NCBI GenBank assembly: GCA_038087875.1
Contig: CM075990.1
Location: 17,050,001-17,114,000, forward strand
From: Malacoraja senta
Taxonomy: Eukaryota
Reading direction: 5' to 3'
DNA: 64,000 bases
Shown: positions 1 through 64,000 of the stretch, one piece after another
Layout: each line of letters starts with the position of its first letter
Numbering within the stretch: the stretch's first letter is position 1
Notes under the pieces: generated by a model
Databases searched by the model: none
The model's input: the letters and a program-made list of their open reading frames with translations, nothing else
Told to the model about the DNA's origin: nothing
Made by a program: the position numbers and the translations under genes

Positions 1-1763
1 TGAGTTGTTTCACATTTTATGAAAGGTTCGCAGATAGAACTAAACTGTAAAGTTTGCAACGTTACCTCGGCTCCGGTTGGAGACGGAGTGAAATAAAACA
101 GTACCCAGACCAACAACATCCTAGTCCCGGGTACTGGATGCTGGAGAAACTCAGCGGGTGCAGCAGCATCTATGGAGCCAAGGAAATAGGCAACGTTTCG
201 GGCCGAAACATCCTAGTCTCGACTCAGCGCCGTGTGGACTGAAACTCGCCCCGACCTGAAGGCAGAGAGTTGGAGGGGAGAGAGTGTGTGTGTCCTTGCG
301 AGGCAGCGACTTGCAGGATGTGGGGTTGGACATGCAGGGTGTGTGTGTGTGTGTGTGGGGGGGGGGGGGGTGGGTTTGTGTGTCCCGCCCACAGCAATCT
401 CCGCACACCCACCACCACCACTTCTCACCCACACACACACCCACCACCACTCCACACCCACCCCCCCGGCGACACAGAGACACACTGACATTGCAGCAGC
501 AACTATGCCACAACACGTCCGCGGACTCCCAGCCAGCTCACCGAGTGACTCCTGCCCCTTGTACCCTCGTATCAAAATACAACTGCTGCCTCATGTGTAC
601 GAGGGAACTGCAGATGCAGGGTTACACCGATGATAGACACAAAAAGCTGGAGTAACTCAGCGGGACAGGCGGCATCTCTGGGGAGAAGGAACGGGTGACG
701 TTTCGCGTCTCTGAGAGTCAGGGGAAAGGGAAATTCTAGCAGTTGCGCCACGCCAGGATTTGCGTGGTTCATCATTACTCCTAACCTGATAATATATATG
801 TATCAGTGTTAACCATAATGACTCACAGAGCTGTACAGCACTGTAACAGGCCCTTCGGCCCCCTTTGTCAGTATTTATAAATTCACAAGTCATAGGGAGC
901 AGTCAGGGGACATGGGTTTAAGGTGAAGGGAAAAGATTTAATAGGAATTTGAGGGGTGACTTTTTCACACAAATGGTGATGGGTGCCCCAGGAGGTAGTT
1001 GAGGCTGGAACTATCCCATCGTTTAAGAAACAGTTAGACAGGTACATGGATAGGACAGGTTTGGAGGGATACGGGCCAAATGCGGGCAGGTGGGACTGGT
1101 GTAGCTGGGACATGTAGTCCGGTGGGCAAGTTGGGCTGAAGGGCCAACACTGTATCACTCTATGACTCTAGAAAGGCCATTCAGCCCATCGTGTCTACTC
1201 TGCTATTCAATCATGGCTGATCTATCTTTTCCCTCCGACATTAGCTTAGTTTAGAGTAGTAAATCTTCTTAAATTGTGCCCTGCAATCTCTCACTAGTTT
1301 TTTAAATATTTGCCTGCCAAAATGAACCACTTCACATTTTCCCACTTCATTCTCCATTTGCCAAATCTTTACCTATCGTTTAGCAGTCTTCTTCATGATT
1401 TACTTTCCCACCTTCCTTTGTGCTATCAGCAAGTTTGGCAACCAGGCAGTCTTTGCCCTCATACAAGTCATTTATATAAATTATAAACTGCAGAAGATCT
1501 AACTGGTATGCATGCCTGCAGTGAGTGCACCAGTTGTAACAACTTTCCAACCAGAAAATTAATTTTCAAATTCCTCTGTGGTTTCTTCTGTCCCCAACTC
1601 ATCTTTCACAATTCAACATCTCACCTCTGACTCTGCTCCACCATCTGATCTCTTGCTCATCTCTCTCCATCCTTGCAGCTCCTCACTTCAGTTCTGCAAT
1701 TCCTTCCACCTCGTTTCCCTTAAAACCTACCTCTTAGGTCAGCGTCAAGAAGGGTCTCAACCT

Positions 1764-2020
1764 GAAACGTCACCTATCCATGTTCTCCACAGATGCTGCC
1801 TGACCCGCTGAGTTACTCCAGCACTCTGTGAAACGTCACCTATCCATGTTCTCCACAGATGCTGCCTGACCCGCTGAGTTACTCCAGCACTTTGTGAAAC
1901 GTCACCTATCCATGTTCTCCACAGATGCTGCCTGACCCGCTGAGTTACTCCAGCACTTTGTGAAACGTCACCTATCCATGTTCTCCACAGATGCTGCCTG
2001 ACCCGCTGAGTTACTCCAGC
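1764..2020 (+). repeat. 66-bp tandem repeat (about 4 copies) derived from a Penelope-type terminal repeat
   Basis: Unit starts GAAACGTCACCTATCCATG at 1764, 1830, 1896 and 1962. Confidence 0.9.
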
Positions 2021-4059
2021 TTTTTGTTAATATCTTGTCAAGTTGTTGGTTTTGACTGTTTCTTCTAATGTGACTCATCAATTTGTATTTGTTTTGCTTG
2101 GTTAGAGGTGCTCTGTAAATGCAAGTTGCTGCTCATCCAGGTTCATCTTCAATGCATCTCCTCTTCCACTCCCTGTGGCAGAACTCCATGTTCTCACCTC
2201 AGTGTCCGGGTGACCACCTTCTCAATAGCTTTGACCTTCTGCTCTTTGCCATCACTCTGCTCACCCTATTACAATGTTATAATTTGAAACATTTCCTTGA
2301 GGTCAGCCTCAACCTCCTCTTTTCAATCATTGGTGAAGACAAGAGCACATGGGAGTGCCCACCTACAGGAGGTAGAGAGACCACATTTCAGTCCTTTGTT
2401 GCTTCAGGCTGTGTCAGTGCAGCAGCCACTACAACCTCTATTAAACACTACAACCTCAAAATAGGATCCAAACTATATAGACTTGGGGACATTATGTTTA
2501 ACTTTGCACTATTATTGTCTATTCATTTTTAAAATATATACTGAGCTTTTTCTGAACACCTTCGCTCTGTCCGCCTTAGCCTAAGCCATCTCCCAGCTGC
2601 TACACTTTAACTCCCCTTCTCAGTCCCACACTGACGTTTCTGTCCTGGGCCTGCTCCAGTGTCAGATGTATATCTCATTAATTCCTTCTATGTATCTTTT
2701 CATATCTCTCGGTTCCCTCTCCCCTGACTCTGTCTAAAGAAGCGTCTCAACCCGAAACGTCACCCATTCATTTTGTCCAGAGATGCTGCCTCATCCGCTG
2801 AGTTACTCCAGATATTTGTGTCTATCTTCGGTGTAAGCCAGCTTCTGCAGTTCCTTCCTGCACTGAACTTGCTTGTTGTCATGCGTTTTACATATCTGCA
2901 TTGTTCTGCTTCAAGTAAGAATTTCATTGTTCCGTTTCAGGACTTATGACAATAAAACACTCTTGACTCTTGGGGACCAGAATTAATGTTGGGGACAAAG
3001 ATAATAAAAACTGCAAAAGGGCTGAATATTTAATAAACTTCAGAACAATGTAGAAAACCCTACATGAAACTACCCCACGGGCTCAGATGGAGAGGAAATC
3101 TGTCCAGTCAAACACAAACAAGACTAAAGAGTGCATTTTCCCCACACCTATATATAGTATAGATTCTCATCAAACATCCTGATTTATTTCTGCAGTGGAC
3201 ACTTGCTAATTGCATCCTCTCATTTCAATGCTAAATTCATCCAACACAGGATGGGAGAAAGTCAAGTGCGTTTGAACAACATTTCCAACTTTATTTATGT
3301 ATTTTAATTAAAGTATTTCTACTTGTAGGAGGAGGTGGGTGACCGTGGTGGAGATGGTAGAGCTAGTGCCTGACAGCACCAGAGATCAGGGTCAATCCTG
3401 ACCTCGGGTACTGTCTGTGTGGAGTTTGCACATTGTCACAGTGTTAGAGCTGCCCGTGAATGTTATATACTTTTAAGGGGTCCTGTGGGACGACTGTCTT
3501 ACACAGAGGGTGGTGGGCATTTGGAAAGAGCTGCCAGAGAAAGTGGTAGAGGCAGGTACAATTATGTATAGAAGACATTTGGACTGGTACATGGATAGGA
3601 AAGGTTCAGAGAGAAATGGGTACAATGCAGGCAAATGGGACGTACTCAAGTGGGCATCTTTCTCAGCATGGGACGAGATGGACTGAAGGAACGTTTTCTG
3701 CCCTGAATATTCTGTGACACTATAGATTCGACTGGCTGTGCCCCCGACCAGTTAATGTTCAGTTACGAGCTTACAATTGGGATTATTTCACATGGGCAAT
3801 CAAGAGATTTGAACGCATGGTTCCAGGAACAAATCCTTCAGTTTGCAGGAGTCACAAAAAGTTCCTGTTAGTTCAGAATAATTTTTAAATAAATTAAATT
3901 TTTACATACAGCTGGACCAGGCAACCTGTCCACAGGCGTGAGTTCAAAATAAAATTATGATCCACAAGTTTATTGATAACCCTAAAATGAATGTAAGAGC
4001 AAGATCCTGAGGATGCTCAATGCAAGCTTTGCTTGATGAGCTGTTTAAAAAAAAATAGT

Positions 4060-4360
4060 TTAGTTTAAATACAGCGCAGAAACAGGCCCATCGAGTCCGC
4101 GCCGACCAGCAATCTCCGCACATTAACACCATCCTACACACACCAGGGACAATTTTACACATACACCAAGCCAATTAACCTATAAACCTGTACGTCTTTG
4201 AAGTGTGGGAGGAAACCGAAGATCTCGGAGAAAACCCACGCAGGTCACGGGGAGAACGTACAAACTCCGTATAGACAGCACCCGAAGTCGGGATCGAACC
4301 CGGGTCTCCGGCACTGCAAGCGCTGTAAGGCAGCAACTCTACCGCTGCGCCACCGTGCTG
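4060..4360 (-). mobile_element. tRNA-derived SINE (HE1/V-SINE-like), near full length
   Basis: Reverse complement shows A-box GGTGGCGCAGCGG, B-box GGTTCGATCC, central core and CTAAA-type tail; same family as 5860-6297. Confidence 0.8.
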
Positions 4361-5859
4361 CTGGACTGGTTCATGTTTAGAACTTCAGTTTAAGTTTGAA
4401 AAGTGCAGAGGACAGATCAAATAACAAATCTACACCCTCCAATCTTGATCAAAGTCCAATACATTGCATCTGGCCAACTTAATACTATTACTGCTTCTGC
4501 ATTGCACGATGCCCCTGTTGAAGTGTGCGTTGCCTGCTTGCAATCACCTTCTCTTTATCCAGATGTGTGGTACCCTCACACTTGATGGCCACCTTTTTTC
4601 CTAACATCAGGAAGCAAAGTTTTGATGGAAGACCCCGACATGCAACTGAGAAGTTGCCTCTCTTAGTGGCTCCACAGCTTCAGCTGCATTTTCTGTTCAT
4701 AACACTGATCATTGATTCTCTTTGTGGACGGCAATTTATGAGTGAATAAAACGTTTTTAAACAGCTTTTATGTATTTCTATGTGAAAGAATGTGCTTATG
4801 TGACGTGGTCCCGGATAGAAGGAAACCTCTTGTGTAGGAAAGACTGTAGATGCTGGTTAAAATCGAAGGTAGACACAAAACACTGGAGAGCCTGAAGAAG
4901 GGTCTCGACCCGAAACGTCACCCATTCCTTCTCTCCAGACATGCTGCCTGTCCCGCTGAGTTACTCCAGCATTTTGTGTCTATCTTCGGAGGAAACATCT
5001 TGACCTTTTTACGTGACTTCAATAGCTGAAGATCAGAGCATTTGTCCCTCTTGTGGAGTGGGCTAAAGCGACACCTTCCATTATTATTTAAAGATACAGC
5101 TAGTGGCGTAATCTACTAAACCCATTGTTCATGAAAGAGGAAAGGGAAACTTGGTTGCCCAACATTCATGGCTTACAGTTAATGCATTGAGGAGATAGAT
5201 ATTATGAATCTTCTGCATTAACCTGTAGCAACACATAACAATATTATTGCAATGAACATGGACAAAATGTTCCCCCATTTAGAACCAAATCAAGACTTCT
5301 ACTAATTGATTAGGAAAGACCAAGTGCTAGTATCAGAATTAAATATCAGAATTTATTTAATGGGCTGAGTGCTCTGAGGCAATAAAACACAGGTTCCAAT
5401 GATTTGTCCAACACTATTTATAAAAAGAGTGTAGGAAGGAACTGCAGATGCTGGTTTAAACCATTAAGAATACTGAAAACTAACCTAACGGGGAATTATT
5501 TCCATAACTACTCCACTGCCCTCAGTCTTAATAGTTAATGGTCCATCCTGATAACCATGGAAAACATAACTTGCAAAACAGTTTCTTTCACAATTACAGA
5601 ACACTTTACTCAACATGTGGAATATTTATCTTTGATGAATATAAATTATTTAGAAGCATATATATTTTTTCTAAATTTGCTGCCAAGAGGAAATGTTGGC
5701 AGAAAGACTAACAATGACTGTCTGTCCCCTGAGCTGAATCCCTTGACAGGCATTTTACAAAGCAGACAAATATATTCTGTAGGGTTGAAGCACAAGCAGA
5801 CTGGACTAATTGAATATCAGTGAACCAATAAAACTGGCATCTGATCGACACAAAGGGGT

Positions 5860-6297
5860 GGTCACGGTGGCGCAGCGGTAGAGTTGCTGCCTTACAGCGA
5901 ATGCAGCGCTGGAGACCCGGGTTCGATCCCGACTTCAGGTGCTGTCTGTACGGAGTTTGTATGTTCTCCCCGTGACCGCGTGAGTATTCTCAGAGATCTC
6001 CAGTTTCCTCCCACACTCCAAAGACGTACAGGTGAATTGGCTTGGTGTATGTGTAAATTATCCCTAGTGTGTGTATGGTAGTGTTAATAGAAACATAGAA
6101 AATAGGTACAGGAGTAGGCCATTCGGCCCTTCGAGCCTGCACCACCATTCAATATGATCATGGCTGATCATCCAACTCAGTATCCTGTACCTGCCTTCTC
6201 TCCATACCTCCACATCTCCACATTAATGTGCGGGGGTTGCTGGTCAGTGCGAACTCGGTGGGCCGAAGGGCCTGTTTCCGTGCTGTATCTCTAAACT
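5860..6297 (+). mobile_element. tRNA-derived SINE (HE1/V-SINE-like) interrupted by a CR1 3' fragment
   Basis: GGTGGCGCAGCGGTAGAG...GGGTTCGATCCC head; tail GGGCCGAAGGGCCTGTTTCC...CTAAAC; antisense CR1 tail at about 6088-6210. Confidence 0.8.
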
Positions 6298-6908
6298 AAG
6301 TGCTGGAGTAACTCAGCGGCTAAGGCAGCGTCTCTGGCAAACATGGAAAGGTGACCTTTCAGGTTGGGATCCATCAGCATCTGTCTGACGAAGGGTGCCG
6401 ACCCGAAACGTCTCCTATCCATATTCTCCAGAGAAGCTGCCTGTCCCGCCGAGTTAATCCAGCACTTTGTGCCCTTCTTTGTAAACCAGCATCTGCAGTT
6501 CCTTGTGTCTACAGAGCATTGTTATTTATCTTTACGCACAAACACAAAGAGAGAGGCAAGGGAGAAAAGTTATCTTCATAGATAGAAATTATTCTTGAAG
6601 TCTGATAAAAAATGTAATCCAATTCTCACAATAAACTGTGAAGATAATTATAAATAATCTTCTTATGCAATAAACAGAGTAAATAGATTTGAGATAGTTT
6701 AAATTGTTCACAAAACGCAATACATTCATCTTCCATCCAACCAGTGCCAATCATTGAATGATTGTACATTAGACAGTGAGGAGATCCAGCTGGGGACATC
6801 CCCAGACCTCGTTCGGCACGCGCGGCATGAAGACATAGTCGGGGTGTTGGTGTCATTCCCAAATGTCAAAGACAAGAGTGCAGCAGCCTTTCAAATCCCC
6901 GCAGAATA

Positions 6909-7022
6909 CTAGGTGACATGTGTTTTGTTTGGATATCTCTGCAGCAACTTTGTGGCTTGTTTAGGCGTCAAAAACCCAGTCTGTGTCACACCGTCCGCAC
7001 TTGCTTTTGCTTTCCGTTCAAC
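6909..7022 (-). CDS. CHCHD1: CHCHD1 coding exon 3 (terminal)
   Basis: tcttgcag| acceptor; VERKAKASADGVTQTGFLTPKQATKLLQRYPNKTHVT* contains the KLLQR(F/Y)PNK C-terminal motif; TAG at 6911-6909. Confidence 0.93.
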   Translation of the reverse strand, partial: VERKAKASADGVTQTGFLTPKQATKLLQRYPNKTHVT

Positions 7023-7839
7023 CTGCAAGACAGATATTACCATTAGGCACTGAGATGATCACATTGAGAGCTTTATCCCGTATAGCAAACTGCCAGGGAT
7101 AACATCTCAACCACTGCTGATTGCTGGAATGCTAAACAAAGTGCTGGACATGTAAGTGGGCATCACATGGTAGAGCGGTCGAGCTGCTGCCTTACAGCAC
7201 CAGAGATATACAGTGCAGGTTTGTAGGTTAGTTGGCTTCTGTAAATTATACCTCGTGTGTAGGACCCAAAAGTGTTTGTTGATCGATGGTCAGTTTTGAC
7301 CCAGAGGGCTGAAGAGCTTTTCACTCTGTGTAACTAAATTGTGCCAATATGTCCAACATTGGAACCATCAACTGGTACAAGGCACATTGTGAAAGTTAAA
7401 AGACACAAACTGCTGGAGTGACTCAACGGGTCAGGCAGTATCTACGGAAGACACAAATAGGCAATGTTTTTAGTCGGGACCCTTCTTCATTATCTGAAGT
7501 AGGCAGTTTTAAAGAAGGGTTCCGACCCAAAATGTCACCTATCCACACTCTATAAAGATGCTGCCTAATCCGCTGACTTACTCCAGCGCTTTTTTTGGTA
7601 AACCAACATCTGCATTAAGTAAACCAACATCTGCAGTTCCTTGCATCTACATTGTGAAAACCAGTATCATATCACTCTTTAAAATCTAAAACCTCAGTAA
7701 AAGCTAGCCATCTAGAAATGAACATCTGAAGCATTCATATTCCCTGCACACTCCACCTAGCCCTGAAACACACTCATTACCATCAATGGAATAAAGTTCA
7801 ATGGGTGAGGAAAGTGCGCTGAAATTGCCTATGTTAGAA

Positions 7840-8480
7840 ACCTACGCAATGCTACCATTTCTTTCAAGAGGGCTAGAATACAAAAACAGGGATATAATGC
7901 TGAGGCTCGATAAGGAGTGGGTCAGGCCTCATTTGGAGTATTGTGAGCAATTCTGGGCACCATTTCCGAGGATGGATATGCTGGCTCTGGAGAGGGTCCA
8001 GAGGAGGTTTACAAGAATAATCTCAGGAATGGGTGGGTTAACATATGATGAGCATTTGACGGCACTGGGCCTGTACTCACTGGAGTTTAGAAGAATGAGG
8101 GGGGACCTCATTGAGATGTACCGAATAGTGAAAGGCTTGGATAGAGTGGATGTGGAGAGGATGTTTCCACTAGTGGGAGAGTCTAGGACTAGAGGTCACA
8201 GCCTCAGAATTAAAGGACGTTCCATTAGCAAGGAGATGAAGAGGGATTTCTTTAGTCAGAGGGTGGTGAATCGGTGGAATTCTTTGCCACAGAAGGCTGT
8301 GGAGGCCAAGTCAATGGATATTTTTAAGGCAGAGATAGAGATTCTTGATTAGTACGGGTGTCAGGGGTTACGGGAAGAAGGCAGGAGAATGGGGTTGGGA
8401 GAGATAGATCAGCCATGATTATATGGCGGAGTAGACTTGATTGGCCGAATGGTCTAATTCTGCTCCTATCACATATGACC
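7840..8480 (+). mobile_element. CR1-clade LINE 3' fragment (end of ORF2 + 3' UTR), in CHCHD1 intron 2
   Basis: ORF 7801-8352: [47 protein letters not shown]. Confidence 0.9.
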
Positions 8481-9589
8481 TTATATTGCTTATTATACGC
8501 ATACTTTTTATTATTGGAAATCTTCTCAACGGTTTCCACCCAAATCCCCGTGAAATAAATCAACGGACTTTTATAAATTGCTTTCATAGTTATTACACAA
8601 CTAATATTACAAGGCTGCACATAAAGGATCAATTCCTTTCATCAGTCTATTGTAAATGGAGTTACCGTGATATATACAAATGACTTGCAGGTTTCAATCA
8701 ATCAATGGATCTGGCTGCATAGAATACACATTAGTTCCATTGGTGTAAGGTACAGGCTTTTGTGTATTTATATCACATTGGACTCTGCATGCTACTTAAA
8801 GACAATAGAAAAGACAACATGCACTCCTACAAATAGAAAGGGAATAACATCAAACACTCCGCAGTAAATGTCAGCTTTTCACACACGAGTTGCATTTAAT
8901 TCCCACCAAAGCTGAAGTCTGCAGCTGGTGCGGTGTCACGCTACAAGTTGTCAATATCTCTGTTGCTTAGAGCAGTTTCCTTAAGAATGAATTGTAGCAA
9001 ATCTGAATCTAACGCACTTCTCCTACCGCCCTTATCCTGGATATTCCAGTCAAGTCAGAATAATGCACACCTTTATCCGCAGCACAAAAAAGAGAAACAA
9101 AGTGCTGGAGTAACTCAACGGGCCGGGCTGCATCTCTGGAGGACACGGATAGGTGACATTTTGGGAACTTCATCAGACTGATTGTGGTATGGGGGAGAAA
9201 GCTGGCTGGGGGGAGGTTGGGGGCAGAACAGAATTGGCAAGTAATACAGGTGATGGGGGGGCTTTAGATTGGCAGATGGGTGGACAAAGACCAGAGCTGA
9301 AAAGACCAAAAGAGTGAGTGATGCATGAAATATGAAGCCGGGGAAGGAATATAAGTGTAGGGGATGAGGGTGTAAGGGGAGGAAGGAATGTTTGTATTTC
9401 TGGGAGGGGCACAGGGAAGAGAGGAGGAAAAAGGTGGGGGGTTGTTTGTAGGTTAGTTAGCTGGAAGTGGAGGATTCAATGTTCACCATTGGGTTGCAAG
9501 CTACCCAAGCTTATCCTCGGCTTAATTACCTTTCACTACACAGAGCATCCTTTTCTCTGTCCCCAGCTTAATGTTTAAATGAACATTAC

Positions 9590-9708
9590 CTCTGCTTTGT
9601 CTGCGCAGTTATAGAAAGCCTGGATCTCTTCACTACAAGCTGCCTCATTGAAATTGTTCTGTTTCCAGCAGGACATCATCACCGTCATCTCTGTTATGCA
9701 TGTTGCCT
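9590..9708 (-). CDS. CHCHD1: CHCHD1 coding exon 2 (twin CX9C CHCH domain)
   Basis: cacag| acceptor; [40 protein letters not shown] with two CX9C motifs; donor GAG|GTAATG; phases fit exons 1 and 3. Confidence 0.96.
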
Positions 9709-9899
9709 CTGTGGATTATTAACACATACTGTTACTGAAAATTAATATTCAGGAAAATGCAAAACTGTAGAGGAATCATTATTTTTAATCGATGGTCATT
9801 TAAGCGTTGAAGGCGATCATCAAATGGTGCCTTCTGGTGAACGTTGGAAGGTTAATTAGACAGACAATGAACAAGCAATCTTGTATTTATACAGAAAAT

Positions 9900-10300
9900 A
9901 AAACACAAAATGCTGGAGTAACTCAGCAGGTCAAGGCAGCATATCTGGAGAGAAGGAATGGGTGACGTTTCGGGTCGAGACCCATCTTCAGATTGAGTCA
10001 AGGACAGAGATATGGGAGAGCAAGGTGTGAAAACAAGATAACAAATGATCAATGAAAATGTGGAATAGAACATTGTTAGCTGGGGGAAGGTGACAACAAA
10101 GCAAACGGAGATAAAATGTAATGAGGGGGTGAGGGGGGGGGGGGCAGTCAGACTGGTGGGAGAACTAGGATGGGGGAGGGATGGAGAGATGGAAAGCAAT
10201 GGTTACTTGAAGTTAGAGACGTCAATGTTCATACCGCTGGGGTGTAAGCTGCCCAAGCGAAATATGAGGTGCTGTTCCTCCAATTTGCGGTGGGCCTACT
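9900..10300 (-). mobile_element. Penelope-like element 3' fragment (GIY-YIG tail + terminal repeat)
   Basis: Reverse complement encodes RKLEEQHLIFRLGSLHPSGMNIDVSNFK; followed by the CTGAAGA..GAAACGTC motif. Confidence 0.8.
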
Positions 10301-10369
10301 CACTTATTCACGTAGGGTGTAACGTGTTTACAGGTGGGTTGTTTCATGGGTCACATCCCCCCCCCCCCC

Positions 10370-10885
10370 CAACACATGTATACCCCGGGCCCTCACCCCC
10401 CTGCCCCCAACATGAGTACCCCACCCCCCACACACATGTATACCCCACCCCCCCATGTATACCCCCCCACACATGTATACCCGGGCCCTCACCCCCCTGC
10501 CCCCAACATGAGTACCCCACCCACACATGTATACCCCACCCCCCACATGTATACCCCCCCACGTGTATACCCCCCCGCATGTATACCCCGGGCCCTCACC
10601 CCCCCCACACATGTATACCCCACCCCCCACATGTATACCCCCCCACACACATGTATACCCCCCCCACACACATGTATACCCCCCCACACACATGTATACC
10701 CCCCCCACACACATGTATACCCGGGCCCTCACCCCCCTGCCCCCAACATGAGTACCCCCCCCCCCACACACATGTATACCCCGGGCCCTCACCCCCCCCC
10801 CCCCACACACATGTATACCCTCCCCACACACATGTATACCCAGGGCCCTCACCCCCCTGCCCCCAACATGAGTACCCCACCCCAG
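10370..10885. repeat. C-rich compound minisatellite in CHCHD1 intron 1
   Basis: Repeated CACACATGTATACCCC and CCGGGCCCTCACCCCCCTGCCCCCAACATGAGTACCCC units. Confidence 0.92.
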
Positions 10886-10906
10886 ACCCTCCACCTGCCC
10901 ACTCAC

Positions 10907-11042
10907 CGCCCAGCCTCCTCCTGCGGTTCGCCACCCTGTCGGCCAGCACCAGGGGCCGGCTGGGCCTCAGCACCGGCCTCCCGCTCGCCAGCCCCAGCCC
11001 CAGCCCCAGCCGCGACCGCAGCGCGCTCCCGCCGCCCGCCAT
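10907..11042 (-). CDS. CHCHD1: CHCHD1 (mitoribosomal mS37) coding exon 1
   Basis: ATG at 11042; MAGGGSALRSRLGLGLGLASGRPVLRPSRPLVLADRVANRRRRLG matches the CHCHD1 N-terminal pattern PVLxPxxPLxLAxRV; donor G|GTGAGT, phase 1; lies in a CpG-rich segment. Confidence 0.93.
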
Positions 11043-11119
11043 CGGCCCGCCCGCCCGCCGCCACACTGCCGTAACGCAGCGCGTTCGCCACACTGCCGTA
11101 ACGCAGAGCCGCCCGCCCC

Positions 11120-11628
11120 GCCACCACACCGCCGCAAAGCTCAGCGCACTGACTCACCACACCACCGCAGAGCGGGGCTTGCCACACTGCCGTAAAGTAG
11201 ACCAGCCGGCCCCGTCTGCCACACTGCCGTAAGGCAGGGCGTTCACCACACCGCCGCAAAGCTCAGCGCACTGACTCACCACACCACCGCAGAGCGGGGC
11301 TTGCCACACTGCCGTAAAGTAGACCAGCCGGCCCCGTCTGCCACACTGCCGTAAGGCAGGGCGTTCACCACACCGCCGCAAAGCTCAGCGCACTGACTCA
11401 CCACACCACCGCAGAGCGGGGCTTGCCACACTGCCGTAAAGCAGACCCGCCGGCCCCGTCTGCCACACTGCCGTAACGCAGCGCGTTCACCACACCGCCG
11501 CAAAGCTCAGCGCACTGACTCACCACACCACCGCAGAGCGGGGCTTGCCACACTGCCGTAAAGCAGACCCGCCGGCCCCGTCTGCCACACTGCCGTAAGG
11601 CAGGGCGTTCACCACACCGCCGCAAAGC
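11120..11628. repeat. 122-bp GC-rich tandem repeat (about 4 copies) directly upstream of the CHCHD1 start codon
   Basis: Near-identical ORFs at 11154, 11276 and 11398 give a period of 122; internal CCACACTGCCGTAA sub-repeats. Confidence 0.92.
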
Positions 11629-12826
11629 ACAGTTGCCAAGGTCATAGGGGTTAGGAGCAGAATGAGGCCATTCAGCCCATCAAGTCTACTCTACTACACT
11701 CCGCCATTCCATCACGGCTGATCTACCTCTCCCTCCTAACCCCATTCTCCTGCTTTCTCCCCATAACATCAAGAGTGATTTATTGCCACATGTATTATAA
11801 CTCTTTGGATTATAATTCTCGTCAAGTTTTATTCGTCACTTGCACATCAAGTGTAGTGAAATGAATTTGCCAGCAGCGGTACTTCTGAATGTCAAAGCAG
11901 GATGAAGGGAAGAGAAGGGTCTTTATGGGCAGCTCAGAACACAGAGTGTGAAGTTACCTTCTCAGAAGGTAAGGCAGCATCTGTGGAGGTAATGGCCAGA
12001 TGAGGCTTCAGGTTGGGACCCTTCTACTGATGATCAGTTTGAAGGGTCCCAACCCAAAACATCACCTGCCCATTCCCTCCACAGATGCCGCCTGACCTGC
12101 TGAGTTCCTCCAGCACTTTGTGTTTTTTCCAGATTCCAGCATCTTGTCGTCAGGCCAAAACTACAACACATGGAGAGACCAGCTCTGGTGGGTATAAGTG
12201 GGGTGGCACAGTGGTAGAGTCGCTGTCTCACTGAACTCGGATGCTGTGTGTGTGGAGTTCGCCCTGTGACTGCGTGGGTTTCCTCCTGCACTCCAAAGAC
12301 GTCCAGGATTGTTGGTTTCTGTAAAATTGTCCCTATGGTGTAGGATTGTACTAGTGTATGGGGTAATCTCTGGTCGGCATGGATTCGGTGGGCCGAAGGG
12401 CCTGTTTCCACGCTGCATCTCTAATGTCGAAAGTAAAGTCTGAAGTTATTTAGTTTATTAGTCATTTAATGTCTAAAAATGTTGTTGAATCTGTGACATT
12501 GCATGTTTCTCATAAGCCTTTAAGGCTGAGAATTGTAAATAAGGCAGTAGTGGACTTTGTATTTGTCAATGCTGGACTTTTACCAAGATAGTTACTGCCA
12601 AATATTACAATTAATAATGCTGATGAATGCACAGCATTGAACAGCTTAATTTAGAAGTATTCTAACATTTAACAGATGCCAACACTCATGAGATCTAATC
12701 TGATCTCATCATCAGACATTCCCTATTCCAATTTTACCGTCAAAATGGAAAGAATGTCAAACAGCTGCCTGACAGCCTCTCTGGTTTGGGGATACCATCG
12801 TTTCCTATCAGAAGAGACCTCAGGCG

Positions 12827-13522
12827 ATGTCCCATTTCTTCCAAGGCATAGCTATGGGCACGCGCATGGGCCCCAGCTATGCCTGCCTCTTTGTAGGGTA
12901 CGTCGAACAATCCCTGTTCCAGGCGTACACTGGCCCTATCCTGAACTCTACCTCCGCTACATTGACGACTGCATTGGTGCTACCTCCTGCACCCATGCGG
13001 AACTCACTGACTTCAACTTCACGACTAATTTCCATCCTGCACTCAAATTCATTTGGACCATCTCCAACATCTCCCTACCATTTCTGGATCTCACCGTCTC
13101 CATCACAGGAGACAGATTATTGACCAACATCTACTACAAACCTACTGACTCCCATAGCTATCTAGACTACATTTCTTCCTACCCTGCCCCCTACTCCCAA
13201 TTCCTCCGTCAACACCGCATCTGCGCCCAGGTTGAGGTGTTCCATACCAGGTCATCGGAGATGTCCTCCTTCTTTAGGGAACCCCAGCGGTATAAACATT
13301 GACTTTCCCAACTTCAAGTAACCTTTGCTTTCTCTCCATCCCCTCCCCCTTCCCAGTTCTCCCATTAGTCTTAATGTCTCCGACTACATTCTATCTTTGT
13401 TCCCACCCCACCCTCCCCTGACATCAGTCTGAAGAAGGGTATCGACCCGAAACGTCGCCCATTCCTTCTCTCCAGAGATGCTGCCTGTCCCGCTGAGTTA
13501 CTCCAGCATTTTGCGATCTACC
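12827..13522 (+). mobile_element. Penelope-like retroelement, internally deleted (RT fragment + endonuclease tail + terminal repeat)
   Basis: GIAMGTRMGPSYACLFVGYVE, YLRYIDDCIG, LPFLDL and YYKPTDSHSYLDY are PLE RT motifs; hammerhead-like motif at 13429-13456. Confidence 0.88.
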
Positions 13523-13932
13523 TCGGGTGACGCAGCGTTTGATTGTGGTTGAGCAAGAAGATGAAACTGCACACTGTCTAAAGGAGAAAATAATCCAAAG
13601 GAGAATTATTGAGTGGAGACAAGGTGAAATCGGAAGGCGCTTGGCTGGACGTCATACAGGTTTCACAGAGACCCCATTATCAATAGTGACAATCCTTACA
13701 GTGACAAGAGAAATAAACAAGACAAATATACCAGTGAGATACCACTCATAATGTATCACTTCAGGACACTTTGGCTAGACGTAGACTTTAAAAAAAACTG
13801 ATTCTCGCAAGAAGCATCTTTAAAGCTGACAGTATGACATTGAATGTGAATTTTAAATTCTCCTGGAGAACCATGCCATTAACTAATTGAGCTGAGCTTA
13901 ATTGAAGACAGCAGACATCCACGTCAGTGTTG

Positions 13933-14525
13933 AAACATAGAAAATAGGTGCAGGAGGAAGCCATTTGGCCCTTCGAGCCAGCTCAGCCATTCATTGTGAT
14001 CATGGCTGATCATCCACAATCAGAAACCCGTGCCTGCCTTCTCCCCATATCCCTTGATTTTTCTAGCCCCTAGAGCTCTATCTAACTATTTTAAATTCAT
14101 CCAGTAAATTGGCCTCTACTGCCTTCTGTGGCAGAGAATTCCATAAATTCACAACTCTCTGGGTGAAAAAGTTTTTTCTCATCTCAGATTTAAATGGCCT
14201 CCCCTTTATTCTTAAACTGTGGTCCCTGGTTCTGGCTGCCCCAACATTGGGAACATTTTTCCTGCATCTAGCTTGTCCAGTCCTTTTATAATTTTATATG
14301 TTTATTTAAGATCCCCTCTCATCCTTATAAATTCCAGTGAATACAAGCCCAGTCTGGCCTCATATGACAGTCCCGCCATTCCGGGGATTAACCTCGTGAA
14401 CCTACGCTGCACTGCCTCAATAGTAAGGATGTCCTTCCTCAAATTAGGAGACCAAAACTCCACACAATACTCCAGATCTGGTCTCACCGGGGCCGTGTAC
14501 AACTGCAGAAGGACCTCTTTACTCC
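13933..14525 (-). mobile_element. CR1-clade LINE 3' fragment
   Basis: [36 protein letters not shown]; CR1-type 3' tail. Confidence 0.85.
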
Positions 14526-14547
14526 TCTCAGATTTGAGATTTAATTA

Positions 14548-15274
14548 AATTAGTATTCTGACATGATCAAACTCCTGTTTAATATTAATAGTATTGGAGA
14601 AAAATCTGTAGCTCTAGCAAGCCATGACATTGTGATTAAAAATGAATTGCTTTTGGCTTTTGGAGAATAAGTTAGTCTCCAATTATAGTGTCGGCATGCA
14701 AGAGACAAGCTAAGGTAGAGTGTGCAGGTAATATGAATGCTTCGGATGCTAATTTTCTTCTTCAAAACTTCCAGGCATGCCTGGGCTGCCTCTCTGCACA
14801 ACTCATTGTAGCTTGCGACGTGGTCACAGGGAGAACGTACAAAGTCCATACAGACAGCACATTTTTAAGGCAGAGATAGACAAATTCTTGATTTGAACGG
14901 GTGTCAAGGGTTATGGGGAGAAGGCAGGAAAATGGGATTAGGAGGCAAAGATCAGCCACGATAGAGTAGCGGAGTAGACACGATGGGCCGAATGGCCTTA
15001 TTCTACACATTATAACTTGTGAACGTGAGCACCTGTAGTCAGGATCGAACCAGGTCTCTGGCATTGTAAGGCAGCATCTCCACCGCTGTGTCACATGGCC
15101 TGGATTGCAGCCCCGGGTACACCCCAGACACCCAGGTGAATATGCAGCCCTGCGACCACGTTGTGCGTTGAAGACTGAGCAGGATGCTGGATTATTGCAT
15201 GGTAAAGCTTGCTGGAGCGCCAGACCTGTTTCCAATACTATTAATAGGAGTTGGAACGTGTCAGAATACTAATT
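14548..15274. mobile_element. Putative non-autonomous DNA transposon with about 45-50-bp imperfect terminal inverted repeats and nested SINE/CR1 pieces
   Basis: AATTAGTATTCTGACA...TATTAATAGTATTGGA (14548-14598) is the reverse complement of 15231-15274. Confidence 0.65.
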
Positions 15275-16149
15275 GAATGAATCCTTCGTGCTGACATGTA
15301 CGTCTACTACCTATCCACATCCAACTCGCTTCAATTCTCAATCTGTCTGAAGAAGGGTCTTGACCACAAACGTATCCATCCTCTTTCTCCAGAGTTGCTG
15401 CCTGCCTGACCTGCTAAATTACTTCAGTACTTTGTATCTATCTTTGGTATGAACCAGTAACTGCAGTTCTTTGTTTTAACAAATAATTAAAGGTTTTTCC
15501 AATACTTAAAGCCAGTTGGGAGAGTCTAGGACCAGAGACCACAGCCTCAGAATAATTAACTTTAGAAAGGAGACGAGGAGGAATTTCTTTCGTCAGAGGG
15601 TGGTGAATCTGTGGAGGCTGTGGAAGTCAAGTCAGTGGATATATTTAAGGTGGATTGACAGTTTCTTGATTAGTAAGGGTGTCAGGGGTTATCGGGAGAA
15701 GGCAGGAGAATGGCGTTGAGAGGGAAAGATAGAGCAGCCACAATTGAATGGTGGGGTAGACTTGATGGGCCGAATGGCCTAATTCTGCTCCTATCACTTA
15801 TGAACCTCTGAGTTACTTATTAGGATTTGCACAGAAGGGTGGAGGAACTCAAACTACTCCACCTTGCTAATATACACTAATAAAATATGCTTTTATTAAT
15901 GGACAACCGATCTTTCGTAAGATTTCAAACAAGTGCTATTAAGTGTCTCAGAGATCGAGAGAACAGATTGGTATTTCAGGCACGAACTAGCATTACATCA
16001 ACGTTTGACAACAGGCTATTACAAGATATCAAAGAGCCAATGCTTCATAAACCCATTCATCATTGCATGGATTAGTCAAAGGCATTGCACTGCTAAAACT
16101 GACTGCCTCGGATAGAGTATTAACCCTACTATAATGAGTCTGAAGAAGG

Positions 16150-16610
16150 ATTCTTTTACAAGGGTGTTGCCAGGACTTGAGGGTCTGAGCTATAGTGAGA
16201 GGTTGGGCAGGCGAGGACTCTATTCCTTGGTGCGCAGGAGGATGAGGGCTGATCTTATAGAGGTGTACAAAATCACCAGGGGAATAGATAGGATGAATGC
16301 ACAGCATCTTTTACCCAGAGTAAAGGAATCAAGAACCAGAAAACATAGGTGAGCAGGAAAAGATTGAATAGGAACCCGAGGGGCAGCTTTTTTATTCCGA
16401 TGTATGGGTGTATGGAACGAGCTGACAGAGGGTGTAGTTGTGGCGGGGACTATACCAACATTTATAAGACACCTGCATGGGGACATGGATAGGAATGGTG
16501 TCGAGCGATATGGGCCAAATGCAGGGAAATGGAACAAGCTTAGATGGAGGATCTTGGTCCGCATGGACAACTTGGGCTGATGGGCCTATTTCTGTGCTGA
16601 ATGACTCTCT
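16150..16610 (+). mobile_element. CR1-clade LINE 3' fragment
   Basis: FTRVLPGLEGLSYSERLGRRGLYSLVRRRMRADLIEVYKI. Confidence 0.8.
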
Positions 16611-19600
16611 CTCTCTCAGGGTCTCAGCTCACAAAGTTGTCCATCATGTTCTCCAGAGATGCTGCCTGACCCGCTGAGTTACTCTAGCACTTTGTGTGTC
16701 TGTATTGTGTAAACTGGCATCTGCATTTCCTTATTTACTTTAGTTTAGTTTATTGTCCAGTGTATTAATCTCATCATCGTGTGGGGAAAAGTGCTGTTGT
16801 CGTTGCCATGACTTAAAAAAGTTAAGGTATTTCACAACTAAGGAAGAGCATTTGAATGGTGATCAGTGTTGATAAATGGGCACGATGTGTGCATAGCAAA
16901 CTCCCACAATCAGTAATGGGGTCTAGTGTTCCAACTAGAAATCTTGCCTGGCCTTGAAACTATTTCATCTCACGGAGCATATGCATGTTGTCTCATCCAA
17001 ATGACAGCACCTCTGGCAAGACCGAACTCCTGCCCGTAGCTCTCTGGAATGCCAGCCTCTGTCATGGTTCCAAGTCTCTTTGCGTAAGGCACAACCTTTT
17101 GGCCTGGAGATCAGAATGAGTGAGCAGTCAGTTTAAGACTCAGCACGTTTCCGTCAACATGGGCAAGATCAGATAACCAGAAATATTTCTGGCATGAGCT
17201 GCCAGAGAAAACTGTAGGTGGATACAGTTACAACTTTTACATTTGGACAGATACAAGGATAAACACAAATATTTAATCCAAAGAAAAAACAAAACTTTCT
17301 TCACACAATTAATTTTATAGAAGTCATGTATTATCAAAGGACATTTGGACAGATACATGGAAAGGTTTGGAGGCATGTGGGGCAAACGCAGGCAAATGGG
17401 ACTAGCCTAGTAGACAAGGTGGGCTGAAGGGCCTGATTCGGTGCTGTAAAGCCTGATGTCATACACACTGAGATAAAAGTGAAACCAGGTGCTAGCCTGA
17501 CCTCAGAAATACAAGGACTATTCCAGTCTTCATTTAGACTATCTATCTTGATTGGTTAAAGCAACAATTGGTATTGGAATCCATTGTCCTGCTAATCAAC
17601 AGATGTTCCTGAAAAACACAAAAATGCTGGAGGAGGAACTCCAGGTCAGGCAGCATCTGTGGAGAGAAATGGATAGACAATGTTTTGGGTTGGGATCCTT
17701 CTTCAGAGATGGACTACAGTGAGAAAGCTGGAAAAGAGAGGTGAGTGGGATAATGCCCATGGCCTGGATTTTGGCACTACCTGATATACTTATCCATGGT
17801 ATAATTATACTCATGTGTGGTATTATCTGCTGGATAACTTGCAAAACAAACGTTTTCACTATCTTGGTGCACAGGACAATAATAAACCCAACCATGACGG
17901 GAGCTGACCAAAAAGATTGGCCAAAGTAGCAGGTGTTAGTGACCCCAGAAATGATCACGGGGCCCTGGAACCACTCCAGAGACCACCCTCCGATATAATG
18001 GTCTCTGACTGATACACCAATAATTTACAAGGGACCCGAAAATTCACCTATTTCCTTCGCTCCATAGATGCTGCCTCACCCGCTGAGTTTCTCCAGCATT
18101 TTTGTCTACCTTCGATTTTTCCAGCATCTGCGGTTCTTTCTTAAACACCAATAAATTACAATCATAGTCATACAGCACGGAAACAGGCCCTTCGGCCCAA
18201 CATTTCCATGCCGACCAAGATGCCCCATCCACACTAGTCCCACCTGCCCACATCCCTCCAAACCTTTCCTATCCATGTACCTGTCAAATTGCTATGGTAC
18301 CCGTCTCAACTACCTCCTCTGGCAGCTCGTTCCATACACCCTGTGTGAATATTCTACAAAGCGTCTGTTATCAGACCTTCATTACATCAAAGCTTTCTGA
18401 AGGAAGCTTTACAGGGATAGGTAGCAACAATTGAAATAATGTTCAGAATTCATTCGTCCCTTTGGAGACAGCCAACCCCCAGCCAAGGAGAGGGAGAGGG
18501 AGAGGGAGCACAATCTCATCACGTAAAAGCCTGCAGGAATTATACTCATTCTGTATAAGCTTATCTTGCAGTTTCTCTCTGCTTATTGCTGCAGAATACC
18601 AAAGCACCAAAACATTTTAACTTAATTTATCATCTGTGTTATGTAATGTTAGGGTCTGGTGTATTCTATTTAAAGTAGTGGCAATCAATTTGATAATCAG
18701 AATGGGAATTTCACAGAGAGCTGCAATTAATCCCAGTCCATGTCTAGACTGTGCAAGCACTATGTTTAGGCTACAGAATCCTACTGGCATGCTGCATTAA
18801 AGTTCCAATCGGCTGGACACAATGTGCTGGAGTAACTCAGCGGGTCAGGCAGCATCTGTGGAGAACATGGATAGGTGACGTTTCACAGAGTGCTGGAGTA
18901 ACTCAGCGGGTCAGGCAGCATCTGTGGAGAATGTTTAAGAAACATTTGGACAGGTACATGGATAGGACAGGTTTAGAGGGATATGGGCCAAATGCAGGCA
19001 GTTGGGACTAGTGTAGATGGGACATGTTGGCCGGTGTTGGCATGATTGGGCTGTTTCCACACTGTAACACTCTATGAAAATGGATAGGTGGCGACAGAAG
19101 GGCCCAACCCCAAAAGTCACCAATCCATGTTCTCCAGAGATGCTGTCTAACCTGCTGTTAGTCTAACACTTTGTGTCTTATTTTGTAAACCAATTAAGCT
19201 ACTCACCATCTTTTCAAGGGCAAAGAGAGGTGGGTAATAAATGCTGCCCATGTCATCAACACCCACCTCCTGACAAATGATTAATTATAAAGGATAAGGC
19301 TGTGAATGATGAAATCGGGACATAATGTAATAGGCGTTATATATCTGTGCCAAGTATGTTTACTCCACAGCTGAGTCATAACTCAATTGACCTCTGATTT
19401 GTCAGAACATTTAACAAACATAGAAAAAGGGACGAAAAAGTTTTTTCATTTAAACAGGAGCAAAAATAAGCAATGAATGAAACGTTGTAAGGGTGAATGA
19501 GGAGATGTACGACAGATCTCCGCCCTGCCCAGAACCACCACTCTCTCCTCATCGTATCAAACATTTTTTTCAGACCTTTGTGTTTTCTGAACAAGTCGAG

Positions 19601-21290
19601 TCTCCACAGTAACTAGCGGCCGGGTGGCTTGTGGAGGTCACGCCCTTTATTTCTTATACGCCACAGTTGGACAATTGTACGATTTTCAGCTCATTGAAGC
19701 CTTCCTTGGAAACGTTTCCCTGCATGTGAATTTTTTACTTTCTGTAGACACACACAGTTAAAATAACAAAGGCCCAACAAAAATGAAAGGTATAATTTTT
19801 TGGAAGGTGGTTCAGTTATACAGTATTAACAAAAATGTCCCACATATACTTCCTTTTAGTTAATCGCCATTATAATAACCTCGGGGACCTACGGACTATC
19901 TTTGATCCGACCTTCACTGGCTTTATCTTGCACTTCTGTGTTTCTATGTCTAAACATTATTCCACTGTGAATGGCTCGATTGTAATCATGTATTGTCTTT
20001 CTATTGGCTGGATACCTCGCACAAAGGATTTCCACTGTACCTCGGTACACGTGACAATAAACTCAACTGAAACTCCTGATTTGAGACTGGCTGGTTTAAT
20101 TCAGCTAATTAATTTAAGTTTCAGATCTGGTGACAATAAATCCATTGTGGATTGTACAAGACCAATTATTTTCAAATCGCTTCAAGTTGAATGTAGAGAC
20201 TTTGATGCTAAGTATTTCAGACAGATGGGGAAATGTTGCTAAAACAGTGTGACCATTCTGAGAGTACAAGACAATTCACAGAATCCAATTAATCTACAAA
20301 CCTGCACGTCTTTGGAGAGTGGGAGGAAACCACAGCACTGGAGAAAACCCACGCAGGTCACGGGGTGAACGTACAAACAACACCCGTAGTCAGGATCGAA
20401 CCCAGGTCTCCGGCGCTGTAAGGCAGCTGCCCCACCGTGCTGCCCTAGTAAATTACAGAGGAGGGAGGGAGAGGGAGAGGGAGAGATTGCCTTTAACTCA
20501 ATAAATATATTTCAATCCGTAGGACATTAAATTGTATGGCTCAGTTACAAGTTGGCATGAATTCTAATCAAGTAACATGACCTAACTGAGGCACTTTTAA
20601 ATGGATTCCAACCATGTATCTTAAATTAGTTGGCTAATTAAAGCAACTTTCTTCAACAGCTTCAGCTGTTTCTTCACACGTTTGATTCATATCTGAACTA
20701 AAACACTCAGCACTGAGTGCAATTTTTTATCCCAAATTAGAGCTAACACTATTGATTATTTCTAACTCTTTGAACGCTGAAAGCATTATGTTTTATCTTA
20801 CCATTTCAGCTTCAATTTTATCTCTTCCAAAAGAAACAATGTTGGGTTGGTTTACTTATTGGCACTTGTGCAAAGATAGAGTGAAATACTTGTGCTGCAT
20901 GCAATCCACTCAAATCATACTCCCCACCAGTTTTAGCTTACAGATACAGCAGGGGAATGGGCCCTTTGGTCCATCGATCCTCACACACACTAGGGACAAT
21001 TTACAATTATACCAAGTCAATTAACCTACACGTCTTTGGAGTGTGGGAGGAAACTGGAGTGTGTGGAGCAAACCCATGCAGGTGACGGGGAGAACGTACA
21101 AACAGCACCTATGGTCAAGATCTCTGGCGCTGTAAGGCAGCAACTCTACCGCTGCCCTCTGTACAATGAATGACTACAATAGATCCTCATCTAGAACACC
21201 ACACAGAGTTGTCATGTTCTGTCACCTTCTTACAACTTCAAAGCCATTTAAAAGTCCAATCTTGCCCCACGGAGTTCCATGTTACCTCAC

Positions 21291-21410
21291 GTGACAGCCA
21301 GGTGTGGTGTCGGCCAGGTGTGGTGACGGCCAGGTGCGGTGACGGCCAGGTGTGGTGACGGCCAGGTGTGGTGACGGCCAGGTGTGGTGACGGCCAGGTG
21401 TGGTGTCGGC
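21291..21410. repeat. 16-bp minisatellite (about 7 copies)
   Basis: (GTGACGGCCAGGTGTG)n. Confidence 0.9.
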
Positions 21411-21961
21411 ACTGGATGGGTGAAGTAGAGGTGGACCACCGCCAGCACCACCGTCCGTCCCCGTGGCCACCGCAAACTCACCTTCCGTACGTCGCCTCCA
21501 GCAGCTGCACCTCCACTTCCGTGCGCCGAGATCGCCATGTTCTGCTTCCCAAGCCGATCGTGGAACCTTAGATCGCTTGCCGAAGGTGCAGGAGTGACCG
21601 TTCACAACGGTCCATTTTACACTTCACCTTGGTACAGGAGTGATATCAATGTGGCGTGTGGGCATTGCTGGGAAGGCCGACATATATTGCCTTGTAACTA
21701 TCTCAGTGGATAGTTGAGTTTCCAACTTCATTATTATGGGTCAGGAGTCACAAAGAACTGATTTCCTTCCCTTAAAGCCATTGGAGACTTATTTTTAATT
21801 GACCACCTGATAGTTTCAGGGGTCAACATTTCTCATACTATCTTTTTTTGATTGCAAGATACGATACGGAAACAGGCACTTCACCTTCAGGGCAGCCAAC
21901 AGTGGAAAACTCATTAATAGTTAAATTAGGTTTTGAAAGGTTCCATATTTTGAGAGACTTA

Positions 21962-22250
21962 AAGGCCTGTCCCACTTTCCCGAGTCCGCTGCCGAATTGA
22001 AAGGACCTTAAAAAAAAAATCAAGATTTTTGTGATCTACGACCTCCTCCTCCCGACTATCTTTTTACTCGTGGACTTTTTTGTCATGCTGGAAAAAAACG
22101 TCTGACTTACCTGATGCCCCGAGTACCTACGGCTGGCATAACAAGTCGCTACGATATATCTACGGACTCCTACGGACATTCTCCGAGTTTGAATCAAGGG
22201 GAAAACTCGGGAGAATTTGTGAGTAACTCGGGAAAGTGGGACAGGCTCTT
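21962..22250. mobile_element. MITE, probably PIF/Harbinger type
   Basis: Perfect 21-bp TIRs GCCTGTCCCACTTTCCCGAGT (21965-21985) and ACTCGGGAAAGTGGGACAGGC (22226-22246), with TTA/TAA just outside. Confidence 0.8.
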
Positions 22251-22494
22251 TATTTTCCTTTGAAATGTCCCACTACGCCAACTACTTTCATCTATATTAA
22301 TCGCTGACAATAGGCCAGCTGGGCTTTCAATTGATATTGTTTAAAGTTGAAGGAAAAGTATTGACGCACAGTTTGAAACCGCTAATTTATAGAGTACAAT
22401 AATCTGAGTACAATAGTATTTTTTCTAAAGCACAGAAATGTCTGTACACTTCTAAAGCACAGAACATGTGGGTAAAATCCAAATGCATTTAAAA

Positions 22495-23330
22495 TAATAT
22501 TATATAAGTATGATATTAAATTGCTTGAATCTGCTTTAATATTCATCGCTTCCTCTAGTGAATCTAGTTATATTTTGATATCCTTGTATGTGTTGTTTCA
22601 AATAATCTCTGATTTGAAGGTATTTAAAGTATTGATTATTTTTCAAGTTGTATTTTAATTGTATTGTTGAAATGATAAAAAGATTCCCATTTCATACAAA
22701 TCTCCAAAGCTTTTAATTCCTAATCTTTCCCAAAAGGTATACGCTTTATCAATAAGAGATGGCTTGAATGAGGGGTTATTTACTATTGGAGTTAAAAGCG
22801 ATAAATTTCTTACTTTCAAAGTTAGTTTTATTTGTTTCCAAATTCGAATTGTGTTGTGAATAATTGGGTTCTTCTTATATATTGTATTGTTTAATTTTAT
22901 CGGGGAGAAGAGGATCGCTCCTATATTAAAAGGAGAACAATCCTCTTTCTCCATTCTACCTGTTGGGGAGAGCTGTCCAACCAATTAATTATGTTTTTAA
23001 TATGTACTGCTCAGTAGTAGTATAAAAAGTTTGGGAGTGTCAGTCCCCCAAGTTCTTTAGGTTTACACAGATGTTTTCTTTGGATTCTATGCGCTCTATA
23101 GTCCCATATGAAGTTAGTAATACTAGAATCTAATTTTTTTAAGAAGTTTTTTGGTAAGTATATTGGAATAGATTGAAATAGGTATAATATTTGTGGTAGA
23201 AAAATCATTTTTATAGCATTTATTCTACCCATTAAAGACATCGGCAAGGTTTTCCAGAATTTAATCAACCCATTCAGTTTAATTATAAAGGCACAAAATT
23301 TGCATTAAATAATGATTTATATTATCCAAA
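22495..23330 (-). mobile_element. L1/Tx1-clade LINE ORF2 fragment, decayed
   Basis: WKTLPMSLMGRINAIKMIFLPQILYLFQSIP...GGLTLPNFLYYY is typical of the L1 ORF2 post-RT region. Confidence 0.85.
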
Positions 23331-23399
23331 TGCACCTTTTCCATTCCTAATTTGTTCAATCCTGTTGACATAATCTATCCTATTCTCCTTTCTTTAGAC

Positions 23400-23675
23400 T
23401 TTAGAGATAGTGTGGAAACAGGCCCTTCGGCCCAGAGTCCATGCCGACTAGCCGTACACTCGCACTATCCTACACAATCGGAATAATTTACAATTTTACC
23501 AAAGCCAATTAGGCTACAAACCTGTACGTCTTTGGAGTGTGGGAAGAAACTGGAGCACCTGAAGAAAACTCATGAGGTCACATGGAGAACGTACAAACTC
23601 CGTACAGACAGCACCCGTAGTCAGGATCAAACCCAGGTCTCTGGCGCTGTGAGGCATCGTCTTAGCTGCACTACC
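23400..23675 (-). mobile_element. tRNA-derived SINE (HE1/V-SINE-like)
   Basis: Same core and tail as 4060-4360. Confidence 0.75.
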
Positions 23676-26600
23676 CCAGCCTTCTAAATTTAAATAACAT
23701 CTATATAAATCTGTTTGTACAATTTGCCGTAACCACTCAACTTGGTAACATGTTCCTCAAATGAACAATATTTCCCAAGAATTCCTGCCCAGTTTTTCTA
23801 TGGTAATCTTATAGTTGGAATTTACCCAGAAGGTGGCTGTATAGGATAACGTATTCAAAATTCAGCAGGAATAAGCTGGGGAAATAATTGAGAATATTAT
23901 TATTCTAACTGATAGCAATGAATCTGAAGGCCAACATACTCTACTACAGTAACATGCATTGAACTCATTTTTTAAAATTATCATTTTTATTGATCTTGTA
24001 TTCAGTATTATCTGCATTTGGGAAATAACAACTCTCTTTTAGCTGATATAATGTGACAGAAATAATACTGAGTCCTCAGGCCACTGGGAACGTGATCCTG
24101 ATTTTGATGATGCTTCCCACAAGTTCAGAACAAGCAAGTTATACCCAAATATAAAGAGAAGTCAAGTGAAAAATAGGACAGACAAAAATACAAAATAAAT
24201 TAACCAGACTAATGTCAAAACATTGTAGTCTGATTTCTCCTAATAATACTGCTTTATTTATATCGGTGCAAAAAGTCTCAAATAATATTTGCATTGCATT
24301 TGAGAAAATATAAGTACAATCATGCAAACTGCAGAATACTTAATGAGAATGGTTACATCTTTCTTCTATTTCTGCCCCACAGATGTGGTGGGCCTTACAT
24401 CCTATGTTTACATTTATAAACCCGGGCACACAAAAAAAATTAAGAGATTTCACAACTGTGGAAGAATTATTTTTTTCCAAAGTCAGCTCTTTGATGTGCT
24501 GTTAGCAATTCATGAATCATTGGTGGTTTCACTTCATTTAACAGCTATCCAGTTTGAAATTAGCTGGACTTAAATAGAGGATAACAGGCTGATTATCTGA
24601 AGAATGTTCCTATTACATAAAGGGAAAAAACACTTTACTTACTTATTTGTTTACAGGATGTGGACGTCACAAGCGACCCATAATGGTTCCGACACTGTCC
24701 ATAACACGACTGGGTTAGGAGTCAAAATAAAACTGATGAAGTCGTAGGATCTGAAATGTCAACTCTGTTTCTCTTGCAGAAACTACCAGACCTGCTAAGA
24801 ATTTTGTTTTGTTTTATTTCAGATTTGTTTTAACGTCTCATGTTGACTGATCCCCCAAATATCCAGATTTATTATAATTAAAATGACATCTGAAATCCCA
24901 GGGCAATGGAGAAATGAATAAATCCGATCGTTACATTATTTCAAAGATCCAGCATAGGAGGCCAAAAGACTTCCTATCCTGGCTATTCCATGCCTTTAGG
25001 ACTCAACCTGTTAATAGAATTTGTCCACCCCCATCTCACATAGATTCCCAATTCACCTGTGAACTGGTAACACTGGCACGTATTAACACTGCAGTTCTAT
25101 AGAGCAAGGTTCTAGATGAGCAACAATTATAATCTCCTGCACTAAGCCTGGATATGGTTATTGGAGATGTGCATTACGAAAAGAACAATATTGAGTCGAT
25201 ATAGAGCACAGAAACAGGCCCTTCGGCCCCTCTTGCCCATGCTGACCACAATGCCACAATATAGGGCAGACCATGCGCAGATATGTAACTACACCTGACC
25301 CAAACTCCACACAACCACCAACTAGCCACACTCAGCCTGAGCACTGTGAATTTACCAGACATTGATTAAGAGTAGGGAATGTGTGCAGTAATACTGAGGA
25401 AATCATCTTGACCTGGATAAAATACAGAACCGGGCTGGCGTGGCTTGGCATGACACAAATACTGTTTTTTTTAATCGGAATGTGCAGGCAAACCAAGTAG
25501 CACACACATAATCAAGTTGTCAGGTTTCGATTGGGTAACCAGCCCCTACAATATAATGATAAATACTAAAGACACATGTAACAATAAACTCCTTTTTGGT
25601 TTTCAGCAGCAGATTCTGTAAACAGCACTCTCTGGAGGCAGCTGAGCCCGACTAATGTGCAGGAAAGCACAAAACAAAACTCCACATCTCCCACGTTAAC
25701 CTCCTAAAGTTGGAAAGCACATGATACTCAAAAAATAATCAATGCCAACAATTACAAAGGACCAAGGTGACAATTTTAAAGAATCCTCATGCATCTGTTT
25801 TAAACCAATGTAATCATGAACATTTCTGAATTGCACTGAAGGCACAAAGAATGAGTGGCGTTCGTCTAGATGTTGGAAGAAGTACAGAAAATTTGCACTG
25901 CTATATTGACCCTTTTGTTAAAGCTCCTGGATGGCAACTTGGATCCATGCTGGAATCAATGGCTACATCCCAGACAACCAACACTTAGGAAGCAAAGGGG
26001 AACAGTGAATGTACAGATTAGTTCATGTGGATTTGAGAAGCTATATTTTCCCATTGTGGAATTTATAAATGTTGTGCAAATTTCAAACAATGAAAGGTCA
26101 GGCTGCCACTTTGACCATGGAAAGACTCCATCGAGGGACTGATATCCTCTGTAAAATAATCCTACGTAGTGTTTTGAGCTCAACTGTACTCACTGCAAAA
26201 GAAATAACACTATTGCATAGATGCCAAGTTAATCATCTGCTGTAAATCTCATCCCCGTCAGGCAGGGGCACGTTTAGTGATTTAAATACTTCCTACATCC
26301 ATATAACATTGCATCTTAAATGATCCGGTCTGCTATCCTCCAGATGCTTTCCCTGCAAGTCCAGGATAAAAGACTTGCATTTTTGTCAAAAATAGCTAAA
26401 ATCAACAATGTACCTTTGTGATTTATGTGGTTAATAAAAACCATACCCCAAGTGTACGATTGGTGCTGCATAGGAGCTGGGTGAAGCTTTGGCACGGACT
26501 GTAAATGTTAAGGTAATTGAGCTCCTGACAGTATTGCAGCAGAGGTTTGGTCTCCCTCAGGCATCAATTAACCCCACCACCATCACCGCTGTCACTCACT

Positions 26601-26839
26601 GGGAAGCAGGCAAGGAAACTGGAGGCACTGAACCTCCCCTGACCAAAAGATAAATGAACAAGTAACCTTGAAAAGACAGAGGCAGCAACTACAGGTTACA
26701 CATAATGAATCCTCAGCAAAGGTAGTCCCTGAAGTACTGAGACAGATGCCAATCCTTCAAACTATCTTTGTGCATATATTTTATAATCTCCTTGCATGCC
26801 TTACTTCCAAATGAGAGTGTACGAGCCAGATATATTATT

Positions 26840-27228
26840 GGGCGGCTTACAACCCAGTGGTATGAATATTGACTTCTCTAACTTCAAGTAACCCTTACTT
26901 TCAATCTCTCTCCATCCCTCCCCCATCCTAGTTCTCCGACCAGTATGACTGTCCTCCTGATTAAATTCTTATCTTTGTATGCTTCATTGTCATCTTCCCC
27001 AGCTAACAATGATATATTCTACATTTTCCTTGAGCTTCATCCCCTTTGATGTCTCCTTTTCACACCTCACCCTTCCATTGCTCCCTCTCCCCTGACTCTT
27101 AGTCTGAAGAAGGGCCTCGACCCGAGACATCACCCATTCCTTCTATCCAGGGATGCGACCTGTCCCGCTGAGTTACTCCAGCATTTTGTGTCTATCTTTG
27201 GTGTAAACCAGCATCTGCAGTTCTTACA
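26840..27228 (+). mobile_element. 5'-truncated Penelope-like insertion with 13-bp target-site duplication
   Basis: Starts in the GIY-YIG tail (GGLQPSGMNIDFSNFK); flanked by CAGATATATTATT at 26827-26839 and 27229-27241. Confidence 0.8.
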
Positions 27229-27977
27229 CAGATATATTATTTACCCTGGTTGAGATGAACGATTAAGCAGTGGATTACAAGATTGTTTTCTCTGGGATGC
27301 CGCAGGTTTATCCTCAGCACACAAAAAGGACACAGAGTGCTGGATTAACTCAGCGGGTCAGGCGGCATCTCTGGAGAACATGAACATAGAGTGCTGGAAT
27401 AACTCAGCGGGTCAGGAGGCATCTCTGGAGAACATGGATAGGTGACGTTTTGAGTCAGAAGGGTCCTGATCGAAACATTTATTCAGACCCAAAACGTCAC
27501 CTATCCATGTTCTCCAGCGATGCTGGCTCACGCACTGAGCTACTCCAGCACTTTGTGTTTATATGAGGATTACATCATATATGTGCGTTTTGGTTTATCT
27601 AGCCATTAGATTTTGTATCCTGGTTCGTCTGAGACTAGACTTGGTCCTGAATTTACAGAGCAGCTGGTAGAACAGAATTCAGCGGGAGTGGAGATACGTT
27701 AAAATTGCACAGAATCTGACCTCTGATCTGACTTCTGTATTACAAAATAGATGACGAAACACGTAAAAGTATAAAAAGCTGCCTACTTTTGTACAATTAT
27801 AAACAGAATTAATACGAGATGCTTTTTAGAAATATATAAAATTGTAAGAAATTGTTCTCAATGAAAATAGATCTATATTTAAGACAACATGATCGTCCAG
27901 TCACACATGATGGGTAGTGTATGTCCTTTGCTGGCATGATTTTTAAGTAGGATTTGCAAATAGCTTTAATCCCAGCG

Positions 27978-28122
27978 TTAGTGTTTGCTCCTCTTCATCA
28001 TCAATTGATGGACGTAATCCCACAGTTTACTGGCGTCGGATTCATTGCGGAGAATCATGGTAGCCAATGCTTCAGCTTGGTCAGCGCTCTGCCAGTAATC
28101 TTGCTGCCACATTTGTTTCCAA
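27978..28122 (-). CDS. FUT11: FUT11 coding exon 3 (terminal)
   Basis: poly-T...aacag| acceptor; (S)WKQMWQQDYWQSADQAEALATMILRNESDASKLWDYVHQLMMKRSKH* matches the FUT11 C-terminus; phase fits exon 2; TAA at 27980-27978. Confidence 0.95.
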
Positions 28123-30954
28123 CTGTTCCAAAAAAAAAAAATTAAACAATATTAGCAATTCGCCAGTAAATGGGAGAGGATGAACAAGAATTATCGATCC
28201 CGCAAAAGCAATTGCAAGTTATAAAGTGAACATCCCACGTTCAACTAAACATTGAGGAACGGCACATCTGTGCACATCTGTAGAGCTAGTTGAACTACTA
28301 CCTTAGACCTCCAGCAATTCTGACATTGGCCACGTTCTCATCTCCTTGTTACCATCGGGAAGAAGGTGCAAAAGCCTGAAAACCGTGAGCTCCAGGTTCA
28401 AGAACAGCTTCTTCCCATCAACCATCAGGTTGTGGAACACTACATAATACTAACCTCAGCAACTTTGAACTTCTATGAAATGTCTTTGGTTGCACTATGG
28501 ACTTTTTTTGCTCTAAACTGTGGTAATTGATTTTTTTATTTTTAATGATTATATATTATTTATGTGTATTGTATTTACAAAGTTTGTTAAGCTGCTGAAA
28601 GTAAGAATTTCATTGTTCCATTGTAGGTACATATGATAAATAAATACTATTGAGTCTAAAGTTTGGAGATTGCACGTTCCCCGTGACTCTGTGGGTTCCC
28701 CCACATCACAATGACATACTAGTCAGTACGTAAATTGGCTGCTGTAAATTGCCCTTAAGTTGCAGGATTTGGAGGATAATTAAAGATCAGGGTATATAGG
28801 TGTTGAATGGTGGGTGTGGATGCAGTGGGCAAAGAAGCCCGTTTCCATGACGTATGATCCATGACTCCCTGACTCAACAATTCCGGGATCTATTGATCCC
28901 ATTACCCTCTCTTGGGTTCATTCTTTGTGATAAGAAATCCTTCCCCAAACTTGTCCTGCATTGTCCTTTATTCTCCTGTGCTGTTATTATACATTAGACA
29001 TCTGACCCAAATTAAAGGCTAATCCAAACCGACTTGGAAGCATTTGTAGTTCATGTTGCAATGTTGCTTATACCATGCTATTATTTAGCAAATCACTCCA
29101 GCGCGAATGAAGTGTGAAGAACTCGCACTGACCCGATAAAAACATGAACATGCACCTAATCTGACTAACCCTACCCCCACAGCCAGGCTCCACTGGGCTC
29201 ATGGTGCATATTCCACCTCTCTTGTGAAGCCAGAGGAAGGAATATAGGTGAAAGGAGAGGGTGGGAGAGAGGGATTGGTGCCAATCCAGGTGGGCCACAG
29301 GGGAGCGGTTGGGGGGGGGGGGGGGGGGGGGGGGGAGTCGGGGTGGTTTGTAGGTTGGTTGCCTACAGTTGCATAATTCAATGATAATACCGTTAGGTTA
29401 TAAGCCACCCAAGCGGAATACGAGGTGCTGTTCCTCCAGTTTGTGTGTGTGCTCACTCTGGCAATGGAGGGGGCATAGGACAGAAAGGTCAGTATGGGAA
29501 TTAAGTCATGACTTAATTAGCAATACTTAAATCTCCAGAGAAGATTCGAATGCCAACCAGCAACTTCCTGAAGTGGGCGTTAGAGATTTGAGATTTAGAA
29601 ATGTGAATCATTCGCTTTATTACATTCAATGAAAATGTACAGTAGTTTCAAACTTGGACAAGGATTGCTTTTTGTAAACAAGTATGACATTGTGATCAAT
29701 TACTTCAAAAAGACGTATTGTGCAATGATAATGGTCTTTTGCAAAGAAACATCTCCCACAAGAACAGCGATTAGTTTCAATTACTCATGTCCTTATCCTT
29801 CCACCCAGCTCCCTGCACCTCCCACTGACTGCACAATGTCAAGGTTGAGGGGAGAAGGGATAGAAGTATATAGAATTATGAGAGGCAGTGCAGGGCAAGT
29901 TTTATTTTACACAGAGGATGGTAGGTGCCTGGGAGTGGTGGTGGAGGCAGATACTAATAATGACATTGAAGAGGTTTTTAGATAGGCACATGGATATGAA
30001 GGAAATGGAGAGATATGGATCACGTGCAGGCAGAGGAGATTGGTTTACCATGCTTAGCACATACATTGTAGGCTGAAGGGCCTGTTCCTGTGCTGTAGGG
30101 TTCTGTGTAAGCAGCAAGCTATTCTACACCATAAGGCTTTTGTCCAAAAAAAAACACATACCATAACAGACCCAACCCACCATTTGTTTAAGAAAGAACT
30201 GCAGATGCTGGAAAAATCTAAGATAGACAAAAATGCTGGAGAAACTCAGCTGGTGAGGCAGCATCTATGGTGCGAAGGAATAGGTGACGTTTCAGGTCGA
30301 GACATCACCTATTCCTTCGTTCCATAAATGCGACCTCAACCCACCATTTCATCTCTTTCTGCCCATGTGCTCCTGTCTACACCACCTACAGCATTGAAAG
30401 GCATGGTAGTAACCACAGTGGCTATGTTAGAGAGATCTGAAATACAGTTCCAGTTATAAGCATATGAATATTATATTATCTGAGCAATTTAAATTGAATG
30501 AAATAAATTTAGAAATTTAGAAAATTGGTAATGATTACATGAAACGATTACTGAGAAAAGACACAGAGTGCTGGAGTAACTCAGCTGCTCAGGCAGCATC
30601 TCTGGAGAACATGGATAGGATCCTTCTTCAGACTGATGTTGCCAGAGCCACAGTGTCATTTTGTGTCTTTTTTTGGTAAACCAGCTCTGTGGTTCCTTGA
30701 TAAGACACAAAAAGCTGGAGTAGCACATCGGAACAGGCAGTATCTCTGGAGAGAAGGAATGGGTGACGTTTCGGGTCGAGACCCTTTTCTCCACGGAAAA
30801 AACCCACTCGTTTTTTCTCTAGATCCAAAGGTTTTTTGTTGATTCTCAACTACCCTCTAAGATAGAGGGCAAGGCATTCAGTCCCACCAGGCCACATCAT
30901 AGTTACACAGCACAGAAACTGGCCCTTCGCTCACTATAGCTATGCCTACCATGA

Positions 30955-31275
30955 ATAGGTTTATTGGCCAAGTATTCCCATACAAGGAATTTGCCTTGGT
31001 GCTCCACCCACAAGTGACAACATGACATACAGTGACAGTTAAGAATGATACATAAAACATTAAAAATAAAACATTATTGATTAAACATGTGAATTAAATA
31101 AAATACCAGAGCAAAAGGAGGCTACAGGTTTTTGGTTATTGAGTAGAGCTACTACTCGTGGAAAAAAGCTGTTTTTATGTCTGTCTGTAGCAGCTTTGAC
31201 AGTCCGGTGTCGCCTTCCAGAGGGAAGTGATTCAAAGAGTTTGTGGCCAGGGTGAGAGGGGTCAGAGATGACCAT
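30955..31275 (-). mobile_element. Rex1/Babar-like LINE 3' end
   Basis: SDPSHPGHKLFESLPSGRRHRTVKAATDRHKNSFFPRVVALLN. Confidence 0.75.
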
Positions 31276-33734
31276 CAAGTGGACATCAGGTGAAAACACA
31301 TTTAGCAATATGTCTGCAAAAATCAATGAAAGGTCATCAACTTGAAATCACTTCTCTCCAATGATTCCCTGTCAAAGGACAGTTTTGAATATTAACTGTT
31401 AACATTCTCACACTAACTTTCTTGCGATTTCAGCCTGCTCCTGACTTCAATTACAATCATCAGATAAATGACGTTTTGTTCCCAGTTTGGGCCATTTCAC
31501 CATGACAATGGTGGGAAGTTGGAATAAGTTGCTGGACAGTTCACTTGTAAACAAACGCCCACCATCAAGGTAGGAATCAATTGCAATTCTGTGTAAAAAA
31601 TGCTTTAATTTTAAATGTCACAAGAGATACTGACAAAGTGCAAACAAGACCATATTCCCAAAAGAAACTTGATTGTTCTACTGATCCATTCAGTATTATT
31701 ACAGTGCTCACTAAAGAGTTCACCTTGACTGCAAAAACATGGGACAAAACCTTCAACTAAAAGATAAATGACATACTTTGACTGCAGTCCCTGAAGAGGC
31801 CAATGTTTGTATATCGTGCATTCTGTCACCAGTTTCAGTATAACCATGCTTCGGTGACACCTATTAGCATTTATGACGGGGATGGTAGACAGAAAAAAAT
31901 AATCTATCAAAAGTGGGAAGAAGTCATTAGTGTTGGTGCTCTCAATGATCTTTGACACCAAAGTTTTGTTTTAATTTTTTAAATGTGAAATAGCCCTGTT
32001 CGTAGTAAACCTACTGCAGATGCTGGTTTACCAAGGAAAGACACAAAATACTTGAGTAACTCAACGGGTCAGGCGGCATCCACCAAGAACATGCATGAAT
32101 GGCAAAGCTTTAGTTCGAAACCCTTCTTCAGACTGAAGCCCTATTTAGAGTTAGCTGAGCAAACTGTATATCTGGGCACTTTCCCTCTGCTCCTTTTACA
32201 TCTTACCCATTGGATTTGTTCAACCTTGATTATAATTGCTCCATCATTAGTGGTCATGTCTTCAGCTGCCAAGTCCTATGGTGCATTTTTCCCGCACCTG
32301 CTTTAAAAAGCTTCTTGTAATCTATTAATTTGACAAGCTTTTAGTTTCCCATCTAAATATGTTTAATGTCAAACCATGCTCCTTTGAGGCATCTTGGTGT
32401 ACTTTGCTAGTATGGAAGGTTTGTTAGTTCCTATTCTCATTCTTAATCCTGTCATGCAATATTTCACACTAGGTTCAGTGGGACATGGACCAAATGCAGG
32501 CAAGTGGGACCAGCTTAGATGGGGCATCTTGGTCGGCACGAATCTGGAGGTACGTGCCTTCAAGCTTTCGTACCGTTTGACCAGCAATAGATGCGGGAAG
32601 AGGGAGTGACCAGGGTCTTCTTCTTCTTGCGTGTGGCGTGCACAGCCTAAAGTTGTAGGACAACTTGTTCTATTTGATCTTATTTGATTGTGCACGCCGG
32701 GTTGATTGCATTCGTCAAAACAGGGCGGACCAGGTGAAGGTTGCAATCTCCCACCCCGGCACAGTTAATGCTGCTTCTGCACATATCCAACAACCTAGGT
32801 TCCATAAACAACACAAACTGATGGAGTAACTCAGTGAGTCAATCAGTGCCTCTGGAGAACATAGGTCACCTGTCCATGTTCTCCGGAGATGCTGCCTGAC
32901 CTGCTTAGTTACTCCAGCACTGTGTGTCATTTTTGTAAACCAGCATCTGCAATTCCTTGTTTCTACTAAGCCGGGTTCAATCTTGTTCACGGATACACTT
33001 TGTTCTCTCTGTGATTTCCCCCCGGGAACTCTGGTTTCCTCTCACATGCCAAAGTCATGCCGGTTGGTTAACAGTACATTTTCCCCAAGTGTATAACGGT
33101 GGAATAATCAGTGGTTGGAGGTGGGGTGGGGGGAGAGATTAATGGAAATGTTTGAGAAATGGCGTAGAACAATAGTCCAAATGACCTTCACGTATGTTGG
33201 TGGGGATATCTAAGCAACACTTGCCCATTCTGAGGTGATTTAATGCCCCCATTTTTTGTTTTGTAGAAGTGATATTTTGATATCACTTAAAATACATGAC
33301 ACCTGCTCTGTCGGAATAGTAAATCATCTCCAGAGAGACCAACTGGAAAACTGATTCATGGTTTTGAGAATGGATAATCAAAAAGGGTGAAATGGTTTGC
33401 TTTTATTGAGATGAATGCAAGGGTAGTGCATTATGAAGAATCTAAACAATGTCCTTGAATAATCTAGCTTTGCTTCCTAATTATATTACAGCATGTGAAA
33501 TCCATCTTTCAAAGACGCGGTGACTCAGTCACCATTCTATGGCGTATGACACAGAATTCATTTCCGTTGAAAGAAGCACCCTTTAGGGACCTCTAATGAA
33601 GACTGAAGGTATGATTTAATTAAATTGCACCAGTCAAGACAATTTAGTTAATTAGCATCTTAATCGGAGTAAGTCACTATGAGTGGCATAGTTGCAAAAT
33701 AGACAGGAAGAGGGTTGAACAATGTAGTACACAG

Positions 33735-33973
33735 GTAGAGAAAAGTGCTGGAGAAACTCAGCGGGTGCAGCAGCATCTATGGAGCGAAGGAAATAGGCAA
33801 CGTTTCGGCCCGAAACCCTTCCGGGTTTCAGCCCGAAACGTTGCCTATTTCCTTCAGGGTTTCGGCCCGAAACGTTGCCTATTTCCTTCGCTCCATAGAT
33901 GCTGCTGCACCCGCTGAGTTTCTCTAGTACTTTGGTCTACCTTCGATTTTCCAGCATCTGCAGTTCCTTCTTA
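33735..33973. mobile_element. Foldback Penelope-derived short element with 17-bp TSD
   Basis: Inverted arms TGCTGGAGAAACTCAGCGGGTGCAGCAGCATCTATGGAGCGAAGGAAATAGGCAACGTTTC and its reverse complement; AACAATGTAGTACACAG at 33718-33734 and 33974-33990. Confidence 0.85.
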
Positions 33974-35324
33974 AACAATGTAGTACACAGAATGTGATGC
34001 ATGGTTACAGGCCATTCAGCCCATCTATTTTATGTTAGTGTTTATGTTTCTTACAAGCTAACTCTTGTCCATCTAACCCAAAAGGTATCCCGTCTATTTC
34101 CTTCTCCCGCGTGTTTATGCAGCTTCCTGTTTAATAATTTCGAGCTTCTCACTTCCATTAGTGCGTTCACCAATCTCTGGCTCAAGACGGGTCTCATGGA
34201 TTTTCTATATTCATGTATATATTCTATAGTCTTGTTGAAAACATACCCAGGTTATCAAATTTTATTTGCCAATTAGTCATCAATTCTGCAAGTGATAAAT
34301 ATCTTCTTGTACCTTATTGGACTTTCTCAAAATTATCTACCCCTTCAATTTAGTGTTATTCACAATAAATGGAAAATGACAATGGTCCCATCAACAATCC
34401 TTGCAGAATGTCACTTTGAGACTGATTTATTACCCATAATCTCCAAATCTTGTCTTCATGCTTCATAGCCTAGCTGCATAGTTACATTCTGCACAGTGGC
34501 ATAGCCGGTAGAGCTGCTGCCTCAGTGCCAGAGACCCGGGTTTGATCCTGACCTTGGGTGCTGTCTGTGTGGAGTTTGCACATTCTCCCGGTGTCCACGT
34601 GCAGGTTTGTAGGTTAATTGGCTTGTGCAAATTGCCCCTAGTATGTACGGAGTGGATGTGAAAGTGGGATTTCATAGAACTCAATTGCACAGATGATCAA
34701 TAGTCAGCATGGATTCGGTGGGTCAAAGGGCCTGTATCCATGCTGTATCTTTCAATTAATTCAATCAAAGATTTGATGTACCTAGTCTTCTTCTTCTTGC
34801 GAATGAAACATAAACCAAAGGAATAGTTAGATCTCAAGCTGGGTGTTGAGCAACCAGGTTGTTGTCTCTACCTACAGTAAAATCTGCACAATGGCTGCAC
34901 AAAGAAAGATGGAAATTAGTTCTGACTTTAATTCTGTTGTCTCTTTTAGAAAATACTACACAGCCACACAATTTTGTTTGGAGAAAGGCAATGTATCCTT
35001 GAAACATGATAAAAGAGAGGCTTCAGAAATTGAACAGCGAAAGGAAATATTAAGCACAAGGAATGTACTTGATATTATTAGACGGAAAGAACAATTTATT
35101 TAATGGCCATTTTAAAGAAATGAAAAGTGGCTGGCTTAAATGATGGGTCGATCCATGGGAGTCTGAATGTCGGGGATCAGAATTCCAAAATTATCAGCTG
35201 TAAGCCTGTAAATACAGATAACCTCGTTTGACCATACATTTGAATGAAGAAATGACTAATGTTTAATCAAAAGAAAAAGCTTTCTACACACAATTAATTC
35301 TACAGCATTCCAATATTATTAAAT

Positions 35325-35745
35325 GTTTAAGAAAGAGCTGCAGATGCTGGTAAAATCGAAGGTAGACAAAAATGGTGGAGAAATGTTGGCTCAGCACCTC
35401 AACTGCCCCTCCCATTCTGAATCCGACCTTTCTGTCCTGTGCCTCCTCCATGGCCAGAGTGAGTCCCACCGCAAATTGGAGGAGCAGCACCTCATATTTC
35501 GCTTGGGTAGTTTACACCCCAGCGGTATGAACAATGGCCTCCAATTTCAGGTAGTCCTTGCTTTCTCCCTCCTTCTCCTCCCCAGCTCTCCCACAGCCCA
35601 CTGTCTCTGCCTCTTCCTTTCTTCTTCCTGTCCCCCCCACCCCCACATCAGTCTGAAGAAGGGTCTCAACCCGATATGTCACCTATTCTTTCGCCCCATA
35701 GATGCTGCCTCACTCGCGGAGTTTCTACAGCATTTTTGTCTACCT
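35325..35745 (+). mobile_element. Penelope-like 3' fragment with inverted terminal piece
   Basis: QHLNCPSHSESDLSVLCL...RKLEEQHLIFRLGSLHPSGMN, the GIY-YIG endonuclease C-terminus. Confidence 0.82.
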
Positions 35746-35834
35746 TCCAGTATTATTGAAGGACATTTGGTCAGATAGAGAGATGGAAAGGGTTTTGAAG
35801 GCGATGGACCAAATGCAGGCAAATGAGAATAGGA

Positions 35835-36125
35835 TGGCACACTGGAGCAGCGGTAGAGTTGCTGCCTCACAGCGCCAGAGACCCGGGTTCCATCCCGACT
35901 ACGGGTGCTGTCTGTACGGAGTTTGTATGTTCTCCCCGTGACCGCGTTGGTTTTCAGAGATCTTCGGTTTCCCCCCACACTCCAAAAATGTACAAGTTTG
36001 TAGATTAAGTGGCTTAGTATAAATGTAAATTGTTCCTAGTCTGTGTAGGATAGTGTTAATGTGTGGGAATTGCTGGTCGGCATGGACTCAGTGGGCCGAA
36101 GGGCCTGTTTATGTGCTGTACAGCT
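35835..36125 (+). mobile_element. tRNA-derived SINE (HE1/V-SINE-like)
   Basis: A/B-box head and same core and tail as 5860-6297. Confidence 0.78.
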
Positions 36126-38830
36126 CTATGACTTACATATTTTTACAGTCATAGCATTAACTACTTTAATGATAATAGAAAAATCTACCAGCACTTCATC
36201 TTGCTTTTATATATATCTTGCCATTTTTTAAATTAAACCCCTACATTCTGACTTCCAACCTAAGACTTGGATTTATATGATGCTTTGCGAAAGAAATAGG
36301 ATGTATAAAGGTAGCTCAGTCACACACATCTCCAAGTAAAATAATTGCAAACAGTACGTCAGAGGCAGAGAGCAAATACAAAGGTTGAGTAGATTGGACA
36401 GCAAACGACCACAGCCTGCAGCAAAACATACTCTGCTCAGTGTATCGCTATCAATTATCAAATACAGCATTTCAGAACTATTCAACCCTTACCCCTCATT
36501 CATCCCTTCTGGCCAAAATCAATACACTTTTAAGCTCAATTCTCACATCTTCTTGATATAACATAAACAGGCTCTGCGTTAAAACGTTGGTATTTTCCGC
36601 CACTCGGGGCCTACAACTAGGTTTCTGAAGGTTACATTGACGACAACTGAGCATTGATCTTGAGGATACTTTACTGAAACCCTTTATCCTCTTTAACTAT
36701 ACCATAAATCTGACCTGCCGATGGATCTTCGGAGAACTCAGTTACTTGCAGTCTGCCAATTCCATCTTTGACCATTATTCAACCCAAATGTTCTACTTAT
36801 GGCATTTGAACAGTTCTGGGCTAGTTTCCAATTAAGTGACCTTTAGTTACAACCCTAAACAGTAGCTGGCCACAATTCTGACAGACAAAATCGATCAATT
36901 CCTTTCTTCCCTGCATTTCCTAGCTACTTTTGCACAGTTTGGGTATTGCTTTAATCAAGCATGTGAAAAACATGGAATGCTTTAGGTCTTTGGTTTACGA
37001 AGCATTTGTTATTCTGCACTTTAGTTTGGTACACCATTGAAGGTGGTTGACTAGCAGTGAAACATTCTTGGGTTATTCACCTTACACTAAGTGCAACATC
37101 AGTGTTGCATCTCACAGTACTCCATGTCAATTTGTTGCATTTAATACATTTCACTCAGCTGAGGAATTTTGAGGATTAATCCCTTCAGATTCTTAAACAA
37201 TGAAAGTAAACAATCCCAAAGATAGTTAGGATCTTTACAATCAGAATGGGCAGAAAATGTCCACCTTTGATGTACCAGTGACAAACTGCAATCACTAACG
37301 CATCAAAAAGGAGCTATTGGTCATCAATAACCCCGACCAACTTGTATAAGTGCACTGTAGAATGCATTGTATCAGGATGCATCACAGCATGGTCTGGGAA
37401 CAGCTCCACCGCAAGAAACCGATTGTAGCCTAGACCATGACGCAAACCAACCTCCCTTCCATCGATTCCATTGACACTTCACGCTACCTCAGCAAGGCCA
37501 CCAGCATAATCAAAGACCAGCCTCACCCCGGTCAAGATCAATGTTCACTTACCGTCAATGATATCTCTGATCTGGGGTGACACCCCTTCCCTTGTTTGGA
37601 CTGTCTCTGGGCAACTCAAGGTCTCGACCCGAAACGTCACCCATTCCTTCTCTCCAGAGATGCTGCCTGTCCCGCTGAGTTACTCCAGCATCTTGTATCT
37701 ACCTTTAGGGCAATACAATCATGGCAAGGAGACTCTGACCAGGTTTTAGCCTATGTGTGATGGGCTTTGCTCAACACAATAATCTTTACATTTTCAGTCG
37801 GACCTCAATGCAGACTTCCTGCAAGTCATTTTGCTATTTTTGCGGGCCACATAGTAGAACAATGGTGCAATGTGACCCAGTTTCTAAGCCTGTTTATTTT
37901 GAACATTGAACCCTATCTGAATACAGAATCTAATTACTCAATAAAATAGTATGATGCACTGTGGCTGTCTCACACCTGGTATGTAGCAGCATACAAACTC
38001 CACAACGGTTACTGCTCACAAAGATGTACATACAAAATGACATGCTACACAGTGGAAAGAAGTTGCAAGTTTCAAATGTAGCATTAGTCGCATGCTCAGG
38101 TTGCAGGAAATATTAACATGCGACACATGTACACCTGTGCACGACTTGACTTTATTCATGCAATGTCTTTACTTTGACTATATAGCATGCAGACACAAGA
38201 TTTTTACTGTACCTTGGTACACGTGGCAATAATAAACTACTTCCATTGACTCTATTTACACCTCACGTTGCAAGGCCTCTAGCATAATCAAGGACATTCC
38301 CCCCTCTCCCATCAGACAGGAGGTACAGAAGTCTGAAAACGCACACCTCCTGATTCAGGAACAGTTTCTTCCCAGCTGTTATCTGGCAACTGAACCATTC
38401 TATCAACTAGAGAGCGGTCGTGAGCTCCCACCTACCTCATTGGAGACCCTCAGACTATCTTTAATCAGTCAGAAGGGTCTCAACCGAAAACGTCCATCAG
38501 TCTGAAGAAGGGTCTCGACCCAAAATGTCATCCATTCCTTCTCTCTAGAGATGCTGCCTGTGCCTGAGTTACTCCAGCATTTTGTGTCTATCTTTGATTG
38601 AAACCAGCATTTGCAGTTCTTTCCTTCATATCTTTAATGAGACATTACTGGACTTTATCTTGCACTAAACGTTATTCCGTTTATCCTGTATCTGTACACT
38701 GTGAGCGGCTCGATTGTAATCATATATAGTCTGTCCGCTGGCTGGTTAGCAGGCAACAAAAGCTTTTCATCGTACCTCAGTACACGTGACATTAAACTAA
38801 ACTACCCTTGAGAGAATGCCGGTGACGTAC

Positions 38831-39456
38831 CTGTCGTCGTCTGGGATGTCATCGAAGCTTCCATACCCAGGCTCTGGGACGGGGCATCCCAAGTGATTAT
38901 AGGCAGCCATCTTGGGGGCTGGTGGTGGGAATTTATCAGGTTGCTCCTGGTGCGCCTTCTCTGCCCGCAGGCGCTTATTCTCCTGATCGCAAACATAGCA
39001 TTCAAATCCGTTCAAATAGTTGGGCTTGTTAAAGTCATTCACGCCCCACTCCCGCTTCTCCAAACTCTCCACCAGTACAGTGTTGGTGATGCCACCTGGC
39101 TTTTTATACTCCAGATACTTCACGTACTCCTCGTCATTCTGATCCAGGTAATTGATATAGTCTGCCAAGTCTTTGGGAGATTTGAAGTCGTCGATCAGGA
39201 TTACAGAGTGGGAATTGGGCAACCAGTCCTGCACCACAGGGGAACCGCGGTATATCGGCACCACTCCCAAGTGCATGGGCCGCCACAGTTTCTCAGTCAT
39301 GTAGTCATCACAGATCGCATTCTCCATGGCAAGGTGAAACTTGTACGTGCTGATGAATTCCATGAACTCTGGATCTTCTGTGGTCGCTGTCAGAGTGTCC
39401 ACCAGCCGCTGATTGGGCAGCACTTTGTTCTGCAGGCACTGGCCATAGGAGTCAAT
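38831..39456 (-). CDS. FUT11: FUT11 coding exon 2 (alpha-1,3-fucosyltransferase motif)
   Basis: ctccag|[11 protein letters not shown]...[36 protein letters not shown]...GFECYVCD...[10 protein letters not shown]...PDDD; donor AG|GTACGT, phase 2. Confidence 0.97.
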
Positions 39457-42400
39457 CTGGAGGTGAGAGAGAGAAGAACATAAAATTAAACACTGCTCAA
39501 AATCGGTCGTGGTAGAAGCTTAAGGATAGCCAGTTGCGTTACCTGGCCAAAGGCAGATTTTAAGAAAATGTTAATGGCAGGACAGGATAAAAAGAATACT
39601 GCTTATTTTATTTTTATTTTGGATGAGAGATTGAGGACAAGCTGCAATTTAAGGACAAGCAGCAATTTAAATGATGGCATATAACGTGCCACCACATAGT
39701 AACATAAACATGGTAATCAACTCAGCTGCATTATAGGACTCAATTTGCTCACCATTTGAGCAGAAGCCACAGTTAATTTGAAACAATTGACTTTAGTCCT
39801 TTACAAAGCTGCAAACAAAATGACTGTAAATGTCAAAATGTTTCTTTAGATTTTAACCCATTCAGATTCCTAACACAGCAATCAGAAAAGAGGTAGAAAA
39901 TGGGGCAGCCAATTTTTACACAACTAGCTCCCACAAACAAGAACATGATAACCATCAGGGCTACTGAGTGAGGGTCAAATATTGTCGAGAGCATCAGGGA
40001 TAACAACTCTGGCTGTCTTTAAAACCAGTGCCAGAGGTTGAAAACAAGGGGTTCATGAAGAAATAGTTCAGATTCAGAGTAGTTTATTATCACATACACC
40101 AGGGTGCAATGAAATTCCTTGTTCGTATGAAGTTCACCAAGGAAACTGTATATGGTAATGATAGATAAATACAACAATGAATCCAAAACAGCAGAATGGT
40201 GCAAATATTGTCAAGCAATCTAAAGGTGATCGTACTAAAGTACAACAATTGAATAAATGAATGAGCTCGAGTTAAGATTATGTGGCAATATCTCGGCAAG
40301 AGGGTGTGAAAGAGGTGATTGGTTCAGGAGTCTGATAGCCAAAATGGTTGTAGAGTCACAGGGCATGGAAACGGGCTCTTCAGCCCATCTTGACCAACAT
40401 GTCCCATCTACACTAGTCCCACCTGCCTGCGTTTGGCCCATATCCCTCTAAACCTGTCCCACCCATGTACGTTATTTTTTTTTCAGACATCCTGGCTTTC
40501 AAGCTTCCGTTTCTTCTCCAAGAAGGTAGAAGAGAGCAGAAGGAAAGGTGTTTTTGACAATGTTGGTGCCTTCTTCATGCAATGCACCGTGAAGATGGAC
40601 AGGGGAGAAATTTGGAAGAGAGGTGGGGACGGAAAAAGCCTAGCATGCGTTAGGTGGACGAAGGCAATGAGGTACGATGAGGTATCAACTCAACTACAGA
40701 CAAATACACTAACATAAATTAGACATAAAATTCTACAAGAAAGAAGATTGTGCATACAAACAGGACATTATTGCAAAACAACAATTAGAAATAAAACAAG
40801 TCCAGAATGGTGCAGGGGTTGGGCTGAATGTTCTCGTGTCGAGGCAGGAATAGGGGTGCGTGGGTTGAGGTAAGATTAGGGTTGTGTAAGTAAATCAGTA
40901 AAGGAATTTGAAGTTCAAAAGAAACTCTTGACACCATTAATAGTTTCTTCAGCAGCAATAATGTGAGCAATATTTCCAGTGCAATGCTGGGCATCAGCAG
41001 CAGACTGTATCTGTTGTTGGCTCAATTCTGTGACAGTGTTCCTGCTTTCTGCATTCCCATGGACCGACACTGCCCTCTGCTGTAACACTTAGAGCTATAT
41101 TTTGCACTAATCGAAGGCATTTGTTCACTCCTCTTTGTCCCTACTTTGTAAATATACTGGATTGGATTTTGACATTTTAGAAAGATAGAAAATAGGTGCA
41201 GGAGTAAGCCATTCAGCCCTTCGAGCCAGCACCACAATTCAATAAGATCATGACTGATCATCCAGAATCAGTACCCGGTTCCTGCTTTTTCCCCACATCC
41301 CTTGATTCCTTTAGCCCTAAGAGCTAAATCTAGCTCTCTTGAAAACATCCAGAGAATTGGCCTCCACTGCCTTCTATGGCAGAGAATTCCACAGATTCAC
41401 AACCCTCTGGGTGAAGAGGTTTTTCCTCATCTCAGTCCTAAATGGCCTACCCCTTATTAATTTGGGTTAAACTAACATCTGGAGTTGCTTCCTAAACTAA
41501 ACTGAGTAGGAAGGGACTGCAGAGGTTGGTTAAGGTTTCAACCGAAGGTAGACACAAATAGCTGGAGTAACTCAGCGGGACAGGCAGCATCTATGGAGAG
41601 AAGAGCTTTACTCCTGCTTTTTGTGCCTATATTTGGTTCCATAACATCTGGTGCTGAATAAACTGAGGTGAGCCTACCTGTAGGTCCTGAATAAACTGAG
41701 GTAAGCTTACCATCTGGTGCTGAATAAACTGAGGTGAGCTTACCTGTAGGTACTGAATCAATTGAGATTCAAGAGAGTTTATTGTCATGTGTCCCTGATA
41801 GGACAATGAAATTCTTGCTTTGCTTCAGCACAACAGAACATAGTAGGCATCAAAGATTGCTCCTCTAGTATCTTTGGTGGGCGTTGACTACAAAACAGAT
41901 CAGTGTGTCCATATACCATTATATACATATATACACACATGAATAAATAAACTGATGGTAGACAAAAATGCTGGAGAAACTCAGCGGGTGCAGCAGCATC
42001 TATGGAGCGAAGGAAATGGGCAACGTTGCCTATTTCCTTCGCTCCATAGATGCTGCTGCACCCGCTGAGTTTCTCCAGCATTTTTGTCTACCTTCAATTT
42101 TCCAGCATCTGCAGTTCCTTCTTAAATAAATAAATAAACTGATAAAGTGCAAATAACAGATAATGGGCTATTAATGTTCAGAGTTTTGTCCGAGCCAAGT
42201 TTAATAGTAGGTGCTGAATCAACTGAGGTGAGCCTACCTGTAGGTGCTGAATCAACTGAGGTGAGCCTACCTGTAGGTGCTGAATAAATTGAGATTCAAG
42301 ATTCAAGAGAGTTTATTGTCATGTGTCCCTGATAGGACAATGAAATTCTTGCTTTGCTTCAGCACAACAGAACATAGTAGGCATTGACTACAAAACAGAT

Positions 42401-42519
42401 CAGTGTGTCCATATACCATTATATAAATATATACACACATGAATAAATAAACTGATAAAGTGCAAATAACAGATAATGGGGCTATTAATGTTCAGAGTTT
42501 TGTCCGAGCCAAGTTTAAT

Positions 42520-43025
42520 AGTAGGTGCTGAATCAACTGAGGTGAGCCTACCTGTAGGCGCTGAATCAACTGAGGTGAGCCTACCTGTAGGCGCTGAATC
42601 AACTGAGGTGAGCCTACCTGTAGGTGCTGAATCAACTGAGGTGAGCTTACCTTTAGGTGCTGAATCAACTGAGGTGAGCTTACCTTTAGGTGCTGAATCA
42701 ACTGAGGTGAGCTTACCTTTAGTTGCTGAATCAACTGAGGTGAGCCTACCTGTAGGTGCTGAATCAACTGAGGTGAGCCTACCTGTAGGTGCTGAATCAA
42801 CTGAGGTGAGCCTACCTGTAGGTGCTGAATCAACTGAGGTGAGCTTACCTTTAGTTGCTGAATCAACTGAGGTGAGCTTACCTTTAGTTGCTGAATCAAC
42901 TGAGGTGAGCCTACCTGTAGGTGCTGAATCAACTCAGGTGAGCCTACCTGTAGGTGCTGAATAAACTGAGGTGAGCCTACCTGTAGGTGCTGAATCAACT
43001 GAGGTGAGCCTACCTGTAGGTGCTG
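42520..43025 (-). repeat. 33-bp tandem repeat (15 copies) built from the FUT11 exon 1/intron 1 junction
   Basis: Minus-strand unit CAG|GTAGGCTCACCTCAGTTGATTCAGCACCTA or AAG|GTAAGC...; further copies at about 42207-42287 and 41645-41762. Confidence 0.95.
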
Positions 43026-44520
43026 CATGAGCTGCTGGACATAGCGGTCGCGGTCGGCGGCCACCTGGCAGTGTGACTGCAGGTAGAGGACGGGGGCAAG
43101 GCCGCGGCTGCGGGCCTGCTGCTTGTGGCCGAGGGAGAGTGGTGGCGGGCGGCGGAGGTAGGGCAGGCCGGGCAGCCACTGCAGGGAGAGCGGGTAGTCG
43201 GAGTGCCTGCGGAAGGTGGCCGTGTAGTTGAAGAGGCGGATGGCGGCGGCGTGGGCCAGCAGGTAGTTGTTCATGGGCGACTCCTCGTGGAAGAGGGCCC
43301 AGGTCTGGCGGGCGGCCCGCGGCAGCGGAGCCTCGTAGGCGCGGAGCTCGGTCCCGTACACGATGATGGCGGCGGCTCGGCCCCGGTGGCGGCGGCGGCG
43401 GCTCGACACACACGGCCCGGCCCGGCACTCGATGCGCTGCGTGCGGCGGGGAAGGTGCGGGAACAGCTGCCCGCTCCACCACACCAGCAGCGGCGGCTCC
43501 AGCACGGCCACCCCGGGGCTGGAGGCCTCACGCTGGGGCTGAGCATCTACCCCGGGCCCAGGCTCCGCTCCCTCGGCCTCTATCCCGGGCCCAGGCCCCG
43601 CTCCTTCACGCTGGGCCTCGGCCTCTACCCCGGGGCTGGAGGCCTCACGCTGGGGCTGAGCATCTACCCCAGGCCCAGGCCCCGCTCCTTCACGCTGGGC
43701 CTCGGCCTCTACCCCGGGCCCAGGCCCCGCTCCTTCACGCTGGGGCTGGGCCTCCACCCCGGGGCTGGGGCCTTCACGCTGGGGCTGAGCATCTACCCCA
43801 GGCCCAGGCTTCGCTCCTTCACGCTGGGCCTCGGCCTCTACCCCGGGGTTGGGGCCTTCACGCTGGGGCTGAGCATCTACCCCGGGCCCAGGCTCCGCTC
43901 CCTCGGCCTCTATCCCGGGCCCAGGCCCCGCTCCTTCACGCTGGGCCTCGGCCTCTACCCCGGGGCTGGAGGCCTCACGCTGGGGCTGAGCATCTACCCC
44001 AGGCCCAGGCCCCGCTCCTTCACGCTGGGCCTCGGCCTCTACCCCGGGCCCAGGCCCCGCTCCTTCACGCTGGGGCTGGGCCTCCACCCCGGGGCTGGGG
44101 CCTTCACGCTGGGGCTGAGCATCTACCCCAGGCCCAGGCTTCGCTCCTTCACGCTGGGCCTCGGCCTCTACCCCGGGGGTTGGGGCCTTCACGCTGGGGC
44201 TGAGCATCTACCCCAGGCCCAGGCTCCGCTCCCTCGGCCTCTACCCCGGGGCCCTCACGCTGGGGCTGGGCCTCGGCCTCTCGCTGGACCTCTCCCCCGA
44301 CTCCGGTCTCCGCTCCCCGCCCGCCCTCACGCTGGGCCCCGGTCACCTCCCCCTCGGCCCCCGCCGCCGCCGCCACCGCCACCCCGAACTGGAACTGTGT
44401 CAGCGCGGACGCGGGCTGGAACACTCCGGCCTCTCCCCGGGCCTCGGCCTCTCCCGTAGCCCCGGCCGCCGCCAGCAGCAGGAGGAGCGGCCACAGCAGC
44501 AGCAGCACCGCCGCCGCCAT
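43014..44520 (-). CDS. FUT11: FUT11 (GT10 fucosyltransferase 11 / POFUT4) coding exon 1, with expanded repeat stem and one apparent +1 frameshift near 44175-44179
   Basis: ATG at 44520, hydrophobic N-terminus [20 protein letters not shown]; then the FUT11 core PLLVWWS...[17 protein letters not shown]...[22 protein letters not shown]...[24 protein letters not shown]; donor CAG|GTAGGC. Exon is 1507 nt, i.e. 502 codons after removing one extra base. Confidence 0.93.
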
Positions 44521-45450
44521 TGCCCCGGCCCGGACCGGCACCAGCACCGCGCCACACTTTACGGCGCCACACTTTACGGGAGAAGGGCAGCGGCCGACAA
44601 CCCACTCCCACTTGACGGCAGGAGGTCGCGGTACAACCCAAGTCAACATGAGGAGCAAAGATGCTTGCTGGGAGCAGCTCCATCCTTCTGGAGGACATGG
44701 CAGCCTCCAGCATACACTGTTAACACACGGAACGCGTACTTTCTTACCTGTTAAAAAATGGTCAATGTTTGCGCTGTGAATAACTGTGGCGGGTGACAGC
44801 GCTCTGAAGCCGAGCACCAAGATGCGCATCCCTCAGGACAGCCCCCACTCTCACCCTGGGGTCAGCGCTGTCCAGCCACGGCCGCCCTCCACCCCGTCTC
44901 CCTCAGTGCGGCCGCACTGTCACGGGCTGTCGGACACACTGGGACGGACGGACACACACACACACACACACGGCTCCGGGGCACACACACACACACGGCT
45001 CCGGGGCACACACATGGGGCCATAAACCCCGCAACGTCCCCGTCAGCTGCAGCACAGTTGGGGACAGTCTGGTCCCTCCGCCCACCCAGTCACTGACCGC
45101 GCTGCACCGGCACCCCGACCACCCTCCCGACCACGTCCCAACCCCCTCCCCACCCCTCCTGACCACACCACCCTCCCCCAGACCATGCCCCACCCCCCCC
45201 ATCACCTTACCCACCCGACCACCTTCCTCCCCCCCCCAGACCACGCCCCAATCACCCCCCACTCCCGGATAGACGGCCCGGGGTCTGCGATTGTGGAACT
45301 AGTCAGCGTGGAGTCCGGATGCTGAGACAGAAGACAGGTCCGTTATACTGGAAGCCATGGTAAGTGCTTGCCTGCAGTTCACCGCGTGTACTCCAGTTGG
45401 CGTTGCGTGGCAACAGTACGAGTGACCTTGACTGCCGTGCAACCTCCCTC
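43020..45450. promoter_or_regulatory. CpG-island-like region covering FUT11 exon 1 and promoter
   Basis: Visibly high GC and CpG density relative to the flanks; not computed. Confidence 0.65.
43510..44285 (-). repeat. Coding minisatellite with a 330-bp higher-order period inside FUT11 exon 1
   Basis: [15 protein letters not shown] and GVDAQPQRE units; GGCTCCGCTCCCTCGGCCTC recurs at 43561, 43891 and 44222. Confidence 0.93.
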
Positions 45451-46649
45451 TATAGGATCTTTGATTAGGAGTAACTTCTCTACTTCATGTAACCCTTGCT
45501 TTCCCTCTCTCTCCCCACACCCCCCCCCCATCGTAATTCACCGACCAGCCTGATTCTGGATTTGTCCGGAATTATCTCTGCGTTGAGATGGCCTTAAGGC
45601 GGCCACACCGGGATTGGACAGCCCTAAGCACCACATATCTCACCTTCAGCAGACTCTGAACTTGGTTCATCCAGAGCCTCTGGGCAAGGCATGGACTGTT
45701 TTTGTAAGTAGGCTCTCATCCCCACATTTCTTTATGAAGTCACTTGAAATGTCACCGATCCATGTTCTCCGGAGATGCTGCCTGACCCCACTGAGTAACT
45801 CCAGCACTCTGTGTCTATCTTTGTGTTTGAAAGATGTTGCACAGACGTGCAGATATGCAAGAGGCCACCAGAGGGAAGCAGTGCCTTGCAGGATGCAATA
45901 CTCCCTCCAAATACAAAGCTGCAAGTTTTAGGGACAGGACTTTTATTGTCCCATGTCCCAGATAGAACAATGAAATTCTTACTTGCAGCAGCACAACAGA
46001 ATATGTCAACATAGAACTCTGTAAACAAGATGATAAATGAGAAAATAAAAAAAGTTCAATGTGTGCATACGCACATATAAAAAACAAACAATAATAGAGC
46101 AATAACTACAATAGTCTATTGTAGTTGAGAGCTTATTTGAGGTTGTCATGTTTAATAGCCTAATGCCAGGTTTTTATATGAAATTCTGGATGGATCTAGT
46201 GCTGTCATGTTTTCTGGCAACAGAACCATCACATTTTTACTGCAGTTTTACAGGATTTGGGCATTAATACAGAAAAATACACAATTATTAAGTTATAATG
46301 TTATTGATTATGTAATACTAGATAACCAGAATGTAATCCAGAATGTAATTGTGCAAAACTGAAGTACATTGAGCATCCTATACCAAGTCGAGAGAGAGTT
46401 AGACAGGGCTCTTCAAGATAGCGGAGTCAGGGGATATGGGGAGAAGGCAGGAACGGGTTACTGATTGTGGATGATCAGCCATGATCACATTGAATGGTTT
46501 GAACGGGAGAATGGCCTACTCCTGCACCTATTGTCTATTGAAAGGAAACTCAGAACTGCAGATACTGGATCCTCGACTGAAACACAAAGTGCTGGACTAA
46601 CTCAACAAGTTAGGCAGCATCTGTGCAGGAAATGGATCAGCGACGTTTT

Positions 46650-47230
46650 GTGTCAGTATCCATCAGTATGGGAGCACCTTAAGGCTGCGTGCTCAGCCCC
46701 CTGCTATACTCACTCTATACTCATGACTGTGTAGCCAGACAGTGCAAACTCCATCTTCATGTTCGCCGACGACACCACTGTAGTTGGACGAATTACAGAT
46801 GGTGATGAGTCAGAGTATAGAAGTGAGATCGACTGATTGACCAAATGGTGCCAGCACAACAACCTGGCTCCCAATATCAGTAAAACCAATGACCTGATTG
46901 TGGACTTTGGAAGAGGAAGGATGAGTACCCACAATCCCGTTTATATCAACGGGACAATGGTGGAGAGAGTCAAAAACTTCAAATTCTGGGCATGCATATT
47001 TCTGAAGATCTTTCCTGAACCTGGCACACTGATGCAATATAAAGTAAACACATCACGCCTCTACTTCCTGAGAAGATTACAGAGATTCGATCTGTCAGAG
47101 AGGATTCTCTTGAACTTCTACAGGTGTACAGTAGAGAGCATACTGACTGGTTGCATCGTGACCTGGTTCGGCAGCTTGAACGTCCAGGAGCGAAGAAGAC
47201 TGCATAAAGTTGTGAATACTACCCAGGCCC
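46650..47230 (+). mobile_element. Rex1/Babar-like LINE RT fragment
   Basis: FADDTTVVG, WCQHNNL..NISKTNDLIVDF, RLYFLRRL, LLNFYRCTVESILTGCIVTWFG. Confidence 0.85.
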
Positions 47231-47869
47231 TTAAGCAACATAGCTATCAAGGAATGACACAGAAAAACAAATCACAATGAAAACAATGGAGGCAGTGAAG
47301 CGGAGTATCATGGATGGTTTATGTTAAATTACAATGATAGACTCAGATATGTTTCGCTACATGTGGTCTGATATCTCCCCGTTGTTGGGACAGGTTCTCA
47401 ATCTGACAAATGTGGAGGTTCTGACCCACTGAGAGACTCTGACACTTTGTGTCCTTTTTCCCTGCATAACCTTCCTTAAATAAGGGACGTAAACCACCTA
47501 ATGTGGCCTCACCGACCCGTGTACAATTGCAACAATGGTTCTCCATTTTCAAAATACTTGCAATAAAGGTTATTATGCCATTAGTTTTCCTAACTACTTG
47601 ATACCCCTGAATTTTGACTTTTGTTGCCCGCTCAACAATCTCTACGTCTCACATTTGCAATCTCTCAGGTTAGATATTAGTCTGGGAACCTCCTAGTTAA
47701 GTACATCTCACCCTAACCTACAATAAACTGCATGTCCCCCTCACTCAACCCATGCAGAGTCCTAATATCATTACTATAGCGCGCCCTCCCACCTACTTGT
47801 GTCATCAAAACATACTTAGACACTTGCATTCCGCATCTTCCACGTCACCAATGCAGTAAATGCTACAAG

Positions 47870-48225
47870 CATACAATTACAAGAGATAGGACAAATGTTA
47901 ACATTGGCACTGACCATTGGGAAGCTGCAGGTGAGGAGGTGGAGAAAGGACCTCCAGGTGGGTATGAAGCACCACAGTAGCATGTGGTCCAAGACTCGGG
48001 GAGCCAACGCCACAAAATGATCAATGGCAACAGCAAAACACTCCCCGATCCAACGGCCAGAGACAACTTCACCTGTGGAAGCTGTGGGAGGGTCTGCCTG
48101 CCAGCCAGGGACAGGCCTAGTCAGCCACAGGAGATGCAACCACAGATGAAACATTCCCCTCTCCAAGCAGGACCAACGTCAAAGCTGCACCATCGTCTCC
48201 CGCAGACGGATCGATGCCACCATAT
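47870..48225 (+). mobile_element. Decayed RTE-like LINE 3' end
   Basis: NFTCGSCGRVC-type C-terminal Cys motif followed by a short 3' tail. Confidence 0.5.
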
Positions 48226-48883
48226 AAATGTGGGGAAGAACTAACCTTGAGGAAACTTGAGGAATCTGAAGAAGGGTTTCGGCCCGAAACGTTGCCTATT
48301 TCCTTCGCTCCATAGATGCTGCTGCACCCGCTGAGTTTCTCCAGCACTTTTGTCTACCTTGATGAAACTCCTCTAGTTACACCTCGCCAGCCAGAAGAGA
48401 CACACTTAAACACTTAACCCCCCCCCCCCCCAGAACTCTAAAGGGACTGTTCCCTCCCTGAAGCTCTGGGTCACTCTTGCATCCACACCAACATCACCCC
48501 CCCCCCCCCCCCCCCCCCCCCCACTCTCCCACAGCACCTTCCCATTACAGCAACACCCTGACCTATACGCGCATCCAATCCCAGGATCCAACACTGTTTC
48601 CTGGGCCAGTTTCCACACTGTATCACTCTATGACGCTAATACATCAAATGCAGCCTAACCAAAGTCTTATAAAGCGGCATCGTTTCCTGACTCTTATACT
48701 CAATGCCCCCGCTGATGAAGGCAAGCATAACACATGTCTATTTTGCTATTGTATCAGCTTGTGTTTCCACCTTCAGTCTTATTCTCCATCCTATCACTGA
48801 CAACCATTCTGTTCTTGTCACCTCTCCCCCTTCTCAGCAACTTAATATTGGCGGGGGTTTCTAACTCTTGTCAGTTCTGCTGT

Positions 48884-49349
48884 TTAAAGGTGGTTTGAGA
48901 GATTTCTGTGGCTGTTTTGGATCCTCTGGCCAAAGATGAGAAACACCAGCACGCTTTTCACAAAGTGGCTCCAGGTGAAGTCCGCGATGCTTGCTCTGTC
49001 CTTGCGGGTGGTGGCCATGTTGGTGGAGACGGCCATCAGCTGGGCCTTCAGCACCACAACCTCCCCACAGCACTGTGGCCATGTTCATCAGGGCCAAGCC
49101 CATCACCCAAGGCTGGCCACCAACAACCTTGATGAACACCTCAAGGTTCAGGTCATACTGAAGGTGGAGGGCATACAGAGCCGACGATATGAAGGTCAAG
49201 TGGGAGACAATGATCTCTAGCAGGAACAGAATGAAGAGTCTCTGGTTATTCTTTGCCACACACTTCATGAGGAAGAGGCAGTGGTGATCAAAGTTTTCCA
49301 TGCAACTGTTGCAGAGTCTGCAGTGCTTCGTTCCTTCTGGCTGAACAAT
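48884..49349 (-). CDS. Ankyrin-DHHC exon 10 (DHHC catalytic motif, terminal; +1 homopolymer frameshift near 49064)
   Basis: ctttag|IVQPEGTKHCRLCNSCMENFDHHCLFLMKCVAKNNQRLFILFL...NMATVLW / EVVVLKAQLMAVSTNMATTRK...NHL*. Confidence 0.92.
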
Positions 49350-51040
49350 CTAAAGAAATAATTTGGGATAAAGTTAAATAAGATAGATTCCAACACACCA
49401 TTCTCCAAATCATAAAAGTACTCACGAGACTGCATATTCCATCGTATTGTTAGCCACTACACATGTATCTGCATAACCTCCAATCATCCTGCCCAGCCAA
49501 ACACTGTTTGCAATGCCCAACGTTCTTGCAACTATTAACTTGAAGGAATGAGAGCATGAAGACACAATGTAGATCTACTCTACCCAATACTAACACATAT
49601 GTTATACACCACGCGGATCCATAATCCAGTCCGGGTCTTACCTTAGAGTCACCATATGTTACTAACGTTTTCAGCCACTAGGCGCTAGTCGGGATGTAGC
49701 CACGGTGGTGACCACTTGCAGTGTAACTTTATGCTAATAAACTTGTTGGATCGTTACTTGGTGTGTTCTTTATTAGCTCGACACACAAGGCACTGCAGAT
49801 GTTGGAATCTTGAGCAATGCATAAAGTGCTGGAGAAACTCAACGGGCCAGGCAGCATCTGTGGAGGGCATGGTAGGGTCCCAAACCTGAAACATCACCTA
49901 TCTATTCCCTCCACGGATGCTGCCTGACCCTCTGAGTTCCTCCGGCACTGTGTGTTTTTCTCTCTGCAGATGCATTTTCTGTTTTTTTCTCTCCATGTTT
50001 AGTGTTGTTTACAGCCTGAGACAGCATATGGCCATGCAGCATGGAGACAGGCCCTTTGATCCAACTTGTCCATGCTGACCAGAGTCATACAGCATGTAAA
50101 CAGGCTCTTCGGCCAAACTTGCCCACGCTGACCAACATGCCCCATCTACAGTAGTCCCACCTGTCTGTGTTTGGCCCATATCCATCGAAACCTCTCCTAT
50201 CCATGTACCTGTCCAATTGTTTCTTCGTTGCTGTGATAGTAACTTAAAGATTGTAACCAACATGCCCCATCTACAGTAGTCCCACCTGCCCGCTTTCGGC
50301 CCAGATCCCTCTAAACCTTTCCTATCTATGCACCTGTCCGAGTTTCTTTCAGATGTTATTAACGTATCTGCACAAAATAGATGGCTTAACTCTAATAAGT
50401 TGAAGATGCTAAAATGATGGACATATTATATAATGGGGCAGTTTCAGGGTTAACAACATATACAAGGTCAATACATTCTGCAATGTTCCAGAGACCCACC
50501 ACCCTCTGTGAGCTGGATCAGCTTTCGTATCCCCAAATTACACACTTCTGGAGAAATCAAACTATCATCTGTAGTTCCTTCTTAAACTAATCTGTTTAGG
50601 AAGGTAACTGGGTAGCGGCAACTGCGGAGGGTTTTATGGCCCCAACCACGGATGAACAAGGAGGAGGACCGACTGAACTTTATTGCCTTCCATCAGTGAA
50701 GAATGCCGTGGTGGATGTTTGTGTTAAATCTTACTGTGTATTGTGTGTTCTTTTTTAATTGTACCGCTGCTGGCAAATTCATTCCACTGCACCTTTCAGG
50801 TGTATGTGACGAATAAAATTGACTATTAAGGAACTGCAGATGCTGGTTTTAAACCAAGATAGACACAAAAAGCTGGAGTAACAGCGGGACAGGCAGCATC
50901 TCCGGATAGAAGGAATGGGTGACGTTCTGAAGAAGGGTCTCGAAGGGTCACCCATTCCTTCTCTCCAAACATATCTGGTGTTTTTCTAACAGCGCTGAGC
51001 AAGCGCACGAACAAGCTGCTCTCACAGCACCGGCCCCTAC

Positions 51041-51231
51041 CTCACAGTAGATGCAGAAACAAGATGGATTCTGCTTGGTTCCTATCAGGTGAGTGACGGT
51101 CAAACTCTTGGTCCCAAAGTCAGACTTGTGCAGATTCCCAGGGTCCTTGGTCAGCAGTTTCATGAACATCCAGAACAAAAGAGTAGCCAGCAGCGTCATG
51201 AAACACAGCAGCAGCTTCGCTGGCCAGAGAG
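51041..51231 (-). CDS. Ankyrin-DHHC exon 9 (TM + DPG motif + start of the Cys-rich domain)
   Basis: LWPAKLLLCFMTLLATLLFWMFMKLLTKDPGNLHKSDFG...NPSCFCIYCE; donor GAG|GTAGGG, phase 0. Confidence 0.9.
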
Positions 51232-53321
51232 GTGTGGTGGTCAAGGAGAAATATCACCCTTTGTGGGCTCAGCTGCCAATTGTCTTCAATATCCACCTCA
51301 TTAAAAGGCACTAGTGTTGATGTGAATGTGTATCCTGAAGCTCACACTCAAGACCCAACTATTCTCTGAGTGGGAGTCGTTGTGTGACCATATTATCTAC
51401 AGAAAAGAACTGAAAAGGAAGATTACGGAGTTGCAGAGGAATTGGAGCTGGAGAGGCAATGGAGTTAGATAGGAATTAGGAATGCAGTCCCACTGCACAG
51501 CATCAGGCAAGGACATGATACAAGGCTCCATCAGAGCCGCAGTATTGAAACAGGCCCTTCAGCCCACCCTGTGCATGCTAACCAAATTGGCATTCTAGAC
51601 TAGTCCCATTTGCCTGCATTTGGCCCGTTGCCCTCTAATCCCTTCCTTTCCCTATACATGTACACGTCACGTAATTGTACCCGCTTCCTCATTCCAGTTA
51701 GGGACTTCCCTCTGAGTGAAAAAGTTACCTCTGAGCTACTGGTTAAATCTCTCCACTCTCATCTGAATCGTCTGCCCTTTAGTTTTAGAATCCTAACTTC
51801 TGGGCAAAACGACTATGAGCATTCACCTTATCTATGCCCCTCGTTATCACTTACATCTCAGTAATGTCACCCCTCACCCTCCTGGGCTCCAAAGGAAAAG
51901 TCCCAGCCTGCCCAACTTCTCCCTTTAACTATAGGCCACAAGCCCAGGTAGCTAACATCGAGACATGTCCCACCTACACTGGGTGGATAAAAGGAAACAG
52001 AACCCGAAGACGAGGGAACGTTTCCTTTGACGCAGTGAATGGTCGTTATTGGAGCCGAATCATCTAAAAGGACAGTCACAACAGTTAGATAAATAGAAAA
52101 TAGGTGCAGGAGTAGGCCATTCGGGCCTTCGAGCCTGCACCGCCATTCAATATGATCATGGCTGATCATCCAGACTCAGTATCCTGTACCTTTCTTCCAT
52201 ACCCCTGATCCCTTTAGCCACAAGGGCCACATCTAACTTCCTCTTAAATATATGCCAATGAACTGGGCCTCAACTACATTCTGTGGCAGAGAATTCCACA
52301 GATTCACCACTCTCTGTGTAACAAATGTTTTTCTCATCTCAGTCCTAAAAGATTTCACCTTTATCCTTAAACTGTGACCCTTTGTTCTGGACTCCCCCAC
52401 CTCGGGAGCAATCTTCCTACATCTAGCCTGTCCAACCCCTTAAGAATTTTGTAAGTTTCTATAAGATCCCCCCTCAGTCTTCTAATTTCTAGCGAGTACA
52501 AGCCGAGTCTATCCAGTCTTTCTTCATATGAAGTCCTGACATCCCAGGAATCAGTCTGGTGAACCTTCTCTGTACTCCCTCTATGGCAGAAAATGTCCTT
52601 CCTCAGATTAGGAGACCAAAACTGTACGCAATACTCCAGGTGTGGTCTCACCAAGACCACTGTACAACTGCAGTAGAACCTCCCTGCTCCTATACTCAAA
52701 TCCTTTTGCTAAACATCCAGTTGAATGTTTTTAGATTGGATTAGAGATGCAGTGTGGAAACAGGCTCTTCGGCCTAGTCCACGACGACCATCCACACACC
52801 GGTTCCATGTTACCCCACTTTCTCATCCACTCCCTACGCCATAAGGGCAATTTACGGCGGTCAATTACCCTACAAACCCCACACATCTTTAGGATGTGGG
52901 AGAAACTCGCACAGTCACAGGAAAGAACGTGCAAACACCACACAGACAGCAGCCAAGGTCAGGATTGAACCTGGTTCTCTGGTGCTGAGAGGCAGAAGCT
53001 TTACCGCTGCGCCACCGTGCCACCCAATAGCAGTGTTCAAAATACTTTAAAATGTTATAGGGCCATGGGGAAACATCGCACCATTTACACAAATCTAATT
53101 GAAAGCATCCTGGCATCACAGTGATAATCTATTGGCTCTGGAGCATGTTGGCATATTTTGTAAAGAAGGTGGAAGCTCCGTGGAAAGGATATTTTCTTTG
53201 CATTCTCTACCACAGAGTTACCTTGAGCCATTCGATATTGGTAGGAATAATCGTCCATGTCTAACTATTGTTGATCAGCACCTTAATGTTTGTTAAATAC
53301 AACAGTGCAGGTAAAGGATAT
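51232..53321 (-). other. U12-type (minor spliceosome) AT-AC intron
   Basis: 5' site ATATCCTTT at 53321-53313; branch site TCCTTGAC at 51247-51240; terminal AC at 51233-51232; no polypyrimidine-AG in front of the next exon. Confidence 0.85.
52090..52710 (-). mobile_element. CR1-clade LINE 3' fragment inside the U12 intron
   Basis: [21 protein letters not shown]; [37 protein letters not shown]. Confidence 0.87.
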
Positions 53322-53403
53322 CTGCAGGATCTTGCTGTAGAAAACAGTACAAGAATGAAGGATTCCTGCAGCAAAGGAGCCAAGGTACACCGGGTTGGGC
53401 CAC
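53322..53403 (-). CDS. Ankyrin-DHHC exon 8 (TM), followed by a U12-type donor
   Basis: ctcacag|(R)WPNPVYLGSFAAGILHSCTVFYSKIL; ends at |ATATCCTTT. Confidence 0.8.
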
Positions 53404-54528
53404 CTGTGAGGATGATAAAGCAGAGTGTTAATGTTCAACTGGTTGACCCAGTGTTCATGTTCCTGACCCAAGACATGGTTAGAGGGTGGTGAATCTGTGG
53501 GCATTCATTGCCACAGATGGCGTGGAGGCCAAGTCAGTGGGTATGTTTAAAGCGGAGATTGATAGGTTCTTGATTAGTACGGGTGTCAGGGGTTATGGGG
53601 AGAAGGCAGGAGAATGGGGTTGAGAGGGTAAAATAACCCAGCCGTGATTGAATGGCGGAGTAGACTTGATGGGCCCAATGGCCTAATTCCACTCTTATGT
53701 CTTATTCATGTTCTCCACAGATGCTGCCTGACCCACCGAGTTACTCCAGCATTTGTGTTCTGTCCAGTGCTAATCCAAGAATCCTGTTAGGTACAACAGC
53801 AATGTCATTGCACCTACTCTTACAACCAAAATGAGGCAACGACTGTTGAGGATGTTGCCAGGACTCGAGGGCCTGCAGTATACGGAGAGGTTAGGACTTA
53901 TTCCTTGCTGTGCAGGAAGCGGATTTTATAGTTATATAAAATAATGAGGGGAATAGAGTGAATTATTATTTTACATTTGCATTTTACACAAAAAGTGATT
54001 CATTAGGAAATCATACATTGTTCGTCACTAAGGTCTGTTCAGTGTTTCCAGAACGTTGACTTGTCAGCGAGTCGTATGGCAGGGTAACAGGCCCTTTGGC
54101 CCAACTGGTCCATGATGTCCCATCTCAGCTAATCCTATTTAGTCGTACAGCATGAAAACAGGCCCCTTCACCCAACTTAACTATGCCCACAAGACACCCA
54201 TCTCAGCTAGTCCTATTTGGCCCTTTTGGCCCATATCATTCTAAACCTTTCCTATCCATGTACCTGTCCAAATATCTTTTAAATATTATTACAGTACCTG
54301 CCGCAACTACTTCCTCTAGCAGCTTGTTCCATACACCTACCACCCTCTGAGTGAAAATGTTGCCCTTCAGGTTCCAATCAAATCTTACCCCTCTCAGTTT
54401 AAACCTTTTCCCTCCAATTCTTGATTCCCTGCTGTGTTGTGTAGACCAGAATATACGGAGTCTTTTACACAGAGGAAGGCTGTGATAGCAGGCGGGAAGA
54501 GTAGTGACGCTGGTGGGAATCACCTTAC

Positions 54529-54690
54529 CTGGAGTAATGGCGAGATCCGGTGGTACTGGAAGAAGGTGATCCTGATGAGAACAGCAAAAGCAACTGCGCT
54601 GAAATACCCCCATATTCCCGAGGTGGCTGGCGATAACGAATATAATCGAGCTCAGAAACGCAGGGTAAAACAAGGTGCCATAGTACAGAC
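54529..54690 (-). CDS. Ankyrin-DHHC exon 7 (transmembrane segments; several 1-nt indels)
   Basis: GLYYGTLFYPAFLSSIIFVIASHLG / EYGGISAQLL / FAVLIRITFFQYHRIS; ttttag| and CAG|GTAAGG. Confidence 0.72.
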
Positions 54691-55835
54691 CTAAAAATAC
54701 AAAGAGCCTGTGTGGATTCATGTGCAGTAGATGAGAGTTGGCATCATGATGGCACAGGCATTGTGGGCCGAGGGCCTGTTCTTGTGCTGTACTGTTCTAT
54801 GTTCTATGATTCCTCACACAAGTCATTTGTATAAGATGTTTCTGGGCCAGACTAGTTCCAGAATGATTCAGATTATATCTTATGTTGTTACTCTTGCATT
54901 TATGATGAATAGTTGTGGAAGCACACAGTCCATCACACAAACCAGCCTCCCCCCCCCCCGGCCAATTGACTCCATCTACACCATGCTGTCTCTGGAGAGC
55001 GGTCAACATAATGATGCATAATTTTCACCCTGGTCACTGGGGGTGAAGGGAGATTGCAACCTTCACGTGGTCCGCCCAGTGTCAACAAATGCAATCAACC
55101 CGGCGTGCACAAACAAATAAGATCAAATACAACAAGTTGTCCTACAACTTTAGGCTGTGCACGCCACACGCAAGAAGAAGAAGACCCTGGTCACTCCCTC
55201 TTCCCGCATCTATTGCTGGGCAAACGGTACAAAAGCTTGAAGGCACGTACCTCCAGATTCTGGAACAACCTCTTCCCTATTGTTTTCAGACAATTGAATG
55301 GACCTCTCATAAGTTAAGGGTGTAGTTCTGACCTTCCAACCCAACTCATTGCAGCCTTTGTACCTTTTTCCCGCACATTCAGCAACTGTAACACTATATT
55401 CTTCACTTGGTTGTTTTTTTCTCTTTTCTCTGCCTGTTGTGCCTTGTGTAAGGCTTGGTTGAAATCATACTTCATATGTTCATAAGTTCTTGGTGCAGAA
55501 TAAGGCCATTCGGTCCATCACGTCTACTCCGCCATTCAATCATGGCTGATCTATCTACCCTCTCTACCCCCGTTCTCCCCATAACCCTCTGACATCCTCA
55601 TGTACGGTATGGATTGAGTGGCTAACACACAAAGAAAGTGACGAGAATAAATCAATACCAATGAGAATCAGAGTCCACCTTCAACTTGAAATGCTGCCTT
55701 ACTGGTCGGCAGCGATCATTGACTGCGCACAAAATAGACACACAGAAATTGTTATTACTGGCCAGCATAATTCACAATGCAGCTAACTTCCAATAAACAA
55801 AGCATTTATGTTACTAAAGCCTTAAAACAATTTAC

Positions 55836-55908
55836 CAATTGGCTCTTGGGCTTCCCAGTCTGTGCGTTCTTATTATATTCAGTCAAAATCTTTGCAACTT
55901 CCTGGTGT
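55836..55908 (-). CDS. Ankyrin-DHHC exon 6
   Basis: HQEVAKILTEYNKNAQTGKPK, the end of the last ankyrin repeat; cttacag| and TTG|GTAAAT; 1-nt phase discrepancy with exon 7. Confidence 0.75.
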
Positions 55909-56264
55909 CTGTAAGAAACAAATAATAAACCAGGGAACAGTATCAATAACAGTGTGAGGGAGTTTCTCATTTCTACGAGTCTAGGAATAAGAGCTGACAT
56001 ACCCCATGCACCCCAGGAAAAACTTCTTCACCCCAGAGAGTTGTGAATCTGTGGAATTCCCTGCCACAGGAGGCAGTGGAGGTCATTTCACTGGATGTAT
56101 TCAAGAGAGAGTTAGATTTAGCTCTTTGGGGTAATGGAATCAAGGACTATGGGGAGAACAGGAACAGGGAACTGATTTTGGATGATCAGCCATGATCATA
56201 TTGAATGGCGGTCGGTGCTGGCTCGAAGGGCCGAATGGCCTGCTCCTGCACCTATTTTCTTAAA

Positions 56265-56850
56265 GAACCTTGTGTTTCCCCCAGACATTGTGACTATAAC
56301 ACTCTGGCCAGACATGGTCCTGTGGACCACAACAGGCAAGTTGGCGTATATTGTGGAAGTGACAGTTCGATGGGAAGACGGTGTTGAAGAATCTTATGAG
56401 ACCAAGTACTTTGAACTGGCAACTGAAGCTGCCCAGAATGGCTGGAAGACCAAGGTTTTCCCTGTAGGTGTGGGATGCAGGGGATTTGTTGCTACATCTA
56501 CGACCAGTCCATTGAAGAAATTGGGGTGAGGGGTCGCTCCCTCAAACAAGCAATCAAGCCATTGTCAAATTCAGCAGAAAAAAAGCAGCAATTGGCTTTG
56601 GATGAAAAGGAAAGACAACAATTGGGCTGCAAGACGAAGACAGGAGGGTATGGAATTGAGGGGGGGGGTGTAATTGGGATGCCAGGTATCACCGTTGAGC
56701 CATCAGGAGACGCTGTGGGCTTATCAATGAAAAGTCAAAGAAGGGTGCCCACCTGAAGACCCCGATGACATACCTACCCCACCTTTAACCACGGCAATAT
56801 CAAGAGGGCTGACTTACTACAGGGATTGAAACCTCAAGTCCAATTAGCTC
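56265..56850 (+). mobile_element. RLE-clade (HERO/NeSL-like) non-LTR retrotransposon 3' fragment
   Basis: PDMVLW...YIVEVTVRWEDGVEESYE...GWKTKVFPVGVGCRGFV, a PD-(D/E)xK restriction-like endonuclease pattern. Confidence 0.72.
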
Positions 56851-56890
56851 TACATTAAACAACTAATATAAACCAAAACTGCAGGTGAAC

Positions 56891-57070
56891 CTGTGTGTTT
56901 TCCCTCGCTTGGCCAACTCCAGCTGGGGTGAGTCCATCTTTATTTTGCAGCTGCAGGTTGGAGGTCCCAGTCTTGGCCAGCAGCAGCCAGCAGATGGCCA
57001 CCGAACCTGTGTGAGCTGCCACGTGCAAGGGAGTCATTCCCCAGGTGTCAATCTCGGCCGCACAGCACCT
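56891..57070 (-). CDS. Ankyrin-DHHC exon 5 (1-nt indel near the 3' end)
   Basis: RCCAAEIDTWGMTPLHVAAHTGSVAICWLLLAKTGTSNLQLQNKDGLTP / LELAKRGKTHR; ttacag| acceptor. Confidence 0.85.
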
Positions 57071-57114
57071 CTGTAAACAAACACACAATGTTGGTGCCGT
57101 GCCGACACAAGCAA

Positions 57115-57740
57115 CAATACTTGCATTTATTACGAGGACTGGAATACAAAAACAGGGATGTAACGCTCAGGCTTCAGGTCACAGGCGCTGGTCGGAGTGC
57201 ATTTGGAGTATTGTGAGCAATTTTGCGCCTCATATCTGAGGAAGGATGTGCTGGCTCTGGAGGGGGTCCACAGGAGGTTTACGAGAATTACCCCTTAATG
57301 AGTCGGGAAACATATGATGAGCGTTTGACGGCACTGGGCTGCACTCGCCGGGAGTTTAGAAGGACAAGGGGGGGGACCCTCATTGAAACTTTCCGAAAAG
57401 GACCTGGACAGAATGGATGTGGAGAAGATGTTTCCACTGGTGGGACAGCTTAGAACTAGATGTCATAGCTTCAGTATAAAAGGCTGTTCTTTAAGTAGGA
57501 GATGAGGAGAATTTCTTTAGTCAGAGGGTGGCGAATATGTGGGAATTCATTGCTACAGAATGCTGTGGAGGCCGTCAATGGATACTTTAAGGCAGAGATA
57601 GAAAAAATCTTTATTAGTACGTGTGTCAGGGGTTATGGGAGAAGGCAGGAGAATAGGGGTAGAAGCAAAGATAGATCAGCCATGATTGAATGGTGGAGTA
57701 GACTTGATGGGCTGAATGGCCCAATTCTACTCCTATCACA
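57115..57740 (+). mobile_element. CR1-clade LINE 3' fragment, frameshifted
   Basis: Same family as 7840-8480 at the DNA level. Confidence 0.8.
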
Positions 57741-58341
57741 AAAAACCCCTACAGATGCTGGAATCTTGCGTAGAGTACAAAGTGCTGGAGTAACTCACAG
57801 GTCTGGCAGCATCTCTGGAGGACGTGGATGGAGTCATAGTCATGAAGCACGGAACATGCCCTTGGACCCAATGCCCTTGCCGACCAAGATGCCCCATCTA
57901 CACGTCCCACCAGCCCATGTTTGGCCCAAATCCCTCCAAACGTTCCCTATCCATGTACCTGTAGAAAATGATGGACGTGGATGGGCAACGTTTCTGGTCA
58001 GGATTCTTCTTTAGACTGAAGTGAGTCAGAGCACAGTGTTAGTATAGTGCCTTTGATTCTTCATTCTCTCTCCGTCTCATGTAGAGGATCAAGAGTCGGA
58101 GCAAGAGGCACCTCCACCTTTCGTTCTAGCTTTTATAATGAGGACCAGAATACAAAAACAGGGATGTAACGCTGAGGCTTCAGGTCAGAGGTGCTGGTCG
58201 GAGTGTATTTGGAGTATTGTGAGCAATTTTGCGCCACATATCTGAGAAAGGATGTGCTGGCTCTGGAGGGGGGCTTCTAGCTAGTCCTCTAGCTTCGTGT
58301 CCTGTGTTGAGGAACCCTCTTCTTATCAAAACATCACTCAC

Positions 58342-58474
58342 CATTCCTCTCAGCAAATATTTCACAACGTCCTCGTTACCGATGGAAGTGGCGATGTGCA
58401 GAGGTGTTTGCAGGAACTTGTCCGAGTCAAGGAAGCTGAAGTGACCCATCTCCTCCAGGTAGCGGATGGCGGCT
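58342..58474 (-). CDS. Ankyrin-DHHC exon 4
   Basis: AAIRYLEEMGHFSFLDSDKFLQTPLHIATSIGNEDVVKYLLRGM; ctccag| and ATG|GTGAGT. Confidence 0.9.
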
Positions 58475-58598
58475 CTGGAGATAAGAGGCAGCAGAATGAC
58501 AAGCTGGCCCGAGTCATGGAGCGTTTGCTTCCAAGGGACGTTGCAACATGCCAAGTTAGACACGCAAACCACACCACACCTCCCCAATGCTCACGTAC

Positions 58599-58709
58599 AT
58601 GCAGCCACCAGACACTGCCTGGTGCAGCGCTGTCTTCCCTTGGCGATCCAGCAACATAACATCTGCTCCATTCTTCACCATCCGGTCCATTATGTAGACA
58701 TCCCCACGT
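58599..58709 (-). CDS. Ankyrin-DHHC exon 3
   Basis: RGDVYIMDRMVKNGADVMLLDRQGKTALHQAVSGGC, an ankyrin consensus; ttcag| and AT|GTACGT; phase 2/2. Confidence 0.88.
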
Positions 58710-59709
58710 CTGAAGTAGTTAAGCAAGGAAAGACACTGCCGTTAATCACACAATATAATGGAAGACACATTTGGGATCAGCGCAGATAGGCTGCTTCTGC
58801 TGGGATGAAGAGAACAAAGCCTATTAATAACATTTTGACATCAATGGTGATGTTGGGAGTCATTTCTTCACACAAAGAGTGGGGGGGGGGGGGGGGATTC
58901 ACAACACCTTCCTTAAGAATCAGATACTGAAGATAGACGCAAAATGCTGGAGAGACCCTTCTTCAGACCCGAAACGTCACACATTCCTTCTCTCCAGAGA
59001 TGCTGCCTGTCCTGCTGAGTCACTCCAGCGTTTTGCGTCTATCTTCAGTGTAAACCAGTTCCTTCCTAAAAAAGCTATGGAAGTTTATTGTGGGAAGCCA
59101 GGCCCTGGGAAAGAGGGGGGGTCGAGAGGGAGGAGGGCGACACCATAGTGTCGTACAGCACAGAATCAGGCTTTGTTTGCAGTAAGGACTTTGGGTTTTT
59201 TTTGCAGTAGTTTTGGGGTTATTAATTTATTGGATGTTGTTGCTTACATATAATCTGTACGTGTTCTGTTACAGGCCCTGTTCACAATTCATTCTTCCAT
59301 TGTCGGTGCATATATATAACAATTAAACTCATGACTTCACTCTTGAACACATCCTTCGGTCCAACTAGGGTTTATACGTTCTCCCTGACCACGTGGGTTT
59401 CCTCCGGGTGCACAGGTTTCCTCCAACATTCCAAAGACGTGCAGGTAGGTTAGTTGGCCTCTGTAAAATTGTAAATTGTACCTAGTGTATGGGATGATCG
59501 CTGGTTGGCGATTCGGTGGACCGAAGGCATGTTTCCACACTGTATCTCTGGACTAAACTAAACTATGGGGCGTAGCTTTAAGGTGAGAGGGCAGGGTTAA
59601 AAGAGATGTGTGGAGCAAGATTTTTTTTTTTTACACAGAGGGCGGTGGTGGGTGCCTGAGGTGGTGGTGGACCCAGATACAACAGAAGGATTTTGGATAG
59701 GTCCACAAA

Positions 59710-60980
59710 GCTTTAAAACTGAATAATATACCACTATGTCTTCCCATTTTAAATAATCCTCTATTCAAGCCATCCATATTGGATAGAGGGTTTTATACAA
59801 TGGAAAAATCATGGAATTAAAGGATTGGACATCTTTATAGGGAAGGCATCTTTCTGTCATTTCAAGAGTTACAACAGAATCATGGACTACACTCAAAATA
59901 ACTTTTTCAGATATTTACAAATTAGAGATTATGTTAAATCCAATACACAAGTTTAATAGGACTGCAGGACTAGGGAACCAGAAATTTTTGATGAATGTTT
60001 GAATAAGCATCCTAACACTGAAAAATTAATAGCTTATATTTATAACATTCTCTTAAATAATGAGGAACTACCGATGGAACTATATAGACATAAATGGGAA
60101 AATGAGTTAGGTTATCCTATTACGAAAGATATTTGGGACGAAAGTTTACAACATATACATCAATGTTCGTTAAATGCCAGACATGCTTTAATACAATTTA
60201 AAGTCTTACACAGATTACATTATTCCAAAATAAAACTAAATAGAATTTTCCCACATATTTCTCCTATATGTGATAAATGCCTGCATCTAGAGGCCAATTT
60301 AACACATACCTTTGCAAATTGTATAAAAATTAAAAATTACTGGACTGATATTTTTCAAATAATCTCTGAAGTTGTTAATACCAAACTAGCTCCAGATTCA
60401 AAATTAATAATACTTGGGATATCAGAACAAAGTTTAACACTCACAACAAGCCAAAGAAACTTCCTTGACTACAGTATAATAACAGGGAAAAAATTAATAT
60501 TAAAATTCTGGAAAGGCCCTACAACCCCCACAATTAAAATGTGGATTGTGGAAATGTCGGAGACCCTACATCTAGAAAGAATTAGACTCGTCTTAATGGA
60601 CAAGCAAGAACTTTTTGTTAAAATATGGGCTCCATTCATTGCCTATTTGAAGGGATAGAGTGGCCCAGCGCGAAAGCCGGACTGAAGCTTGAACTCAGGA
60701 TTAGATGTAATTATATTTCATAACCTACGAACTTATCTCCTATGACGTATTATAAGTAATTAATTCCACCTTTTTTTCTTTTTTGATATTGAAATTCTTC
60801 TTTCTTTCTCTCTATTTTTCTTTTTCTATCTATATAAAAAAAACACTAGAAGCAGAATTAACTGACAATTGACAAATTTAATAATGTATGAATGATTGAT
60901 GTATATGAAAAGTTTTTTCTTCTATTCTATTATAATATGTTACTCTACACTGTAATATGTTTGCTTCTAATAAAAATTTA
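59710..60980 (+). mobile_element. L1/Tx1-clade LINE 3' end (ORF2 C-terminus, 3' UTR, poly-A signal)
   Basis: ORF 59999-60658: IQFKVLHRLHYS...CDKCLHLEANLTHTFANC (CCHC knuckle)...FVKIWAPF; AATAAAAA near 60968. Confidence 0.88.
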
Positions 60981-61317
60981 TATCACACAAAGTGCTGGAG
61001 TAACTCAGCGGGTCAGGCAGCATCTGTGGAGAACATGTATAGGTGACATTTTAAACGGGATCTTTCAGAAGGGTCCTAACCCGAAACATTACCTATCCAT
61101 GTTCTCCAGAGATGTTGCCTGACCAGTTGAACTACTCCAGCACTCTGTGTCTACTGTATCTTTGGTATAAACCAGCATCTGCAGTTCTTGTGTCTACTGT
61201 ATCTTTGGTATAACCAGCATCTGCAGTTCTTTGTTTCTACATCGCCTTTCCATGTTGTCCAGTGAGGCTGCCTGACTCGCTGAGTTACTACAGCAATTTG
61301 GGAGTTTGCCGACTCAC

Positions 61318-61451
61318 CTGCAGGCAAAGTGAAAGGGTGTCTCTCAGCATCGTTCGGAGGTGGTGTCTGCCCCAAGGTCCAGCAGTAGATAGGCCAAGTC
61401 CATGTGGCCACATAAGTGCAGCGTGGTGCAGCGGTGTGAAACCATTCCAAC
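61318..61451 (-). CDS. Ankyrin-DHHC exon 2 (ankyrin repeat; contains 1-nt indels)
   Basis: GWNGFTPLHHAAL / CGHMDLAYLLLDLGADT / PNDA / ETPFHFACR spread over three frames; ccaag| acceptor and CAG|GTGAGT donor. Confidence 0.8.
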
Positions 61452-61564
61452 CTTGGGAGGACATCAACACAAAGAACAATGAATGCACAGAGCGGGAAGA
61501 AGCAAACTCTTGGCCACAGGTCAACCAGTTCCTCAGCTCTGACAGCGAGTGACCAACTGACTTG

Positions 61565-61815
61565 GGCCTCACAGCGCCAGAGAACCCAGGTTCCATCCTG
61601 ACTACGGGTGCTGTCTGTACGGAGTTTGCACGTTCTCCCCGTGACCCGCGTGGGTTTCCTCCCACACTCCAAAGACGTGCAGGTTTGTAGGTTAATTGGT
61701 TTGGTGTAAAATTGTCCCTAGTGTGTATAGGGTAGTGTCAGTGTGCGGGGATCACTGGTCGGTGCGGACTCGGTGGCCGAACGGTCTGTTTCCGTGCTGT
61801 ATTACTAAACTGAAA
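61565..61815 (+). mobile_element. tRNA-derived SINE (HE1/V-SINE-like)
   Basis: Same core and tail as the other copies. Confidence 0.75.
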
Positions 61816-62261
61816 CTGACCCCCAACCCATTACAAGGAGCGTGAGGCCAAAGAGCAGAGTTAAGGTCAGCTAATTCATCGATTGTTGACGGTCTCCCAA
61901 CTAGAAATGGGACGGGTAAAGATCAGTCAGGTAGAAACAATATGCTAGAGAGATGGACATAATGTGCTGGAGTAACTCAGCGGGTCAGGCAGCATCTGTG
62001 AGAACATGGATAGGGTGACGTTTCAGTTTAGGTCCCTTCTTCAGCTGCGACCCGAAACATCATCTATCCATGTTCACCAGAGGTGCTGCCTGACCCGCTG
62101 AGTTACTCCAGCACTTTGTGTCTCTTTTTTTGTAAACCAGCACTGCAGTTCCTTGTTTCTACACACAGCTTATCTTGTTGGGTGGGTATGTCCAATAACA
62201 ACATCTGGCCTTCCTCATCGGATGAAGAACAATGGCAACTAATCGACAGATACAGGGAGGA

Positions 62262-62645
62262 GAGGGGTGGGGGGAGAGGGGAGAGAGAGTGTGGTGGAGG
62301 GAAGAGAGTGGGGGGGGGGTGGAGGAAGAGAGTGGGGGGGGGAAGGAAGAGAGTGGGGGGGGGTGTGAAGAGTGGGGGGGGTGTGGAAGAGAGTGGGGGG
62401 GGTGTGAAGAGAGTGGGGGGGTGTGTAGAGAGAGTGGGGGGGGGTTGTGAAGAGAGTGGGGGGGGGAGGAAGAGAGAGTGGGGGAGGGGACCAGGGACGG
62501 GCCTACTCGGTGCGGGGGCAGCCCTTGCCCCGGGGGTGAAGACATGGGGAGGGAGGGAGGGTGTCCGTGTCCGTGTCCGTGTCCGTGACCGTGTCCGTGA
62601 CCGTGACCGTGACCGTGTCCGTGTCCGTGACCGTGTCCGTGACCC
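62262..62645. repeat. G-rich (GAGAGTGGGGGGG)n and hexamer (GTCCGT/GACCGT)n repeats in ankyrin-DHHC intron 1
   Basis: Directly visible at about 62262-62490 and 62562-62644. Confidence 0.9.
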
Positions 62646-62648
62646 TAC

Positions 62649-62772
62649 CTGGGGTGTGGAGCAGGCTGGGGTCCCGCTGTAGACAGCGGCCACACTGATG
62701 AGGGTCTCCGGTCCGCAACGCCTGGGCCAGGCCGGCGGCTCCCGGGTGGGGGCGGGGGGATGGCGGCTGCAT
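62649..62772 (-). CDS. Ankyrin-repeat DHHC palmitoyltransferase, putative exon 1
   Basis: ATG 62772; MQPPSPRPHPGAAGLAQALRTGDPHQCGRCLQRDPSLLHTP(G) resembles an ankyrin N-cap; donor CAG|GTAGGG, phase 1, fits exon 2; GC/CpG-rich. Confidence 0.65.
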
Positions 62773-62973
62773 CGGACCGGGGACACACACACACCTCCCT
62801 CTCCTCCCTCTCCTCCCTCTCCTCCCTCCCCCTCTTCTCTCTTCTCTCTTCTCTCTTCTCTCCCCTTCTCCCCCTCCCGCTTCACACAGCAGTATCTTTG
62901 GAGCAGATGATCCGCAAATTTATTGTTTGCCGAACGGTGCCCGCGATAATCAGCACTCGGTCGGGCGGAGAAT

Positions 62974-63556
62974 NNNNNNNNNNNNNNNNNNNNNNNNNNN
63001 NNNNNNNNNNNNNNNNNNNNNNNNNNNNNNNNNNNNNNNNNNNNNNNNNNNNNNNNNNNNNNNNNNNNNNNNNNNNNNNNNNNNNNNNNNNNNNNNNNNN
63101 NNNNNNNNNNNNNNNNNNNNNNNNNNNNNNNNNNNNNNNNNNNNNNNNNNNNNNNNNNNNNNNNNNNNNNNNNNNNNNNNNNNNNNNNNNNNNNNNNNNN
63201 NNNNNNNNNNNNNNNNNNNNNNNNNNNNNNNNNNNNNNNNNNNNNNNNNNNNNNNNNNNNNNNNNNNNNNNNNNNNNNNNNNNNNNNNNNNNNNNNNNNN
63301 NNNNNNNNNNNNNNNNNNNNNNNNNNNNNNNNNNNNNNNNNNNNNNNNNNNNNNNNNNNNNNNNNNNNNNNNNNNNNNNNNNNNNNNNNNNNNNNNNNNN
63401 NNNNNNNNNNNNNNNNNNNNNNNNNNNNNNNNNNNNNNNNNNNNNNNNNNNNNNNNNNNNNNNNNNNNNNNNNNNNNNNNNNNNNNNNNNNNNNNNNNNN
63501 NNNNNNNNNNNNNNNNNNNNNNNNNNNNNNNNNNNNNNNNNNNNNNNNNNNNNNNN
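62974..63556. other. Assembly gap (N run)
   Basis: N bases. Confidence 1.
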
Positions 63557-64000
63557 GACTAGACTAGAGTAGAGTAGAGTAGAGTAGACTAGACTAGAGT
63601 AGACTNNNNNNNNNNNNNNNNNNNNNNNNNNNNNNNNNNNNNNNNNNNNNNNNNNNNNNNNNNNNNNNNNNNNNNNNNNNNNNNNNNNNNNNNNNNNNNN
63701 NNNNNNNNNNNNNNNNNNNNNNNNNNNNNNNNNNNNNNNNNNNNNNNNNNNNNNNNNNNNNNNNNNNNNNNNNNNNNNNNNNNNNNNNNNNNNNNNNNNN
63801 NNNNNNNNNNNNNNNNNNNNNNNNNNNNNNNNNNNNCTAGACCAGACTAGAAGACTAGACTAGGACTAGACTAGACTAGACTACACTAGACTACACTAGA
63901 CTAGACTAGACTAGACTAGACTTACACTAGACTAGACCAGACTAGACTAGACTAGACTAGACTACACTAGACTAGACTAACACTAGACTAGACCAGACTA
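63557..64000. repeat. (GACTA)n / (GAGTA)n pentanucleotide satellite interrupted by a gap
   Basis: Visible at 63557-63605 and 63837-64000. Confidence 0.95.
63606..63836. other. Assembly gap (N run)
   Basis: N bases. Confidence 1.

What the first reader, a model, noticed from the sequence alone, without database searches (positions are those of the whole stretch)
42520..43025. FUT11 exon-1 splice donor amplified into a ladder of 15 in-frame 5' splice sites
Seen: the 33-bp unit spans the exon/intron junction itself, so each copy recreates a GT donor. Ten read CAG|GTAGGC and five read AAG|GTAAGC (units 5, 6, 10, 11, 12). The unit is exactly 11 codons and stop-free ([11 protein letters not shown] / [11 protein letters not shown]), and every donor is in the same phase 0 as the exon-2 acceptor. 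Established: GTAAG matches U1 snRNA better than GTAGG. Inference: several downstream copies may outcompete the ancestral donor at 43014. That would give a quantised series of isoforms with 0-14 extra 11-aa units inserted in the catalytic domain just before the IDSYG motif, with no premature stop. Array length polymorphism could then tune the amount of active enzyme.
Basis: partly seen in the sequence, partly recalled or inferred. Interest (0 to 1): 0.8.

Follow-up and report, generated by a model that had tools for sequence, protein, structure and literature searches.

The report
Splice-donor minisatellite in skate FUT11 intron
A 33-base repeat that copies the first splice donor of a skate fucosyltransferase gene 15 times is real and shared with another skate, but it belongs to a known class of repeat in which normally only the first donor is used, and nothing here shows that the extra donors make protein variants.

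Summary
On the minus strand, FUT11/POFUT4 exon 1 ends at 43014. A 33-bp array (43013-42519) follows, and each of its 15 units starts with GT. Ten read CAG|GTAGGC and five read AAG|GTAAGC. All are in phase 0 with exon 2 (39456), and the frame has no stop.

The array is not an assembly artefact. Amblyraja radiata has the same array at the same junction, with 11 units.

The isoform-ladder reading is not supported:
- The A. radiata array has in-frame TAG codons and degraded donors.
- Variants among units are all non-synonymous or stop.
- The annotated A. radiata protein uses the first donor, even though that donor is weaker than later ones.
- No database protein contains the unit.
- The catalytic exons are under purifying selection (dN/dS 0.14).
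- By U1 duplex energy, the GTAAGC units are no stronger than the GTAGGC units.

This is a new member of a known kind: a minisatellite whose first monomer spans an exon-intron boundary. Human examples are F7, LMNB2 and PDGF, where only the authentic donor is used, and IFI6 and CBS, where two more are also used. Usage in skates remains untested because no transcript data were reachable.

Side finding: sawfish and cow shark carry different minisatellites at the same junction.

The parts
43014..44520 (-). FUT11/POFUT4 exon 1 coding part: signal peptide ATG at 44520, Gly/Pro/Glu/Ala stem minisatellite, then the N-terminal GT10 domain ending ..[10 protein letters not shown] at 43014
   Evidence: PF17039 hit; alignment to A. 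radiata FUT11 P0001; ATG and frames. A 1-nt C-run difference near 44176-44180 puts the ATG out of frame with the catalytic ORF.
43008..43016 (-). Authentic (most upstream) 5' splice site, CAG|GTAGGC, with the cut between 43014 and 43013
   Evidence: Gives HLQ|IDSYG as in all elasmobranch orthologues; U1 duplex -10.7 kcal/mol.
42519..43013 (-). 33-bp minisatellite of 15 units, each starting with a GT donor copy in phase 0; the last unit is truncated by retroposon X1
43014..43037 (-). Last 24 nt of exon 1, the founder copy of the 3' part of the repeat unit (19 of 24 identical to the unit)
   Evidence: read directly from the sequence.
42287..42520 (-). X1: 5'-truncated retroposon tail inserted in a repeat unit, with a (CTTGAAT)n-type tail; ends uncertain by a few nt
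   Evidence: a dispersed copy lies at L001:15924-16156.
42205..42293 (-). Second block of 2.6 units, with donor copies at 42270 and 42237
41763..42206 (-). X2: second copy of the same retroposon fragment, carrying a nested palindromic MITE (about 42129-41957) and a 34-bp insert; orthologous to the single X of A. radiata
41650..41766 (-). Third block of 3.5 diverged units (83% matches), with donor-like copies at 41743, 41710 and 41677
38831..39456 (-). Exon 2 (IDSYGQC...IPDDD + AG), C-terminal GT10 domain; the acceptor has a strong pyrimidine tract
   Evidence: PF00852 hit; 95% identical to P0001.
27978..28122 (-). Exon 3 coding part (S)WKQMWQQ...KRSKH plus the stop codon

Best explanation
This is an intronic minisatellite. 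It arose when a 33-bp piece spanning the last 24 nt of FUT11/POFUT4 exon 1 and the first 9 nt of intron 1 was duplicated in tandem in an ancestor of skates. It has since grown and shrunk by unequal exchange. Each unit therefore carries a full copy of the 5' splice site. The most upstream donor (cut at 43014|43013) produces the conserved enzyme. The 14 downstream in-frame copies are most likely silent or minor pseudo-sites, as in the human F7 intron-7 VNTR. The open frame and the period of 11 codons are by-products of copying an in-frame exon tail, not selected features. Shown: the anatomy, the age, the lack of coding constraint, and purifying selection on the canonical protein. Inferred: which donor the spliceosome uses.
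For: - The same array sits at the same junction in A. radiata: 11.2 units at L001 3210-3579. Flanking intron is 93-94% identical and dS is 0.088. So the array predates the species split and is not an artefact.
- Copy number differs (15 vs 11). Variant units sit in adjacent runs (units 4-5, 5-6, 10-12, 13-14). Retroposon X is present twice in the window and once in A. radiata. X1 lacks the MITE that X2 and the A. radiata X share. All of this points to unequal exchange.
- The A. radiata array has in-frame TAG in units 5 and 6, and weakened donors GTAGAC, GTAACC and GTACGC.
- Across both species there are 15 distinct unit variants: 14 non-synonymous, 1 stop and 0 synonymous, against 24% synonymous expected.
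- The canonical catalytic exons have dN/dS 0.14 over 418 codons.
- All elasmobranch FUT11 proteins retrieved read HL[QE]|IDSYG or YIQ|IDSYG. This includes A. radiata, where the first donor is the weakest of the first five.
- No protein among 5.8 billion contains the unit.
- Precedent (PMC1557585): in F7, LMNB2 and PDGF only the authentic site is used; in IFI6 and CBS the authentic site plus two pseudo-sites are used; F7 pseudo-sites raised to consensus value 91 still do not compete.
- Ten units carry UAGG inside GUAGGC. UAGG is an exonic silencer motif acting through hnRNP A1 (PMC1079783). It would lie inside any extended exon. That this matters here is inference.
Against: - No transcript evidence of any kind was reachable, so first-donor usage is inferred.
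- The A. radiata gene model may rest on protein homology rather than RNA-seq.
- The donors here (8 of 9 positions paired with U1) are much stronger than those of F7 (consensus value 74). The F7 rule was established in mammalian cells for an internal exon, not for a long first exon in a skate.
- In IFI6 and CBS the second and third copies are used.
- Classical in vitro work (own knowledge: Reed and Maniatis 1986; Eperon et al. 1993) found that with two strong duplicated sites the one nearer the 3' splice site can win.
- In the window all 14 alternatives are in frame, so nonsense-mediated decay would not hide them.
Confidence: 0.7

Rival explanations
1. Some downstream donor copies are used at appreciable levels. 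This gives in-frame FUT11 isoforms with one or more extra 11-residue units between the helix ..[11 protein letters not shown] and the strand IDSYG. Array length would then affect how much canonical enzyme is made.
For: - All 15 donors are strong and in phase, and there is no stop in the window's array.
- The insertion point is a short helix-to-strand loop in the model, with local pLDDT 71-88. Such loops lie away from the nucleotide-sugar site in Rossmann-type folds (own knowledge), so one unit might be tolerated.
Against: - A. radiata has in-frame stops and degraded donors in the same array.
- There is no synonymous excess among unit variants.
- There is purifying selection on the canonical protein.
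- No protein with the unit is in the databases.
- The GTAAGC units are not stronger by duplex energy.
- The F7 experiments argue against competition.
Confidence: 0.2
2. The reiterated donor-like motifs are themselves useful. A cluster of U1 snRNP (and hnRNP A1) binding sites at the start of the first intron would help define the long GC-rich first exon or suppress premature cleavage in intron 1. That would explain why elasmobranchs keep a minisatellite with donor-like motifs at this junction.
For: - Pristis pectinata has a 66-bp array of about 27 copies starting 7 nt after the same donor, with 27 AG|GTR motifs.
- Heptranchias perlo has a 33-bp G-rich array of about 24 copies starting 4 nt after it, with 19 G|GTRAG motifs.
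- Zebrafish has none.
- Arrays are rare elsewhere in these loci: 2 to 5 per roughly 20 kb.
Against: - Only four elasmobranch genomes were sampled and there are no functional data.
- The shared 16-mer near +20 fits simple common descent of an unstable GC-rich sequence.
- The skate unit is unrelated in sequence to the other two arrays.
- Donor copies in A. radiata decay freely.
Confidence: 0.08
3. The array is an assembly artefact: a collapsed or expanded repeat, or a chimeric join.
For: Repeats are error-prone in assemblies. The same exon 1 shows a suspicious 1-nt homopolymer difference.
Against: An independent assembly of another species has the same array at the same place, with the same retroposon junction. 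The exact copy number could still be off.
Confidence: 0.02

Closest known systems
Human F7 intron-7 37-bp VNTR (Borensztajn et al. 2006, PMC1557585)
   Same: A minisatellite whose first monomer spans the exon-intron boundary, so the authentic donor is followed by identical pseudo-donors. Copy number is variable.
   Different: - The F7 unit is 37 bp (not a multiple of 3) and contains only 4 exon nt; here it is 33 bp with 24 exon-derived nt and is in frame.
- F7 donors are weak (consensus value 74); here they pair with U1 at 8 of 9 positions.
- F7 concerns an internal exon; here it is a roughly 1.5-kb first exon.
- Usage is proven in F7 (first site only) and untested here.
Human IFI6 (6-16) exon-2 donor minisatellite, as summarised in PMC1557585
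   Same: The donor is reiterated by a minisatellite (authentic site plus 25 pseudo-sites). Alternative use would add whole units to the mRNA.
   Different: In IFI6 the authentic site and the two nearest pseudo-sites are shown to be used. Here no transcript data exist, and the sister species' array is not kept open.
Human CBS intron-13, LMNB2 and PDGF minisatellites at exon-intron boundaries, as listed in PMC1557585
   Same: The same architecture, with 10-20 repeats. CBS uses two pseudo-sites; LMNB2 and PDGF use only the authentic site.
   Different: Different genes and unit lengths (81-100 bp for PDGF and LMNB2). All are mammalian, and none is reported as shared between genera.

Membership tests
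Minisatellite with first monomer spanning an exon-intron boundary (F7 IVS7 type) | Head-to-tail array of units of roughly 10-100 bp | tested here: met
   33 bp x 15.3 copies, 96% matches.
Minisatellite with first monomer spanning an exon-intron boundary (F7 IVS7 type) | The first monomer contains the end of the exon and the start of the intron | tested here: met
   The exon end at 43014 is fixed by the orthologous protein. The exon's last 24 nt match the unit at 19 of 24 positions, and TRF extends the array to 43025.
Minisatellite with first monomer spanning an exon-intron boundary (F7 IVS7 type) | The authentic donor sequence is reiterated in the following monomers | tested here: met
   Nine further exact copies of CAG|GTAGGC and five AAG|GTAAGC.
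Minisatellite with first monomer spanning an exon-intron boundary (F7 IVS7 type) | Copy number varies | tested here: inconclusive
   15 units here against 11 in A. radiata. Variation within a species is not testable with these tools.
Minisatellite with first monomer spanning an exon-intron boundary (F7 IVS7 type) | Only the most upstream donor (or the first few) is used in vivo | not testable with these tools
   No skate transcript fragments were found in three protein searches. Only the annotated A. radiata model uses the first donor.
Functional in-frame alternative-donor ladder (IFI6 type) | mRNAs or proteins that contain extra units | tested here: not met
   No database protein carries the unit. 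This is weak evidence, because skate transcripts are missing from the collection.
Functional in-frame alternative-donor ladder (IFI6 type) | Reading frame and donor quality conserved between species | tested here: not met
   A. radiata units 5 and 6 end in TAG, and several donors are weakened. There are 0 synonymous variants among 15.
GT10 fucosyltransferase FUT11 / POFUT4 | Glyco_tran_10_N plus Glyco_transf_10 domains | tested here: met
   PF17039 in exon 1 (E 2.5e-12) and PF00852 in exon 2 (E 1.5e-29).
GT10 fucosyltransferase FUT11 / POFUT4 | Orthology to FUT11 rather than FUT10 or the Lewis-type FUTs | tested here: met
   All top hits are named FUT11 or POFUT4. Exons 2 and 3 are 95-98% identical to A. 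radiata FUT11. The function assignment comes from PMC11949838.

The most novel reading that the evidence does not exclude
Skates really do use several of the 15 in-frame donors, giving POFUT4 isoforms with one or more 11-residue inserts. Or, more broadly, the minisatellites with donor-like motifs that sit at the exon-1 donor of FUT11 in skates, sawfish and cow shark are kept because a cluster of U1-binding sites helps process this long GC-rich first exon and intron.
Probability: 0.15. Interest if true: 0.55.

Novelty: new member of a known kind. Interest (0 to 1): 0.3.

Why it matters
As it stands, this is a clean non-mammalian example of a known curiosity: an exon-intron junction turned into a minisatellite. 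Its value is as a natural experiment on 5' splice-site choice. It offers 15 strong, nearly identical, in-frame donors in the window. In a sister species the first donor is weaker than later ones and the frame is broken. A few RNA-seq junction counts in the two skates would show whether the 'most upstream site wins' rule found for human F7 also holds in cartilaginous fish and for first exons. It has no evident bearing on POFUT4 enzymology unless the isoforms are found.

Tried and rejected
- Transcript evidence. Three protein-database searches were aimed at proteins or transcript fragments carrying the unit or the junction. They returned no skate fragments, so the direct test failed.
- Genomic loci of further elasmobranchs. 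Mobula, Narcine, Heterodontus and Stegostoma were not on record. Scyliorhinus, Mustelus and Hemiscyllium files were too large.
- RNA structure. The first 197 nt of the array does not fold better than shuffles (z -1.83), so structural masking of the donors is not indicated.
- Pfam hits to the translated array (DciA, IF2_N and others). None has a stretch that passes on its own. They were rejected as repeat-driven noise.
- Pseudogene idea, prompted by the frame break in exon 1. Rejected because dN/dS is 0.14.
- Independent insertion of X1 and X2. Rejected because both share the same 5' truncation point.
- Shapiro-Senapathy or MaxEnt scores. They could not be computed because the tables are not available offline. 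The consensus-value increments quoted in PMC1557585 are not additive enough to reuse.
- AlphaFold model. It is poor overall (pLDDT 55.7) and was used only for local secondary structure at the junction.

Full report
**What is there.** The minus strand of the window carries a three-exon FUT11/POFUT4 gene.
- Exon 1 runs from the ATG at 44520 to 43014.
- Exon 2 is 39456-38831.
- The coding part of exon 3 is 28122-27978.

Exon 1 holds the N-terminal GT10 domain (PF17039) and exon 2 the C-terminal one (PF00852). All best database hits are FUT11, now named GDP-fucose protein O-fucosyltransferase 4 (function in PMC11949838). The nearest is Amblyraja radiata FUT11 (P0001), which reads ..[14 protein letters not shown]|IDSYGQC.. 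across the exon 1-2 junction. Intron 1 is 3,557 nt.

**Checking the observation.**
- TRF finds a 33-bp array at 42521-43025, with 15.3 copies and 96% matches.
- The unit occurs 17 times at up to 3 mismatches, against 0 expected.
- In the register that starts at the authentic GT, there are 15 units, all beginning with GT. Ten read CAG|GTAGGC. Five read AAG|GTAAGC (units 5, 6, 10, 11, 12).
- All are stop-free in the exon frame.
- The last 24 nt of exon 1 match the 3' 24 nt of the unit at 19 of 24 positions (QQLMQHLQ against PQLIQHLQ).

So the unit is a copy of positions -24 to +9 around the junction.

**The wider structure.** The array is part of something larger.
- Unit 15 is interrupted by a 5'-truncated retroposon tail, X1. 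A dispersed copy of this element lies at L001:15924-16156.
- Next come 2.6 more units, then a second copy, X2. X2 carries a nested palindromic MITE and a 34-bp insert. After X2 come 3.5 diverged units.
- X1 and X2 share the same truncation point, so they descend from a single insertion.

**Age and dynamics.** The A. radiata locus (L001) has the same array at the same junction. It has 11.2 units at 92% matches. These are followed by a single X, which has the MITE, and 1.5 further units.

Unique intron sequence is 93-94% identical between the two species, and dS in the catalytic exons is 0.088. The order of events was therefore: array, then X insertion, then X duplication, then MITE insertion, then the species split. 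A. radiata later lost the X1 block. Copy numbers differ, and variant units sit in adjacent runs. This is the behaviour of a minisatellite evolving by unequal exchange, and it rules out an assembly artefact.

**Is the coding potential or the donor set under selection?** No.
- A. radiata units 5 and 6 end in TAG in the exon frame. Several of its donors are weakened (GTAGAC three times, GTAACC, and the first one GTACGC).
- Across both species there are 15 distinct unit variants: 14 non-synonymous, 1 stop and none synonymous. Random change would give 24% synonymous.
- Only 6 of 99 single changes to the unit create a stop. An open frame over 15 young copies is therefore the expected outcome, not a signal.
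- The 33-nt period keeps the copied exon tail in frame automatically.
- In contrast, the canonical catalytic exons show dN/dS 0.14 over 418 codons. The enzyme made from the first donor is the selected product in both lineages.

**Donor strength.** Pairing to the 5' end of U1 (sequence from my own knowledge) gives 8 of 9 positions for CAG|GTAGGC: seven Watson-Crick pairs and one G-U wobble, -10.7 kcal/mol. AAG|GTAAGC gives seven contiguous Watson-Crick pairs, -9.5 kcal/mol. The gain at +4 is offset by the loss at -3. The two changes always occur together, which fits one mutated unit that was later amplified. A frequency-matrix score would probably still favour +4A, but I could not compute MaxEnt or Shapiro-Senapathy values.

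In A. radiata the annotated first donor is the weakest of the first five (-7.1 against -10.7), yet the gene model uses it.

**How it most likely works.** The architecture is a described class (PMC1557585).
- In human F7 intron 7, the first monomer of a 37-bp VNTR spans the exon-intron boundary. Only the most upstream donor is used, and the pseudo-sites are functional but silent.
- Raising pseudo-site strength to consensus value 91 does not make them compete. Only a perfect consensus does.
- The same paper lists LMNB2 and PDGF (authentic site only) and IFI6 and CBS (authentic site plus two pseudo-sites).

By analogy, the donor at 43014 should dominate, with at most minor use of the next one or two copies.

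One possible contributor, which is inference: ten units contain UAGG within GUAGGC. UAGG is an exonic silencer motif acting through hnRNP A1 (PMC1079783). It would sit inside any extended exon.

The array RNA is not unusually structured (z -1.83).

If an extra unit were included, it would fall in a four-residue loop between a helix and the IDSY strand of the C-terminal Rossmann-type domain. The AlphaFold model is poor overall (pLDDT 55.7), but local pLDDT there is 71-88.

**What could not be done.** No transcript data were reachable. Three database searches found neither a protein with the unit nor any skate transcript fragment. Donor usage is therefore inferred from comparative data and precedent, and I leave about 20% for measurable use of downstream donors.

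**Side finding.** Pristis pectinata and Heptranchias perlo carry different minisatellites beginning 7 and 4 nt after the same donor.
- Pristis: 66 bp, about 27 copies.
- Heptranchias: 33 bp, about 24 copies, G-rich.
- Both are full of donor-like motifs, and both have in-frame stops after 15-16 codons.
- Both share a 16-mer with a GC-box-like core about 20 nt into the intron.
- Zebrafish has no array.

The start of FUT11 intron 1 thus seems to be a long-lived or recurrent minisatellite site in elasmobranchs. Whether this reflects descent, local instability or function is open.

**Verdict.** This is a real, old, neatly structured feature. It is a new member of a known kind. The isoform-ladder and enzyme-tuning interpretation is unsupported, though not excluded.

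Noticed in passing
window 44150-44210 (minus strand): The signal-peptide ORF (ATG 44520) ends at a TGA at 44151, while the catalytic ORF opens at 44207 in another frame. The cause is a single extra C in a C-run near 44176-44180: C5 here against C4 in the copy 330 bp downstream. With dN/dS 0.14 downstream, a homopolymer assembly error is more likely than a real frameshift.
   Followed up: partly
window 43510-44250; L001 2260-2725: A coding Gly/Pro/Glu/Ala minisatellite in the FUT11 stem region (45-bp sub-unit; 330-bp higher-order unit x 2.2 at 98%). It is also present, with a different arrangement, in A. radiata, whose protein is 611 aa against about 470 aa in other elasmobranchs.
   Followed up: partly
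L002 1137-2979 (Pristis pectinata); L003 1158-1973 (Heptranchias perlo): Unrelated minisatellites (66 bp x about 27; 33 bp x about 24, G-rich) start 7 and 4 nt after the orthologous exon-1 donor. They contain many donor-like motifs and share a 16-mer with a GC-box-like core about 20 nt into the intron. Zebrafish (L004) has none.
   Followed up: partly
window 42287-42520 and 41763-42206; L001 3580-3985 and 15924-16156: A retroposon tail fragment X is duplicated within the array. The copy orthologous to the A. radiata X carries a nested palindromic MITE (window about 41957-42129, with another copy at L001 11165-11353) and a 34-bp insert. The other copy lacks both.
   Followed up: yes
window 42519-43013, plus strand: Read on the plus strand, the unit is also open in one frame ([11 protein letters not shown]) and contains GAG|GTGAGC, a donor-like motif. 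I did not look for a plus-strand gene here (no ORF or gene search was run on that strand).
   Followed up: no
window 1763-2027; L001 17954-18134: A 66-bp tandem repeat (4 copies at 98% in the window) recurs near the A. radiata FUT11 locus. It looks like an amplified piece of a SINE-like interspersed element that also occurs at 27330-27436 and inside the MITE.
   Followed up: no
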